From positions 806,001-870,000 of the forward strand of contig JAUPSS010000009.1 in NCBI GenBank assembly GCA_040285825.1: a DNA stretch of 64,000 bases, in the 5' to 3' direction. A program made the translations under genes and the position numbers. This stretch comes from Eukaryota sp. TZLM1-RC (Eukaryota; Protista; Metamonada: BaSk clade). Under the pieces are notes generated by a model. That model did not search any database and was not told the origin of the DNA. It saw only the letters and a list, made by a program, of their open reading frames with translations. Positions 1-64,000 of the stretch are shown one piece after another (within the stretch, counting starts at the first letter, position 1; the number at the start of each line of letters is the position of its first letter).

Positions 1-122
1 AAGCATTGTTCTTTTCCAAATAAGGAACAAAATACAGTTTCATTGTTGATATTACAATAATTTACCAACAAAAGATTGAAAAGGATGGCATATAATCTTG
101 AATGTATTACACTTACAAATGG

Positions 123-2143
123 TCAACCTCCAACTAACCGCATTTTCTCTAAAAGAACTTGCTCAGATAATGTGTATCTGATCCACCATTAAACGACAAG
201 CTTTCTTGTAGTTGAACACATCATTATCTCTGGTTATTGACCTGGGGTAACGCAAGGAACCATGCAAAACATACTGATGGTTTGAGAAACGAATCGTATC
301 AGCAGGGTCTTTTTCCCAATTAACAAAGAGCTCATGATTGAATTGATCCGCCAAACACCATTGAACATCATAAGCAAATCCTTGGTCACCTACTTCAACC
401 ACAGTGCATTTTTGATCATTGACTACTTTGACGGTGACAATATCATCATATCTGGGATCAGAGAGGGCTAGTTTGAGCTTCATGATGTTTAAAAGCTTAT
501 CATCAGTGACTTGCACACATTCATGGTCACGCATCGATTCATCTTGTAGAAACGCAACATCAAAGAAACCATCATACCATACTTTAGATCCACCAGTTTC
601 ATAATAAAACAGGTCATCTTCAAGATCATATGCCTGCACTCCCTTGATGTCCTTGGTCACATACTCGAAATCTTGAATCGCTATGGGATGTATTGCTTCG
701 ACGAGATGAGTACAGCTTTTGTCAAAATCAAAGATGGGGTCATTGGTGGCTAGCTGTCTGGAATTAGAGACAAAGATCAACATACTTGTGATCAGTGTAG
801 GTACGAGACTCCCAACTTCCATCGTCTATTAGCACACGCCACTCAAGGACAAACTGATTACAAACATACCATTCAGATTCAAAGCTAAGGACTCTAGACT
901 CTAGACCAATCATTCCACTGTCCTTGTAAAGAAAGCAATTCATATCGTTGTAGTTTGTTACACCAGCTGGCACAGTGTTGGAAGGAGGAATCATTAAATC
1001 GAACGTAGTGTACATTGAAATAAATTCATCCTCATTTGGATCAAGAGCGTGCTTGTGACAAGGACCAAAATTATCCTGGTACACTTCATAAAGGTTTTCT
1101 GGGTCAAACCAGATTGTAAAGAAATTACTTTGATGTGTTGCCTTGAGAAAGTAGTGACCATTAGCATGATCGAACGCAATAAGCATCAGTTGAACAGAAT
1201 CACCATCACCAAAACGATGCTCATAACGAACGCTAGCTTGCTGGTGAGGTGGGCTTGCGATGTCTCGACACTGCCTATTGAAATCCAAGAGTGGATCATC
1301 AGCCTTGATCTTTCTATGATTACTATAAAATCTAAACAAACTTGTGGTTTCTATATCTGAAAGATTCCCAGCTACCGTTAGAGTAAAAAATTGTTAATTG
1401 TTGGACGAAACGATCATGAATGCAGTGTTCCAGTGTCACAGTGTCATTTCCAACAGCTCTTGTTGATCGGAAGAGAACACATTCAACGTCACCAACTGTC
1501 TTGGAGCCCACTTTTTCGGCATCATTTTCAGGAATAGCAAAAACCACAGCAGCACCGAGTTCCTGAAAGAGAAAAGACGTTTCAAGGCGAAGACAATAGT
1601 CTGAGACTGAACTATCACCCTTCAGGAGAGCATTTTCCTCTTCACTGTACCAGAGCTTTACATTGTTCACAGTTCGATAGTAAGTTCTCTTTTCACTGTC
1701 AAAGGCCACAGTTGCTGTAACGGTTTTATCACCAAATGATACATCGTACTCAAATTGAACCATCTGGTTTGAGTATTGACCACACTCAATCGATTCATTT
1801 CAACAAGCCCAGTCCAACTTTTTGTTCTTTTAACTGGTGCCGTTTTTTGACAAGTTGGGCATCTTTTGATGTGGTTTATGAGGTCCTTTCTCATATTAGG
1901 CCAGAAAAAGTCGCTTTTGGACAGTTTATGTAGACTGTCGTTTTTGCTGGGGTGGCATTGATGCTTCCATTTGGCTTCTTCTTGGATGCCAACACTCGAA
2001 GCCATTATTGGAGTTTGAGTATAGACCATGAAAACAACGAAACACGACAGCAATATCGATGCAAGAATGGATCCACACAAGAAACATTTCAAGCAGCAAC
2101 TGGACTGTTTCCTTTCATAGTTGGGAAAATAGGCTGAGGACAT
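123..2143 (-). pseudogene. Type II membrane protein with three ependymin/LolA-fold-like repeats; disrupted by an integrase-fragment insertion and a late frameshift
   Basis: N-terminal TM (ILASILLSCFVVFMV). Three similar units (QC..F/YEY..A(F/Y)D...Y...W(Y/F)...C...IP...C...C...W...H) are joined by GT-AG introns at 1314-1341, 758-785 and 242-274. The paralog at 20379-22162 puts the true stop at the equivalent of 123-125. Confidence 0.6.
1776..1950 (-). mobile_element. Ty3/gypsy integrase zinc-binding (HHCC) fragment inserted in the ependymin-like gene
   Basis: HPSKNDSLHKLSKSDFFWPNMRKDLINHIKRCPTCQK matches the H-P-G...(Y/F)WP.M..D...V..C..CQ motif. The same insert is at about 20572-20746. Confidence 0.75.
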
Positions 2144-3728
2144 GAGCAGAAGAACTGGACATTATATCTGGATGATCATTAAGTATAATCATCAGTTCAG
2201 TGACATCTTGTGATTTCAAAAATAATAGTTGTTTCTGTTTTTCTTGTAATAGAACAAATTAAGAGACGATAGATGAGAGCCAATCAAAAAATGTCCTCAA
2301 AATGTTTCAGGTTTATGTTGATCAATGATCACGATTGTTATATAGTGTAGATTAAACATGGATTGGCAAACTCAATATGGAAACAATGTTGGCTCATAGC
2401 CATTTAGTAGATTAGATTAATAGTTCAGTATTACGTGATGCCACATCATCAGTGATTCAATTAGATTCTTGTTCTTTTATCTTTGTTTAATTCACACTCA
2501 TTTTGTATAAACCTCGTTTTTGAATTGTTTATTATGAAATCAATGCATGCGACCCCAACAACAAAGGATTTTACATTAGGTTAAATTTTTTTTGCAAATG
2601 AGTCTATTGTGTTCCACATCGTTTAAAGTAAGATTCTTCACAGAACTGGAGTGTTTGTGTCCACAAAATTAAAACAAAAACAAATATGGGGAAACTAAAT
2701 CAAATTTATCTCATTCTCTTATCCAATTTTCCGAATTTAAGACAATAATTTGTTTTTGCACTACTGAATAGAAATTGGTTATTAGAACCATACGGTGACA
2801 AATAACATTTTTTGTGACATATCCCTCATCGATATGGTATGTCATGATCAACACTATTGTTAACATTTTCATATTTCTTTCAGCAAATACCTTTTTTTAA
2901 CAAATATAATGTATAGTTTCGTCACAAACATCTAAATACCGAGTTATTGTATTATTGAAGAAAACAAAGTAAGCAATGGATGTCATTGATTTTCGCAGTA
3001 GTCATATCAATTTTTGATCAATAATCCTACATGATCAAACAATAGCGGAGTTGAAATTGATACAAACTAAAAACAGTTTCTGCTAACCATTGGAAATTTT
3101 TTGAATTCAATATTAAAATAGACCAATAGATAGGCATAAGTTCTTTTATACTTGCAAATTGCGAATTTTTTAATTTTCCAAGGAGATCTTGAAGTTACAA
3201 ACAATATATTGTAGAAGGAACTAATGGGCAGGATTTCGTACTGTATGTTCAAATCATTGGAATGAAGAAGATGAATTGTTTGATTAGAAAACTAAAGTGG
3301 TCTACTGTTCATCATTGTTATTTAGTTTCGTTTATTTATTTTATTATAAAGACAAGTTTTACTGTGGGACCTACATAATTGCAATAATTTATTGGTTCCA
3401 ATTTGGGTCTAGTTGGGAGGTCTAGCAACAAATTGCCAATTCAGTTATTCAGACCCCTGATTTTGTTTATCATAGTCTGTTTGATCTCAAAGTACCATAC
3501 AATTGGATTCAATTTGGATTGAAATTGGTTAGTTATACGCTCGTTTTAAGTAAAAAGGATTACAACCCTTTTCCAATTTTTCGAACGCCCTGGCACTAAC
3601 ATTAGTTTTGAAAATTGAGTAAAGGAAAAATTTCTCACTGATCAATTTTCATATTCATTTGATGACCAAAATGAAATCAAAAACAATTTGCAATCAATCG
3701 ACAATACTTGTATCTTCAACATTCAAGA

Positions 3729-4759
3729 ATGAGTACTAACGTCATCAAAGGTGCTTTAGAGACAGTCTTCGGTCAAGCGCTTAGTACATCTTCAGATCCT
3801 GATGTAGTGGCTCCGATCACGTTCTTTGACTTACACCATCTTTCTCTTCAGTGTGGCGCAGTAGGAGATCGTAGCCCTGATCTCATCACGGATGCCGTAG
3901 GACGTGGGCCTCCTGCCTCTAGCAACAGGCATTCGTCCCGGATCTCCGAACCCGATGGTCTGAAAGTTAAAACTTTGACAGGAAAAATCATTCCAATTGA
4001 TTTGCAAGAACTAGACACCGTTGAATCACTTAAGTACAAAATTCAAGAACGGGAAGGTATCCCCCCAGATCAACAACGGCTGATTTTTGCTGGAAGGCAG
4101 CTCCAAGAGGACCAACTTCTATCATCTTGTGGTGTACAGAATAATTCAACAATTCACCTAGTTCTACGTCTCCGTGGTGGCAATGCTGAAGTAAGACCAT
4201 ATGGTTTTGATATGAACATTGTGGACTCTGCCTTTAGCTTTGACTTTACAAACTTAAAAGACGATGGTACCGTTTTCTATCGTGGAAAACACAGATACTA
4301 TCGCCCATATGGATGGAACAGAATTGCATTGAAAGTGAAAGACAAGTTCAATGATGGTAACGAATGGCTAGGTACCCAGGGACTACGAACAAAGTCCAAC
4401 GCCAATGAATGGCCAGTTTCGTACCATGGTACCGCACACAACAGCGCCAACACTATCGCAAATGATGGTTTCAATCTCTCAAAGGGGAGAAGATTTCTCT
4501 TTGGTCATGGTATACCCTCATCATTTTGTTGCTCATCCAAGGTGTTTACACAACTCCCGACGTTGAAGTAGCAGCACTGTACGCACCAACATATGAAGCT
4601 GATGGTCGACGCTTTAAGGTTGTATTGCAAAATAGAGTCAACCCAGCTTCTGACAGACTGATCATTATTTCCAAAAAGAAAACCAAAGTGGGTGAATATT
4701 GGGTGTCTAAAGATGATGTTGATGTACGTCCATATGGCTTGCTCATCAAGGAGGTATAG
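3729..4759 (+). CDS. Ubiquitin domain fused to a NEURL4-like (PARP/DTX-fold, H-Y-E) ADP-ribosyltransferase; 332 aa, one intron at 4510-4541
   Basis: Ub domain KVKTLTGK...[13 protein letters not shown]...HLVLRLRGG, then [24 protein letters not shown]|[27 protein letters not shown] 32-nt GT..AG intron restores the frame. Confidence 0.85.
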
Positions 4760-5039
4760 TTCGTTGTAGTTTTTAACTAGAATTGTAAATAAATGATATA
4801 ACACAACAAACCATGTTTTGCTGGTTTTGCAATTATCATCTTGGGTTGTCAGAGTCTCCAGTGATAAGCTGTTTTGATGCTAAGGAGGCAGGACTTGAAC
4901 ATATAGAGCTTTATTTGTCTGAATAATATTTCGTTTGTTGTTGAAAAAAATTGATTTGGTGGAAAATGAATGGTTGTTCGCCATCTAGTATTTCTATTAA
5001 TGAACTTTTATTAAATCTACACACTTGGCAAAATCAACT

Positions 5040-5398
5040 CATATCTAATGGGGCGAAATTCATGGAACCAAAATTTCCTCTACAAAATCTTGATCTGCTT
5101 GTTGTCTAGCTAAAGCTTCTCTCATTCGATTGAAAAACCGAGGCAATCTATATGTAATGGCAAACTGAATCCAAGAACGCCATGAAAAGATATCAAATCC
5201 TTTAGTTGTTTTTTCTTGAACCATTTTGTGGAAATCATTCAAAACAGTTCCTGCTTCTAGTGAGAGTCTTCCGTTTGTCGAAAATGGGAAAGCAATAAAA
5301 GCAAGTGTTCTATTTCTATCAGTATTAGCTTCTTCGATATCTTTATCATATTTTCTATGTTTTTCTTAGCTTTAAATTCAAGAGCACTTACAGGATTG
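5040..5398 (-). mobile_element. 3' fragment of RLE non-LTR retrotransposon family A
   Basis: FDIFSWRSWIQFAI...LARQQADQDFVEEILV matches the C-terminus of the 17271-18458 ORF. Confidence 0.9.
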
Positions 5399-6089
5399 GG
5401 TATGCTGTTGTTCAAAGAAATGTATGTAAGAATAAGGCACCAGGTTCATCACTATTTGTCACCATTGTGACTCGACCAACTGAGTTATCAGCTGCTAAGG
5501 ATGCTTTTGTATCTAAAATCAGTATTAAATATTGAAGTTGACCATTTACCAAAAGCGACAAGATGTACTGTTTCGAGTGGTTTGTAACTCACCTGGGCAT
5601 GTAATCATGTATTCGGACCAAACATGGTGCAAAGAAGAGATATAAAGGCTTCATTAATACGAAAAATTCAGAACCCTTTCATTTCCTAAAAACAAAAACT
5701 GACAGAAATACTGTCACCAGATAAAATCGGTTCTGAAGACCGAGAAAATAGAAGATGATTGGATTTAATAACACTAAACGCATTGGTTGACTATGATTCC
5801 TTCGATGTTGCAAATTCAACTTTTGTTCAGAGAAGAAAATTAAATCATATAGATGTACTCACATTCAAAGCAAAAGAGAAAGACAAAAAATTTGAAAAAT
5901 TTGAAAAATACAAAGGTTGACTGATGTTGAAGAAACCGATACCAATAAAAATTGACTAACCTAAAATCTAAAAATCTAACCTATTGGTTCTGATTATATG
6001 AAGTGCTTTAGTTCAATAAAAATTGTTTTTTCACAATAGCTGTGCTTCACAAGAATTAATCATGCCATTAAGACCAAGTTTGTTCTTTT

Positions 6090-6309
6090 TTTAGAACTCT
6101 TAGGTCACAAGGTAGTATAATGAAGTATACAGATATATCGTATATATTCTACTTTTATATATACTTGTATACTTGCTGTACGTACTTGTTCAACAAGGTA
6201 TGTATATTATATATACGTAATAATATAATATAAATATAATATATAGGTGTGTATAATTGGGTGCGCACCGACTGAACAATTTGTCGCACCATTGCACCGC
6301 ACAACACTG
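6090..6309. mobile_element. Right end of a hAT-type MITE (same family as 43633-44179)
   Basis: Shares TTAGAACTCT.AGGTCACAAGGT and GGTGCGCACCGACTGA with 43950-44179. Ends in ...GCACAACACTG (reverse complement CAGTGTT). Confidence 0.7.
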
Positions 6310-6341
6310 AATTTATCAAAAATTCATCGCATTCATATTCA

Positions 6342-8346
6342 ATGTCAAATCGTCGAGCTCCAACCTGTGACGAGACGTTTTCCCATTTTGCTGTCTGTCG
6401 TCCTCCTTGGAAACACCGTCGTCAAGATTTCAGCTCACCATCTATATGTGAGTCATACAAATGCTGTCTCTCTTCTCTACACATCCTCACAGACCTCCGT
6501 AACACCCCTCATCTCCGTGACTACACCCTTCGATTCAAGGGCGAAGAGTTTCCTGTTCATCGTGCTCTTTTGGTACTCTACTCAAAGTACTATCACAAGC
6601 TCTTCACTCTCAATTGGGTAGATTCAGATGATTCTTCAAGCGATTACGACCATCTTCCCGTCTCTTAGTCCTCCCTCAAAATCTTCCTCGATTACTTTTA
6701 TGGAGAAAGTATCGAATTCACTCCTGAAACGTTTTATCATTTCAGGTACCTCTCATCCTTTTTCGAGGTAGATTCACTCAAGGAGGCTTGCGATCATGTC
6801 ATATCTGTTCACTTTCAATCCCCTGACTGGCTCCTTCCTGCTGTGGTCAATGCTGATGTTAATGAAGACCAAAAACTCTTAATAAAGATAGGTTCCTACA
6901 TTAACTCAACAATTTTGGAACCACTCTCTCTTTCTTTTGCCTCTCTCTTGCTTGGTAGAAGAGCAGCAAGCTGAATCTTTTTGGTTGGTGAGGTCTGTGG
7001 TTAGGTCTTGGAAGAAGAACAATTTGTCTGATTGTCAAGTGGAAAAGTTGCTTGATATGATTGACTCTGAGGAATTGAAGATTGAAGAACTTTATGAAGA
7101 TGTTTTTCTGTCTTTTTATCAGCAAAGTCAATTTAATGAATTTTGTTTGAATTTTCTATTAAACATTTCAAAAATAATTCACAAATTCCACCTAAATGGT
7201 TCTTTTGGGTTTTGAAAATGGCTAATGAAAAACAAATTCATTTAGAATTTTTATCATCTTTTTTAATTAATCAAAACCGTGAAGAAAATGTTTTGGAATT
7301 AAGTTTTGAATCTTTTAAAGTATTTCAGCAATTAAAAAGCAAAAAAATAGGCATTTGGTTATTAAATTGTTTGAAGTTGAATTGTTTTGATTGGAATATT
7401 GATCAATTTAGTGAATTTTTAATTGGTTTTGATTTAAACTTATTTAATCCAAATGAAATTCAAGAATTGTTCATTAAACCATTTAATTCAATTGAAAAGT
7501 TTGTTGTGGTTATAAGTAAGTTTAATAATGAAATTGTTGTCCCTTTATTAACTGAAAAATTTGAAAATACTATCAAAGAAAAATGTGAGCATTTTTCAAA
7601 AAAGCAATCAAATTTAAGTCAGGAATTAGCTGAAACAGTTCAAATGAATAGTCAATTAACCACCCAAATTCAAGAATTAGATCACAAACTGCAGTTTAAA
7701 AACCAAATAATTCAATCAAATTTATCATTAATTAAGGTTTGTGTGTGGGCTGATTCAAGTTTGCATAATGACATTACCGAAAAAATTCACAACAGCATTA
7801 TGCAAAATTAGCCTAATCTAAACGTACGAATTACCTCATCTAATGAACCAAAATTAAACAACATTAATAATTATGATGTTGTTTTGTATAATACTTATAA
7901 TTTAACCATTCAAGCCACATTACTCCAACAAATAGTAGAAGCTGGTAAAGGCTTAGTTTTGTTTAGTTGCTTTGGAAATCGTATTAAGGGTGATTTTAAA
8001 TATGGAGCATTCAAGGGTTTGAGTGGTTGGAAATCATTTGGCTCTTACATTGAACTTAAATTGAACCAACTCTAACCAGAGTGATTTAATCATGAAATCA
8101 GTAAACTCTTTTTCTTGTCAGTATTGTGCAAAATACACTTACATCAACCCTGAATTTGAATCAGTTGCTACCTTGAAAAATGGAGATCCTTTGGTGTTGA
8201 AGAGTAAATATAACAAAAGTAGAGTGGTGGATTTTGCATCAGTTGGTCATAGTACTGATAGAAGTAGTTCGGGGTGGAAAAGCTCCACAGATGGTCATTT
8301 ATTACTGGCAAATTCAATAGTTTGGGTTTCTGGAAGGGATGACTAA
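6342..8346 (+). pseudogene. BTB/POZ - coiled coil - class I GATase-like domain protein, disrupted
   Basis: DYTLRFKGEEFPVHRALLVLYSKYYHKLF and IFLDYFYG form the BTB. In-frame TAGs at 6666-6668 and 7809-7811; frameshifts near 6940, 7143 and 8075. The C-terminal NNYDVVL...VEAGKGLVLF...NGDPLV...LLLANSIVWV resembles the repeats in 11148-14327. Confidence 0.75.
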
Positions 8347-8654
8347 TAAACTTGACATTTTTCTTTAGGTTTAATTTGAATTACTTCGTTTTTCCACATT
8401 TTTTGCATTGGTATATTCCAGCACATGATTAATCAAGCTTATTTATTGAAACTGCTGTTACTTCACTATTGAGTAGAACGTCGAAATCATGGCTAGGTGT
8501 CACTAGAACTGCTGGTGTGGATCGCTTGTATTTATTTGGAAGATCTATTTGGAAAAGAAAATTTAATTCTATCAAAAAGTGCAAGAAATATTCTTTATTG
8601 ATTGGAGAAAAAAATTTAATTTATTATTTGAATCAATAATGCCAGACAATTTTT

Positions 8655-9215
8655 TTATTTAACTTCCACACTTAACAAAATAAACTCATAACTAATGGGA
8701 CGAAATTCATTGAACCAAGATTTCCTCTTCAAAATCTTGATCTGCTTGTTGTCTAGCTAAAGCTTCTCTTATTCGATTGAAAAACCGAAGTATTCTATCA
8801 ATAATTGTTAATTGAATCCGAGAGTGCCAAAATAAGATATCAAATCTTCTCATTATATTTTTTGGAAATCATTTAAAGAGGTTCCAGCTTCTACTGATAG
8901 TCTTTCGTTTATAGAACATAGGAAAGCAATAAAAACAAGTTGTCTGTTTCTATCACCATTAGCTTCTTCAACATCTTTGTCATATTTTCTATGTATTTCT
9001 TTAGCTTTAAGTTCCAGAAAACCTACAAGATTCAATTGTCTTCTTTGAACCAAAGTGTCATTTGCAACATTACAGGAGACAAAGTCAACAACAGCTTCAG
9101 CGTTCTGAATCCAATCACAGTATACATCACCTCTATCATCAGAACCAAAATTATTCAATGACAGTGTTTCTTTCAGCAGAGGCTCTTTGATACACGAAAT
9201 TCTTGCAGTTTGATA
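8655..9215 (-). mobile_element. 3' fragment of RLE non-LTR retrotransposon family A
   Basis: QTARISCIKEPLLKETLSLNNFGSDDRGDVYCDW is nearly identical to the 17271 ORF; the 3' UTR is present. Confidence 0.9.
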
Positions 9216-9699
9216 AAGTGAATTCATTTAATCAATAATTTATCATTTTTGTATCATTTTTGTTCAATGTGTCTTGAACTGTTTGTGTTGCTACTGGGTT
9301 TCAGTTTCTAACGTATACTGACGAATTGCTGGTTGAAGATCTAAACAGCACTCCTTTCCTCGGATCCAATTTTGTTTTGCTTTTAAGAGACTCAATAGAT
9401 ATCTGCATAAGACAGAGGTTGTAAAGAAGTTAATACAATATAATGATGTGTTTATTGTTTATTGTTTTTTTTGGTAAACTTTTTTTTCAAGCCACACATT
9501 GTTGTGTTTGGAACATGTTTTCAAAAGTGCTTTTTTGGGATATAGGTTTAGTAAAGTGCGTTTTAGGGAGAAAATTCTATCATTTATTTACAATTCTAGT
9601 TCCTTTGCTTTTGAATTTGGCTGATGAAGCTGACAAAAATTTTCTGGGTGATAGCCGCGGTGATGTGTTAGTTCCCGGTCTTGATTGATCAATGATCAT

Positions 9700-10750
9700 T
9701 ATTGACGTCAGACCTACTGATTTATCAAACAGCTCAATTAAAAAAAAGGCACCATCTTATAATTGACCTCTATGTAGAGTTGAAAAAGCGAAAATTATCA
9801 AATATGTTGAAAAAAATAAATAATCTGAATTCCAACTCACATACTCAATACTTTCTTTGTCCTTTTGCCTTTTCTGTATTTGAAACCTTGGGTGAAACTG
9901 CGTTATCTTTTATAAACGATTTTTAAGGTTTAAGAAAAAAAAACAAAAAATGGTTTAAAAACAGTATTAAGAGAATTGAAAACATTTTATAGCAATCACG
10001 AACTCTACATGTTACATTTAAAGGTTTTTAAAGGTGATGTTGATTTACGTCCATATAGCTTCCTCATCCTGGAAGTACAGATCGTCATTGCTTTTTAACA
10101 TAAGATAGACAATAATGTTTTTGTAGAACAATTATGTTTTGCATTATTGTAATTATTTCGTCATGTCCGAATCATATCGAGTATATTCCTTTTCAGAACC
10201 TTTGCTATCAAAAGTAATTCTCCATGACCCCAATACTGATAGTACGCGCTGCAACAGAACTTCTGTGGCTCTGACAAGAGGTTGGTTGTTCCCGGCTTAA
10301 ATGGTAGTATTACCATTTCAGATGCCATGTCCATAGACCCTTGTAATTCCTCTAACGAACATTTCATTAACTCAGATGTAAATAATCCTCTTTTTGCTGG
10401 CGAAAAAAATACAAAATTGCTAATTACAGAAGTATGCGAAAGCTATTTCTTTTGTCAATGAAAATTTTCATGTCCAATTGAATTTATATCCCTTTGTTAT
10501 TTCCTTGCTGAAATCTTTAGGTAAAGCTGCTATGGCTTTCCTCGAGGATTTTGATGTAGTTGTAAAAGAAAGAACTGGAAGAATTTTCAATGGTGTTCAC
10601 TGGCAAAACAGGATTGTATTTTCTATTTTTAAGGGAATTGTGAAAAAAATTTGTGATTCACTCTCTTCTTTTGGGAAATTTTCTGAATCTTCAGTTCTCA
10701 ATTGTTTTGATGTAGGGGAGGCAGATTTTGAGGATGTTGAGCTTTAGTTG
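9700..10750 (+). mobile_element. Decayed 3' RLE-domain fragments of a second non-LTR family (9700-9940 and 10478-10747)
   Basis: YFLCPFAFSVFETLGETALSFINDF and LYPFVIS...LEDF.VVVKERTGRIFN..WQNRIVFSIFK parallel the RLE C-terminus of family A. Confidence 0.6.
10030..10150 (+). pseudogene. 3'-end remnant of a ubiquitin-ART paralog
   Basis: GATGTTGATTTACGTCCATATAGCTTCCTCATC (DVDLRPYSFLI) matches 4714-4747. Confidence 0.6.
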
Positions 10751-11147
10751 TGTATTTGATGATCTTTTTTCCTTATTCGATAAATACAGAATTCTTTCGT
10801 TTGCTTACTATTCCTGGTTTTGAACGTAATTGATTTAAATTATTGTGTGACTAAACCCGTTATTTGTAACCAGACAAGGTTGTTGTTTTCGTTCTAAGAG
10901 CTTTCAGATTCGATATCCAATAGAACTGTGAAATTCATCCAAAGTTTCAACATTTCTGAATGAAGAAGAAATTCAACAAAATTTGTGAGAAAAAGACAGT
11001 TTTTGTATCCAAAGTGTTTGGTGACATTTAAGAACAACTTTAGAAGATTCATCAAATTTGTTGTATTTCAACTTAATAATGGTAAGAATTCAAAGATGAA
11101 AAAGTCAATAATAAAAACAAAATTAATTGAAATCAAAACAATATAAA

Positions 11148-14100
11148 CTAAACATAATGATAGAAATTGTGAATGATCATCTCTTGCAGTAAAAGATCAA
11201 CTTTCTCCCAGTGAGCAAATCTTATGGGACAGTAAATCAATCTAGACTGGCCATATTTCTTTTCCACCAAGAAAGGAACTTTATCACCATTCACAGCAAG
11301 TACATTAACTTTGGCATCATTGACTTGAACCGCATACTGTCTACTGGATACATCACCTTTATGACGTCTAGGGAAGGCACGAGTAAGATAATGTGGGTTG
11401 CCAAGCTTATAAGTAGGCTGAGCTGATGTTACCCATTTGTACAGAAAATCAGCCTTCATCAAATACTGATCCAAATGCAAAACAAAATGAGAAGAAACAT
11501 CACCTCCAGTAAGCAAAATCTTGGTAGAATTAAAAACCAAAGTGTTGTTTAGATTTCGGAAATACTGATGTGGAAGGGATGAATCAACAAAATTCAAGAA
11601 AATCGTGTTATAGTCAACCACATACTCTGTAACGTAGTTGCTTATAATCAAATCAAATAAAGGAACTCCTCCCAAATGAAAAGGTAACCCTCCTAAAGCA
11701 TGTTGAACTGCAGTAATAGCAGGTTCAAGAGCATTTGGAAAAGTGCCATCGTTATCCACAACAAGATGAACGAGATGTTGACGACGTTCACGTACACAAT
11801 CATAACTTTCTAGTGATAAAAAGTTGGTAATAACCTGGGAAAGATATGACTGAAAGACATTGTCATTAGAATCAACAGGAACCAGTGTTGAGAGTGCTAA
11901 AACTGAATCTCCCCATTGGCTATTTGACTTGCACATTAAGCAAGGGTAACCATTCTGAGAGCGTTGATAGACAACCACATCTTCACCAGTTGGAACGAAT
12001 GGATGGTATACATGTTGGGAAAAAGTAGTATTTGGAGGTAAATTGTTATTAAACTTGCCTTGATCAAAGTTTTGAACACCGTTTGATCGAAAAGGCCACA
12101 ATGCATCAAAATCATTCAACCGAATAAAATTCTTACTGAACAGTTCTCTTGATTTAAGTCTCAATGAACCCCCCAATATAAATACTCGCTTGTTATTGAC
12201 CAAAAGACTTTGTAATGCATCAACTGAGTAATCTGCAAAGTCCATACCATTAAAAGCAATTATATAAGTATTATATTCTAAAGAAGTGATCGAAGCAACA
12301 GAGTTGGTTCTAATGAAATCATATTCGACACCAATATTGTTTAAAATAAAGTGTAGATTATCGAAATTGTAATCATCACTAATGAGTGACAAAAGCACCT
12401 GCTTTCTCTTCCAATGAGTATCTCTGGGTGAAATACTAAGAGAATTAAATAGTAATTGTTGGAAATAACCCCTATCATCGCCAGCATAACAACTAATATC
12501 AACATCAACAATTACAAAAACTCCTTTACCAATGGTTTTACTTGCGGCTATAGCATCGCCAAGACCATTACTACGGCGAATGGAGATTCTTGCATCAAGG
12601 TCATCAATACCAAGATGGTTAACCCAACATGAATCAGCAAATTTGAAAGCTGGAGCAAGATTCCTCACTAAGGGGTCACTTGAATCAGTAATTTTAGCAT
12701 CAATTACAGTTTGGGTTGGTGTTTCGTGGTAAATACTTCTTGTGGAAATTAAATTCCAGGACAGACCTTGTTGAATTAAAAACTTATATTCATCTTTTGA
12801 CCCATACCATACAACTCTCATTCCTGATGAAACCCAATGGCGAACAACTTGGAATTGATAGGGTTTAAGAGCAGAATTATGGTTGAGAATGATTACTGTT
12901 GAGTAAGGAGCGACATCAACCAGCTGGAACTGAACAGAATTTACCAAATCATAATTAAAACCGCCATTTTTTAACATTTCTTCAGTAGAATTAAACACTT
13001 CAAAAGAATTGAGTGTGGAAGCACGAATGACTAAAATCTCAGAAGGTACAAACTTGGCTTCATCATAAGTTAAAGCAAAACAATTCTTCACAATTTGGCT
13101 CAGAGTTTTCCTATCTGAAAAACTCAGTTTCTTTGTGATTTTAAATGATGAAAATGTAACAAAACCTTTTCCTAACTGTTTTGCACCCAAAGCTGGCCAA
13201 CCCTTGGTATTACGAAAAACAGTAGTGAATTTGGCATCAGTAACTTCAACTGAATACTTGGTAAGATCAACTTCATTAAATTCAATAATGTTTGGTAGTT
13301 TTCGGGCTAGAGGATGTTTTGGTTTGACATTGTTCAAAATTTGGGAGGATGATCTCCATTTAAAACTATCATTTTTAGCACGTATGAGAGCTGTCATATT
13401 TAAAAATTTCGACATGTCAAGTGATCCACCAAATAAAGACAACTTAATCCCTTTATCAACAGCATTGAACAAAGACTTCCAGGAATCTTCGTTGAACAGC
13501 TTCTCTTCTGCATAGACATACAGAACAACATGCTTGTATTCTTCAAGAGCTACTGAACTGAATGATGATGTATAAACGACATCATAGGAGCTATGAGTGT
13601 GGTAGTAATCATTGAACAGAGATTCAAATAAAAGAGATGAAGGTAACAATTCATTCACCATTGAAAATAACAATAAATTGTCTTTTCTTGGTTTTCTTGC
13701 TTCAGTTTGAGTGGTCCTGATAGCATTGGTCAATAATCGACCTAGAAAAGCAATAGAATCGTCATCAACATACCATTCAGCGCGAGGACTAAGACCAATG
13801 AATGATACCACTCCACGATGGAAGGACTGGGTGAGGACAACAGGAACACCGTATGCATCACGGAAACAAACCCTGCTGTTGGAGCTGACAGGAAGTGCAA
13901 AGGTTGGAAGTGATTCATTTCCAATGGAAGATCTTGGCGACATTGAATCGACGAGGGGGCAACCGTGGTCAAAAATGGTGAGAGTGTTGCCAGGGGTTCT
14001 CCATTGAGGATGTTGGAGCAGGACGACGTCAGAGAGGGTCGATGTAAATGATTCAGAGGTAGATCCACCAAAAAGAATAAGATTACCACCTTCAAGAGCA

Positions 14101-14327
14101 TAGGTTTTGAGGAAATTAGCATCTTTGGAATCGAGATCAGCAGAATCAAAGGCTACAATGACTTGATCGAACTTAGAGAGGTCAACATGGGAATAGTCAT
14201 CAGCTTCGATGACAACCACAGATTCTGGTAAAACTGACAAAAGATGGGATGAGTCATCAATTCCAGTAGTTAAGAGCAAGGTTTTGGCATCAACAGATCC
14301 CAACACCAAAAATAGCACTAGAAGCAT
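11148..14327 (-). CDS. Secreted protein of about 1060 aa with five tandem class I glutamine-amidotransferase-like (alpha/beta) repeats
   Basis: Intact ORF with signal peptide MLLVLFLVLGSVDA (ATG 14327, alternative 14348). Repeats of about 210 aa with DLS.(F/Y)..V...GG.L.LFGGS...W...HPL...R...G.P....K..GKG. Confidence 0.7.
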   Translation of the reverse strand: MLLVLFLVLGSVDAKTLLLTTGIDDSSHLLSVLPESVVVIEADDYSHVDLSKFDQVIVAFDSADLDSKDANFLKTYALEGGNLILFGGSTSESFTSTLSDVVLLQHPQWRTPGNTLTIFDHGCPLVDSMSPRSSIGNESLPTFALPVSSNSRVCFRDAYGVPVVLTQSFHRGVVSFIGLSPRAEWYVDDDSIAFLGRLLTNAIRTTQTEARKPRKDNLLLFSMVNELLPSSLLFESLFNDYYHTHSSYDVVYTSSFSSVALEEYKHVVLYVYAEEKLFNEDSWKSLFNAVDKGIKLSLFGGSLDMSKFLNMTALIRAKNDSFKWRSSSQILNNVKPKHPLARKLPNIIEFNEVDLTKYSVEVTDAKFTTVFRNTKGWPALGAKQLGKGFVTFSSFKITKKLSFSDRKTLSQIVKNCFALTYDEAKFVPSEILVIRASTLNSFEVFNSTEEMLKNGGFNYDLVNSVQFQLVDVAPYSTVIILNHNSALKPYQFQVVRHWVSSGMRVVWYGSKDEYKFLIQQGLSWNLISTRSIYHETPTQTVIDAKITDSSDPLVRNLAPAFKFADSCWVNHLGIDDLDARISIRRSNGLGDAIAASKTIGKGVFVIVDVDISCYAGDDRGYFQQLLFNSLSISPRDTHWKRKQVLLSLISDDYNFDNLHFILNNIGVEYDFIRTNSVASITSLEYNTYIIAFNGMDFADYSVDALQSLLVNNKRVFILGGSLRLKSRELFSKNFIRLNDFDALWPFRSNGVQNFDQGKFNNNLPPNTTFSQHVYHPFVPTGEDVVVYQRSQNGYPCLMCKSNSQWGDSVLALSTLVPVDSNDNVFQSYLSQVITNFLSLESYDCVRERRQHLVHLVVDNDGTFPNALEPAITAVQHALGGLPFHLGGVPLFDLIISNYVTEYVVDYNTIFLNFVDSSLPHQYFRNLNNTLVFNSTKILLTGGDVSSHFVLHLDQYLMKADFLYKWVTSAQPTYKLGNPHYLTRAFPRRHKGDVSSRQYAVQVNDAKVNVLAVNGDKVPFLVEKKYGQSRLIYCPIRFAHWEKVDLLLQEMIIHNFYHYV

Positions 14328-14544
14328 TATGGTAGGGCGATCATTCATTGAGTCGAGATGATGTGAAATTCTTGAGTCTTTTTTGATAGAATTGGATTGA
14401 CACAATAAATTATCAAAGATCAAAAAACCCCTTTTCACCGTTAGGTAATTTTATCAAGTTAGTAAAGAAATCAAGAATCATATGTTTGTTTCTATTTTTT
14501 CCCATGTTTTTCACACATTTTGGCATTTGAGAAATACTAGATCA

Positions 14545-15240
14545 TTTATTATCAATAGAAAAATGTATTTGTTCACCACAGCTCACATTGCGTTATGCTC
14601 TGAATTGTTCGAAATTGATAACTTATTGTTCTTCATTAAATTTGTTGGAGACACGGTTTCTAATATGGCACGAACTGCGAGAATCTCGTGTATTAAATGA
14701 GCCTCTGGTAAAGGAACCGTTGTCATTCAATAATTTCGGTTCCAATGACACAACTGATGTATACTGTGATTGGATTGAGAACGCTGAAGCTGTTGTTGAC
14801 TTTGTCTCCTGTAATATTGCAATGGCGCTTTGGTTCAAAGAAGCATAACTAATCCTGTAAATGCTCTTGAATTTAAAGCTAAGAAAAACATAGGAAATAT
14901 GAGAAAGATATCGAAGAAGCTAATACTGATAGAAATAGAACACTTGCTTTTATTGCTTTCCCATTTGCTACAACCGGAAGACTTTCACTAGAAGCAGGAA
15001 CTGTTTTGAATGATTTCCACAAAATGGTTCAAGAAAAAACAATTAAAGGATTTGATATCTTTTCATGGCGTTCTTGGATTCTATTTGCCATTACATTTAG
15101 ATTGCCTCGTTTTTTCAATCGAATTAGAGAAGCCTAAACTAGACTGCAAGCAGATCAATATTTTGTAGAGGAAATTTTGGTTCCATGAATTTCGTCCGAT
15201 TAATTGTGAGTTGATTTTGTCAAGTGTGTAGATTTAATAA
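14545..15240 (+). mobile_element. 3' part of RLE non-LTR retrotransposon family A, decayed
   Basis: Zn knuckle (LRYALNCSKLITY), DVYCDW and 3' UTR. The inner boundary of the inverted duplication (14850) lies inside it. Confidence 0.9.
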
Positions 15241-15488
15241 AAGTTCATTAATAGAAATACTAGATGGCGAACAACCATTCATTTTCCACCAAATCAATTG
15301 TTTTCAACAACAAACGAAATAGTATTTAGACAAATAAAGCTCTATATCTTCAAGCCCTGCCTCCTTAACATCAGAACAGCTTATGACTGGAAACTCTGAC
15401 AACCCAAGATGATAATTGTAAAACCAGCTAAACATGGTTTGCTGTGTTATATCATTTATTTACAATTCTAGTTAAAAACCACAACGAA

Positions 15489-16519
15489 CTATACCTCCTT
15501 GATGAGCAAGCCATATGGACGTACATCAACATCATCTTTAGACACCCAATATTCACCCACATTGGTTTTCTTTTTGGAAATAATGATCAGTCTGTCAGAA
15601 GCTGGGTTGACTCTATTTTGCAATACAACCTTAAAGCGTCGACCATCAGCTTCATAAGTTGGTGCGTACAGTGCTGCAACTTCAACGTCGGGAGTTGTGT
15701 AAACACCTGGAATGAGCAACAAAATGATGAGGGCATACCATGACCAAAGAGAAATCTTCTCCCCTTTGAGAGATTAAAACCATCATTTGCGATGCTGTTA
15801 GCACTGTTTTGTGCGGTACCATGGTACGAAACTGGCCATTCATTGGCGTTGGACTTTGTTCGTAGTCCTTGGGTACCCAGCCATTCGTTACCATCATTGA
15901 ACTTGTCTTTCACTTTCAATGCAATTCTGTTCCATCCATATGGGCGATAGTATCTGTGTTTTCCACGATAGAAAACAGTTCCATCGTCTCTTAAGTTTGT
16001 AAAGTCAAAGCTAAAGGCAGAGTCCACAATGTTCATATCAAAACCATATGGTCTTACTTCAGCATTGCCACCACGGAGACGTAGAACTAGGTGAATTGTT
16101 GAATTATTCTGTACACCACAAGATGATAGAAGTTGGTCCTCTTGGAGCTGCCTTCCAGCAAAAATCAGCCGTTGTTGATCTGGGGGGATACCTTCCCGTT
16201 CTTGAATTTTGTACTTAAGTGATTCAACGGTGTCTAGTTCTTGCAAATCAATTGGAATGATTTTTCCTGTCAAAGTTTTAACTTTCAGACCATCGGGTTC
16301 GGAGATCCGGGACGAATGCCTGTTGCTAGAGGCAGGAGGCCCACGTCCTACGGCATCCGTGATGAGATCAGGGCTACGATCTCCTACTGCGCCACACTGA
16401 AGAGAAAGATGGTGTAAGTCAAAGAACGTGATCGGAGCCACTACATCAGGATCTGAAGATGTACTAAGCGCTTGACCGAAGACTGTCTCTAAAGCACCTT
16501 TGATGACGTTAGTACTCAT
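15489..16519 (-). CDS. Ubiquitin-NEURL4-like ART fusion, second intact copy; intron at 15707-15738
   Basis: Near-identical to 3729-4759; 32-nt GTATG...CAG intron. Confidence 0.85.
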
Positions 16520-16590
16520 TCTTGAATGTTAAAGATACAATAAAGTATTGTCGATTGATCACAAATTGTTTTTGATTATATTTTGGTCAT

Positions 16591-18549
16591 TGGTTATGAG
16601 TTAATTTAATTCAGTGTTTGCAATATATGCCAGAATTAATACCATATTTTCAATCAACATATTGCACATATTCTAATTTACATTTTGGTAACAACATTTT
16701 GATTTCATCAAGTGGCGTAAAGCAAGGAGATCCGTTAGGACCTCTTTTGTTTTGTTTGGCCATTCATCCTATTCTACTGCAAATTCAAGAGATGTTTCCT
16801 TCACTAAAAATGATTGCATATATGGATGATGTTGTGCTTATTGGTGAATTAAATATTGTGAAAAAAGCAACTGTATGTTTTAAAGAATTATTTACCAAAA
16901 TTGGTCTCCGACTTAATTTACTTAAATGTGTTTTGTTATCGAATTCTCCAGTTTCCACAATAATTGATGATATTGAAATTCAAGCCAAATTATATTCAAT
17001 TGATGCTATTCGTCATTTGGGTTCGTTTTTAGGAAATAATGATGAAATTACCAAAAAATTGTTTGAAAAGTTGAACTCAATTTCTGACAAAATTGACCGA
17101 ATGATGAATTTAGATATAAAAAACACATCAAATTTACCATTGTAAGACTGTGTTTTAGTTCCAATTTTAATCATATATTTCGATCTACAAATCCTCTCGT
17201 CACTAGACCTTTGGCTCAAAAGTTTAATGAGTTACGTGCAAAAGTTCTGTCTCAATTACTGGGATGAAAAATGTTTCAAATTCCAGATCATGCTTACCTT
17301 AGTCCACAATATGGTGGTTTAGGGTGGACGAAGGCTTCTATTCTTACCTCGTGTGCTTTTGTTGGTGGATGCAGAAATGCAATCTTTGAGTTCTCCGAAA
17401 GATTTGCAGATTGGGAAGATTTATTGATGACAACGCAAAGTTCCACTGTTTTTGCATTAAATGAAGAAATTTCAAGAATTGATGTAGAAAAATGGGGTCG
17501 ATGTTTTCCCCAATCATTCAATGGCAATATTCCAGAAAAAAATGTTTTAAATTTGAAGTATACTCTTCGAACATTACAGAAAAGATTGACTGGAATGTAT
17601 GAAAAAGATCTTTATAATAATATTTGCAGCTCGGCTGTTTTAAATCAAGATCTTCACTCATTGTTATTGGAAAAGGGTGTTTGTGAAAACAAGGTGTCAG
17701 ATTCTTCACTTTTTGTAACCATTGTACCACGAAGATTTGGATTGTGTGCTACTAATGAAGCATTTGTAACAAAAATGAGATTATATTTGAACATCCCCAT
17801 TAACCAATTATTATCAAAAGAAAAATGTATTTGTTCGAATTCACCTCAACTCACTTTGCGCCATGCTCTAAATTGCTCTAAATTGATAACTTATCGTTCT
17901 TCATTACATGATGCTGTTAGAGACACTGTTTTCAATATGGCACAAACTGCAAGGATATCGTGTATCAAAGAGCCCCTGCTGAAAGAAACACTTTCTCTGA
18001 ATAATTTTGGTTCTGATGATAGAGGTGATGTATACTGTGATTGGATTGATAATTCTGAAGCTATTGTTGACTTTGTCTCATGTAATGTTGCAAACGATAC
18101 TTTGGTTCACAGAAGAAAACTTAATCCTGTGGCTGCTCTGGATTTTAAAGCAAAAGAAAAACATAGAAAATATGATAAAGAAATTGAAGATGCAAATATC
18201 GATAGAAATACACAGCTGGTTTTTATTGCTTTCCCATTTTCGATAAATGGAAGATTATCAGTTGAAGCAGAAACTTTTTTGGATGACTTCCAAAAAATGG
18301 TGAAAGAAAAAACAATGAAAAGATTTGATATTTTTTTATGGCGTTCACGGATTCAATTTGCCATTATTAATAGATTACCGCGGTTTTTCAATCGAATTAG
18401 AGAAGCTTTAGCTAGACAGCAAGCAAATCAAGATTTTGTAGAGGAAATCTTGGTTTAATGATAGTCGTCCCATTAGTTATGATTTAATTTAATCAAGTGT
18501 GCAAATTCAATAAATTAAATTCAGTGTGCAAATTCAATAAATACAATAA
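16591..18549 (+). mobile_element. 5'-truncated CRE/R2-type (RT + CCHC + RLE) non-LTR retrotransposon with 9-bp TSD TTTGGTCAT
   Basis: RT motifs GVKQGDPLGPLLF and AYMDD; GGLG; CICx8HALNC; HDAVRD; RGD..D..K..KY. TSD at 16582-16590 and 18550-18558; empty site at 3662-3670. Confidence 0.92.
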
Positions 18550-20378
18550 TTTGGTCATCAAATGAATATGAAAAATTGTGAGACCATTCTTACATTTAAT
18601 TTCAATTGGTACATGAACTTCCGCATTTGCGCCTGGTCTCCAAATACATCCTAAGTAGGCCACTGCAGCAGAATCATCCTCGACATTGACCAGGCTTTTG
18701 TCACCCATGACCTTCTCTTTGCTAACCTATCATTCATTCACTATTTGAATTTTTTATGCGGTGTGATCAATTTTTACCCGGACAAAGTAATCAATCTGAT
18801 AAAAATAAATCACAAACACTTGAATGGAGACAGGTCGAATGTTAGGCGCTAAGTACAGCTCATTGAATTAACTCACAACGAGTTTCAATTTGTTGAACTG
18901 TTGTGTGAGCTACTTTTGATCCACATAGATGCTCAAAATAAATGCTCAATTTTCAAAACTAATGTTAGTGCCAGAGCGGTCGAAAAATTGGAAAAGGGTT
19001 GTAATCCTTTTTACTTGAAACGAACGTATATACATACAATAAATCAACTAACCAATTTCAATCCAAATTGAATCCAATTGTTTGGTACTTTGAGATCAAA
19101 CAGATTATGATAAACAAAACTACGGGTCTGAATAACTGAATTGGCCATTTGTTGCTAGACCCAAATTGGAACCAATAAATTATTGCAATTATGTAGGTCC
19201 CACAGTAAAACTTATCTTGATAATAAAAAAAATAAACGAAACTAAAAAACAATGATGAACAGTAGACCATTTTGATTTTCTGATCAAACAATTCATCTTC
19301 TTCATTTCATGACATGAACAAACAGTACTAAATACTGTCATATCCCATAACACTTTGTTACATTTTGAAACGACGAAATATTTAGAAATATTCGATCACC
19401 CACTCTAACCACTTGAAAACGTTACTGAACTTGTCTTCAACAATATACTGTGATATAGAGAACTGAGCATTACTTCGAAGTTAGCTGTCCTCCTCATGTT
19501 ATTTGGGGTGCTTAGCAACAAGATGGTTTTATAGGTTTGTCCAAACAGCTCCCTTTTGTTGATGAACAATCATGTTGCATCTACACTTATAAGCAGTGCA
19601 TTTACTAGAAAAATAGATTCTAGTTGTTCATCAAAGAAAGATAACCAAAGCTCATTCCGATCACCGGTTAGAATTATATGGAAATCAATGAGGCAAAGAC
19701 TTTTTAATAGTGTTTTATTCAACATAAATTAATTGTCAATTGTCTCGACCACTCAAATCAATTATTCAGACCCCTGAACAAAACTAACTCATCTGGTAAT
19801 TGGAAGCTCTTTTTATAAGTGAATTATCAACGTTACACCAGCTGGGTTCTTTTCTCCATGTGAAATCCTGCCCATTTTATTTATATTTTTTTATTTTAGT
19901 TCCCCCTACAATATATTTATTCAAACTTCAAGATTGGAAAATTGAAAAATTCGCAATTTGCATGTATAGAAGAACTTATGCCTATCTATTGGAAAAACAT
20001 AGATAAACAATTCAAAAACGAGGTTCATACAAAATGAGTGTGAATTATACAAAGAGAAAAGAACAAGAATCACTGATGATGTGGCATCACGTAATACTGA
20101 TTTAATAATCTAATCTACTAAATGGCTATGAGGCAACATTGTTTCCATATTCGGTTTGCCAATCCATGTTTTATATACACTATATAACAATCATGATCAG
20201 TGAACACAAACCTGAAACATTTTGAGGACATTTTTTGATTGGCTCTCATCTATCGTCTATTAATTTGTTCTATTACAAGAAAAACAGAAACAACTATTAT
20301 TTTTGAAATCACAAGATGTCACTGAACTGATGATTATACTTAATGATCATCCAGATATAATGTCCAGTTCTTCTGCTC

Positions 20379-22162
20379 ATGTCCTCAGCCTATTTTCCCA
20401 ACTATGAAAGGAAACAGTCCAGTTGCTGCTTGAAATGTTTCTTGTGTGGATCCATTCTTGCATCGATATTGCTGTTATGTTTCGTTGTTTTCATGGTCTA
20501 TACTCAAACTCCAATAATGGCTTCGAGTGTTGGCATCCAAGAAGAAGCCAAATGGAAGCATCAATGCCACCCCAGCAAAAACGACAGTCTACATAAACTG
20601 TCCAAAAGCGACTTTTTCTGGCCTAATATGAGAAAGGACCTCATAAACCACATCAAAAGATGCCCAACTTGTCAAAAAACGGCACCAGTTAAAAGAACAA
20701 AAAGTTGGACTGGGCTTGTTGAAATGAATCGATTGAGTGTGGTCAATACTCAAACCAGATGGTTCAATTTGAGTACGATGTATCATTTGGTGATAAAACC
20801 GTTACAGCAACTGTGGCCTTTGACAGTGAAAAGAGAACTTACTATCGAACTGTGAACAATGTAAAGCTCTGGTACAGTGAAGAGGAAAATGCTCTCCTGA
20901 AGGGTGATAGTTCAGTCTCAGACTATTGTCTTCGCCTTGAAACGTCTTTTCTCTTTCTTATAGTAATCATAGAAAGATCAAGGCTGATGATCCACTCTTG
21001 GATTTCAATAGGCAGTGTCGAGACATCGCAAGCCCACCTCACCAGCAAGCTAGCGTTCGTTATGAGCATCGTTTTGGTGATGGTGATTCTGTTCAACTGA
21101 TGCTTATTGCGTTCGATCATGCTAATGGTCACTACTTTCTCAAGGCAACACATCAAAGTAATTTCTTTACAATCTGGTTTGACCCAGAAGACCTTTATGA
21201 AGTGTACCAGGATAATTTTGGTCCTTGTCACAAGCACGCTCTTGATCCAAATGAGGATGAATTTATTTCAATGTACACTACGTTCGATTTAATGATTCCT
21301 CCTTCCAACACTGTGCCAGCTGGTGTAACAAACTACAACGATATGAATTGCTTTCTTTACAAGGACAGTGGAATGATTGGTCTAGAGTCTAGAGTCCTTA
21401 GCTTTGAATCTGAATGGTATGTTTGTAATCAGTTTGTCCATGAGTGGCGTGTGCTAATAGACGATGGAAGTTGGGAGTCTCGTACCTACACTGATCACAA
21501 GTATGTTGATCTTTGTCTCTAATTCCAGACAGCTAGCCACCAATGACCCCATCTTTGATTTTGACAAAAGCTGTACTCATCTCGTCGAAGCAATACATCC
21601 CATAGCGATTCAAGATTTCGAGTATGTGACCAAGGACATCAAGGGAGTGCAGGCATATAATCTTGAAGATGACCTGTTTTATTATGAAACTGGTGGATCT
21701 AAAGTATGGTATGAGGGTTTCTTTGATGTTGCGTTTCTACAAGATGAATCGATGCGTGACCATGAATGTGTGCAAGTCACTGATGATAAGCTTTTAAACA
21801 CCATGAAGCTCAAACTAGCCCCCTCTGATCCCAGATATGATGATATTGTCACCGTCAAAGTAGTCAATGATCAAAAATGGACTATGGTTGAAGTAGGTGA
21901 CCAAGGATTTGCTTATGATGTTCAATGGTGTTTGGCGGATCAATTCAATCATGAGCTCTTTGTTAATTGGGAAAAAGACCCTGCTGATACGATTCGTTTC
22001 TCAAACCATCAGTATGTTTTGCATGGTTCCTTGCGTTACCCCAGGTCAATAACCAGAGATAATGATGTGTTCAACCACAAGAAAGCTTGTCGTTTAATGG
22101 TGGATCAAGACACATTATCTGAGCAAGTTCTTTTAGAGAAAATGCGGTTAGTTGGAGGTTGA
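20379..22162 (+). pseudogene. Second copy of the 3-repeat ependymin-like gene, with the integrase insert and an internal deletion
   Basis: Inverted copy of 123-2143 that lacks the equivalent of about 1329-1565 and retains the full C-terminus. Confidence 0.65.
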
Positions 22163-22429
22163 TCATTTGTAAGTGTAATACATTCAAGATTATATGCCAT
22201 CCTTTTCAATCTTTTGTTGGTAAATTATTGTAATATCAACAATGAAACTGTATTTTGTTCCTTATTTGGAAAAGAACAATGCTTTTATCCATTGAACAGG
22301 TCAAACATTGGAAGTTTCAACTTTCTACCACTATGTTTGGCTAAATTAATTTTAGGACACTTAAGCGGATTCTTGAAAGCTACAAAACTAACAAACTTGT
22401 TGCATTTAACATTTATTAATTAATTTCAG

Positions 22430-23760
22430 TGTAGGTATCTCACTTGTGAGTACCTTAAATATATATAGAATAACATTAAATAAAACTATCTTTATCTTAA
22501 TCCACCTACAACCAGCATTATGCCTATCGGCAACAATAATTATTGTGCGTCACAGGCACACCAAACAGCAAACAGCAACATCGCTGCAAACAGCAAAAAG
22601 AAGTCTGGGGTATGTCAGACATCTTTCAGTGGAGACCTATTTAACCCTCATCTTTACATAATTTCAAATGCCATGAATATTCTACATGAAGATGCGAGTT
22701 CCACTGTAACCCACTCCACTCCCCATGAGAAGAGTTCAGGTGTTTTACACCTCATTCCTCCTCAAACGAGTTCAGGTGAAGCCGATTTCACTTCTATTCA
22801 ATTCAGTTCGGGTCAACACCCCACTATCACGCAAACGAGCGGTGTTTTTCGTGTCGCTCCACGTAAAACACCACTCCAAATCTAACTCATTGGAGGTAAC
22901 CCTTCCCAATCGAGACGCCCACTCAACGGCTACTACAGCCCTGGCTACGACCAATTTTACACAGGACAAACCTCCTGTCATAAGCCTTGAGTGAGAAGCG
23001 CTCCTCGCCACTCTATTAAAAAAGAGAGTGAGAATCAGGAACCAACGGATTCCGTAGAATTTCTACCATCAGATACCGAATAAGAGGCCGAAATAGACAA
23101 ATCCGAGGTAGTTTCGATAGTTTTAAGAATATTCATGGAGGCCAAAGTAGATCTAGGGGCCGAGGTGGCCGTGGCACAAGAGGTAATAAACATTGTGAAT
23201 ATATGTTTCATATACACCAATCATCAGATGTTACAGCTCCCAAATTGAGGCATTTATATTTAACTTTTCAATTTAAAAATACAGCTCAAGCACCCCCCTT
23301 AAACCCATTCTCTTTCTGTGATAATATTAAATTGGATAAGTATTGAAGTTTAAACAGTCTAGAAAGAAATTTTTGCAATCGAGCAGATGAATTTGCACCT
23401 TGTTTAAACCACAACAGATCAAAGCAGCCTCAGTTTTTAGAACTTCAGGGAAGAATTATCGATACGGTCTTAAAAAAATATGATAGACACAGCTGCATAT
23501 TGTTCTGTTATTTCCCTAAACCTAGCAAATTGGTGTTCATTGTCCATAAATGAAGGCAATACAACTCAATTCATCTCTGCGAGTAATGTATCAAAGAATT
23601 TGCTTAAGAATGTACAAGACATTCTGACGTTAAATGTTGGCGGCATTGCGAACCAATTATCAACACAACATTCTCTTTCCACTAATAGCAGGTTCGAAGA
23701 AATTTTCAATTGGGGCAGGCATGTTACAACAACTTGGGCTACTGACATCTGACTGTTTAG
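22430..23760 (+). mobile_element. Decayed Ty3/gypsy-like remnant: candidate 81-bp LTR, gag-like region, retropepsin
   Basis: TGTAGGT...ACCTACA at 22430-22510 with TATA and AATAAA. MIDTAAYCSVIS at 23480 resembles the D(T/S)GA protease motif. Confidence 0.5.
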
Positions 23761-23989
23761 TTATTTTTAGACAAGGAGCGCCGCACCCTGCTAAAAGCTG
23801 AAGCCTTATTTGATTACAGAATTAAAACTCACCAAATTGGTCATGTAGAATCAATTTCTTGCAATAAAGATGACTTGACTCAGCAATTAGAGAGATTGAG
23901 GTGAAATTAATTGACATGATAGTGTGTATAATAAAAGTTTGTCTGATATATTAGCTCAATACAACTATATAGGTATTTCATCAATGAGT

Positions 23990-24290
23990 ACCTAGCAGTA
24001 GGACTTGATGGATCAATGATCATCATTGATGTCAGATCTACTGATGTATCAAGCAGCTCAAATGAAAAACTTGCACAATCTTATCACTCACCTTTACGAA
24101 GAGCCGAAGAAGCGAAAATTATCAAGTACACAGAAAAAATCAATAATCTGAATTCCAACTCACATATTCAATACATTCTTTGTCCTTTTGCTTTTTCTTT
24201 ATTTTGAACTTTGGGTAAAACTGCGTTATCTTTTTGGGACGATTTCTCATTTATTGTCAAAATTAGAAACGGAAGAATATTCGACCGTGG
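23990..24290 (+). mobile_element. 3' RLE fragment of the second non-LTR family
   Basis: IIDV...RRAEEAKIIKY...YILCPFAFS; homologous to 9700-9940. Confidence 0.65.
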
Positions 24291-24447
24291 CGGCAATTTG
24301 TTGATTACGCTTTTGAGCTTCAAAAACTGGCATTGTTGTTGTTGAACTTAAATTGATTCAGTAGGTTTCTTTGTTTTCGAATGAGGATGTGATACTCGTT
24401 GATGAATCAGTTTTATTAATAAACTTAGATTTCTCTCTCTCCTTCGT

Positions 24448-24720
24448 GTGTTCATCTGCATAACGGCATCAGCATTGAGAGTGATGTCCCAATTGGTGTC
24501 TGCATCTGCCGTTGAGAGATTGTGGAGTCTACATGATTGGATTTATTCTAAGCGTAGAAATAGACTCACCGAAGAGCCTGTAGACATGTTAATAGCAGTG
24601 TATAATTTACTGCCAAGTTGTCCTCAAGAAAAAGTTTATGAAATAGACAACAAGACAGAAGAGTGTATCGAAGTATTGAATGTTTGCTGTCAGTTGTTAA
24701 GAGAAGAAAAAGTAGATTGA
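24448..24720 (+). mobile_element. hAT transposase C-terminal dimerization-domain fragment
   Basis: SASAVERLWSLHDWIYSKRRNRL motif. Confidence 0.75.
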
Positions 24721-24899
24721 GAGTCCTAGTTTCTTAGTTTTCTTCCATTAGAAGTACAGCAGAACCTAATGTCTTTTGTTGATTAACTTTTTCCAATTGT
24801 TCTATGCTCTTTATGAATCACATCCTTTATTCTTGAAGAGAATAGATTTGTAAACAAACTTGAGAAGTTAATCAACATCTCTTAAGTCAGCCGCATCAA

Positions 24900-26400
24900 C
24901 AGTAGGACGGTTGGGGCGGTCCCTACGTCTGCTATCTCTGTCTTTTGATCTTACCATGGAAGATAGGAGAAGGTTACCATCGGAAGTATTAGAAAATGAT
25001 GAACGATATGAAATCATCGTGGAAGGAGTCGGTTGAAACTTGTAGAACTAGAAGTTGGGAGGTGTGGGTGGAACCACTGGTTGAACCATGGACTGCGTAG
25101 GTGCAGGAGTCTGTTCCATTGGGACTAACACATTTGGAATTGAGTCAGGAGTAGGGGACTCATCACTGACTTCCATTACAACATCCTCTTCAGTTTGTTC
25201 CACAGGAGGTATAGCGGAGGTTTCCATAATTTAATCTGAGGAGGGTGGAACTTCTGTTTGTTGGGGTTCAGGGGATGGTTGGGTTTCTTCAATCTGGGCC
25301 GGTAACTGATATGAAGAGATTGCTGGTTGTACTAAGCGTATTTTTTCAGCCCATTGCTCATCTCATTGGGACTCATCATTGGGACGAATGGCCTCTAGGT
25401 CTCCTGGAATAATCTGAGATTCCCTACATCGGGCTAAGGATTGTGCTGGCGGAAAGCACCGTGGCGGTAAACACTAGAGTGTGGGAGCTAAAGTTGAGGG
25501 GTACTGGTTTGTTAGAAGACGTTGCTCTCCTTGGGGCCTGAATCGCCCAATCAAGTCTTTTACTGAGTTCCCACATTCGTTGTTCACGGTGATGTTGAGC
25601 CAAGTAGTCTTTGGAGATTTTCTGGGATGATATATCAACTCCAGTGGTAGATTCCGTAATAGGAGCAGAGGACTGAAGAAGCAGAGTTGTTGAAGCCTGC
25701 ATAGAAGGTTCTTCATAATCAACCAAATCTGAGAAGATCTGCTGGTATCTGTTTGTTTGTTCTTCCGAAAGATACAAAGGGAGATTTGGAGTGCTAAGAG
25801 TAGGATCATTAACGTTAGGCGGGGAAACAGTTAAATTGTTAACTCCACTTAATGTTGTTAAAGTAAGAGGAGATCCTGAAGCTGGATCAGCAAAATTTTG
25901 ACTTGTTCTTCTTACAGTTGGAACTGAAGGTGATTGTTGAGAGGGTGGAATTTCAAGTTCAGGATGAAGAGTTGAAGAAAGAACTTCAGTGTCTTTTTGA
26001 GAGGAGGGAGGTTGAAATGCAGTTCCTTCCTTGATAACTTGAGGAGATTGAACCGTTTCTCTGCTTTGAGTAGAAGGTGAAGGTTGTACTTCAGAACATC
26101 TTTGAGGGAAAGAAGAAGGTAGACCTTCAGATTTTTCAGTTGTGAAGAAGAAGGAGGAATCCTCAACGTCCTCGCCTTCATGGAAGACCAACGAAGGATT
26201 TCTTGCTTCCTTAGGAGCGGAATCCCTAAGGAAAGTTTTCTCCTTCCACAGGAACAGTCTCCTGGGGAGGGGTGTTTTCTTCCATAGGAGCGATAATTTT
26301 CCAGAGGGGTATTGTCTTCCTTTGGGGCGGAACCCTCTGAAAAAGAAGGATCCTCAGGAAGCGCAGAAGCTTTGACAGAAGAGGTATGCATTGGAGCCTA
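24900..26400 (-). pseudogene. Frameshifted Ser/Pro/Thr-rich ORF, possibly a retroelement gag/ORF1 remnant
   Basis: Overlapping ORFs 25912-26391 and 25424-26191, elevated GC, no recognisable domain. Confidence 0.3.
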
Positions 26401-27492
26401 GTCTGTGGTTAGTGAAGAAGAAGAGGGACCAGTCTCTTGTTCAAGGATACTGCGTTGAGCCGGAAACGACCCAATACGTATTAATAGTCTATGACTAGGG
26501 TTATGTGACGTAGCTGTGTAAATGTAATGAGATTTATCATCAAGAGGAATTGTATTCTCTCTTCTTCAACTCAATGAACGATAATACTAAGCTATAAATT
26601 CTATTCAAGGCTAACATAAAAAGAAGAAATTTGAGTTACTAAAGCAGCAAAAGAACCATTACGATTGACTTGTAATATCTTCGAAAGCGGGGACTTTGAG
26701 TTTTGGCAAGCCAAGTCTTACTGCATAACCCAAGCTTCCATATAATTTAAGCAGATGGTGCTGAAGCTGTTTCATGCAAAAACGTAAATTTGGGGGTGAT
26801 CGTTTGAGGTCTTTTTCATAATTCTTGACCAACACTGAATATCATTGTCAATGGGTAAATTGCCTTATTCAAATCGGTTTAATGGATTTAAGTAATAATT
26901 TAATTCACTCAATAATATAGAAAATGTAAATCATTTTTAAATCTTGGCCCCAAACGTGCTTTCCATTTTGTTGAAAAAGATGCCAAAATTGATTTAAATA
27001 AGGACGACTTTCCTGAGCTTTGCGATTAAATTGATTTCTATCACAGTAAAAACAATGGCTTAATTTTGAATTCATTAGCTCTACAATAGGTTTTTGCTGT
27101 ACAGCAAGACCACAATTTAATCCTTTGTTTCTAGGTTTAATTATTATTTTTAATCATACAATTGGGTATCATCATACAAAAAATTGCTTCTTTAAAACAA
27201 GTTGCTTCCACAGGTATTGACTGTCCCATTGCTCGCGTTTGATTACTGCAATTTTTTGGTTGCGAACTTGCCATTTTTCACATGGGAGATGCCTTCTGAC
27301 TCGTTATTATCCTCTAGAACCTTTGATACCTGAATCTGTGTCCTCTTCAACTACATATAAAAGGGATGTTGTCAATTTTTAAAATACTGGTCACCGAATG
27401 TGTCTCAAATTTTGAATCAATTACAGGATATTTAAAATGAAAACTGATCTTGGAATCCTTCCGTTTTTTGAATATTCTTTCTTTCTTAGGCT

Positions 27493-28760
27493 ATGTCTTC
27501 AACACCTAGGAAATCCAAGTATAAGGTGTCGGTTCAACAATCTAAAAATGTTAAAAACCGATTTGAGTCTTTGATTCTTCGTTCGCCATACTGTTCAGTT
27601 CCTAAATTATTGGCTGGTTCTTCTCCTGCTGCCTTCAATGATGAAGCTTTACATTCTTTAAATTCACTTCATCCACCTGAAGATTTTACCATAAACCACA
27701 TTGTTTCTGATAATGAACGTGATTTCTTCACTGCTAATCCTATTACTTGTGATGAAGTCAGTGTAGGTATTAAAGGACTTCCGTCTGGTCGTTCAACTGG
27801 GCCTTCTAGACTCAGTTACGATCATTTGAAGTCGGCTGTCAACATTTGTTCAGAAATCGCGGATGATTTAGCTTTCTTTTTAATAGTGTTATCTTGGGAC
27901 GTTTTAAGTTACCTCAAGTGTTGAGGGCCTATCGTTGAGTTGCTTTAAGTAAACCTGTTGGTGGTGTCAGACCCATTGCTGTTGGTGAGTCCATAATGAG
28001 ATTATTAGCAATTATTTCTTTTAAAAGAGTTAAGTCATCCGCAATTATTTTTTTTCGTCCTTATCAGTTTGCTATTGGAATTCCTGATGGTACAACTTGT
28101 GCTGCGTTGTGTACAGATTTACTTTTTAATCAAAAAGACGAAAATTATTTGCTCAATATTGATTTTAAAAATGCTTTCAACTCGGTGTTTCGCTCAAAAA
28201 TATTACAAAAACTTGGACTTCATTATATTCCTCTTTTGCCGTATTTTAAATTGATGCATGGATCACCCTCTAACCTAATTATTCATTCTGAGAAAATTCT
28301 TTCGTCAAGAGGTGTCAAACAAGGGTCTCCTCTGGGTCCATTTTTCAGTTCCAGTTTGGTTCCAGTTTTAGTAGAATTTAAGTTGGATTTTCCTGACATT
28401 CATTTATGTGCTTATGCAGATGATTTATCACTTATCGGTCCTTTGTCTCTTTTACAGCAAGGGCTACAACATTTCGCTATTCTGTCCAAACAAATATGGT
28501 TAGATATTAAATTGGCCAAGTGTTTCATTATTGGTAATCAGAATGCGGAGGTAGCATTTAATGAAACTTTTATCAAATATGTTGATTTTGAGGAAGATGC
28601 GATTCGTTTTCTTGGCTCTTATTTTGGAAATAGTGAAAACATTAAATCGATTTTGACAGGTATTTTGGGAAAAATCGAAGAGCAACTTTTAGCTATTCAA
28701 GAACTAAAAATTGACAAACATTCAGCGTTTTCGGTCCTAAATGTGTGTCGTTATACGCAC
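27493..28760 (+). mobile_element. RT-domain remnant of a divergent RLE non-LTR family
   Basis: STGPS, GGVRPIAVGE (about 27960), QFAIG, IDFKNAFNSV, GVKQGSPLGP, AYADD. Confidence 0.88.
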
Positions 28761-30141
28761 TGGTAGAGGACTCAAACAATATAACTGTTATCAGTAACTG
28801 TATCAACAATAATCAAACCTAGCTGACGAGATAATGTTATTATATGCAGCTATTGTAAAGAATTGAAAAAGATGAACAAATGCATTCATTATTGAATACG
28901 ATTGTGTTTATTTTACCCATAATGTCAGATGTATTAAGGATTTAAGGGGACTTTTAGTACAGCTTAGATGTTTTTAACAATTATTTTGTCTCATTGACCT
29001 TGCAGATCGAGATTTTGTAAAGGTAATCTTGGTTCAATGAATTTTGTCTAATTAGTTACCAGTGCATTTTGTTAATTGTGTAAGTTCAATAAGATTATAA
29101 ATGTATGAACAGGAAAATCACTCGATCTCAATCCCATCACATCAGCTTTAAGGACCCATAATTCCTTGCTATAAACACTGTTTGTCACAATGAAATCTCC
29201 AGTATTACAGAAAAAGCCTCATATAGAAGAAAGTACCCATGATGTAAGTTCTGTACATGTGTTGCATTCTTCATGGCTTTATGATATGTTGGAGGTATCT
29301 CACCCAGGTGAAGGTCATCGATTGCATGACAGGCTGAAATCTAAACTCCTTAATATCGTCGAGAAGTCACATCTATCTCATGATGTTTACTCACTTATGT
29401 CACAAAGTACATACATGCAATGTGATTCTGATAATGAAAATCTGTTCCACTTTTTACAGGATGGACACCGTGTGGTCACTCTTGATATTCGCCAAACGCC
29501 TCCTCCCTCACCACCTCCTGAAGTATAATCATCATCACCCTTTGCGACTGATCCCCTTCTTAATAAGAACTATCAATGTTCTGATGGTGACCCTCTTGCC
29601 AAGCTTTCGCAAACACTTGATTATTACCTAAGCAACTTTAAGATGATATTGAACAATTTTCATTCTCCGGTACTTCCTATCGTCAACTCTACTGGTCTTG
29701 GGAAAACGCGCTTAATGTTGGAATGTGTGAAGACTTTTGATTATCCCAACACTAGAATATCATATTTTTCATTTTCTAGAATAGAAAAAAATAGAAACAA
29801 CTCCGAAAATGTCTGTTACACTTGGCCACCCACTGTGAAATTATCGGATATTTTTCAGGATTTTATTCCTTTAGATAAATCTTATAGCCTAGAACAACGT
29901 ATTGCTGTTGTGGTCATTGATTTTGAGTGGCTTATTGTTGAAATCTTGCAAGAATCTCCTCTGGACACTGTTTTATTGAACACTGCAGATGGTTGGATGA
30001 AGTATTCAAAGAGCATTATTTCTAGTACATCTTCCAGGTTTCTTTCCTTTGTGAAATCGTGCAAGCAACCTTTTGACAACCAGGATCATGCTCAGTTTGT
30101 AGAATCTCTTATTCAAGACTTGCCAATGGATAAGTATGTGG

Positions 30142-32209
30142 CAGCAATATGTATCGATAAATCTTATCGTGCGATAAAGATATATTTATTTATCTTTATC
30201 TTATCGATGCCCTCAAAGTGAACGATATATTTATCGACGGCGTACAACGATATCCGATATATTGCGATAAATAACAATAAATAATTTCCTCATTAAATTG
30301 TTTTGCATCACCCACAATTGTTTAATCCAAATGACTTGTCTAAAAAAGGCTTTAATGAAGTCCATCGGCTATCAAAAGGTGGCACGACACTATTTTCAGA
30401 AGGCTGACCCTGTCCCCGTACCACCAAAAGAGAGTTACTTGCGAACTCATGTTGCTTGGAAGTGTGAGAAGTGCCCAGAAGCCACTTATATCTGGGTGTC
30501 CAAAACTGCTGGATGGACAAACCTGTGCTCTCACATCAAAACACGCCACTTTCCCCTAGACGGATGTCTTTTGACGATTGAAGAAAAGACTGGCCCCATT
30601 GATGCTTTTGTTGAACACTCTCCTCCATTCCCTTACATTAATAGGGTCTTCGCAACTTTAGACTTACTCATCTCTGGACAAAGACCTTTTACCTTTGTTG
30701 AAGACAAAATCTTGTCGACTTATCTCAACTTTAAACCAGTGTGCCGTTCAACTCTTATGAAGTACTTCAAGCTACTGTACACTAAGGTAGTAGAAGAAGT
30801 GTCTCGGACTTTACCGCCGAAAATTGGTATCATCGTAGATGGTTGGTTTGAACGTTCTCAGAGTTATGAATATGTAGGAATCTTTGCTGTTGGTCTAGGT
30901 CTCGAAAAACCTATCCTTCTTGCACTTACTCCCTTTGAAACTGAACTTGAAGTGACTGACCAACAACCTTTTGACGATGCCACGACCCTTCTGGGTGCTG
31001 AAGAGTATTGTGATATTATTGACGGCATTCTTGCCGCTTACAACAAGACCCGACAAAATTTGTTCTTTGTTGTAAGCGATAACTGTCCTACAAATGCAAA
31101 ACTGGGTGAACTTTTTAGGGGTTCCTACCATTGGATGTGCCTCTCACAGATTGGCCTTGGAGCTGAAGACGCTTCAATCTAGCCTCGTTAATGAACTGAA
31201 AGCTATTGACAAAATATTTACAATGTTGCGACGGGTAAAAAGGTCAATGGTTTTAAGGACTAAAACAACCCGAAGACCAACCAAAAGAAATGTAACTAGA
31301 TGGTTGTCTGCAGCTGATACGTTGAAAAAGATTCTTCCAGTATAAAGAAGCAGGAATTTTTCAGCTTTTTGGCAGTTCTTTTGATGACCTTCTCCCAAAC
31401 ACATCACAAGAACGGGCCCTGCGTCAACTTTATGATCATTTGACTAAAAACAAAAGGATCACTAACTATCTTCAAGGCACAAAACTGACTCTTGCTCTTG
31501 CTAATGATGCTTTTGAGGTATTTCACAACGATTTCCCTCACTTGACTGTCTGGACTAAATACCCGACAAACAATGCAGCACACCCAGACTTTGAGGCAGC
31601 CATAGTGAAGGTACAAAACAAAGACGAACAGTCACTCAATGAAAGAGAAAGAAAGGCAATAGAGTGTTTTGAAAAGGACCAGATCGCTGATATCGACAAC
31701 GGTGACCTAGACTTTGATAAAAGAATGGAAATGGGCCAGCAAGCGAAAAAGAACAAAGAATCCAAGTATATCGATCTTGACTGGATTCCTGCAACAAGTT
31801 GTGAAGTCGAAAGGCTTTTTAGTGCTGCTAAAAGGACATATGGTACGACACGACCAAACATGACCCCTGCATCTCTTGAAAAGCAACTTTGCCTATTGTA
31901 TAACAGGCAGTTCTGGGATTATGAAACAGTTCGCCGTTTAATGTCGGGGAAAGAATTGGAGGATGTTGGAGTTGATAGCGAAGACGATGAAGGTTTAGGT
32001 GATGATAATATGGAATTTTAAGCTTAAGGAATAAACACTACTGTTTTTAAGCACAAAATTGTGACTTATCCACTTGATTATCGACGATATATTTATCGTC
32101 TTGAGGCTCGATATGTCGATAAATAAGATACGATATTTTGTTAACAATATATTTATCGGAAGTGTCCCACGATAAGATAAATAAAAGATATCGATAACAC
32201 ACATTGCTG
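30142..32209 (+). mobile_element. Full-length hAT DNA transposon with 8-bp TSD GTATGTGG
   Basis: TIRs CAGCAATATGT / ACACATTGCTG; TSD at 30134-30141 and 32210-32217; subterminal (T)ATCGATA-like repeats at both ends. Confidence 0.95.
30298..32021 (+). pseudogene. hAT transposase, frameshifted
   Basis: BED finger WKCEKC...NLCSHIKTRH, IIVDGW, VSDNCPTN, GCASHRL, NVTRW, IPATSCEVERLFS; spread over three ORF pieces. Confidence 0.9.
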
Positions 32210-33829
32210 GTATGTGGTATGTCTTGATGAAGTTGGAACTTTATTGTTCAGTTCTTCCTTTACTTCACACATTCAACTTGGTCCTCAATGGAATTTATAT
32301 CGTTGCCTGCGATATGCTATTCGTAATCTAGCTACCATAAAGCCAGTTATGGCTTTAGTATATGAAACTCATACGTCGCTTAAAGGATTTGTTTCGGATA
32401 CTATCAATATTTCGTCCTTTCGTCCTCCAAATCCTCCTTTGTATTTACTTGGACCAATTTTCAAGGCTAACACAATTCCACCTTTTATGACCGTTTTTAC
32501 TGCCTTGGATCCCTCCCTGTACTCTGAACGTCATTCACCTTATACACCCATAGACCCTCTTCTCACTATATCAGATTGTACAACTATTCGTCCTGTTTGG
32601 ACAGCTTATGCTGCAGCTAACAGATTTTTGAATTTTTTACCGGCCATTCGGGGTAAAGTAGATAACGCTATGAAATCTTTCAAATTAGGAGCATCCACTG
32701 GAGTTTTTTTACTCTTGTTGCCAATTTTGGTTTGGTTTCTCACAATGTTATTTGTGAAGTTGTTGAAAATGGCTTTCATGTACTTGAGGGGGTGAACTTA
32801 CCTGAGAATGTTGCTCAGTCACTTTTTGTTCTTTACAAGTGCCGTCCAATCAAGGATCCTCTTGCTATGAGCTTTCTATGGTCTTATCTTGAAGATCAGG
32901 AACAATTCAACAGAGCTGCCAAGAACGTTTTGATGTCATTCCTACCTGTTCCCATCAGTGCCAGCTCTCTTGGTTTGTTGATGGAGTCATTTGCTTGCCT
33001 CATGTTGCTGTTTCATCTTCAACATTGCAAAAAATCTCACAACATTGCGTCAGGTGTTCCTTTTCTTACTTTAACATCCCTCGAGTCGTTTCTCAATTGC
33101 AAAATGCGGGAGGTTGGGGTATTTGAATTCCGACAACTTGGGACTTGCAATAAACCTTCTATGCCGTCTTATTGTGATGCCCAATCACAAGTTGAATTTC
33201 CCTTCAACCAATGGCGTTTATCAGCCACCCAGTTAGAGGTTTTGACAGAAAAAGGTGTATTTGAGGACTATGCTGTGTTTTATTCTCGATTGTGGTCAGC
33301 CTTTAAGGAACGTACTCTACTTCTTATGCCCGTCAACAATCCTGGTATAAATGCAATTTTACCAATGATCCATTAATCCGTTCTTGAAGAAACAGATCCC
33401 AATAGTTTTGTTCAAGGTCTTATAAATAGCAAAAGTGCTGCAAATGTTATTGGTATTGTCAGAATTCAAGTGAAAGCAACAAAAAAGACTTGCTTTCAAT
33501 ACGATCGTTTCCAACCTGTTTGCTCCTGACCTTCACGGAGTTGTTTCTTTAGGTTTGGTTATCTCACTTAGAACAGCTACTGTTCCCAAGACCAAGCTTG
33601 ATTATTTACCATTGGCAGAAAATCCTAGCAAAGTTTACTATTGTTGTCCTAACACTCTAGGATTTCCTGATATTTCTCAATTGTTATCTGTTTTTTTAAT
33701 TTTCGTCGATAATTTTGTCTAGATGGGTTCAATTGGAGTTTAGCTTAAACTCAGTCTCATATGATTTTAAGTCCTTCATTATTTCAGATCTGTGATCCAA
33801 CTCCATGATACACACTGTTTTTGTTTAGT

Positions 33830-34800
33830 TTGTGATCGCTCTTCTAGGGTGTTCTCCTTCGAAGTATTCTTTTGTTGTGTTTCCTCAACCTTCTGAATCC
33901 ACCATAATGGGTTTTTATCTTTGGGTTTCAGAATTTGTTGCTTATTTCAACTTCACAGGATTGGAAGAATCAAATAGTTTTAATTTAATTTATTTGCCTC
34001 ATTCTTTGGGAGGATTAGGGTTTCTCCATCTGGGCCAAGTTGCACATATTTGCTATTCAATTTCTGTATACTTGGCTGTACGTGATCTTGATTTAACAAA
34101 TTTAATTTCAAGAGATCAGTATAGGGTTTTACTATCAGCTTTATCACCTTTTTTTGCTGGTTTTGACTTTGATTTGGGACAAACGAATTAAAATTTGCCA
34201 ACGTCAAGTCACGCATTTATTTTTTTAAGGAAAAATTGAGTTTTTTGAAGGAAAAACTATCAAAATTTGACGACTACAATTTATTTCAAATTGTGACAGT
34301 CAATCATCTTGATTCTTGAAAGTTTTGCCTATTTCTCAAAATTTCACGTTCTCAGATGATTGCTTTAAATACCTAATAAATCTGAGCTTGCTTCAATGAG
34401 AACAATTTGTGATATGTACTTTGTGCGGTTATGGAGACCTAGGCTTAGATCACTCGTTTCAATGTAAAAAGGCATAAAGAATGGTTACACAAAGACATGA
34501 CAAAGTCAATAATTGATTAACGAATTAAATAATTTTGAATCTGAGAAGGAAATTCAAATTTGGTTTCAGTTACGTGTTGATGGCTTTCAAACATCAACTA
34601 AAATTGCTTTTGATGTTACCATAGTTGGAGGTTGTGGTAATAATTGAAGTGATGTGTTTTCGAAAGCATATTCTGATGAAATTTCAAAATATTCAATTTT
34701 AAGAGAATTGAATTTAATAAACCAAATTGTTTACTAATTGTTGTTGCTCTGGTTTTAAATGTTCATGGAGGTTTTTACACTAAAGCTAAAGTAATTTTTG
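33830..34800 (+). mobile_element. Decayed 3' half of another RLE non-LTR element
   Basis: IYLPHSLGGLG, then C..C...DHSFQC, RHD, AFDVTIV remnants. Confidence 0.55.
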
Positions 34801-35326
34801 ACCAATTTGAATGGAATGAGGTAGCAACAAATGATAGGTATGGTTCGCCTGCAGATGAAGTTCACAAATCCGTCGTAATTGAGATTTTTGATCTTTAATG
34901 AAAGCCTTTTAGTATTTTTGTTTTCGTTGCTCCCTACTAGAGTTACACGAAGAGTACTTCACGCAGAAATTCGCCAGAAGATTTGTGAGATCCCCTCTAC
35001 ACTTAAGCACTACTGGAAATTGAAGCTAGGTGTAGGGACTTCTTCCCTCCCAGTAAAGAATCCAATAACTAAGAACTCACCAAAAGCTTCTACAAATCTA
35101 AAGGAACCTCTTTCGTTGCAAAAAGACATCCTCTACTCTTATGTTGCCATGATACTGGAAACCATATTTTACCCTCTCCGTCCCTTGTAGGCAGGCTTGG
35201 GTAAAAACTAATTCCTCAAAGAAGAATTCCCCGTAATTATACGGGAATAATTTACAGGGACGCTCTTCAAAGCGGAAATACAAGTGGTTAAGAAATCCCC
35301 GAATTGATGCAGCAGTTACTCAACTT

Positions 35327-36014
35327 TTGCCTTCAAGGTTGGCAGAACAATTTCTTACTGAATTACTTTCCAAGTTTTCCATGTTTGAAGAAACCACCCA
35401 AAGGTTACAAAAGGCTGATTTATCTCTTCTTGATGCCAAACTTGCCTTTGATTTCCACCAACTTTCTCTTTCGGTAATGACAAATCACTTATCCTATCCG
35501 AGTCCTATTATGCACTCCTCTCAATTTGAATGTGCTGTGGTAAGGATCTTAAGTTTAGAAAAACCAAGTCTAACTGCAGAAAAAAAGGCAAAAGCACATC
35601 ACTTATTACTGGTGAAACAACAAGACGTTATCGTTGAAGAACAAGAGCCAGTGAGTCTTGTTTTTGAGGCCTTTAGAAAAGCCCATGATCTACAACTGTC
35701 CTCAAGATTTCGTTCTTCCTGTTTCCGTTATTCATTCCACCCTCACCTAATGCATGTGAAAAACTGTTTAGTCTGACTCGACAACAACTTGCTCTGAATC
35801 TTCACAGATTGCATCCTGAAACATTAGCAATGGAGCTATTTCTTTATGAAAACTGTGAAATGTGGAATGAAGAAGTGTTACGACAGGCATTAAGACAGAG
35901 ATAATTGTTAAGATGGTTTTTAATTTTACTTGTTACTTCATTGTCATTATAGACAGCGCGCATTATTGTATCAACACTTTCAATTCTTGTATTGACATCA
36001 ATAACACGGCCCTA
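35327..36014 (+). mobile_element. hAT transposase C-terminal remnant and right end
   Basis: TQRLQKADLSL..A, FECAVVRI, NACEKLFS, LHPETL..ELFLYEN..MW; ends ...GGCCCTA. Confidence 0.65.
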
Positions 36015-36069
36015 TTTTTTCCTCCCTCTTTCATCACCCTAAATTTCTGTCTTGTTTACTTGCTAGTCT

Positions 36070-37130
36070 ATTGGTAAGACTTTCACGGTCCCAACAATGT
36101 GTCCTGACAGTGGTGGCGACACCAATTGGTAAGCAATATACAATGAACGAAGTGTTACTGATAATGTCAACAAATATTCTTCTCCTTCTTCACTTCTTCC
36201 TTCTTCATTTTCGCCATCTTTGCAACCTAGTCATTCTTTACACTCCTTACCTCATGCTGGAAATTTTTCAAAAAATTCAAAGGTCCCAAAATCGAATTTA
36301 ACTACAGAAAGCCTCCTGTTCGTTTTTTACGTTCAGTTGTGCGTTTTGCAAACAATGCCAGGTCTGCAAAACACAAAATTGAAACTAATGCAACTTCTTG
36401 TGAAAATCATTTTGCCAATAAATCGTTTCCAGATCAGTGTTTAAAACGTTCTAAAGAATGTTCGATTTGCGGTATCAGTGGTCATGATTCGAGAATACGC
36501 CCTGAAATACAAAAAAAAGAAATTGAATTAAATTCTGCTCAAAAAATTCTCCAATGTTCTGTTCTAGTCGATGTCTATTTGAATTGTGCCGAAAATAGTA
36601 ATTCCGCTGATCTTCAAATGCTCCCAGTGCTCACTCTCCTTCCCCTTCTGAAAATAATAATCTTTGTTGTCCATTCTGCAAAAAAGTTGTTACAGATTCA
36701 AGAAATGGTCGAAAACTTCTGTTTTGCACTAATTGTAAAGCTGCTGACACTGTTAGACCTCCAATTCAGATTCAGGTAGAAATTAGCCCCGCCAGTACAA
36801 TTCCCTTCGCAATGGAAATGCGATGTTTTACTTCTGAATTAAAAAAATGGAATATAAAAGTGGAATATTTCATCCTTCTGGAAATATTTTGCAAGAAAAA
36901 ACAAAAATTGTTTTAAATAAATTTGGAATGAAGAAATTTGGAAACTCAAAAGTTATCCGGAAGTTGTGCTTACGTGGTCGTTATGGAGCTGCAAAACAGT
37001 CCTTTTTTCCTCTTCTTTGGCTGATGCAAATTCTGAAACTCTTGAAAAACTTCAAAAATTGCATCCTCAAGAAAATTTTGAGTGTAGCAAGCCTGATGTT
37101 TGTATTTTTTGGATCGAAAATCCAATAAAA
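36070..37130 (+). mobile_element. 5' region remnant of an RLE non-LTR element with zinc knuckles
   Basis: CSICGISGHDSR knuckle; LCLRGRYGAAKQ pre-RT segment; several frameshifts. Confidence 0.45.
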
Positions 37131-38352
37131 TAGTATGATATAAATGGATAGAAAATGAAGAACATTTTCAGTTTGAAATACATAATACTTCATTCAAGAT
37201 TCTAATTGCAAATAGAAAAGTTACAACTAATACTCATTATAATAATTGAGCTGTTGTGGATAATTAATTGTCAAATAGTTTTGATTACAAAATAATAAAC
37301 CTGAGCAGAAAATTTGTTAAAAAATCCAAGAACATGTAGACTATACAGGCACACGGACTCAGATCTTTTCTTGACTGTAATCAACTTCAAACAGTTAAAT
37401 ACTGAATGAATGATGATTACTCAGCCGTTTATGTTTTATTGCATAGAAACTCTAAATAAGGAGAATTACTCTCAATATTTGGTAGAGATTCGGTGAAAAA
37501 CAAAAATCGTATGAAAATTCAAAACTTAAAAGTAATTGAACCTGTATAAAAAGATACTAGTTATTCAAAAAATTACTTAAAACAAGCAAAAAAATTATTA
37601 GATTTAGGGATGTGAAAATAACAAATGATTAAGAAAATGGATATAATATCTTGCAATTAAATAATTAAATAAAACAAAAAAAGAGTTTTTTTAAACAAAA
37701 GCAACATTCTGGGCAGATATATGATGGAAAGTTCTGGAATTAATTCGCCAGAATTCACAAAAATAAAGATTTAACGTTGTCAATTAAATGAAGAATTTGC
37801 AATTATTGAAATGAATGCAACGTTTACTATAAGGAATCAACTAAAATTGATAAATTTGGACTTGGAAAATGTTAATGAAAAAGTTTTTCACAAAGGGAAA
37901 GAAACTGAATAAAAAATGAAAATCTATGTGAGTGCAAAAGACAATGTCTAAAGTGGAGTAAACCTTGAAAATAAAAGTACTGTGAGGTAAGATGGGTTTG
38001 TAAGTAAACGGTTTGAAAACTACCCTTGTTTAAGGTAAATATATTACAATTGCGAGTCAAAAAAGTTACTAAGATAACAGAAGAACATCTGCCAGATCAA
38101 AGAGTATATTTCAAAAGAATCGAGATAGAAATCAGCATCGAAAGCTGAGAGAAGAAGAGCGAGTACAGTAAGAGATGAGCAAGTGAAGAGACATTATCAC
38201 GGAATTTGGTGAGTGAGAGCAAAAAAATGGAGAGGAGTGATCAAGGAACATAGGAAGAGAAGACAATGCCGGTGGTGAAGCAAATAGGTAGAGGTGAGTG
38301 TGGATTTGTTGGAAAAAGTTTTTCCACTATTTTATTCTTCCTCCTCTGTACG

Positions 38353-38749
38353 ATGGAGTCTGTGGAATCAGTATGTTTCTCTCCCTTACAATGATTATCT
38401 GATGAAAACAACAGACCTGTTCACAGTCTTTAGACAGTGATGAATCATTGCCTCTGATCCTCTCTTTTATGAGCTACTTACTCTAGTATGTGCTTTCACT
38501 AATCGAACGTTGTTTCGCACCATCAGTTGTATTGGTAATAAATACTATTTTGCTTTTACTTTTCTCAAAAACTTGATGACGATTGCTATGGTCTTCACAG
38601 TTGAATACAAACCGTGTTACACATCTCCGCAATCTTCATTTTGTTCAGCAATGTATCTTTCCATTTTGGTCTTACGGTTTGTTATGGCGTACCCCAGTGA
38701 TTCCAACTATCAGAACATGATCTTAGTGAGCCAAAATCGGCTAGTGTAA
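38353..38749 (+). CDS. Small hypothetical intron-containing protein
   Basis: ATG 38353 and two GTATGT...CAG introns (44 and 41 nt) give a continuous frame into ORF 38510-38749; no homology recognised. Confidence 0.3.
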
Positions 38750-38891
38750 GTTCTTGCAGTTGACCATGTTAAAACCTGTGATTATATAATTATTCATGGC
38801 AGCTGCAGAAAGAATTGTTGACACCCGACACCTCATCAACAAACTTGACATAAAACACAGATTTTATAAGGCAAAAAATTCAGAAACCTAG

Positions 38892-41394
38892 TCAAGATAA
38901 TTTATCATAAGCAGTGAGTAATTTTGAAACTGACAAGTTCCACGTACAACGCTTAGCTTCTCTTCGAATCTTTTTGATGTATTGCTTACGTTTTGTGAAA
39001 TTCTTCAATAATTGCTCCACTTCATTTACCCATTTCTCAATATCCGATGGATCTAAAGAAATAGCGGATTCTAAAACTTCCTTTACACCGGAGTTTCGAC
39101 TAATTAGAACTGGAGTTCCCAAAATTGCGGATTCAAGCGCCACTAGACCAAATGGTTCGGAAACAGAAGGCATTAGACAACAATCTGCCATTTTGAAAGC
39201 ATTCGTGGTATCTTCTCTTGATAAAAACCCTAAAAGATGAAAAGAATGACTAATTTCCAATTTTGCCAATCGTTCTTTTATCCAAGCCATCAAATGACCA
39301 TCCCCAACCAGAACAAAGCATAGGTTGTTCCCTTTTCGTAGTAAAGAATGTCCTATATCAACAAAATGCTGAAGCTGTGATGAAATTATAACAACAACAT
39401 ACTCCCTTTTGATCAGAAAATCTTCCAACAAACAGAACCACTCTCTTGTCCTTTGGGATCTTGTACTTTGATTTGAATTCAGCACTGTTATCAATATTGG
39501 TTTGATTTTTTGGAATATTTACCCCATTGTGCACAACAACAATCTTATCTCTTGCTACAGTGTTATGCTGTTTGACAATGTTATCCTTGGTATAGTTGGA
39601 TACACAAACAATCAAATCTGATTGTTGAATACCCCGGGATTCTATATCACTAATTTGGGTTATTGGAAAATCAGGATTACGATCAGATTCAAGCGAATGA
39701 AGGTGGAATACCAAAGGTTTTCCTGTTTTCCTCTTAATTGCAGCTCCTAAATCCACTGTTAACCAATCTGATACATGAATCACATCGAAATCTTCACTAC
39801 TGCAGTCATTTACGAGATTCTGATCAATATTCATGATATACGGCATATGGGGATGAAACAGCTGATGTTGAAAAGCAGTTGGATAAGTAGACATGTAAGA
39901 GACAGGAGCAACATACTGGTAGGGGGAATAGGATGTGTACGTTGACATGAAAGCTTGTGGCATAAATACTGAAGAGACGGGACGTATTACTTCATCTATT
40001 AGATCTCTACTTCCTTGACTATCTGGAATAACAAGGCGAAGATTAGCAGATTCACTGAGATGTTGACTTATATGAAAAGAAGCCTCGCCAAGACCTCCCT
40101 GGGGTGACAATTCCAAACGACATCACATACATTGATTTGCTACAATGAGATGAAAAAGGAGAAACATACTGGGGGAAATTCTGGTGTTATGTACAAAACA
40201 GTAGTACTAGACTTTGTTTTACAACAGGGCGATTGACGGGGCAAAGAGGAGAGCGTAGGGACCATTGGAGTGACATACTTCATGAGCTTAAACGTGCTAA
40301 ACTTGGTAATAACTCTTAAAACCTCTTGGTCTTCTACATTCTCGAATGGTTGGATCAGCACAGATTGCCAATGGTGGGGATGAACTTGTTCAACTGGGAT
40401 GGAACTTAAAGCACTGTCAAGCTCTTTAGCATTCCATCCCTTTGAGTGAAAGGATTCTGACAGTGAGGAAACAAGCCATGTGCATATTTCAGAATCATTC
40501 AGTAAATCAGATACCAAGAGTTTTTGGAAACCTTGGGGAGCAACTCTGATTGGATCACATGTCGAGTCCACCGATTCTTCAAGGAGGGGTGCGACCATAG
40601 TGATAGTTTCATAATCACACACCAAATCACTGCGAGAAACAAGGGATAGTAGAAACTCTGCATCTGATGAAGAGGAGAGAATGTAATCTTTACATTTCAA
40701 CACCAATGCTTCAACCTCGAAATACCGGGCTAATGAAAAGAACTCGTAAACATTCTTGTGAGTAACCTTGAATGATTGGCCGTAAAGGATGTTTATAAAC
40801 TTGCTAAACAGTGTATCAGAGATGAGAGATTCGAAAAATGTTACATTCGAACCGGAGTTTTCAGTAAGAGGAACATCAATACTACACCGTTGCTGCCCAG
40901 AACAAGAGGAGAAAAGTCGTCTTAAAGTACCACTGGAGAGAACCAATACAGCTTTATGTACAGGAAAAGTTGTTCCATCATAGACCAAGTCACAATCAGT
41001 AAAAGAGTTATCGGTAGAGAGCAGTTTCAATAAGATGTGTGGATTGATACAGTGGCCCTTGTCAGTTTGAACGATTGGTAATGAATTGCTTCTGTTTGAA
41101 GCTTCAGTTGATTCATCAGGTTGAGCACTAGGTAGATAAGCAAACTCTCCGGAAGACCAAAACTCATCGAGTAGATCTGATGAGTTGCGTTGTCGGTTTT
41201 CTCCATCCTCCCAATGTTCCTGATCGGGAAAGAACCACGTATTTGTATTCGACTTGCTGGAGATCTGTCTTTATGGATCCTTCCCAAGCACCCTCTGTGT
41301 AAGTCAGAAGAAGTGGATCCTGCCATTGGTTCCAAGAACCCTTCACAGAAACTTGATCACCATACTTGGTGTTCACGAATATGCGAAAGTACAT
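38892..41394 (-). CDS. CBM20 - BTB/POZ - GT4 (glycogen-synthase-like) glycosyltransferase fusion
   Basis: CBM20 (TKYGDQVSVKGSW..W...EYKYVV...WEDGENR) runs in frame from WEDGENR into the BTB (DCDLVYDGTTFPVHKAVL). GT4 motifs EFPP|QIN|GGLG, HVSDW, HLHSLE, FVGRFSDQKG, PSVSEPFGLVALE. Introns at 40140-40169, 40099-40130 and 39375-39402. One unresolved frame break near 41230. Confidence 0.8.
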
Positions 41395-41589
41395 GATAGA
41401 GAAAATGATGACATTGAAGAAATGTATATCTGAAAAATTCCTGACAAATGTCTTGTCATACAAATTTTGTTTTCAAGATTTTTAGATGAAAGAATTGACC
41501 TTTTTATCTAAATGGCCAGCACCGTTTGAGCTTTGTCTTGTTAATTGGTAATTTATTTATTGAACATGAACATCTGACAAAAGAACTGA

Positions 41590-42732
41590 TGTCTAATGGG
41601 ACGAAATTCATTGAACCAAGATTTCCTCTTCAAAATCTTGATCTGCTTGATGTCTAGCTAAAATTTCTCCAATTCGATTGCAAAACAAAGAAAATCTGTT
41701 AATAATGGAAAATTGAATTCGCGTGCGCCAATAAAAATTATCAAATCTGTTCATTGTTTTTTCTTGAACCATTTTTTGGGAAACCATTCAAAAAGGTTCA
41801 TGTTTCAACTGATAATTTTCCGGTTGTAGTAAATGGAAAAGCAATAAAAACAAGTGGTCTATTTCTATCAGCATTAGCTTCTTCAATTGCTTTGTCATAT
41901 TTTCTATGTTTTTGTTTAGCTTTAAATTCAAAACATTGATTCATAACTCATTCATTTCTCGGTCTTTCTCTCTTATTCTGAGTGGAAGTATCAAGTGGAC
42001 AATGGGGATGAAGTTGCTTATCCACTGTTTTGAACAAAAACTTTCATCAAAAATACAAAAAGGATTAAGTCCTCTTCTTTGAACCAAAGTGTCATTTGCA
42101 ACATTACAGGAGACAATGTCGACAACAGCTTCAGAATTCTCAATCCAGTCACAGTTTACATCACCTCTATCATCAGACCCAAAATTATTCAATGACACTG
42201 TTTTTTTCAGCAGAGGCTCTCTGATACACGAGATTTTTGCAGTTCGTGCCATATTGAACACAGTGCCTCAAACAGCATCATGTAATGAAGAACGATATGT
42301 TATCAATTTGAAACAATTCAGAGCATGACGAAAAGTGAGTTGAGGTGAATTCGTACAAATACATTTTTCTGTTAATAATAATTAATTAAAGGAAATATTC
42401 AAATATAATCTCATTTTTGTTACAAAGGCTTCATTAGTGGCACACAATTCAAATCTTCATGGCACAATGGTCACAAACAATGGAGAATCTGATGACTGGT
42501 TTTCACAAACACCTTTTTCCAATAACAATGAGTCAAGATCTTGATTAAAAGCAGCCAAGCTGCAAATATTCTTATAAAGATCATTTTCATACATTCCGGG
42601 CAATCATTTCTATAATATTCGAACAGTGTATTTTAAATTTAGGTAATTTTTTTCTGGAATATTGCCATTGAATGATTGGAGAAAGCGTCGACTCCATTTT
42701 TCTGCATCATTTTTTGAAATTTCTTCATTTCA
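41590..42732 (-). mobile_element. Decayed RLE non-LTR family A copy with an internal insert of about 115 bp
   Basis: MARTAKISCIREPLLKKTVSLNNFGSDDRGDV; colinear with about 17460-18470. Confidence 0.88.
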
Positions 42733-43179
42733 ATTGTCAATTAAAAAATACAAAAAATGTTCGACCAGATCTCTAGATAAAAGAATTAGCTTTTATCTAA
42801 ATTGTTTGCACGGTTTGCGTTATGGATGATTGCTCTTATGGTTGGGTGATAATATGAGCTGATTATTGTCAACACATATACAGCAATTATATTATAACAA
42901 ATCCAAACCCAGTATCTTCAAGTATCTTTCCATTAATTCGACAGAAATAAGGAATTATAAAGATAGATTCAACAGGAGTGTTTTTTGACGGTTCATTTAA
43001 AACTGAATTTTTGATGACCATTTCCGAAATTTTACACATAAAAATTTACACTAACATGTAATGTGGTACTGTGTACCGTGGTTTTTAAGACTGAGCTCTA
43101 ACATAATACAACAGAAGAGTTTATAACACAAATGAAAACTCAATGATTGATGAAGTCATTCAGGTAGATTTGAATAACT

Positions 43180-43370
43180 TGGCAAAGTGATCAGCCAATA
43201 TTCTGTTAGAACCAGACTCATCCACCTCTTCGTATTTCTTGCACTTGGAGTCGGGATTAAAACGATCATCATCTTCGGTCAAAGATCTCAAAGAATGAGG
43301 AATAATAGCATTTAGACAAACTTGTGGTCCGCAAAAACCATGACATCTTTGACGTAATCTTCAACTAAGT
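43180..43370 (-). pseudogene. Diverged remnant of an ependymin-like repeat paralog
   Basis: VFADHK|SLTEDDDRFNPDSKC, with a 35-nt GTTTG..AG intron (43287-43321) at the same position as in 123-2143. Confidence 0.5.
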
Positions 43371-43632
43371 TTAAAAATTTGTTGTACGCCCAGTTTGTGA
43401 TAGTCTTTAAAAAGCAAGAAAAAGAATGTTTTTTAATGTCAAGGATGGTGATCCGAGGTGAATCCGAAAATCCAAACAAATACACTAATTTTGTTATAAT
43501 TTCGTTAGGTAGACTGCCAGTTTCACTTGAAATGTATCAGCCGAATGATATCAATTTCACAATCAATTGAACTCATAAGAAGTGACCATAATTGTTTCAA
43601 CAATATTTGAACCATTTTATTAGATAATACAG

Positions 43633-44179
43633 CGGTGTTCTGTGGCGCGGTACTTTTTGCCGTCGCACCATTTTTGGTGCGTCCGGGTGCGAACCGCACC
43701 ATGATCCGGTGCGATACTCCACAAAAAACACCACATTTATTGAACCAGTGTTTGACATCAATTTGATTGACTACAAATTACTACTGACATTCCCATTATT
43801 ACTCTCAGTGAGAGTAATTGTGAAGTGAGACTAAATGTCAACTGAGACTAATTAGGGTTGAGGGTGTAGTTATATTTTAGTGACAGAGGGTTTGATGCCT
43901 TTACATTTGTTTATATTTTATGGGATAAATTTAGAAAACTTGATGTTTCTTTAGAACTCTGAGGTCACAAGGTTGTATACTGAAGTATACATATATAAAT
44001 AAAAATCGTAGTCATATTAATATATTTACTTGTAAACCTATTGTACATTCTTGTTCAAAAAGGTATGTGTATAGCTCACGTAAGTTGTGTGTGTCATTAG
44101 GTGCGCACCGACTGAGAAATTTGTCAAACCGGTCGCACCCACGAACTCACCAGTCACACCATCGCACCACAGAATATTG
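43633..44179. mobile_element. hAT-type MITE, about 547 bp
   Basis: Imperfect TIRs CGGTGTTCTGTGGCGCGGT / ATCGCACCACAGAATATTG (14/19), many GGTGCG/CGCACC subterminal repeats, no matching TSD. Confidence 0.7.
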
Positions 44180-44644
44180 ATATGAACATTGTGAACTCTG
44201 CCTTTAGCTTTGACTTTACAAACATAAAAGACGATGGTACCGTTTTCTATCGTGGAAAACACAGATACTATCGCCCTTATGGATGGAACAGAATTGCATT
44301 GAAAGTGAAGGACAAGTTCAATGATAATAACGAATGGCTAGGTACCCAGGGACTACGAACAAAGTCCAACGCCAATGAATGGCCAGTTTCGTACCATGGT
44401 ACCGCAAACAACAGCGCTAACAGCATCGCAAATGATGGTTTTGATCTCTCAAAGAAAAAGAGGTTTCTACTTGGTCGTAATATGTTATCATTTTGTTGCT
44501 CATCCAAGGTATTTACACTACTCCCGACATTGAAGTTGCAGCAATTTATGCACCTACATATGAAGCTGATGGTCGACGCTTCAAGGTTGTATTGCAAAAT
44601 AGAGTCAACCCGACTTCTGACAAATTGGTCATCAAGAAGGTATA
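44180..44644 (+). pseudogene. Third, truncated ART copy lacking the ubiquitin domain
   Basis: MNIVNSAFSFDF...YHGT...; starts at the MITE end; damaged intron donor and a 3' deletion. Confidence 0.85.
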
Positions 44645-45104
44645 GATCATGTTGATATGTTAGGTTGTACTTACAATAAAATTAGCCATGTTGGACCTAA
44701 TGCATCTCAGAAACACAAGTAGGAATTTAATCTAATGATCACGTGATACTCTCCTGATCGAATAACTGACATTTGTTGCCCAAACACGTGGGGGTTGAGG
44801 CAAATTTGTTTTAATTTTATATTAATTTAGATAAGTGTAAGGGCGTGAGAACATTTGGATTAGACTATTTGCTATCCGAATTGAATGCACTGATGCTTTT
44901 GATTTTGTTTTGTCAATAATGTGTGTTCAGATAATGAATCTATGGTTGACTTATATGTTCAAGTCGAGCTTCATAAATTTTTGTAAAGATTATTTCAATT
45001 CATTCTAGTCAGTCGTATATATATATATATAAATTAATAGTCATAAGAACAATTGGTAAGCAATACAGCACGTCCATTTAAAAGTAAATTTACAATTTAA
45101 ATTG

Positions 45105-45960
45105 ATGTATACTGTGATTAAATTGATAACTCTGAAGCTGTTGTTGACTTTGTCTCCTGTACTGTTGCAAATGACTTTGATTCAAAGAAAAAAACCTAAT
45201 CCTGTAAGTCCACTTGAATTTAAGGCCAAAGAAAAACATGGAAAATATGACAAAGATATCGAAAGAAGCTAATGCTGATAGAAATAGACCACTTGTTTTT
45301 ATTGCTTTCCCATTTTCGATAAACGGAAAACTATCCGTAGAAGCAAGCAATTTTTTGAATGATTTCTAAACAACGCTTCAAGAAAAAACAATGAAAAGAT
45401 TTGATATCTTTTTATGTCGCTCTGGGATTCAATTTGCCATTATTCATAGATAAGCTTGGTTTTTCCATTGAAGTAGAGAAACTTTAGCTAGACATCAAGC
45501 AGATCAAGATTTTGTAGAGGAAATTTTAATTTTGCAAATGACACTTTGGCTCACAGAAGAAAACATAATCCTGTATGTGCTCTCGAATTTAAAGCTAAAG
45601 GAAAACATAGAAAATATGACAGAGATATCGAAGAGGCAAATGCTGGTAGAAATACACCACTAGTTTTTATTGCTTTCCCATTTTCAATAAACGGAAGAGT
45701 ACCAGTAGAAGCAGAAACATTTTTGAATGACTTCCAAAAAATGGTTCACGAAAAAACAATCAAAAGGTTTGATATTTTTTATGGCGTTCACGGATTCAAT
45801 TTGCCATTATTAATAGATTACCTTGGTTTTTCAATCGAATTAGAGAAGCTTTAACTAGACAGCAAGCAGATCAAAATTTTGTAGAGGAAATCTTGGTTCA
45901 ATGATTTTCGTTCCATTAGTTATAAATTAATTTTATAAAGTGTGCATGTTCAATAAATAT
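45105..45960 (+). mobile_element. Two tandem 3' fragments of RLE family A
   Basis: The RLE C-terminus occurs twice (about 45105-45530 and 45530-45960); the second copy has the 3' UTR. Confidence 0.85.
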
Positions 45961-46440
45961 TTTTATTTATTTTATTTATTTTATTTTTGCATGTATACTA
46001 TATTTATGTTTTTTATGTTTTTTATATTAATTATTTTATGATTCTTTTACTTACAATAAATGTGAGTACCAACAAATTAATAACAAATTCTACAATGTTT
46101 TCAACAATTGCCCAAATTAATCAAATTCATTATGAACGATTATTGTAGGTTTTTAATTAACACCTCTAAAAAAATTGCATAAAAAAATTGTAATCATTGC
46201 AGAACTTTTACAGTATTACAAAAGTAAACTGCATACTGAAATCTCCTACAAAACAATTAAAAACAAAGCTTTTATTTGCACAAAGTCTGTAAATCAATCT
46301 CAAATGAAAATATTGCTCCTGAACTAACAAATATCTTGAGCAGTAACTAATACAACAAAACAAAAGATGGTGTTCATACACTATTCAAAAGTTCAGAACT
46401 CTCTTAAAAATCAAATAGAAAAAGAAAAAACTTCACCATT

Positions 46441-47823
46441 CTACACCATTTCTTTAATTTTTTGTGCCTTCTTTGAATTTCCCAAGCTTAGTTCAACATC
46501 AGCCCAGAAACTAATAACCATTTGGTCAACCCTATGAGACAAGGCTAATTCCATCAACTGCCTAAACTTTTCTAATTGCTTATGACGCACGTAAAATAAC
46601 CCAAATGATTTCAGCAGATAAGGAACACTGACTTTGGATAAAGGGACTGATTCAATGGCTTTATTGTAAATCTTTTGGGCAGAAATTGCATCGTTTAGTT
46701 TTAATTCAAGAAAATTTGCGTAATAAATCCAAATGAATAGATATCGTTGGTAACATGGTGACTCAAAATTTGGTGGTTTCGTTAGCAAATTTTCAAATAA
46801 ATCAACAATTGAAGTATGATCCCCTATTTCTTGCTCAATCAAAATCCAATCAAAAATAGCGTCATAATCGTAAGGATTTGATTGGTATTTTGATTGGCAA
46901 TAAAACCTCTTTGCTAGCATACACACGTAATCAACATCGTCACTTCTACCAAACTTCCGTTCAAATGCCACCCATTTTCTTCCAATTTTTTGTTTCTTCT
47001 CCAGAGAAACATTGTCTAAAGCAAATTTATAGATACTTCTGGCTTCAGTGTAATTACCCAAATCAGTTTCCAAACCAGCTAATTCCCAGAAAATTGCCAC
47101 GTCATCAAGTGCTTTGCTGACGTCATCCTCAATGCCAGCTTTTGCCAGCAAAGCAGCTCGTTTTGTATCATTCATTTTGAACTTTTCAAACGAAATAGCA
47201 TCCCTATAAGAGGTCAAATTACGACGCTCATTAATCATACGGTCAAGCACTTTCCGCGCATTGCTGACGTCACCACACGTCATCTCAAACTCAGCATACA
47301 TCAACCAAGCTGAATTTGGAGGATGCCATGACATCCAAGATTCAAAAACACCCCTTCTCTGCTCCAAGTCCACTTTTGCTCTCCTTAGAACATCCACATA
47401 CACGATCCAAAGCTTGTCAACACGAGGCAAGGTTCTCGTAGCTCTTTCAAAAACCTTCACGGATGCATCCAGTTGTCCAGCTTTGAGCTCCAATTCCGCA
47501 TAGACAAGCCACAGTTTGGGTTCAGTGTAGAGAGATATAAGAGATCGTTCCATCACACTGCGCATTCTACGTAGATCTTGCATGGAGAGCTCCCACGAAG
47601 CATACTCTATCCATCCACGAATTTTGTTTGGAGAACGTCCTACAGTTTCTTCAAATTCTCTACGTCTACGTACAAGATAATCAGCGAGATCTACTTCATC
47701 GGTTATTTCTTCACGAGCAGGGCGAAAGTATATATCAGCCTGACGTTCAAAGGCTTCCAAAAGAATTTGCTCGGCTGTTATCTGGATAGGTGCTATAGAT
47801 TTGTCCATTGTTTCTTTGGACAT
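46441..47823 (-). CDS. CLF1: Crooked-neck/Clf1/Syf3 HAT-repeat pre-mRNA splicing factor
   Basis: APIQITAEQIL, RRREFE, W..YA.WE, LPRVDKLW, NPYDYD motifs; intact 460-aa ORF. Confidence 0.92.
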   Translation of the reverse strand: MSKETMDKSIAPIQITAEQILLEAFERQADIYFRPAREEITDEVDLADYLVRRRREFEETVGRSPNKIRGWIEYASWELSMQDLRRMRSVMERSLISLYTEPKLWLVYAELELKAGQLDASVKVFERATRTLPRVDKLWIVYVDVLRRAKVDLEQRRGVFESWMSWHPPNSAWLMYAEFEMTCGDVSNARKVLDRMINERRNLTSYRDAISFEKFKMNDTKRAALLAKAGIEDDVSKALDDVAIFWELAGLETDLGNYTEARSIYKFALDNVSLEKKQKIGRKWVAFERKFGRSDDVDYVCMLAKRFYCQSKYQSNPYDYDAIFDWILIEQEIGDHTSIVDLFENLLTKPPNFESPCYQRYLFIWIYYANFLELKLNDAISAQKIYNKAIESVPLSKVSVPYLLKSFGLFYVRHKQLEKFRQLMELALSHRVDQMVISFWADVELSLGNSKKAQKIKEMV

Positions 47824-47959
47824 TGAAAAAAAGAGAAAGTATGGAGATATGTCCTAATTGAGTCTTGATAGTTCAAAGTGTACAAAAGAATGGGCAGTTT
47901 AATGGAATTATCAACACAACCATTAAACATCATCGACATCACCACAACTTATCACATCT

Positions 47960-48323
47960 ATGGAACGTCGTCGAACAGCTCCTTATGAACCTGCTAATGA
48001 CGTTTGTCACAGCTTCTGTCTATATTAATTCCAGTATCTTGTCTCTGAACTCGAATCCGCAACTTCACAATTACGAGATGTTGTTTACAATCTTGGTGAA
48101 GAACTAGACAGAAACCGTCTAGTTCAGGATGAACTAGTATGCTTTCCTTTATCTCTCTCACCATCAGCAAGCTTCATCCCACACAGCTTTTGATTCCATC
48201 AGGCTAGGTATACAAGGACTGAAGACGTTGACTACAAGAATGTCAGGAAAACACTGGTCGCTTGTGTGGATGTTTATTCTTTTCTTGTTTGCCTTCTTTT
48301 ATTTCCGTAGCAAACTTCGGTAG
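47960..48323 (+). CDS. BET1: Bet1-like Qc-SNARE, tail-anchored, 99 aa; introns at 48002-48034 and 48137-48167
   Basis: Spliced product MERRRTAPYEPANDYLVSELESATSQLRDVVYNLGEELDRNRLVQDELQASSHTAFDSIRLGIQGLKTLTTRMSGKHWSLVWMFILFLFAFFYFRSKLR has a SNARE heptad and a C-terminal TM. Confidence 0.75.
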
Positions 48324-48324
48324 A

Positions 48325-48348
48325 TTAGAGTTAGGGTTAGGGTTAGGG
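48325..48348 (+). repeat. Interstitial telomere-like repeat TTAGAG(TTAGGG)3
   Basis: Read directly, one base after the SNARE stop codon. Confidence 0.85.
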
Positions 48349-48760
48349 TGACGTTTTGGTACTTGTGTATAGTCGTGTTTTTGTAAATGTTTCAGTCTTT
48401 TTCGCTATTTGTAGGTATTTTTGTTTTATTCTAGTGACTTCTTTTGTAGTCTTTATCAGTTGAATTAAAGAAATTGTTTAAAAATGATGCTCATTGTTTG
48501 CAACATCACTAATAGAAACCAATTTTACAATATTTCATTAGTTTTGTTATGTCAAAGATTGAATGATTTTGATCTAAATTCAAACTTAATGAAAAAACAA
48601 ATCAAATTATGTGGATTTGCACCAGTTTCTTTTCCTTGACATTTGTTGTGCTGACGTCAGCAAAAACAGTAGTGAAAATTACACTAATGTTTTGACAAAG
48701 CTGAACAAATGAAAAAACAAGAGCTTTACTGAAAAATGAAAATAAATTAATTAAATAATA

Positions 48761-49816
48761 CTAAATCTTCCAATTAAATACTTTGGCGTAAATTACAAAC
48801 GCTGGAACCATCAAAAAATGCGTTGATATAAATAAATTACTAATGACAGTCACTCCTTTCTGATACTTTTTAGAAATACCAAAACAAGCAATAGAAAGTG
48901 GATTAGTTACTGAAAATAAAGCAAAAGAGTATACTGTTTTTGGTAGAGTGAATACATACTTTGCCAATACAACCATAAGCAAAGGTGCCCCTACAAATCT
49001 CAGAACAAAGCAATACAAAAGCCACCAAATAGATTCTGGGTTATAATTATATTCATCCTTATTACCAACAACGTCTATTTCTAGTAGATAGGTCTGCTCG
49101 TTTGTTTTTGGCTCACTCTTTACTCTTGTTTGGACAAAAAAAGACATTCCAATTACAAATAGTAACCCACCAGAAACACTGGGGGCAAAGTTATCGAAGA
49201 TAAGCTGGACTGGTTCCAATTGTATCCATTCAATTGGAATAGTGGCTTTAAAAATAATTCCTGAAATAAATTGATTAATATGAAAAATACCTAAAATAAC
49301 AGAGAGAATTATGGGATTTGTAGAAAGAGTTTTTATATCAAACTTATCTGACATTACAATAACAGCTGCTGGTAACAAAGTGACGCAGTCAAGAGAACAA
49401 GACACTGTGAGGTAATCAAGAGCTTCCTCTCCAAACATGACCAATGCCATTGGAAAGCCAATAACGACAGTGTTGGTATAGACTAAGGAGCTGAACGTCA
49501 TGTAAGAGATGACTTTGGGACACACTGGTTGAGATTTGGTTTTACGACGGCTTATCAGAGGACCTAAGATGAACGCAATGATGAGACTAAGAATTCTGTG
49601 AAGAACGCTGACATAGACATAGTCCATGTTCATAGTGCCTAGTTGAAGCCCGGTAATGAGCTTCATCAGCAACATCGGAAAGCATATTAGGACAAGAAAG
49701 TTATTGACAGGTTGAACACTATTGTTTTGAAGAATTTTAAGTTGTAGACATAGATACCCAAGAATCATTGTCACAAGACAAGGTGTTGCTGCCAGTAAGA
49801 TCTGTGTAAAGGACAT
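48761..49816 (-). CDS. Auxin-efflux-carrier (AEC/PIN-like, Mem_trans) family transporter
   Basis: About 10 hydrophobic segments; VNNFLVLICFPMLL, NTVVIGFPM, TNPII, GLLFVIG, LRFVGAPL. Confidence 0.85.
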   Translation of the reverse strand: MSFTQILLAATPCLVTMILGYLCLQLKILQNNSVQPVNNFLVLICFPMLLMKLITGLQLGTMNMDYVYVSVLHRILSLIIAFILGPLISRRKTKSQPVCPKVISYMTFSSLVYTNTVVIGFPMALVMFGEEALDYLTVSCSLDCVTLLPAAVIVMSDKFDIKTLSTNPIILSVILGIFHINQFISGIIFKATIPIEWIQLEPVQLIFDNFAPSVSGGLLFVIGMSFFVQTRVKSEPKTNEQTYLLEIDVVGNKDEYNYNPESIWWLLYCFVLRFVGAPLLMVVLAKYVFTLPKTVYSFALFSVTNPLSIACFGISKKYQKGVTVISNLFISTHFLMVPAFVIYAKVFNWKI

Positions 49817-49844
49817 GTGCTGATATTGTGAATGGAAGAGAAGA

Positions 49845-51230
49845 TCAAATCTGTTTATTGATTTTTCTTGGAAATCTTAAAAATATTTTCTGCTTCTACT
49901 GACAGTCTTCTGTTTATAGAAAAAGAAAAAGCAAAAAACAAATGTTGTCTGTTTCTATCAGCATTGGGTTTGATAACTTGGTGGTTTTTTTCAAAGTATT
50001 TCTCTCACTTTAAATACAAAAGCATCTACAAGATTAACTTATTGTTCTTTGAACCAAGTGTAATTAGCAACAGTACAGGAGAGAAAGTCAACAACAGCTT
50101 CAGAGTTATCAATCCAATCTAAGTATATATCGCGTCTATCATCAGAACCAAAATTATTCAATGACAGTGTTTCTTTCAACAGATGCTCTTTGATACATGA
50201 GATTTTGGACTTTCTTGCCATTTTAAAAACAGTGTCACAAAAAGCATAATCAAGTGAAAAAAAATTAGTTATCAATTTCGAACAATTTAATTCATAAGCT
50301 GTGATGAATTAATAGAAATTGATTAATGGGAGTAATGACATATAATTTCATTTTTTAATTAATTTTAAATATTTTGATTAATGGCGCTTCAAAAACTTCA
50401 TTACCAGCACATGTTCCAAATCTTTGTAACACAATGATGACAAATAGTGATGAATCGGATGGCTTATTCTCACACACACACCTTTTTTTAAATTAATGAA
50501 TGAAGATCTTGATCTCAAACAGCTGGGCTGCATAAATTTTTAAACAAATCATCTTCATACATTTTGGTCAATCGATTTTGTAATGTTCGAAGCGTGTATT
50601 TGAATTCCAATAATTTTGTTCAGGAATACTACCATTAAAGGCTTGAGACATCGATTCTACTTTTGAAATTGCTTCAACTATGCTTGAACTTGCTTGAACT
50701 TTGCGTTGTCACTAACAACTCTTTCCAATCTGCAAATGTTTCAGTTAACTCATATATTGCATTTCTGCATTCATCGATAAGAGCACATGAAGAAAGAATA
50801 GAAGCCTATGTCCGACCTAAACCGCCATAATGTGGACTAAAATAAGCATGATCAGGAACTTGGGAGATTTTACATCCTATCCCATTGCATAATAATTGAA
50901 CCACAACTCTAGAGACCAAAAGATTAATAGATCAAAATATGTTATTGAAATGTGAATTGAAACATAGTCTTATTATGCTAAATTTGTTATGTTTTTTTAC
51001 ATCCATGTTCATCATTTATTCAATTTTGACAGAATGAAGTTCAATTTTTCAAGTTATTGTTTGAAAATTCGTCATTATTGCCCAAACACCAACATAGTTG
51101 ACAAACACAATCAGATGAATATAAGTACTTGATTTTCAATGTCATTATCTATTGTTGAAACTGGAGAATTTGAAAATGCAGAACAATTGAGTAAGTTTAG
51201 ATCGATAATTCTTTTGGTGAACCGAAAGTT
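49845..51230 (-). mobile_element. Decayed RLE family A copy; its 5' region may extend to about 52010
   Basis: Colinear with about 16900-18340 (PHYGGLG, KETLSLNNFGSDD). Confidence 0.85.
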
Positions 51231-52139
51231 TAAAGCTTTTTTCACAATTGTTATGTCGCCCATTGAAACCACATCTTCATGGATCAATCATTATTTATGA
51301 AGGTACATTGCTTGAATTCTCACATACATTTTTTCTCAATAACAAAAGAATCAACATCTTGGTCCAAAACTGCCGAGTAGCGGATATTTTTTTTAAAATA
51401 GATCATCATTGTTTTTTCATAACATTGAAGAGAATTAAATCTGAAAGGATAGCTTGACAAATTTTAGTCTTAACTTCATTAAACGTACCATTAAAGAGAT
51501 GGTGCACAATTAAAGCATCAATATTGAGTTTGATTTCTAAGAGTTAGACATAGCAGAGTAGTTGTTTTTTACATCGATTTCCACTTTGTAGGTTGATTTC
51601 CACTTCGATTTATGGTCAGACTGTTGACTATCTTCAAATTCAATTTAATTACTGTTTCCGATCTATTTTCATCAAAAACGAACCTTTTTTATTTTATTGA
51701 AATGAAAAAATGCATTTGATTTAATAGTCAAAGTATTTATTAATCCTCCCATGACAAACAATAGAGACAGGCCGTAATATTGTAATGGAGAAAAGTTGGA
51801 TTGTGAAGGAGCTGACGATGGACAGAAATGGCCACATAGGAAGAGAGTGGTGGGATTTAGGACGAGTCCAACAGTTGCTTTAAGAGAACCAACTGCAGGT
51901 ATAAGGTAATAATAAATGACAGAAGAGTAGAAAAATCGGTAGAAGGGGTACAAGGGGAGTTCTGAAGCTCGGAAAAGAAGGTAAGTGAGGGAAATAAAAA
52001 GCTAGTTTATGAAGTGAGGGGAAAGTGTAGGAATAGAGAAAAACCTCCCAAAACCAAGTTGAGGGTTACAAACCTCCCAAAACAGGCAACCAGAGGTCGA
52101 AAATGGGGTGACAAGTGTAAAATTTGGCTGTTTATTCTC

Positions 52140-54142
52140 ACCACATGTCAGACACCCACTCTGTCACGTGTATTCACTGAATCTTGTGCACTTAACTCGC
52201 TGCTGACCCCTTCAGCGGTGCAACAAATTCGGACTGACCTTCCTTTGGTCACCGAGATTTGTCATGAAGCTTCTTTATTGCTTCAATCTTTTCTTCTAAA
52301 TTTTCCGTTGGCTTCTAGAGCTTTAGTGGAACAGGATGTATGGTGTCTTTTTATGACCTTCATCACCACTGGTTCTTTTCCAAAGCCATCCACTTACAAG
52401 GGACAAAGCCAATTACTCCTTATTTTTTACAGTGAATTTTTTCCTGAATGTCCACAGGACAGGTCTCTTGTTTCTTCATGGGAAAATACTTTAGTACCTT
52501 ATAGATATTCATTCAATCTTTTCCTCAATGATTGGCTGCAATCTCAGAAAGGTAATTTTATCAATAGAAAAGGGCTTTCTCCTTACCTTGCTTGTCGGGC
52601 TCGTCAATTGGCGTCTAACGTTAAGACAAGTTTACCTAAAATTTGTCAATCCTGGACAAAAAAATTCATTCGTGCTCATTGTAGAGCTCTAGATAAAACG
52701 AATGTCTGTGCCAATTTTCTTTTCTCTCTTTTACCAGATAAACTCTTAGTCCAAATCGAAGAAGTAGTTGTTGATTCTGTTATCGAACACTACATCAATT
52801 TCAATCTGAATAATTCAAAAGAAAGATTCTTTTTATTAAATGCATGTAAATTTATCTTGAATCTCCTTCAAAGATTTCATGTCACTGCTTCTCTACTGTT
52901 TTCACAAGATAAAATCACCTTTTCATCAAAGGAAATTGGTGAACTTTTTCTCTTTAACCTTAAAAATTCACAATACTTACTCACTTTCTTTTCTCATATG
53001 CTTTGCTTCAAAAAATTTAGAAAAATACCTTTAGCTTCTCATAAAGGTTCTAAATTTCATGAGGTACCTTCACAAATTTTCCATTCTGTGAAAAAATTCC
53101 CACTTATTGAAAGATCATCTTCCAAAACAAAGTTCATCAAAAATACACGTCTGAAACGAAAATTCAAACAATGTTTTTACCAAGAATTTTATATCAAAAG
53201 AAAAAGTTTGAAAAATAGTTTTGAACAAATTTTATGGAAAACTAATGGTAATGAACTGGTTTTCCCATTTCAAAGTAAAAACTATAACTCAGAAAGCACA
53301 GATGAGCTGGATGAACCACCGAAAAAGAAACGAAGATTGAAAAAAGAAATGAAAAGTGACCCTGATGCCAACAAAACCAGAGAAACATAGTTGAAGGGCA
53401 CTAAAAAATGCCCCGTCGAAGAAGACGTAGACATCCAGTCGAAATTTTACCTGAAAGGCCCCTTATTGGCGTTGATCTGGGCCAATCTAGATTATGTGGT
53501 TACTTCTTAAATGTTAATCAATGTGGAGTTATCCCTTGTCCAACTGGTAGAAGATATATGACAGAACCTTCACCCAGTAAACAGTCTCTTAACCAATATT
53601 CCGTTTAAAATTTCAACCAATATTTGAACCAAATTGGAATTTGGTCAGGAGGAAAGTGGATTTTGAAAGTAATCGCCAGAAATGGAAAATAATTAAATTT
53701 GATAACTGCAGACGAAAAGAGAGACGGTTCCGAAAGAGTCTCAACAAATTTCAAAGGCTGGCTGGACATCCTGATAAACTCTACCTTGCTGTGGGTTCTG
53801 CTAATTTTCCTTTTCATTACCGGAAAGACAATCGATATGGATCAGCAAGGGCTTTTAGAAAATGGTAGTGTTATCAAAAGGACGTGAAGCACTTGTCAAC
53901 CAGTGAATTTAATACATGCAAACTGTCAAGTTGTTGCATGGCCGAGAATATTCAAACAGGCTCATGGCAGATGCGTAATTGTACTGAAATGTCAAATAGT
54001 ATATGACAGAGATATTTCCGCTGCAAAAAATGTTCAAATTAAGAAGAAAACGGAATTGTGGCCGGAAAGACACAACCTGCCCAGATGCTCTCTTGAGGAG
54101 ATGAATGGGGAACCTGAGCATACAGAAACAAAAACTTTTTAA
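52140..54142 (+). pseudogene. Fanzor1 (eukaryotic TnpB/Cas12-like RuvC nuclease), disrupted
   Basis: RuvC-I IGVDLG (D 53474), LAVGSANF, RuvC-II SEFNTCK (E 53905), Zn finger SSCC...NCTE/CQ, RuvC-III DRDISAAKN (D 54011). N-terminal ESCALNSLL...VTEICHEASLLL and WKTNG resemble Fanzor1 WED/REC. NLS-like PPKKKRR. Several stops and frameshifts. Confidence 0.85.
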
Positions 54143-54199
54143 AAACTGATATTTTATTTTGAGTTATTTATTTTTTCAATTTTTTTGAAAATCTTTTGA

Positions 54200-54335
54200 G
54201 ACCGATCTACAAATATCTTAGTGGCATTTGGTAAAACCACTTAGATACATCAAGTCGCGAGGCTTTGTTCTGTGAAAGCAGTAGGTGTATTTAAGTGAGG
54301 TAGCCCATTGATGAAGATCATGATTGTCTTTGTCA
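54200..54335 (+). ncRNA. Candidate Fanzor omegaRNA scaffold
   Basis: A 13-bp stem (54238-54250 with 54285-54297) encloses AAGTC-GCGA-GGCTT and CTGT-GAAA-GCAG GNRA hairpins. Outer pairings 54218-54224/54305-54311 and GATCT/AGATC. Starts about 60 nt after the Fanzor stop. Confidence 0.6.
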
Positions 54336-54474
54336 AATGACGCTACACATCTCTTACAGCCTGTGAGTAGACATTGAGAAAGTCGAAAACAGGAATGAAT
54401 TTCACAGGGGAATGTATGATAAGTGAAATTCTCTATAATCCTCCCATAATCTCTCTCCAGTCAATGTACAATAG

Positions 54475-56279
54475 ATGTCCTTTCTTCTAGGCAAACATGG
54501 CACTAGATCTTCTCGACAACCTATCAAGTCTCATCCTCCCGTTTTTGGTGTTTCCCTTTCAGATCTTCCTCCTTCTGAACTCCCCATTCCTTCTGTCGTC
54601 CGTACTTGTGTAAGCTTCATTGAAACAAACTGTACGTGTAAAGTAATTCTTTAACCAAAGGTCTCAAAGTACAAGGCATCTTTCGTGTTCCCGGCGTTGT
54701 TTCCCAGATCCTCGAACTCAAGTCTCGCTTTGATTCAGGCGAAAATGTTGATTTCTCATCAACCACCAACCCAAACGACGTCTGTGGAGTCCTCAAGCTA
54801 TATTTCCGTGAATTAGGTGAACCACTCATCCCATACGGCTTATTTTCTCAAGTTTTCTCTTCCGAAACGCTCACAAATCTGGAAACTTTTGAAGACTTCT
54901 TACCACGTCTCAAAAAACTAATCAACCTTCTACCTGACAACAACCGCATCCTTCTCCACTATCTATGCCAATTCCTTGCTCTAGTTGCGTCTTACCACCA
55001 TTATAACAAGATGACTGTGGAGAATATTTCACTTGTTTTTGTACCCAATATCATTAGGTCGTCTAGTAGTGATAAGAAAGATTTGTACAACCCAAAAGAT
55101 ATGAAACCTTTTGTGACGTGTTTTAAACTGTTAATTCAGCATTTTGAGGAAATTTTCAGTACTGGTGACGAAGAGATCAAGGAAAATTTAGATGAAATTA
55201 GTGAAAATTTGGAAATGTCACCACCACTTAGCTCACCCTCGCCGCCAATCAAATCACCTTTACAATCAGACGAAGTTGATTATCTATCTCAGAAAGTCAT
55301 CAATCAATTGCTATTTGGTGATGTCGATTTGATTGATTTAGGATTAGTCAATCAAAGACAATCGAATGTTGAGTTTTCCACGCTCTGTAACAGTATCAAT
55401 GAAGATTTTCGTGTAAAGTCACACAGTCTAGCTCAAAAATGGAGGAAGGAGGTCAAAAACGAGGCTAAAAAGATTACCAACACCAGGAATTATTCTCGTG
55501 ATTACGTGGCAGTTTCCTTTCGCGATTTATCAAATTTTGATATCCAATCATTTTCTGCGACTTTATTTCAACTAAAATCAGAAATTCACGATTTTGAACA
55601 CAAATTTCAAATGAACAATAATGGGAAAAAACCACATGGAAGAGAGCGAGACCCGATAAGGCCGAAATTAGAAGAGTATTTTAATTTGCATCGAAAATTA
55701 AAAAACATATGTGCTATTAAAATTCAATCCTTAATAAGGGCATTTTTGAAAAAGAAAAACTTCCAGAATTCTGGAATGTCTGCTCAATTATCCCCTCTGG
55801 AGGTGCTAAACTATCGGCTTGCTGCTATCAGAATTGAGGAAAAGCGCCCATCTGATATGAATTTAATGAATCTAGAACAGAAAAAACAAGAAAAAACCGC
55901 AATTAAACGAGAATTACGAAATTTTGACTTAAATTTTGAACAAAAATACGGTCGTGAGCCTTCCCGTGAAGACAAAGAAATAATGAGACCTTTGTACCAT
56001 CGCTATAAATCAATTGGAAAAATGATTGATGACGAATCTAAATTATCAACAGTTCAAGAAAGTGCTGAACTTTTTGATACAATTTTATTACCTCAAATAA
56101 GTTTGCCAGCCTACTCAGAACCAGTTGGGAGGTGTATGTCAAATTCAGAGTATCATTCGCTAGTACAGACAAGAGCTCAATTAAGAGATGACTTGAGAAG
56201 ACTTTCTAGCCAAGTCGTTGCGGTTCATAGGAAGTATATAGAAGTAGAAAAACGAATGAGTGCGATCGAAAGGATGTAG
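54475..56279 (+). CDS. RhoGAP - IQ - FAM13-like C-terminal repeat protein; intron at 54632-54660
   Basis: VFGVSL...IPSVV..C...GIFRVPG arginine finger, LKLYFRELGEPL, NKMTVENISLVFVPNI; IQSLIRAFL; two L..F...F...GR.P...D....Y..Y units. The true start lies upstream of the ORF-track start. Confidence 0.85.
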
Positions 56280-56664
56280 GAGTCAATATTTAATAAATTA
56301 TTTAAAGTTTGTTTTCTTTTTGTTGCAATAAAGTAGTTCTTCTATGGGTTTCTGAGCTAGAATTCAATGATGATTAAACTTGCATATCAACTGATTTCCA
56401 AGAACATGATTAACACGTTGTAAAAATGAGTATTTTAAAAAATTGAAGACGTTCGGCTTCTCTATTGGACATTAAATAATCTGATCATTCACTGACATAA
56501 CTTGGGTTGGTTGACCAAATTCCGACTCAAGCAATCACAACATTTAAACACGCTCAGCTTCTACCTGAAAGATCTCCCATTGATCGGTCGACATAGCACG
56601 GGAGTTCAACACTTCTAAAATCCATTATTTTCAGAAACAAGCAAAATAGATTGACTAAATTTCA

Positions 56665-57150
56665 ATGCATCGCGGAGGATTTCCTGGACAACGGCCTCAT
56701 AATAGAAGATTTCCCGGACCACATCGTGGGGGTTATCCTGGACAGCAACCACCTTGGCAACCACCCAATAATGGTGGATTTCCTGCAGCACGACCTGGTG
56801 GATTGCCTGGAGCACGACCTGGTGGATTTCCCGGACAACAACCACCTTGGCAACCACCCAATAATGGTGGATTTCCTGGACCACATCCTGGGGGTTATCC
56901 TGGACAGCAGCCAGCTTGGCAACCACCCAATAATGGTGGATTTCCTGGACCACATCCTGGGGGTTATCCTGGACAGCAGCCAGCTTGGCAACCACCCAAT
57001 AATGGTGGAATTCCTGGACCACATCCTGGGGGTTATCCTGGACAGCAGCCAGCTTGGCAACCACCCAATAATGGTGGATTTCCTGGACCACATCCTGGGG
57101 GTTATCCTGGACAGCAGGGTGGATTTCCTGGACAGCATCCCCGATATTAG
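56665..57150 (+). CDS. Gly/Pro/Gln-rich low-complexity repeat protein, 161 aa
   Basis: ATG to TAG; 69-nt (23-aa) units [23 protein letters not shown]. Confidence 0.7.
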
Positions 57151-57639
57151 ATTTTGTACAGATCCATTTGATCAGCTGTTATTTGTAAACTCGTATATAG
57201 TCTCTTGGTACAACACTTAGTTCATAATCTTTAATCGATTTCTCAACAATATTCTTCATTGGTTCGTCTTTAATGATTTGAGGCAAGTCGCACGTTAAAT
57301 GACATCAGAATATAGCTCGTATATCATTAAATATAGGCAGTATCTTGTCAATGATGGAGAATTAAAATCATGACAGAAAGTACAAGATCTTGTGGTTTTT
57401 TCATTCCTTGACTCTGTAAGCAAGATAATAATATCAATTGTTACTACATTTAGTACATTTTGCCTGGAATAATGTTGAACTATTCTCTTTTGTTCATGAT
57501 AAGAGATTATAACTTCAATGATGTGTTGTTAACCCAGAAAAGGTCATTCTGAACAAAAACTAGATGGATGCCAATCATAACATTTATTGAAATTTGTATT
57601 AGTTTGCGAAGCTATTCAGTGCTGATTTTACTTTCAGTT

Positions 57640-58700
57640 GTTCAAATTCAATCTACCTCCTCCGCAATGCTTTTCAGATGTGAAATGTAAATTTGGTGCT
57701 TATGGTTCTTTTGATCACCATCTTTCTTGCTGTAAATTCACTCAAAAAAGATCAATTATCCACACTGCTGTTCGTGATTGCATTATATTATGATCTGTCA
57801 AAGTGTGCTCATCATCCAGGTCGTTTCGAACCTCCGTTTGATGAATTTAGTATAATTTTGAGCCAAAAACGAGGTGATGTTCAGTGTGTATGGTATGATG
57901 GAACTGAACTATTTATCAATTATTCTACCGAGTCTCCATGGAAAAGAAGTTCCAAATCTGACATTCAACATTTACTCAAAGCTGCTGAGCTTTTCTTGAA
58001 ATCAAAATACGAAGCCCTTCTACAACGTCTCATTGGAGCAAGGGGCAGAAACATCAAATTTATCGCAATTGCTATTTCATTTTTTGCTACCATTGGAACT
58101 GAAGGTCTCAATTTTTAAGATGATTTAGGAAATCTTTTCAAAGAAAGTGGTTGTCCATTCGATTTCTTGATTTGGAAAAACCGAATTACATTTTCGTTAT
58201 TGAAAGCTCTTTCTCGTTATTTTAACTCTATTTTGATGAATATCACGGAAATTTATAACAAGCAGGGATGCTATACAAGTAAATAGCAAAATCCCCCGTC
58301 ATTTAATTGATGGGGTTTGAGTAGGTTAAAGCTTTACTTAAGGTTTGATATTGAGTTTTAAAATGTGACTGTTTTTGGAATAAATTTTTTCTTTTGATTG
58401 TTCCTTAATTAATTAATGAATTTTGTGATGATAATTTTTCAATTCTTGTCCCACACTACGAAAAGCACCAAAATCTAAAGAACTTCTATTGAATCATGTA
58501 TTATGAAGAAAATTACCATTAGATTTTTGAACATATGTTTTTGGCAAAATAGAATTGTGTTTTATTTATTTAGGGGGTTGTCGAAAATGGTTTCTGATGT
58601 CATGTTTTCTCTTGTATCTCACAATGAGAGAGTTGTATCTATTTGATTTGTTTTGGGAGAGATGGATTGTTTAGATCTTGATTTATAAGTTTTCTGATAA
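57640..58700 (+). mobile_element. 3' RLE fragments of further non-LTR families
   Basis: FEP...KRGDVQCVW...LKSKY...FIAIAISFFATIG; WKNRI at about 58170 and WQNRIVF at about 58545. Confidence 0.6.
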
Positions 58701-59096
58701 ATAAATATTATTAAAGAAATGTTGATGTTCCTACGCACTTCCATTACCACAGAGCACACTAATTAGTTCCATGTAGAATTAATTTTGAATGATCACGAAT
58801 AACAACAACAACCAACAAGCTCAAAATGGAAGCATTTGGTCTAATTCCAAAATAGGTCCAAAATTTGAGGGAAATTTAGTGTTTGTTCACGCAGAAGAAT
58901 ACTTGTTTTCACTGAGAGAAAACTGATAGTTCTCAATCACACCATTAATTTCAATTAATTTCAATTAATAAGATTCTTAATTAGGTTGTTTTGAAGAACG
59001 CTGAATATTGGTTTGTGATGAAGCATTTGAAACACCTTCATAAGGAACAACGACAATATTTTAAATTAACTTTGACATGATAAACACATTTAAATA

Positions 59097-59300
59097 ATGT
59101 TTATCACTGTGGCGAAAAGAACACCACAAAAGAGGACTCCACAGTGGAGAACGCACATTGGAGATGTTTACCGAATAATAAACATTCCGTGTGTTATACG
59201 AACAGACTGCGGAAAATCATATGCTGCAACCATTGCCCAATGGTTGACTGAATTAAATGTACAAGGTTCAGTAGCTCAATTGGAAATACTGTTCAAATAA
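59097..59300 (+). mobile_element. Retroviral-type integrase core (rve) fragment
   Basis: NIPCVIRTDCGKSY matches P..I.TD.G..F/Y. Confidence 0.45.
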
Positions 59301-59439
59301 ATACTAAATTAAAATAAATATATTTCAAATTACGGTCAATGTTTGCAAGGTAATTTTTTTAAGAAACTTATTCTATTCAAAAGAATTGTTAAAAACTAAA
59401 AATCAATAAGATCAAACTCCATATCTACCATTCAAAATT

Positions 59440-59760
59440 TACCTATAGCATTTTCTTCATAAAATCTTCCTAGTGATAACAATGAGCTAGAAACAAGGCT
59501 ATGTTATCCTTGAAAAATAGAAAATACAATTCTATTGCCAAAAGGCTCGGTCAAATATTCTTTCAGTTCTGTTTTTGACAATAGATGAAAAATCGTCTAA
59601 AAAAACAACTCAGTTTTCCCCCAGATTCGAGAAAAAGGAACAGCAAAAGGACAAAGAAGTTATTGAGTATGTGAGTTGGAATTCAGATTATTGATTTTTT
59701 TCATCTTACTTGATAATTTCCGCTTCTTCAGCTCTACGTAAAGGTGTATTATAGAATTGA
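59440..59760 (-). mobile_element. 3' RLE fragment of the second non-LTR family
   Basis: The reverse strand reads LRRAEEAEIIK...NNLNSNSHTQ..CPFA...FWQ.NCIF, like 24016-24290. Confidence 0.6.
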
Positions 59761-60665
59761 AAGACAACGAAATATCAATATTGTTCACAAAATTTACTTA
59801 GATTCAACTTAAACGAATTGTTTCCTTATTTCCTCAATTATCAGGTTTAAGATGAAAAGAAATTTTAATATTACATCAACTTCCTTGAGAACATAACCAC
59901 AGACACGACATATTATAAAACTATTATCGTAGTTGTTTGCTGATTTTTGTGTGCTGTCTTTTCTATTGATATAAATATATCCAAGAACACAGATGCTGTT
60001 GAAAAAATAAAAAATGTTTTCAATTTAAGTCCAATATCTACATTATGAAACATTTATAGATTAAGTGTTGTTATTGAAAGCAGCATCAACCCCAAGGTTA
60101 AAACCTGTATCTTTGCCATATATATGTTGACCAGATTCTTAGTCTTGTCTTAATCGTTGGTAATCATTCATTGAAAAATTTCCTTCAATGGTGATTTACA
60201 CTGCTAATTTTGCACATGAATTCAAATAAAAACACAACTAAAGAGAAAACAATAAAAGTTGGACCACAAGCAATATAAAGGTTATAGCAATCCAACAACA
60301 AGATTCGTAGCGTTCTTCCCAGTTGAACTTCTCTCGCACATTAAAACAGTACATCTGTTCTATTCGTTTATCCTTATTTATTGACTGAATAGTCCTTAAA
60401 CAAATAAAAGTATAGTGATTTCTAAAATGAAGTGTTCTACAACAAGTTTAGGGAATATTTCAACTATAAAATGAGATAAAAAATATTTATTCAACTACAC
60501 ATACAATAAGACAAGATTATTGGAAAAAAATGTTAAGAAAGAATAAGAAAAAATAATTTACATCAAAAAGACAGATAAAACTAAACAAAAAACTATGTGT
60601 AAATAGCAAAAAAACGGGGAGGGGGCAAATTGTAATAGAAAAAGAACAGGTGCCCGAAATAATCG

Positions 60666-63600
60666 TTATTTTTTCAAAAATTTGGACAGAGACTTACAGC
60701 AGGTGTTGAACTCAGAAGTATCCAAAATGAGCAAACAAACTTGCTGAATATTTACAAAATGCTGGTGAAAAATTTCAACTGCTGAGCTCAATTTTGATTG
60801 GTCTACACAGGTCAGCAAAATAGCCGAATAATTGGAAAATTCTTCCAAGGCTATTGTTACACATTCCTTGTCAATATTGGACGAGCAAATGCATAACAAT
60901 GGCTTAATCAGTAAAGGACAAACAAAAAGAAAGTCAGAATATGAAATAAAAGACGAATTGATTAAATTTTCCAACAAAACTGAATATCGACAGAGTAATA
61001 AAGATTTTTGACTAAAAAAGGATTTTAATAACAAATCTCGTGCAGTTTTTCGAAGAGAATAATCTTCAAAATTTGCACAAATATTTGCAAAAAGAGCGAC
61101 AATTTTTGCAACAACATCTTCTGAGCTGACTGAATACTGACTGAGAGTAACTAAACTGTCAGACGAGAAGAGCTCAGCAGGGATCAGTGACACGAGATTG
61201 ACAAGTGGTAAAACAAACTTTTCAGAATATTTGCTAGAAATAATTGCGGAAAGAAGGTCAAAAATAAGGGAAACTATGTGATTACTGAGCGTCTGGTTAC
61301 GTGATGATGACATGATTATTTGCTCTATGTTTGTACATAAAGTAGTGAAGAATCGTGGAAAATTACGTTCAAGTGCAATAAAGGCCAAAGACTTGAAATT
61401 CTCACAAACAATTGACAAATTGAGCTCATCTGTCGAAATTTTGGCAAATGCAGATCCAAAAGTATATGAAACATCATCCTGTAAACTCGAGGCTACGAAA
61501 TTTGATAAAATATGCCTCAAAAGAAGAGAAAAATTGTGAAAAATTAAAGATATTGAGGAACTATTATTACCAGAATTAGTCGAAAATTTGAGAAATTTCT
61601 GCTGACAATTTCCACTTGACACAGACTCTAAATATTTCAAAAAAATTGAATGAACAATTGGCCAAATTTTTTGAATCCTAGAATATTGGAGATTAAAGCA
61701 AATCTGGAACAGAAATCGAACTAAAAATTCAGGACAAACATCGTTTTCAATCAACAGCGAAAAGTTGTCCATTTTGTTGAAATTTTCGTAAAATTGATGA
61801 AATTTTTTGATTTCATTAATGTCTTCCAAATATTCAGACGAATATAGACACATGACGTTCGTGACATGAGCAATATTTAAAATTTTCAAAACATTGGACC
61901 AAGCATCAACAATTAAATTTGGATTTTCATTAATAATTTCAATAAATAAGGAAACTGTACTCAAAATGATTGATTGATCTCTACTTTTGACCTTTTCGAC
62001 AGTGACAGTTCTCATGACAACTTCATAAAGAATGCAAATAGCTTTATCAAAAGTGTCAAAATTTTTGAGAATTTTTACAAAATTTATCATTGTTGAATGA
62101 CAGTCACACTTGGAATTAGAAAAGATCATTAACAGATCAATGACAAGTGCTTCAAAATATTGAGAATCAATAGGATAGTGAGAAGAGCTCTCCAAAAAAG
62201 TGACCACTTGAGAATTAAAAATTTGACAAATTGCAATATTGCGGTGGAAAAGTGCTGACTTCAAGGTCAAAATATTTGAATTTTTGGGACTTTGACCAGT
62301 AACGACAGGAGGAATAGGATTCTCTAATATTTGATGATATAGAACTTCCATAAGGTCGAAATCAATCAAATCACAATCAACTTCCGACTTGATTGACTCT
62401 GTAAACGTCAACAAATCCATTTTGTTTTGAACTGACTTATTGTGTAAATCAGTATGCAATAAAAGAGATGCAAATGAAATATAATGAAGATCATTGAAAA
62501 TTTTCTTCAAAATTTTGCCCTTGTCACTCTCACTGACACTTTCATTGTCAGTGTTTGAATATTTCACCAATAATTGACCTCCAATAGTCAGCTTCGAGCT
62601 CAAAGAAGCGACTAGTTCAGCAAAATGCTCAAAAATTCGATCAATCATTTGAGCTTCCCCAGGCAGATTAGGGATCAAAAGAACAAAATTTGACAGTAAG
62701 AACCAAAATTCAGTTGTCGAATCTTTAATCTGAGCAAGAAAAATTTTGGAAAGATGTTTTGAATTGGGATCAGCAAAAATTTCACCAATATTTGTTAAAG
62801 GATGTGTGAGTGCTGACCAAGCAACCAAATTTTCAAAATGAAATTTAGATTTATAATGAGCTTGATTATTCCTTGATTCAAAATTTGACAGCATTTCAGT
62901 AAGCTTATTGGTATCTGAAATTGGGGAAATTTTCGAAAACAAATTGAAAATTTCAGTTTTGAAGGAATCGGTTTCAGTTTTGGAGAAATCAACATTGGTA
63001 TAATCAAGTTGATGGACAAAATTTTCTAAAATTTTAACAACAGTAGAATAATGATCTCTTTTAGTTGTCAGTTGAGGTGTCAGCAGCTCTGTTAAAATTT
63101 TCGAAAAACAAGACGGTAAGCATGGATGATATTCCAAGAAGCAAAGTTTTGGGAAAAAATTGGTTGTTTCAGACAAATACCCAAAAATTTCAAAAATTTC
63201 GCCCAACAGTACTTCCAAAATTTTCGACTTGGAGTTACTAATAATGTCGACCAATAAATTCAAAAAAGAGATCACTGACACGGGACAGAGATCAATAGCA
63301 CGAGGCAACAAAAATTTCAGTACGCAGAGACATCTGAGCGAAACAATTCTACATCCTATTAAATTTTCAAAATGGGAACTTCTGAAAATAAAAAAATCAG
63401 CTATATTTCCCAACAAAAAATTAGTACAATCACCATTAATACAACAATTTTCACCATTTGTCACTCCCAGCACCACCAAATTATACAAGACAGATCTTAT
63501 TTCAAGAGGAAATTCCGAAAATTTGGAAAAAGATTTTAAAACTAAATTGGGAGAGTTCTTGGTAATTTCTATTAAGGAATCTCTGGCACAAACACGTAGA

Positions 63601-64000
63601 GAATTATCAATACCAGTGTCAGAAAATGCAATGCTGAGGGTGTAGTCTAATGTAGATAGAGGAAGGGTGAAGTAGGAAGAGAGACGGGTGAGAGTAGTGA
63701 GGTAACGTACCATAATAGAAGGTTCAGTGTGGAGGTTAAGGTGTGAGGTGATTGTGGTGATGGAGGAGATAAGGGGAGCATGAAGGACAGGAGAAATAGC
63801 AAATGTAGGAAATGTTGAGAGAATACTGAGTTTGACAGGTGTGGATCCAGAAGAAAAGACTTGAGGACATGAGGAGAGAAACTCAGTGAAGTTTGAATCA
63901 GCAAGAGATGTGAAGAGAGATGATGCAAGTGTGGAGTAAGATGCTATGTCAGGGTCCAGTTTGAGGATGGTGGTGATAACATGAGCGTCAGTTTTAAAGA
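60666..64000 (-). CDS. Large Sec7-domain Arf GEF (BIG/GBF-like), 5' end unresolved or beyond the window
   Basis: LPGEAQMIDRIFEHFA glutamate finger and LLLHTDLHNKSVQNKM; upstream coding continues in another frame (63647-63928). Confidence 0.85.
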   Translation of the reverse strand, partial: FKTDAHVITTILKLDPDIASYSTLASSLFTSLADSNFTEFLSSCPQVFSSGSTPVKLSILSTFPTFAISPVLHAPLISSITTITSHLNLHTEPSIMVRYLTTLTRLSSYFTLPLSTLDYTLSIAFSDTGIDNSLRVCARDSLIEITKNSPNLVLKSFSKFSEFPLEIRSVLYNLVVLGVTNGENCCINGDCTNFLLGNIADFFIFRSSHFENLIGCRIVSLRCLCVLKFLLPRAIDLCPVSVISFLNLLVDIISNSKSKILEVLLGEIFEIFGYLSETTNFFPKLCFLEYHPCLPSCFSKILTELLTPQLTTKRDHYSTVVKILENFVHQLDYTNVDFSKTETDSFKTEIFNLFSKISPISDTNKLTEMLSNFESRNNQAHYKSKFHFENLVAWSALTHPLTNIGEIFADPNSKHLSKIFLAQIKDSTTEFWFLLSNFVLLIPNLPGEAQMIDRIFEHFAELVASLSSKLTIGGQLLVKYSNTDNESVSESDKGKILKKIFNDLHYISFASLLLHTDLHNKSVQNKMDLLTFTESIKSEVDCDLIDFDLMEVLYHQILENPIPPVVTGQSPKNSNILTLKSALFHRNIAICQIFNSQVVTFLESSSHYPIDSQYFEALVIDLLMIFSNSKCDCHSTMINFVKILKNFDTFDKAICILYEVVMRTVTVEKVKSRDQSIILSTVSLFIEIINENPNLIVDAWSNVLKILNIAHVTNVMCLYSSEYLEDINEIKKFHQFYENFNKMDNFSLLIENDVCPEFLVRFLFQICFNLQYSRIQKIWPIVHSIFLKYLESVSSGNCQQKFLKFSTNSGNNSSSISLIFHNFSLLLRHILSNFVASSLQDDVSYTFGSAFAKISTDELNLSIVCENFKSLAFIALERNFPRFFTTLCTNIEQIIMSSSRNQTLSNHIVSLIFDLLSAIISSKYSEKFVLPLVNLVSLIPAELFSSDSLVTLSQYSVSSEDVVAKIVALFANICANFEDYSLRKTARDLLLKSFFSQKSLLLCRYSVLLENLINSSFISYSDFLFVCPLLIKPLLCICSSNIDKECVTIALEEFSNYSAILLTCVDQSKLSSAVEIFHQHFVNIQQVCLLILDTSEFNTCCKSLSKFLKK

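Follow-up and report, generated by a model that had tools for sequence, protein, structure and literature searches.

In the metamonad genus Skoliomonas, a glycosyltransferase of family GT4 with prokaryotic ancestry is fused to a head that comprises a putative starch-binding module (CBM), a BTB domain, and a helical region that resembles BACK. This architecture is conserved in two species: Skoliomonas litria TZLM1-RC, a soda-lake flagellate and haloalkaliphilic anaerobe (PMC11603281), and Skoliomonas sp. TZLM3-RCL (hereafter, RCL). As an earlier note on this DNA had supposed, the architecture seems to be undescribed: we found no published account of a CBM-BTB-GT4 protein in the literature that we searched, whose reach was limited. 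Both the combination and the presence of this GT4 family in a eukaryote seem, from searches of similarly limited reach, to be confined to Skoliomonas. Each component was already known, and CBM-synthase fusions exist in other protists.

Gene structure in S. litria and its ortholog

The S. litria gene lies on the minus strand of a 64,000-nt stretch of DNA (the window) and runs from an ATG at 41394 to a stop codon at 38892. The earlier note had spliced four pieces into one chain. All four pieces lie on the minus strand where it had placed them, with three introns between them, but exon 1 is one base off frame:

41394-40170 (minus): exon 1, 1225 nt, one base off frame
41230-41394 (minus): first frame of exon 1, which begins with the start codon and encodes the initial 55 residues of a starch-binding module of the CBM20/CBM48 clan (W24; E49-Y50-K51)
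41226-41231, at about 41229 (minus): TTT-CCC run in which the frame breaks, with one surplus base or two missing ones
41140-41228, 3' limit approximate (minus): second frame of exon 1; C-terminal portion of the CBM, with WEDGENR, which aligns with WEECENH of the RCL ortholog
40671-41018 (minus): BTB/POZ domain (Pfam BTB, E = 4e-14; alignments to KBTBD2 and ZBTB), with a helix ahead of the first strand
40270-40670, limits approximate (minus): helical BACK-like region; weak fold match to 3-box/BACK, no Pfam hit
40170-40199 (minus): start of GT4, VLYITPEFPP, which is the end of exon 1
40140-40169 (minus): intron 1, 30 nt, GTATGT..TAG, phase 0
40131-40139 (minus): microexon QIN, 9 nt, which gives the three residues of EFPP-xxx-GGLG
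40099-40130 (minus): intron 2, 32 nt, GTATGT..CAG, phase 0
39403-40098 (minus): exon 3; N-terminal Rossmann domain of GT4 (HVSDW, HLHSLESDR) and GR..QKG
39375-39402 (minus): intron 3, 28 nt, GTATGT..CAG, phase 0
38892-39374 (minus): exon 4; C-terminal domain of GT4 (SEPFGLVALE) and stop codon

The deposited protein model, KAL0207136.1 (P9112_012847), has the same three introns and carries both of the motifs that had been noted, EFPPQINGGLG and SEPFGLVALE. The GT4 exon is 100% identical to this protein, whose contig matches the window without differences over 17.7 kb. The model has 538 amino acids (1707 nt minus 90 gives 539 codons) and begins at 40598, inside the BACK-like region. The second frame of exon 1 is open for 353 codons from about 41228, across the BTB domain and into GT4, and its first methionine is codon 211, which explains why the deposited model lacks the CBM and the BTB domain. 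Thus, the frame break hides the architecture of the S. litria protein. Skipping of the microexon would preserve the frame, but it would remove three residues that are present in all of the aligned relatives. Bacterial contamination is ruled out by the introns, by the eukaryotic neighboring genes, and by the length of the contig (949 kb).

A protein search for relatives of the GT4 domain identified two proteins from RCL, KAL0210325.1 and KAL0210495.1. The first of these is an 807-amino-acid CBM-BTB-GT4 protein that is encoded by a single intronless open reading frame (ORF) of 2424 nt (L081:8001-10424). Because the ortholog is one intronless ORF, the architecture is that of a single chain, and the claim of one polypeptide stands. 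The pieces from S. litria have the same domain order as KAL0210325.1, with 24% identity across the head and 36% across GT4, so the order has been kept through deep divergence. The alignment of the two heads scored 156, versus 38 ± 6 for shuffled sequences. Beyond the fusion gene itself, there is no synteny between the two species. (The S. litria exons were searched singly; KAL0207136.1 and KAL0210325.1 were used for alignments, trees, and full-length fold comparisons.) The prokaryote-derived GT4 domain contains three introns in S. litria and none in the RCL ortholog, so either one lineage gained introns or the other lost them. Also in RCL, one product (L081:16369-18424, minus strand) matches both HSP70 and VWA domains.

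We considered whether the frame break could be explained by an intron. A 19-nt intron at 41238-41220 would have the donor GTGGTT, instead of the GTATGT of the three real introns; it would fall below the local range of 25 to 32 nt; and it would leave a Lys-to-Trp spacing of 4, as compared to 11 in RCL and 12 in a reference CBM20. With candidates of 28 and 34 nt, either EYKY or the conserved Trp would be lost. Introns of the local type do not explain the break.

We also considered whether the architecture might be genuine in the genus while the gene of S. litria has recently been truncated or become a pseudogene, encoding a 76-amino-acid fragment of the CBM or only the deposited 538-amino-acid BACK-GT4 protein. 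The ATG frame of exon 1 encodes 55 residues of the module up to the break and would reach a stop at 41164. Illumina reads were used to polish the assembly, the break site is unique in the window, the deposited model begins at the first in-frame methionine past the BTB domain, a nearby BTB paralog has a true in-frame stop, and S. litria has a His-to-Ser change in HxHDW, all of which would be consistent with decay. However, the break is the sole lesion in about 800 codons, and both flanks are free of stops. Also, the coding pattern changes frame at the break: by codon position, and in stretches that are short, the GC content of the ATG frame is coding-like before the break (0.53/0.31/0.47) but not past it (0.36/0.77/0.32), where the second frame is coding-like instead (0.56/0.42/0.33). 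The break lies in adjoining base runs of an assembly of R9.4 nanopore reads, which were Illumina-corrected (10.1101/2023.05.03.539051), and restoring two missing bases would make the Lys-to-Trp spacing exactly 11, as in RCL. Judging from the sequence, the break is quite probably an assembly error; a fixed lesion is unlikely, and a decayed or truncated S. litria copy is similarly improbable.

A GT4 enzyme from a prokaryotic glycogen-cluster family

In S. litria, both halves of GT4 scored above the Pfam cut-off (E = 1e-17 and 7e-25), in line with the complete GT4 that had been noted. It has the features of a retaining GT4 with the GT-B fold: two Rossmann domains, Arg and Lys (in GR..QKG), and E-x7-E, and the model matches GT4 structures with Z scores of 30 to 40. 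The aligned relatives all have the His, Arg, Lys, and E-x7-E, and both species retain all of the catalytic residues of GT-B. The family motifs EFPP-x3-GGLG, HxHDW, and HxHxxExDR are present as well, with one departure: S. litria has HVSDW, with Ser for the second His, where HxHDW is found in all ten of the other aligned proteins (HCHDW in RCL).

The earlier note had assigned GT4 to a prokaryotic type, rather than to the eukaryotic GT3 or GT5, and had proposed a phylogeny as a check. In our tree, whose bootstrap was not fully settled and from which most proteins of over 480 amino acids were excluded, all three GT4s from Skoliomonas group as a single clade (bootstrap 100, SH-aLRT 99) within the prokaryotic WEFPP..GGLG family. 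All of the traceable matches outside these three proteins are prokaryotic, and no ortholog from GEM-RC or Barthelona was among the best 150 representatives. A quick tree placed the relative P0054 as the sister group (support of 98), but this relation was gone in the careful tree, so we do not name a donor. The GT4 was also compared with models of the GT3 and GT5 glycogen synthases: exon 4 scored 29.6 bits against the GT5 model for glgA (TIGR02095), for which the cut-off is 328; the match to the Pfam model for GT5 is only partial; and there is no match to the Pfam model for GT3 (PF05693).

By profile comparison, the best relatives of solved structure are GlgM (PDB 6tvp; E = 3e-41) and the glycogen synthase of Pyrococcus (2bis; E = 2e-39). 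These have the GT-B fold in common with the Skoliomonas GT4 but are only 20-24% identical to it, and the fold matches are spread over many GT4s of differing chemistry. The model for GlgM (TIGR02149, cut-off of 302 bits) does not recognize the S. litria protein, whose two exons scored 62 and 32 bits, or its close prokaryotic relatives (110-126 bits). We did not find a characterized member of the WEFPP..GGLG family.

The genomic context of the prokaryotic relatives links them to glycogen. Among 80 prokaryotic loci, which were gathered with one family member (P0004) and not with the Skoliomonas protein, GH57 is present in 73, a debranching enzyme in 26 to 36, a GT3 glycogen synthase in 28, and a GalT-like gene in 13; GT3 is not within the fetched flank of the other 52. 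The closer relatives lie in the order GDE-GT4-GH57-GT3/phosphorylase (P0054) or GT4-GH57, and one close relative has no glycogen operon context. In a metagenomic operon (L084:4056-12643), GDE, GT4, and GH57 are followed by a 1394-amino-acid fusion of GT3 glycogen synthase and phosphorylase. A 2024 review described clusters of GT4, GH133, and GH57 and stated that the role of GT4 "requires clarification" (PMC11046441).

Skoliomonas GT4 resembles this prokaryotic GT4-GH57-GH133(-GT3) family in sequence (30-38% identity), in all of the invariant motifs, and in its nested position in the tree. However, the prokaryotic proteins are stand-alone, operonic, and of about 400-430 amino acids, whereas the Skoliomonas protein is a eukaryotic CBM/BTB/BACK-like fusion, with introns in S. 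litria. There is no operon of GH57, GDE, and GT3 around the Skoliomonas gene, and its neighbors are unrelated and eukaryotic, which is expected after transfer. Because the Skoliomonas clade lies inside a prokaryotic family whose genes adjoin those for GH57, debranching enzyme, and GT3, lateral transfer and a role in alpha-glucan metabolism are both well supported. A role as the main glycogen synthase is not well supported, because GT3 often adjoins the prokaryotic relatives. Thus, of the proposal of a laterally acquired glucan synthase, the transfer and the glycogen context are supported, and the enzyme is at most a candidate synthase.

The second RCL protein, KAL0210495.1 (874 amino acids; L082:5001-7625), combines a protein kinase, a coiled coil, and GT4. 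It has no CBM, its gene is intronless, and the HRD and DFG motifs of the kinase are intact. The gene is about 15 kb from that of KAL0210325.1, on the same contig. At the DNA level, most of GT4 is 93% identical between the two genes, and the likeness begins at the first GT4 residue. Since the kinase replaced the head exactly at this residue, GT4 is the constant part. Over the last 285 codons, the two GT4s differ by 24 synonymous and 23 nonsynonymous changes, versus a ratio of about one to three expected without selection (a rule of thumb). Together, the junction and these counts show that GT4 is a unit that is kept while its heads are exchangeable. Domestication of a transferred enzyme by head-swapping is clear here, with CBM-BTB or a kinase at the same junction; in S. 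litria, introns contributed as well, two of them around a 9-nt microexon that encodes part of a conserved loop.

The CBM-BTB head and the cullin question

The N-terminal module, which had been called a CBM20, scored below the Pfam cut-offs in S. litria (E = 8e-5 for AMPK1_CBM and 2e-3 for CBM_20). Specifically, CBM_20 gave 18.4 bits for the S. litria piece and 21.1 bits for RCL (over positions 3-88 of 97 in the profile), as compared to the gathering threshold of 23.3, and AMPK1_CBM (CBM48) scored about equally. Binding site 1 of CBM20 is formed by W543/E576/K578/W590 (PMC9069913). This W / E-x-K / W pattern, mapped by motif and spacing, is kept in both species: the equivalents are W24, K51, and the Trp at 41213-41211 in S. 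litria and W29, K57, and W68 in RCL. The label CBM20 is consistent with the site-1 residues and the scores, if below the cut-off, and the module probably binds glycogen. No relative of the head was found in two metagenome scans, and a word search with the RCL head returned only itself; the word search also missed KAL0207136.1, so its blanks are weak.

The BTB domain scored above the Pfam cut-off in RCL (E = 2e-10) as well as in S. litria, and it appears to be the long, dimer-type form. It is followed by about 130 helical residues for which a low-confidence model (pLDDT 51) gave Atlas TM scores of 0.43-0.50 to BTB-BACK proteins. In Foldseek, also with low-confidence models, this region matched best to chains from Cul3 complexes, namely KLHL11 and KBTBD2 (E = 4e-3 to 4e-2). 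KBTBD2 also aligns in sequence beyond the BTB domain, although Pfam BACK does not match.

These similarities bear on the proposal that the protein is a Cul3 adaptor that is targeted to glycogen. The BTB-BACK region would bind cullin-RBX1 and the CBM would localize the complex; GT4 would serve as an enzyme, a metabolite sensor, or a dock for substrates, and either glycogen-bound proteins or the fusion itself would be ubiquitinated. In KLHL3, mutating the glutamate of the phi-x-E motif severely disrupts binding to Cul3 (PMC3616122). The sequence at this position, in the alpha3-beta4 loop, is LSE in KBTBD2, CSGQQ in S. litria, and QNECE in RCL, so the canonical motif is absent from both Skoliomonas species. 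An L-x-E is conserved in both species slightly downstream, which might favor an adaptor, but its register is uncertain and it may lie within the next strand. A BTB paralog in the window (6402-7811, plus strand), which is broken by a TAG in frame at 6666 and by a shift of frame near 6950, retains W-V-D at the phi-x-E position. Given the fold and sequence matches to KBTBD2 and KLHL11 on the one hand, and the altered loop, the paralog's W-V-D, the low-confidence models, and the lack of a Pfam BACK match on the other, Cul3 binding by the head is possible, but we doubt that the protein is such an adaptor or that it works in this way. Most likely, the head descended from an adaptor-type BTB-BACK protein and is now a dimerizing spacer.

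Adaptors such as KLHL/KBTBD proteins and SPOP also have BTB followed by BACK-like helices, with ligand-binding domains on the flanks. In contrast, the Skoliomonas protein has an intact enzyme in place of Kelch or MATH and lacks the canonical phi-x-E.

In laforin-malin, glycogen targeting of the CBM20 type is joined to ubiquitin function. The earlier note had drawn this comparison. The Skoliomonas protein would share targeting of this type and, possibly, a ubiquitin function, but it lacks the dual-specificity phosphatase, RING, and NHL domains; its enzyme is a transferase, and homology is limited to the CBM. Domain scans of KAL0210325.1 and of the window pieces identified neither a RING nor a phosphatase domain. 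Because neither species has the canonical phi-x-E, the Cul3 or laforin-malin reading is a minority option; the BACK-like region speaks for it, and the exchange of the head for a kinase does not.

Less probable still is a cullin-RING adaptor that also has activity of its own as a glycogen enzyme obtained by lateral transfer; it would bind the granule, make or sense glucan, and recruit ubiquitination. If the head does bind Cul3, it would place an enzyme-bearing ligase adaptor on glycogen. If the adaptor is also an enzyme, then together with its kinase-headed sister, a prokaryotic enzyme would have been wired twice into eukaryotic signaling, as an independent counterpart of the laforin-malin control.

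Proposed function

The fusion may well be a dimeric, granule-bound accessory alpha-glucosyltransferase, and we put the chance of this at about even. An ancestral skoliomonad would have taken up a GT4 alpha-glucosyltransferase from the GH57/GH133/GT3 glycogen-cluster family of prokaryotes and fused it to the end of its own CBM20-BTB-BACK head. The CBM would dock the protein onto the glycogen particle. BTB-BACK would dimerize it and space the CBM from the enzyme, so that each dimer would have two binding modules and two active sites. GT4 would move glucose from an NDP-glucose to the ends of glycogen or to short malto-oligosaccharides. In this it would assist the main glycogen synthase: it might prime, extend short chains, or form a small glucoside.

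Instead, GT4 might be a processive glycogen synthase, or its chemistry might have drifted (for instance, to a compatible solute for life in a soda lake), in which case CBM-BTB would be just one of many shuffled heads. The review cited above speculated that GT4 is the synthase in Methanoculleus, which has neither GT3 nor GT5 (PMC11046441), and this option would also fit the 52 of 80 loci without GT3 in the fetched flank and the kinase-headed RCL copy without a CBM. However, 28 loci have a GT3 synthase together with GT4, as does the P0054 operon, and the order CBM-BTB-GT4 is conserved across two distant species. We consider a processive synthase or drifted chemistry to be unlikely.

Protist CBM-GT5 proteins (Atlas clusters) and a myzozoan fusion, CBM48-BE2-GT4-BE2, whose GT4 is of proposed algal origin (bioRxiv 10.64898/2026.09.25.754361), also combine a glycogen- or starch-binding module with a GT-B transferase. 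They differ in that BTB is not among their listed families and in the type of transferase, which Pfam assigns to GT5 in the former and which is the putatively algal GT4 in the latter. The Skoliomonas fusion offers a eukaryotic handle on a GT4 family that is widespread in prokaryotic glycogen clusters and whose role "requires clarification" (PMC11046441). That a eukaryote joined a module that probably binds glycogen to this GT4 would be independent evidence that the family acts on alpha-glucan.

The window has several other features. ORF fragments that resemble non-LTR retroelements, some of them frameshifted, are at 16618-18458, 27493-28766, and 41608-42261, the last being just upstream of the fusion gene. 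Three gene copies (3708-4571, plus strand; 15587-16519, minus strand; and 44182-44655, plus strand) encode a conserved YHGT-type C-terminal domain that is ADP-ribosyltransferase-like by motif only. Two of these copies have a ubiquitin-like domain in the listed ORF, and the third has a 32-nt intron that begins with GTAATAT. A near-identical inverted duplication (163-2143, minus strand, and 20379-22162, plus strand) contains three to four ORFs, with the two copies about 20 kb apart. Finally, an ORF at 56615-57220 consists of tandem repeats that are rich in proline, glycine, and glutamine, and several frames are open there on both strands.

Follow-up and report, generated by a model that had tools for sequence, protein, structure and literature searches.

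A decayed transposon copy with a divergent Fanzor1-type gene and a candidate guide-RNA scaffold in the metamonad Skoliomonas litria

Fanzors are, to our knowledge, the only RNA-guided DNA nucleases of eukaryotes, and they are under development as compact genome editors. The TnpB elements (IS200/IS605) are mobilised by a TnpA Y1 transposase; TnpB itself is a protein of approximately 400 residues that keeps the canonical RuvC-II glutamate, and its elements have neither inverted repeats nor target duplication. In Fanzors, Gly or Pro stands at the canonical glutamate position of RuvC-II, and another glutamate is conserved approximately 45 residues downstream (PMC10530073). The Fanzor1 of the insect ascovirus SfAV is the only protein, of approximately 600 to 650 residues, encoded by a simple non-autonomous element with short terminal inverted repeats, AT-rich target sites, and a scaffold of approximately 120 nt, the last stem-loop of which includes the inverted repeat (10.1101/2023.08.09.552727). 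SpuFz1 of Spizellomyces punctatus (PDB accession numbers 8GKH and 9CEU-9CEZ) is the best profile and structural match of the family described in this study, and it can be aligned from the WED/REC region to the C terminus; GtFz1 and PpFz1 are also among the closest known systems.

The window analysed here is a stretch of 64,000 nucleotides (contig JAUPSS010000009.1, positions 806,001 to 870,000 of the forward strand) from the free-living metamonad Skoliomonas litria (Eukaryota sp. TZLM1-RC; PMC11603281). Positions 52002-54431 of its plus strand are very probably an old, dead copy of a non-autonomous Skoliomonas DNA transposon that carries one Fanzor1-type gene of approximately 650 codons, followed by a candidate omegaRNA scaffold, and this reading rests directly on homology, fold, motif conservation, element ends, and conservation of RNA structure. 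The copy is 5'-truncated and aligns by blastn to another copy in the same assembly (L002:5851-8225), with 90.6% identity across 52002-54139 and 95.1% across 54188-54431. The left part of approximately 1.25 kb, including the left inverted repeat, and the final 6 nt of the right end are absent, whereas long copies reach at least 1.1 kb further left, up to the terminal inverted repeat. The leader that precedes the gene (52002-52144) is conserved and near-identical to L001 and L002 up to the ATG at 52145. Behind the end of the ORF, an AT-rich spacer of 48 nt (54140-54187) leads to the RNA region and is found only in the older subfamily, i.e., in the window copy and partly in the copy L004a.

The pseudogene occupies 52145-54104 in six frame segments, as derived from the list of open reading frames, from its alignment to the intact ORF L002:6001-7956 (91.1% identity), and from a tblastn search with the product of that uninterrupted ORF, P0022 (651 residues). 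Residues 4-424 of P0022 match 52152-53414 in frame 3, residues 417-649 match through frame 2, and residues 496-614 match 53632-53988 in frame 1; the matches are colinear, and no second copy was found in the window by the same search. The longest open piece (52014-53390, 458 residues) covers the N-terminal WED/REC-like part and is annotated at NCBI as the hypothetical protein P9112_012852 (P0001, 399 residues). Eight lesions disable the ORF, of which five are frameshifting indels (-2 at 52162, -1 at 53403, +2 at 53631, +1 at 53987, and +1 at 54076) and three are premature stops (TAG at 53388-53390, TAA at 53606-53608, and TAG at 53866-53868), the latter located by placing the window copy in the reference frame, gaps being filled with N; one in-frame insertion of 3 nt is also present at 53418. 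The first-pass annotation had described four broken frames of a single gene at 52140-54335. The pieces do belong to one gene of approximately 651 codons, the breakage is greater than had been described, and the extent had to be revised to 52002-54431, with the candidate guide-RNA region ending approximately 100 nt beyond the earlier limit. For all full-length searches and folds, the naturally intact P0022 was used, and the broken frames of the window were never joined into one protein. With eight ORF lesions, six lost RNA pairs, and the terminal 6 nt and left 1.25 kb missing, the window copy is capable of none of the Fanzor activities proposed below.

The residues of the catalytic site are nevertheless preserved in the window, and the D-E-D triad, the zinc finger, and the basic patch all lie where they had first been placed. 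RuvC-I (IGVDLG, 53465-53482) contains the catalytic aspartate codon at 53474-53476, which corresponds to the invariant Asp444 of the family alignment and aligns to the VIDP of SpuFz1. At the canonical RuvC-II position (AVGSANF in LAVGSANF, 53788-53808), the usual glutamate is replaced by the invariant Gly550 (codon 53794-53796), which aligns to the VVMGDW of SpuFz1. The segment SEFNTCK (53902-53922), which had been read as RuvC-II, does hold the catalytic glutamate (codon 53905-53907), although it is not at the canonical position; it carries the C-terminally shifted glutamate typical of Fanzors, here the nearly invariant Glu587, 37 residues after Gly550, and it aligns to the DEYKTS of SpuFz1. 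Thus, both elements of the rearranged Fanzor-type catalytic site align to their SpuFz1 equivalents, and both codons are kept in the window. The TNB zinc ribbon (53932-53992) is formed by a Cys-Cys doublet (53932-53937) and a CxxC pair (53980-53982 and 53990-53992) that is split by a +1 frameshift, and RuvC-III (DRDISAAKN, 54005-54031), with its catalytic aspartate codon at 54011-54013 and the invariant Arg621, Asp622, and Asn628, lies inside the Pfam TNB match. The family shares with SpuFz1 the RuvC-I aspartate, the glycine at canonical RuvC-II, the shifted glutamate in D/S-E-F/Y-x-T-S before the zinc ribbon, the RD...N of RuvC-III, and a C-terminal tail P-E-x-F-x-R. On the other hand, the family is only 10-12% identical to solved Fanzor1 proteins and, unlike SpuFz1, has a metamonad host; two adjacent cysteines take the place of CxxC as the first zinc-binding pair, RuvC-I of the TZLM1 and GEM copies reads DLG, and the basic patch lies within the protein, in the linker ahead of RuvC. 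This patch (PPKKKRRLKK, 53316-53345) is kept in the proteins of GEM-RC and TZLM3-RCL, lies in a linker that is predicted to be disordered (low pLDDT over residues 380-431), and may serve as a nuclear localisation signal; a second Arg-rich patch is seen at 53408-53437.

The separate window pieces gave nothing in Pfam and PDB searches beyond a subthreshold TNB match (PF07282, Cas12f1-like; 14.7 bits, E = 0.034), and the identification came from the paralogues. Intact paralogues score 27.6-28.8 bits against the same Pfam family (gathering cut-off, 26.3) and combine RuvC with a TNB zinc ribbon in a eukaryotic (metamonad) genome, as is required of a Fanzor. The RuvC and TNB core is shared with TnpB of IS200/IS605 (ISDra2) and with Cas12f, in which the guide RNA comes from the 3' end of the element, where the candidate RNA region lies here. 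A search of the PDB with the family profile placed SpuFz1 (8GKH) first (E = 3.3e-9, profile positions 252-604, approximately 350 positions), while ISDra2 TnpB was matched over the TNB region only (E = 8.5e-4) and Fanzor2 was not listed. Foldseek lists only Fanzor1 structures in its first seven places (E = 3e-7 to 8e-6) and gives Fanzor2 an E-value of 1.3e-2; in VIA-align, Fanzor1 structures reach Z-scores of 12.9-15.0 (467-506 aligned residues), compared with 11.6 for TnpB (286 residues) and 11.3 for Fanzor2 (296 residues). The underlying AF2 model of P0022 is mediocre (mean pLDDT = 60.6, pTM = 0.44), and TM-scores to Fanzor1 are only approximately 0.4; the model, of moderate confidence, has a large helical N-terminal half in a protein of approximately 650 residues, which resembles Fanzor1 with an expanded REC region. 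The TnpB/Fanzor layout read at first pass is thus borne out, and both HMM and structure comparisons place the family closer to Fanzor1 than to Fanzor2 or TnpB.

The published Fanzor1 pattern, DPG x(120,280) E x6 [CH]xxC ... C ... RDxxxxxN (Yoon et al.), is failed in its strict form by all 10 skoliomonad proteins tested, owing to the CC in place of [CH]xxC and, in some, to DLG or DPN; the strict form is matched by the metagenomic relatives P0068 and P0069, and a relaxed form by every protein tested. We read the CC zinc finger as a variant of the lineage and not as a reason for its exclusion from Fanzor1, and pattern-based surveys would overlook proteins with such zinc-finger and RuvC-I variants. 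At E <= 0.001, the family has just 32 matching proteins in a set of 1.8 billion cluster representatives, and a profile search of 5.8 billion proteins, with a saturated word filter, recovered no more than the family itself. By profile, fold, and motif comparison, the family is a divergent new Fanzor1 lineage.

Copies of the element are numerous: the 90% cluster of P0007 alone contains 82 gene models, the repeat unit is common to seven sampled TZLM1 copies, and the window holds one dead copy among dozens, a modest result for the window itself. The expectation that intact copies might exist elsewhere in the genome was borne out by P0022, which is encoded in the same assembly as the window, and the genome searches also defined the element ends from longer copies. 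Skoliomonas sp. GEM-RC has intact ORFs of 648 and 646 residues, and the intact ORFs of P0035 and P0039 are located at L003:6001-7947 (a GEM copy) and L007:10001-11941, respectively. No copy sampled from TZLM1 combines an intact ORF with an intact right end: the ORF is intact in L002 alone, where an insertion of 2.1 kb lies inside the terminal hairpin. The ORFs of TZLM1 and GEM are 62% identical, with saturated dS and a dN of 0.35, and dN/dS among the GEM paralogues is 0.28, in line with selection on the protein. Next to the window copy lie host genes of ordinary kinds, which encode a HAT-repeat splicing factor, a membrane transporter, and Sec7. The base composition of the locus resembles that of the remainder of the window.

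Full elements span 3.4-3.8 kb and are bounded by terminal inverted repeats of 13 bp, with TA flanks. In the GEM copy L003:4792-8236, the 13-bp inverted repeats match perfectly and TA stands on either side, and L004b has TT on either side, as a 2-bp target duplication would give; these two copies have the properties of a DNA transposon of the inverted-repeat and target-duplication type (non-IS607), and the window copy lacks both termini. Five copies showed TA flanks together with C(T/A)GTG termini. Transposons of the Tc1/mariner type have a TA target duplication, CAGTG-like termini, and a DDE/D transposase. In agreement with the first reading of the window, no partner transposase was found in its flanks, in the neighbouring genes, or in nine related loci. 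The left part of the TZLM1 element includes captured fragments of host genes and could not be aligned to the left part of the GEM element by blastn or tblastx. A Helitron or LINE-like origin, considered in view of the variable left ends and the constant right end, was dropped since the longest copies show the left inverted repeat. The skoliomonad element resembles the simple element of SfAV Fanzor1 in its single nuclease gene, short inverted repeats, AT-rich target sites, and the place of the inverted repeat in the last stem-loop of the RNA (here a candidate), whereas it has approximately 1.2 kb of extra sequence on the left and a candidate scaffold of approximately 240 nt.

This candidate omegaRNA scaffold, which had been proposed to adjoin the gene, is located at 54195-54431 and comprises a closing stem around three others, the hairpin CCUGU/ACAGG (54360-54393), and a terminal hairpin (54395-54431), in which the right inverted repeat forms the 3' arm; in the window copy, the first base is altered and ACAGTA at the very end has been lost. 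The loop-closing pair of this hairpin is C:G in the TZLM1 copies and U:A in the GEM copies. A TTTGAGACC box is found near the expected RNA start (L005:11700 and L003:7982). The 3' block of approximately 240 nt is 80-82% identical between the species, compared with 62% for the ORF, and a core of 97 nt is 90% identical. The consensus structure comprises 75 pairs in eight helices, with 98.4% of cells paired, versus 35-44% when the partners are slid. Five pairs are compensatory, with changes on both sides, and indels are confined to loops; the covariation rests on two lineages and at most five events, and the shuffle control for pairs changed on both sides was not significant (185/500). A third lineage is lacking, because an nhmmer profile of the 3' block found nothing in the TZLM3-RCL locus L008. 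The minimum-free-energy z-scores of good copies are -5.45 and -6.63 in the sense strand and -4.17 and -2.87 in the antisense strand, and the RNA region of the window copy, with six pairs broken, has a z-score of -2.83. Rfam gave no match for the window region or a good copy. As with SpuFz1, the candidate region occupies the 3' side and extends as far as the end of the transposon.

That the right inverted repeat lies within the 3' block, and that the antisense strand of this block is likewise more stable than its shuffled versions (z = -4.17), could suit, in place of a guide RNA, a cis element that acts at the DNA level in the right end (for instance subterminal sites bound by a transposase) or a 3'UTR or terminator of the mRNA. 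Unlike the subterminal regions expected to bind a transposase, however, the left end shares just the 13-nt repeat and has no cross-species conservation, and the many invariant G-U pairs and the GC-to-GU and AU-to-GU changes of the 3' block are neutral only in a sense RNA. The sense fold is better than the antisense fold by 16-32 kcal/mol, the indels fall in loops, and the position of the block, with a terminal stem-loop beside the would-be guide, is that of published Fanzor1 RNAs (10.1101/2023.08.09.552727). We regard the DNA-level or mRNA explanation as unlikely, and the block is more probably a guide-RNA scaffold.

It is less probable still that the family belongs to Fanzor2 or to relatives of IS607-type TnpB. 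Pfam recognises the TNB domain alone, RuvC-I is DLG or DPN in most members, the strict Fanzor1 pattern fails, and TnpB, Cas12f, and Fanzor2 still reach Z-scores of approximately 11; yet the sequence profile and two structure aligners all favour Fanzor1 structures, over which approximately 200 more residues can be aligned, and the length of the protein and its helical N-terminal half, like the inverted repeats, the TA flanks, and the lack of a serine recombinase in the element, speak against such a class. The annotation of the open 399-residue piece as a gene (P0001), and language-model neighbours that are mostly Nucleocytoviricota proteins with PF07282, would be in line with a host or domesticated gene or with a piece of an integrated giant virus, but copies exist by the dozen at separate sites, their ends are shared, and many are decayed, as in a transposon; the genes beside the window copy are ordinary host genes, and its base composition resembles that of the remainder of the window. 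Of all the explanations considered, this last one has the slightest chance of being correct.

For the transposon with its Fanzor1-type gene, we infer the following mechanism. In intact members, the protein, with Asp444, the shifted Glu587, Asp622, the zinc ribbon, and the basic import patch, would bind the structured RNA of approximately 240 nt, whose last hairpin would be built from the right terminal inverted repeat. Transcription of the RNA would continue past the right end and into the DNA beside it, such that the read-through flank serves as the guide, and the complex would cut matching, motif-adjacent DNA, e.g., empty insertion sites, after which repair may favour the retention or copying of the element. 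The left flanks lead one to expect an AT-rich TAM that ends in TA. The right end lies 42-121 nt upstream of an annotated host start codon in the same sense in 6 of the 10 copies with a defined right end, and in the window a candidate start is found at 54497, 65 nt downstream of the element. Five copies are in divergent intergenic regions, which are uninformative as to orientation; in tandem regions, five of six copies have the same sense as the downstream gene, which is not significant, and a bias in orientation toward downstream genes was dropped. That these elements are targeted to the 5' ends of host genes is doubtful; if it were true, the read-through guide would be the leader or promoter sequence of a host gene, and the family would be an RNA-guided homing element of promoter-proximal sites, or would in part have been co-opted to regulate genes.

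A literature search for Fanzor together with the supergroup Metamonada found no report, and a query for Trichomonas returned just an unrelated review. The locus leads to a very divergent Fanzor1 lineage with naturally intact proteins (P0022, P0035, and P0039), defined element ends, and a well-delimited candidate RNA scaffold whose structure is supported by comparison of the species. With its intact sister copies and conserved candidate guide-RNA region, the family is real and usable, and it is a member of the known Fanzor1 kind.

The pieces of the Fanzor gene in the window are colinear parts of one gene, as the first-pass annotation had proposed and as tblastn with the intact protein of a paralogue confirms. 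The ORF listing and direct reading place a 458-aa open frame at 52014-53390 on the forward strand, followed on its 3' side by short frames that carry the IGVDLG, SEFNTCK, and DRDISAAKN motifs. The same annotation had described four broken frames; the gene is indeed broken, but its lesions are more numerous, i.e., relative to the intact ORF at L002 (91.1% identity), there are five frameshifts (52162, 53403, 53631, 53987, and 54076), an in-frame +3 difference at 53418, and three stops (TAG 53388, TAA 53606, and TAG 53866). When the fragments were searched as separate pieces without joining, the only match was a sub-threshold one between the last piece and the Pfam TNB domain (E = 0.034), and no separate piece matched a solved structure. 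The 64-kb window, which is AT-rich throughout (GC 32-40%), contains no second copy of the Fanzor sequence, and the neighbours of the copy are host genes. As a locus, it is ordinary: one dead copy. A 69-nt unit is repeated about seven times in tandem (61-92% identity) at 56634-57140, shortly after a 422-aa ORF (55011-56279). Two large, nearly perfect inverted repeats (179-1328 with 20958-22107 in the region 1-22284, arms of 1150 nt, 99% identity; 3708-5406 with 14842-16540, arms of 1699 nt, 97% identity) and several families of dispersed 150-300-nt repeats (5-9, 15-18, 41-46, and 50 kb) show no relation to the Fanzor element.

Intact copies, which had been anticipated elsewhere in the genome, were found. 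P0022 (651 aa) is the product of an uninterrupted, intron-free ORF at L002:6001-7956 in the same assembly, and two further ORFs, of 648 aa (L003:6001-7947) and 646 aa (L007:10001-11941), are intact in GEM-RC. Frameshifting indels and/or stops are present in five of the six other sampled TZLM1 copies, and an in-frame deletion of 426 nt is the sole lesion of L001. Skoliomonas litria, whose type strain is TZLM1-RC, is a free-living metamonad with an anaerobic, haloalkaliphilic lifestyle, and GEM-RC and TZLM3-RCL belong to the same genus (PMC11603281). The 458-aa piece is annotated at NCBI as hypothetical protein P9112_012852 of Eukaryota sp. TZLM1-RC (P0001), and it also matches many TZLM1-RC paralogues and relatives in Eukaryota sp. 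GEM-RC1. A single 90% cluster holds 82 TZLM1-RC gene models, mostly fragments, which points to dozens of mainly decayed copies in this genome. The window copy and L004a are 85-91% identical to the young copies and belong to an older subfamily, since both have a spacer that is missing from the young copies. The TZLM1 and GEM ORFs share 59% protein and 62% DNA identity, with a dN of 0.35 and saturated synonymous sites, and two GEM paralogues give a dN/dS of 0.28; these values indicate that the protein was kept under purifying selection during the spread of the family.

The assignment to Fanzor1 is based on Pfam, a profile search, and structure comparison of a moderate-confidence model. Intact members score above the Pfam gathering threshold for the Cas12f1-like TNB domain. 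A profile of 14 family sequences, searched against all PDB sequences, matched Spizellomyces punctatus Fanzor1 best (SpuFz1; 8GKH, E = 3.3e-9, profile positions 252-604), followed by Cas12m and TranC; the match to ISDra2 TnpB (E = 8.5e-4) was confined to the TNB region. The AlphaFold2 model of P0022, built from the family alignment, is of moderate confidence only (pLDDT 60.6). With this model, the top seven Foldseek matches were Fanzor1 chains (SpuFz, GtFz, and PpFz; E = 3e-7 to 8e-6), with Fanzor2 at E = 1.3e-2, and VIA-align gave Z-scores of 12.9-15.0 for Fanzor1 (467-506 aligned residues, spanning residues 7-651), compared with 11.6 for TnpB (286 residues) and 11.3 for Fanzor2 (296 residues). 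The HMM and structure comparisons proposed for the corrected protein were thus run on the family profile and on an intact paralogue, respectively, and ranked Fanzor1 first.

In the profile alignment, the RuvC-I Asp of the family aligns with VIDP of SpuFz1, the invariant Gly of AxGxxxF with VVMGDW, the Glu of (S/D)E(F/Y)xTS with DEYKTS, and RDxSAxxN with RDMLSTCN. The catalytic site of Fanzors is rearranged, with Gly or Pro at the position of the canonical RuvC-II Glu and a compensating Glu about 45 residues downstream (PMC10530073), which sits on the loop linking the fifth strand and the TNB domain (PMC11423790). In the skoliomonad family, Gly550 is invariant and Glu587 lies 37 residues downstream; Asp444, Arg621, Asp622, and Asn628 are also invariant. 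Judged from these alignments, the site is the rearranged one described for Fanzors. The TnpB/Fanzor layout and Fanzor1 identity recognized in the first-pass annotation therefore hold, except that SEFNTCK carries the shifted and not the canonical glutamate. None of the ten skoliomonad proteins tested matches the strict published Fanzor1 search pattern, in which the first zinc pair is [CH]xxC and RuvC-I reads DPG, whereas skoliomonad proteins have adjacent Cys-Cys and either DLG (TZLM1 and GEM) or DPN (TZLM3 subfamilies). The weak metagenomic relatives P0068 and P0069 fit the pattern. The Cys-Cys and DLG/DPN forms are a lineage variant within Fanzor1.

Genome comparison also delimited the element. 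All copies except the window copy and L002 share the right terminus ...GAAATTCACAG followed by TA. The left ends vary across the seven TZLM1 copies: relative to the start of the window copy (52002), that of L004a is 14 nt inside, and those of L001, L006, and the long copies (L002, L004b, and L005) are 31 nt, about 450 nt, and about 1.1-1.25 kb outside, respectively. The longest copies start, after a TA, with C(T/A)GTGGTTGAATTT, which matches the right end imperfectly in inverted orientation. In the GEM element L003:4792-8236, the inverted repeat is perfect over 13 bp (TACTGTGAATTTC), and TA flanks it on either side. The flanks of L004b are both TT, which a 2-bp target duplication would produce and the repeat itself would not. 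From the mapped ends, full elements measure approximately 3.4 kb (GEM) to 3.8 kb (TZLM1). In their TA flanks and CWGTG termini, the elements are reminiscent of Tc1/mariner transposons; as had been noted for the window, neither the related loci examined nor the surroundings of the window copy yielded a transposase. Because the window copy is truncated on the left and on the right, neither its target duplication nor its TAM can be read. Full copies have AT-rich left flanks with TA as the last two bases, which is compatible with the AT-rich TAMs of characterized Fanzor1s (CATA, TTAA, and ATN; PMC11423790), although the five sites are not enough to build a logo. L002 (JAUPSS010000002.1), alone among the TZLM1 copies sampled in keeping the 651-aa ORF intact, has an insertion of about 2.1 kb (8226-10311) within its terminal hairpin, flanked by the 11-nt direct repeat AAGTGAAATTC; the insertion contains a 287-aa gene model with no Pfam match, and the true right end of the element, ACAGTA, lies beyond it at 10321-10326.

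The candidate omegaRNA claimed next to the gene corresponds to a conserved, structured 3' block, although the boundaries of both RNA and element are wider than first described. In interspecies blastn, a 97-nt non-coding stretch 3' of the stop is 90% identical (window 54270-54366 and L003:8085-8181), compared with 68-76% for the alignable coding parts. The block was aligned from the common TTTGAGACC box to the right end in ten copies, seven from TZLM1 (237-243 nt) and three from GEM (255-267 nt), with a cross-species identity of 80-82%. RNAalifold predicted 75 pairs in eight helices, including a closing stem that encloses three long stems, a CCUGU/ACAGG hairpin (loop GAAA in GEM and 24 nt in TZLM1), and a terminal hairpin of 11 bp. 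Five pairs are changed on both sides between species, and all indels fall in loops. On this structure, 98.4% of cells pair, and the value drops to 35-44% when each partner is displaced by 1-3 columns. The covariation score is higher than in every one of 500 shuffles, but the count of double-change pairs is not (185/500), which is the expectation for two lineages only. Single sequences are much more stable than their shuffles in the sense orientation (L005, -78.9 kcal/mol, z = -5.45; L003, -84.8 kcal/mol, z = -6.63) and clearly less so in antisense (L005, -62.6 kcal/mol, z = -4.17; L003, -53.1 kcal/mol, z = -2.87), and the many invariant G-U pairs in the alignment also point to a sense RNA. No Rfam family matches the candidate. 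The putative layout, with a candidate scaffold adjoining the ORF, a last stem-loop formed by the terminal repeat, and a guide expected by read-through, agrees with the mapped RNAs of other Fanzor1s (10.1101/2023.08.09.552727). The window copy disrupts six of the 75 pairs, no longer forms one of the long stems, lacks the final 6 nt, and has a z of only -2.83.

In the long TZLM1 elements, the leftmost 1.1-1.25 kb (L005:8183-9566; also L002, L004b, and L006) contains two host-type gene fragments, the C terminus of a TCP-1/cpn60 chaperonin (L005:8334-8624, + strand, E = 1.6e-9) and a complete MJ1316 RNA cyclic-end recognition domain (L005:9277-9522, - strand, E = 7e-11), a pattern that resembles the capture of gene fragments by the transposon. 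The left part of the GEM element is unrelated. In six of ten copies (L002, L004a, L005, L006, L007, and L009), the annotated start codon of a host gene in the same sense follows 42-121 nt downstream of the right end, and the left ends of L001 and L003 are 16 and 10 nt, respectively, from the start of a divergent gene; no sampled copy lies between convergent genes. This proximity to gene starts may mean no more than that insertions are tolerated at such sites in a compact genome. In the window, the ATG at 54497, 65 nt past the element (flank 54432-54500), looks like the start of the first exon of the downstream gene. A 1007-aa gene (L005:2219-5245, - strand) combines a PolB-type 3'-5' exonuclease domain (E = 5.9e-7) with a C-terminal stretch similar to the Fanzor RuvC-II region (ILILMGD...), has no TNB detected by Pfam, and may be an exonuclease-Fanzor fusion. 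P0073, an XPG/FEN1-type nuclease gene model immediately 5' of a Fanzor gene in TZLM3-RCL (L008:7923-9947), terminates in a fragment resembling the Fanzor N terminus and is therefore probably a chimeric gene call spanning an older Fanzor remnant.

When 1.8 billion cluster representatives were scanned exhaustively with HMMER, only 32 proteins matched at E ≤ 0.001, essentially all from the three Skoliomonas genomes plus two to three metagenomic proteins, and the lineage is thus very isolated in sequence space. Our literature search found no earlier report of a Fanzor in Metamonada, and the family is a new divergent Fanzor1 member in this eukaryotic supergroup, one that pattern searches could miss. 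Because natural intact proteins and a well-supported candidate RNA scaffold exist, reconstruction is unnecessary.
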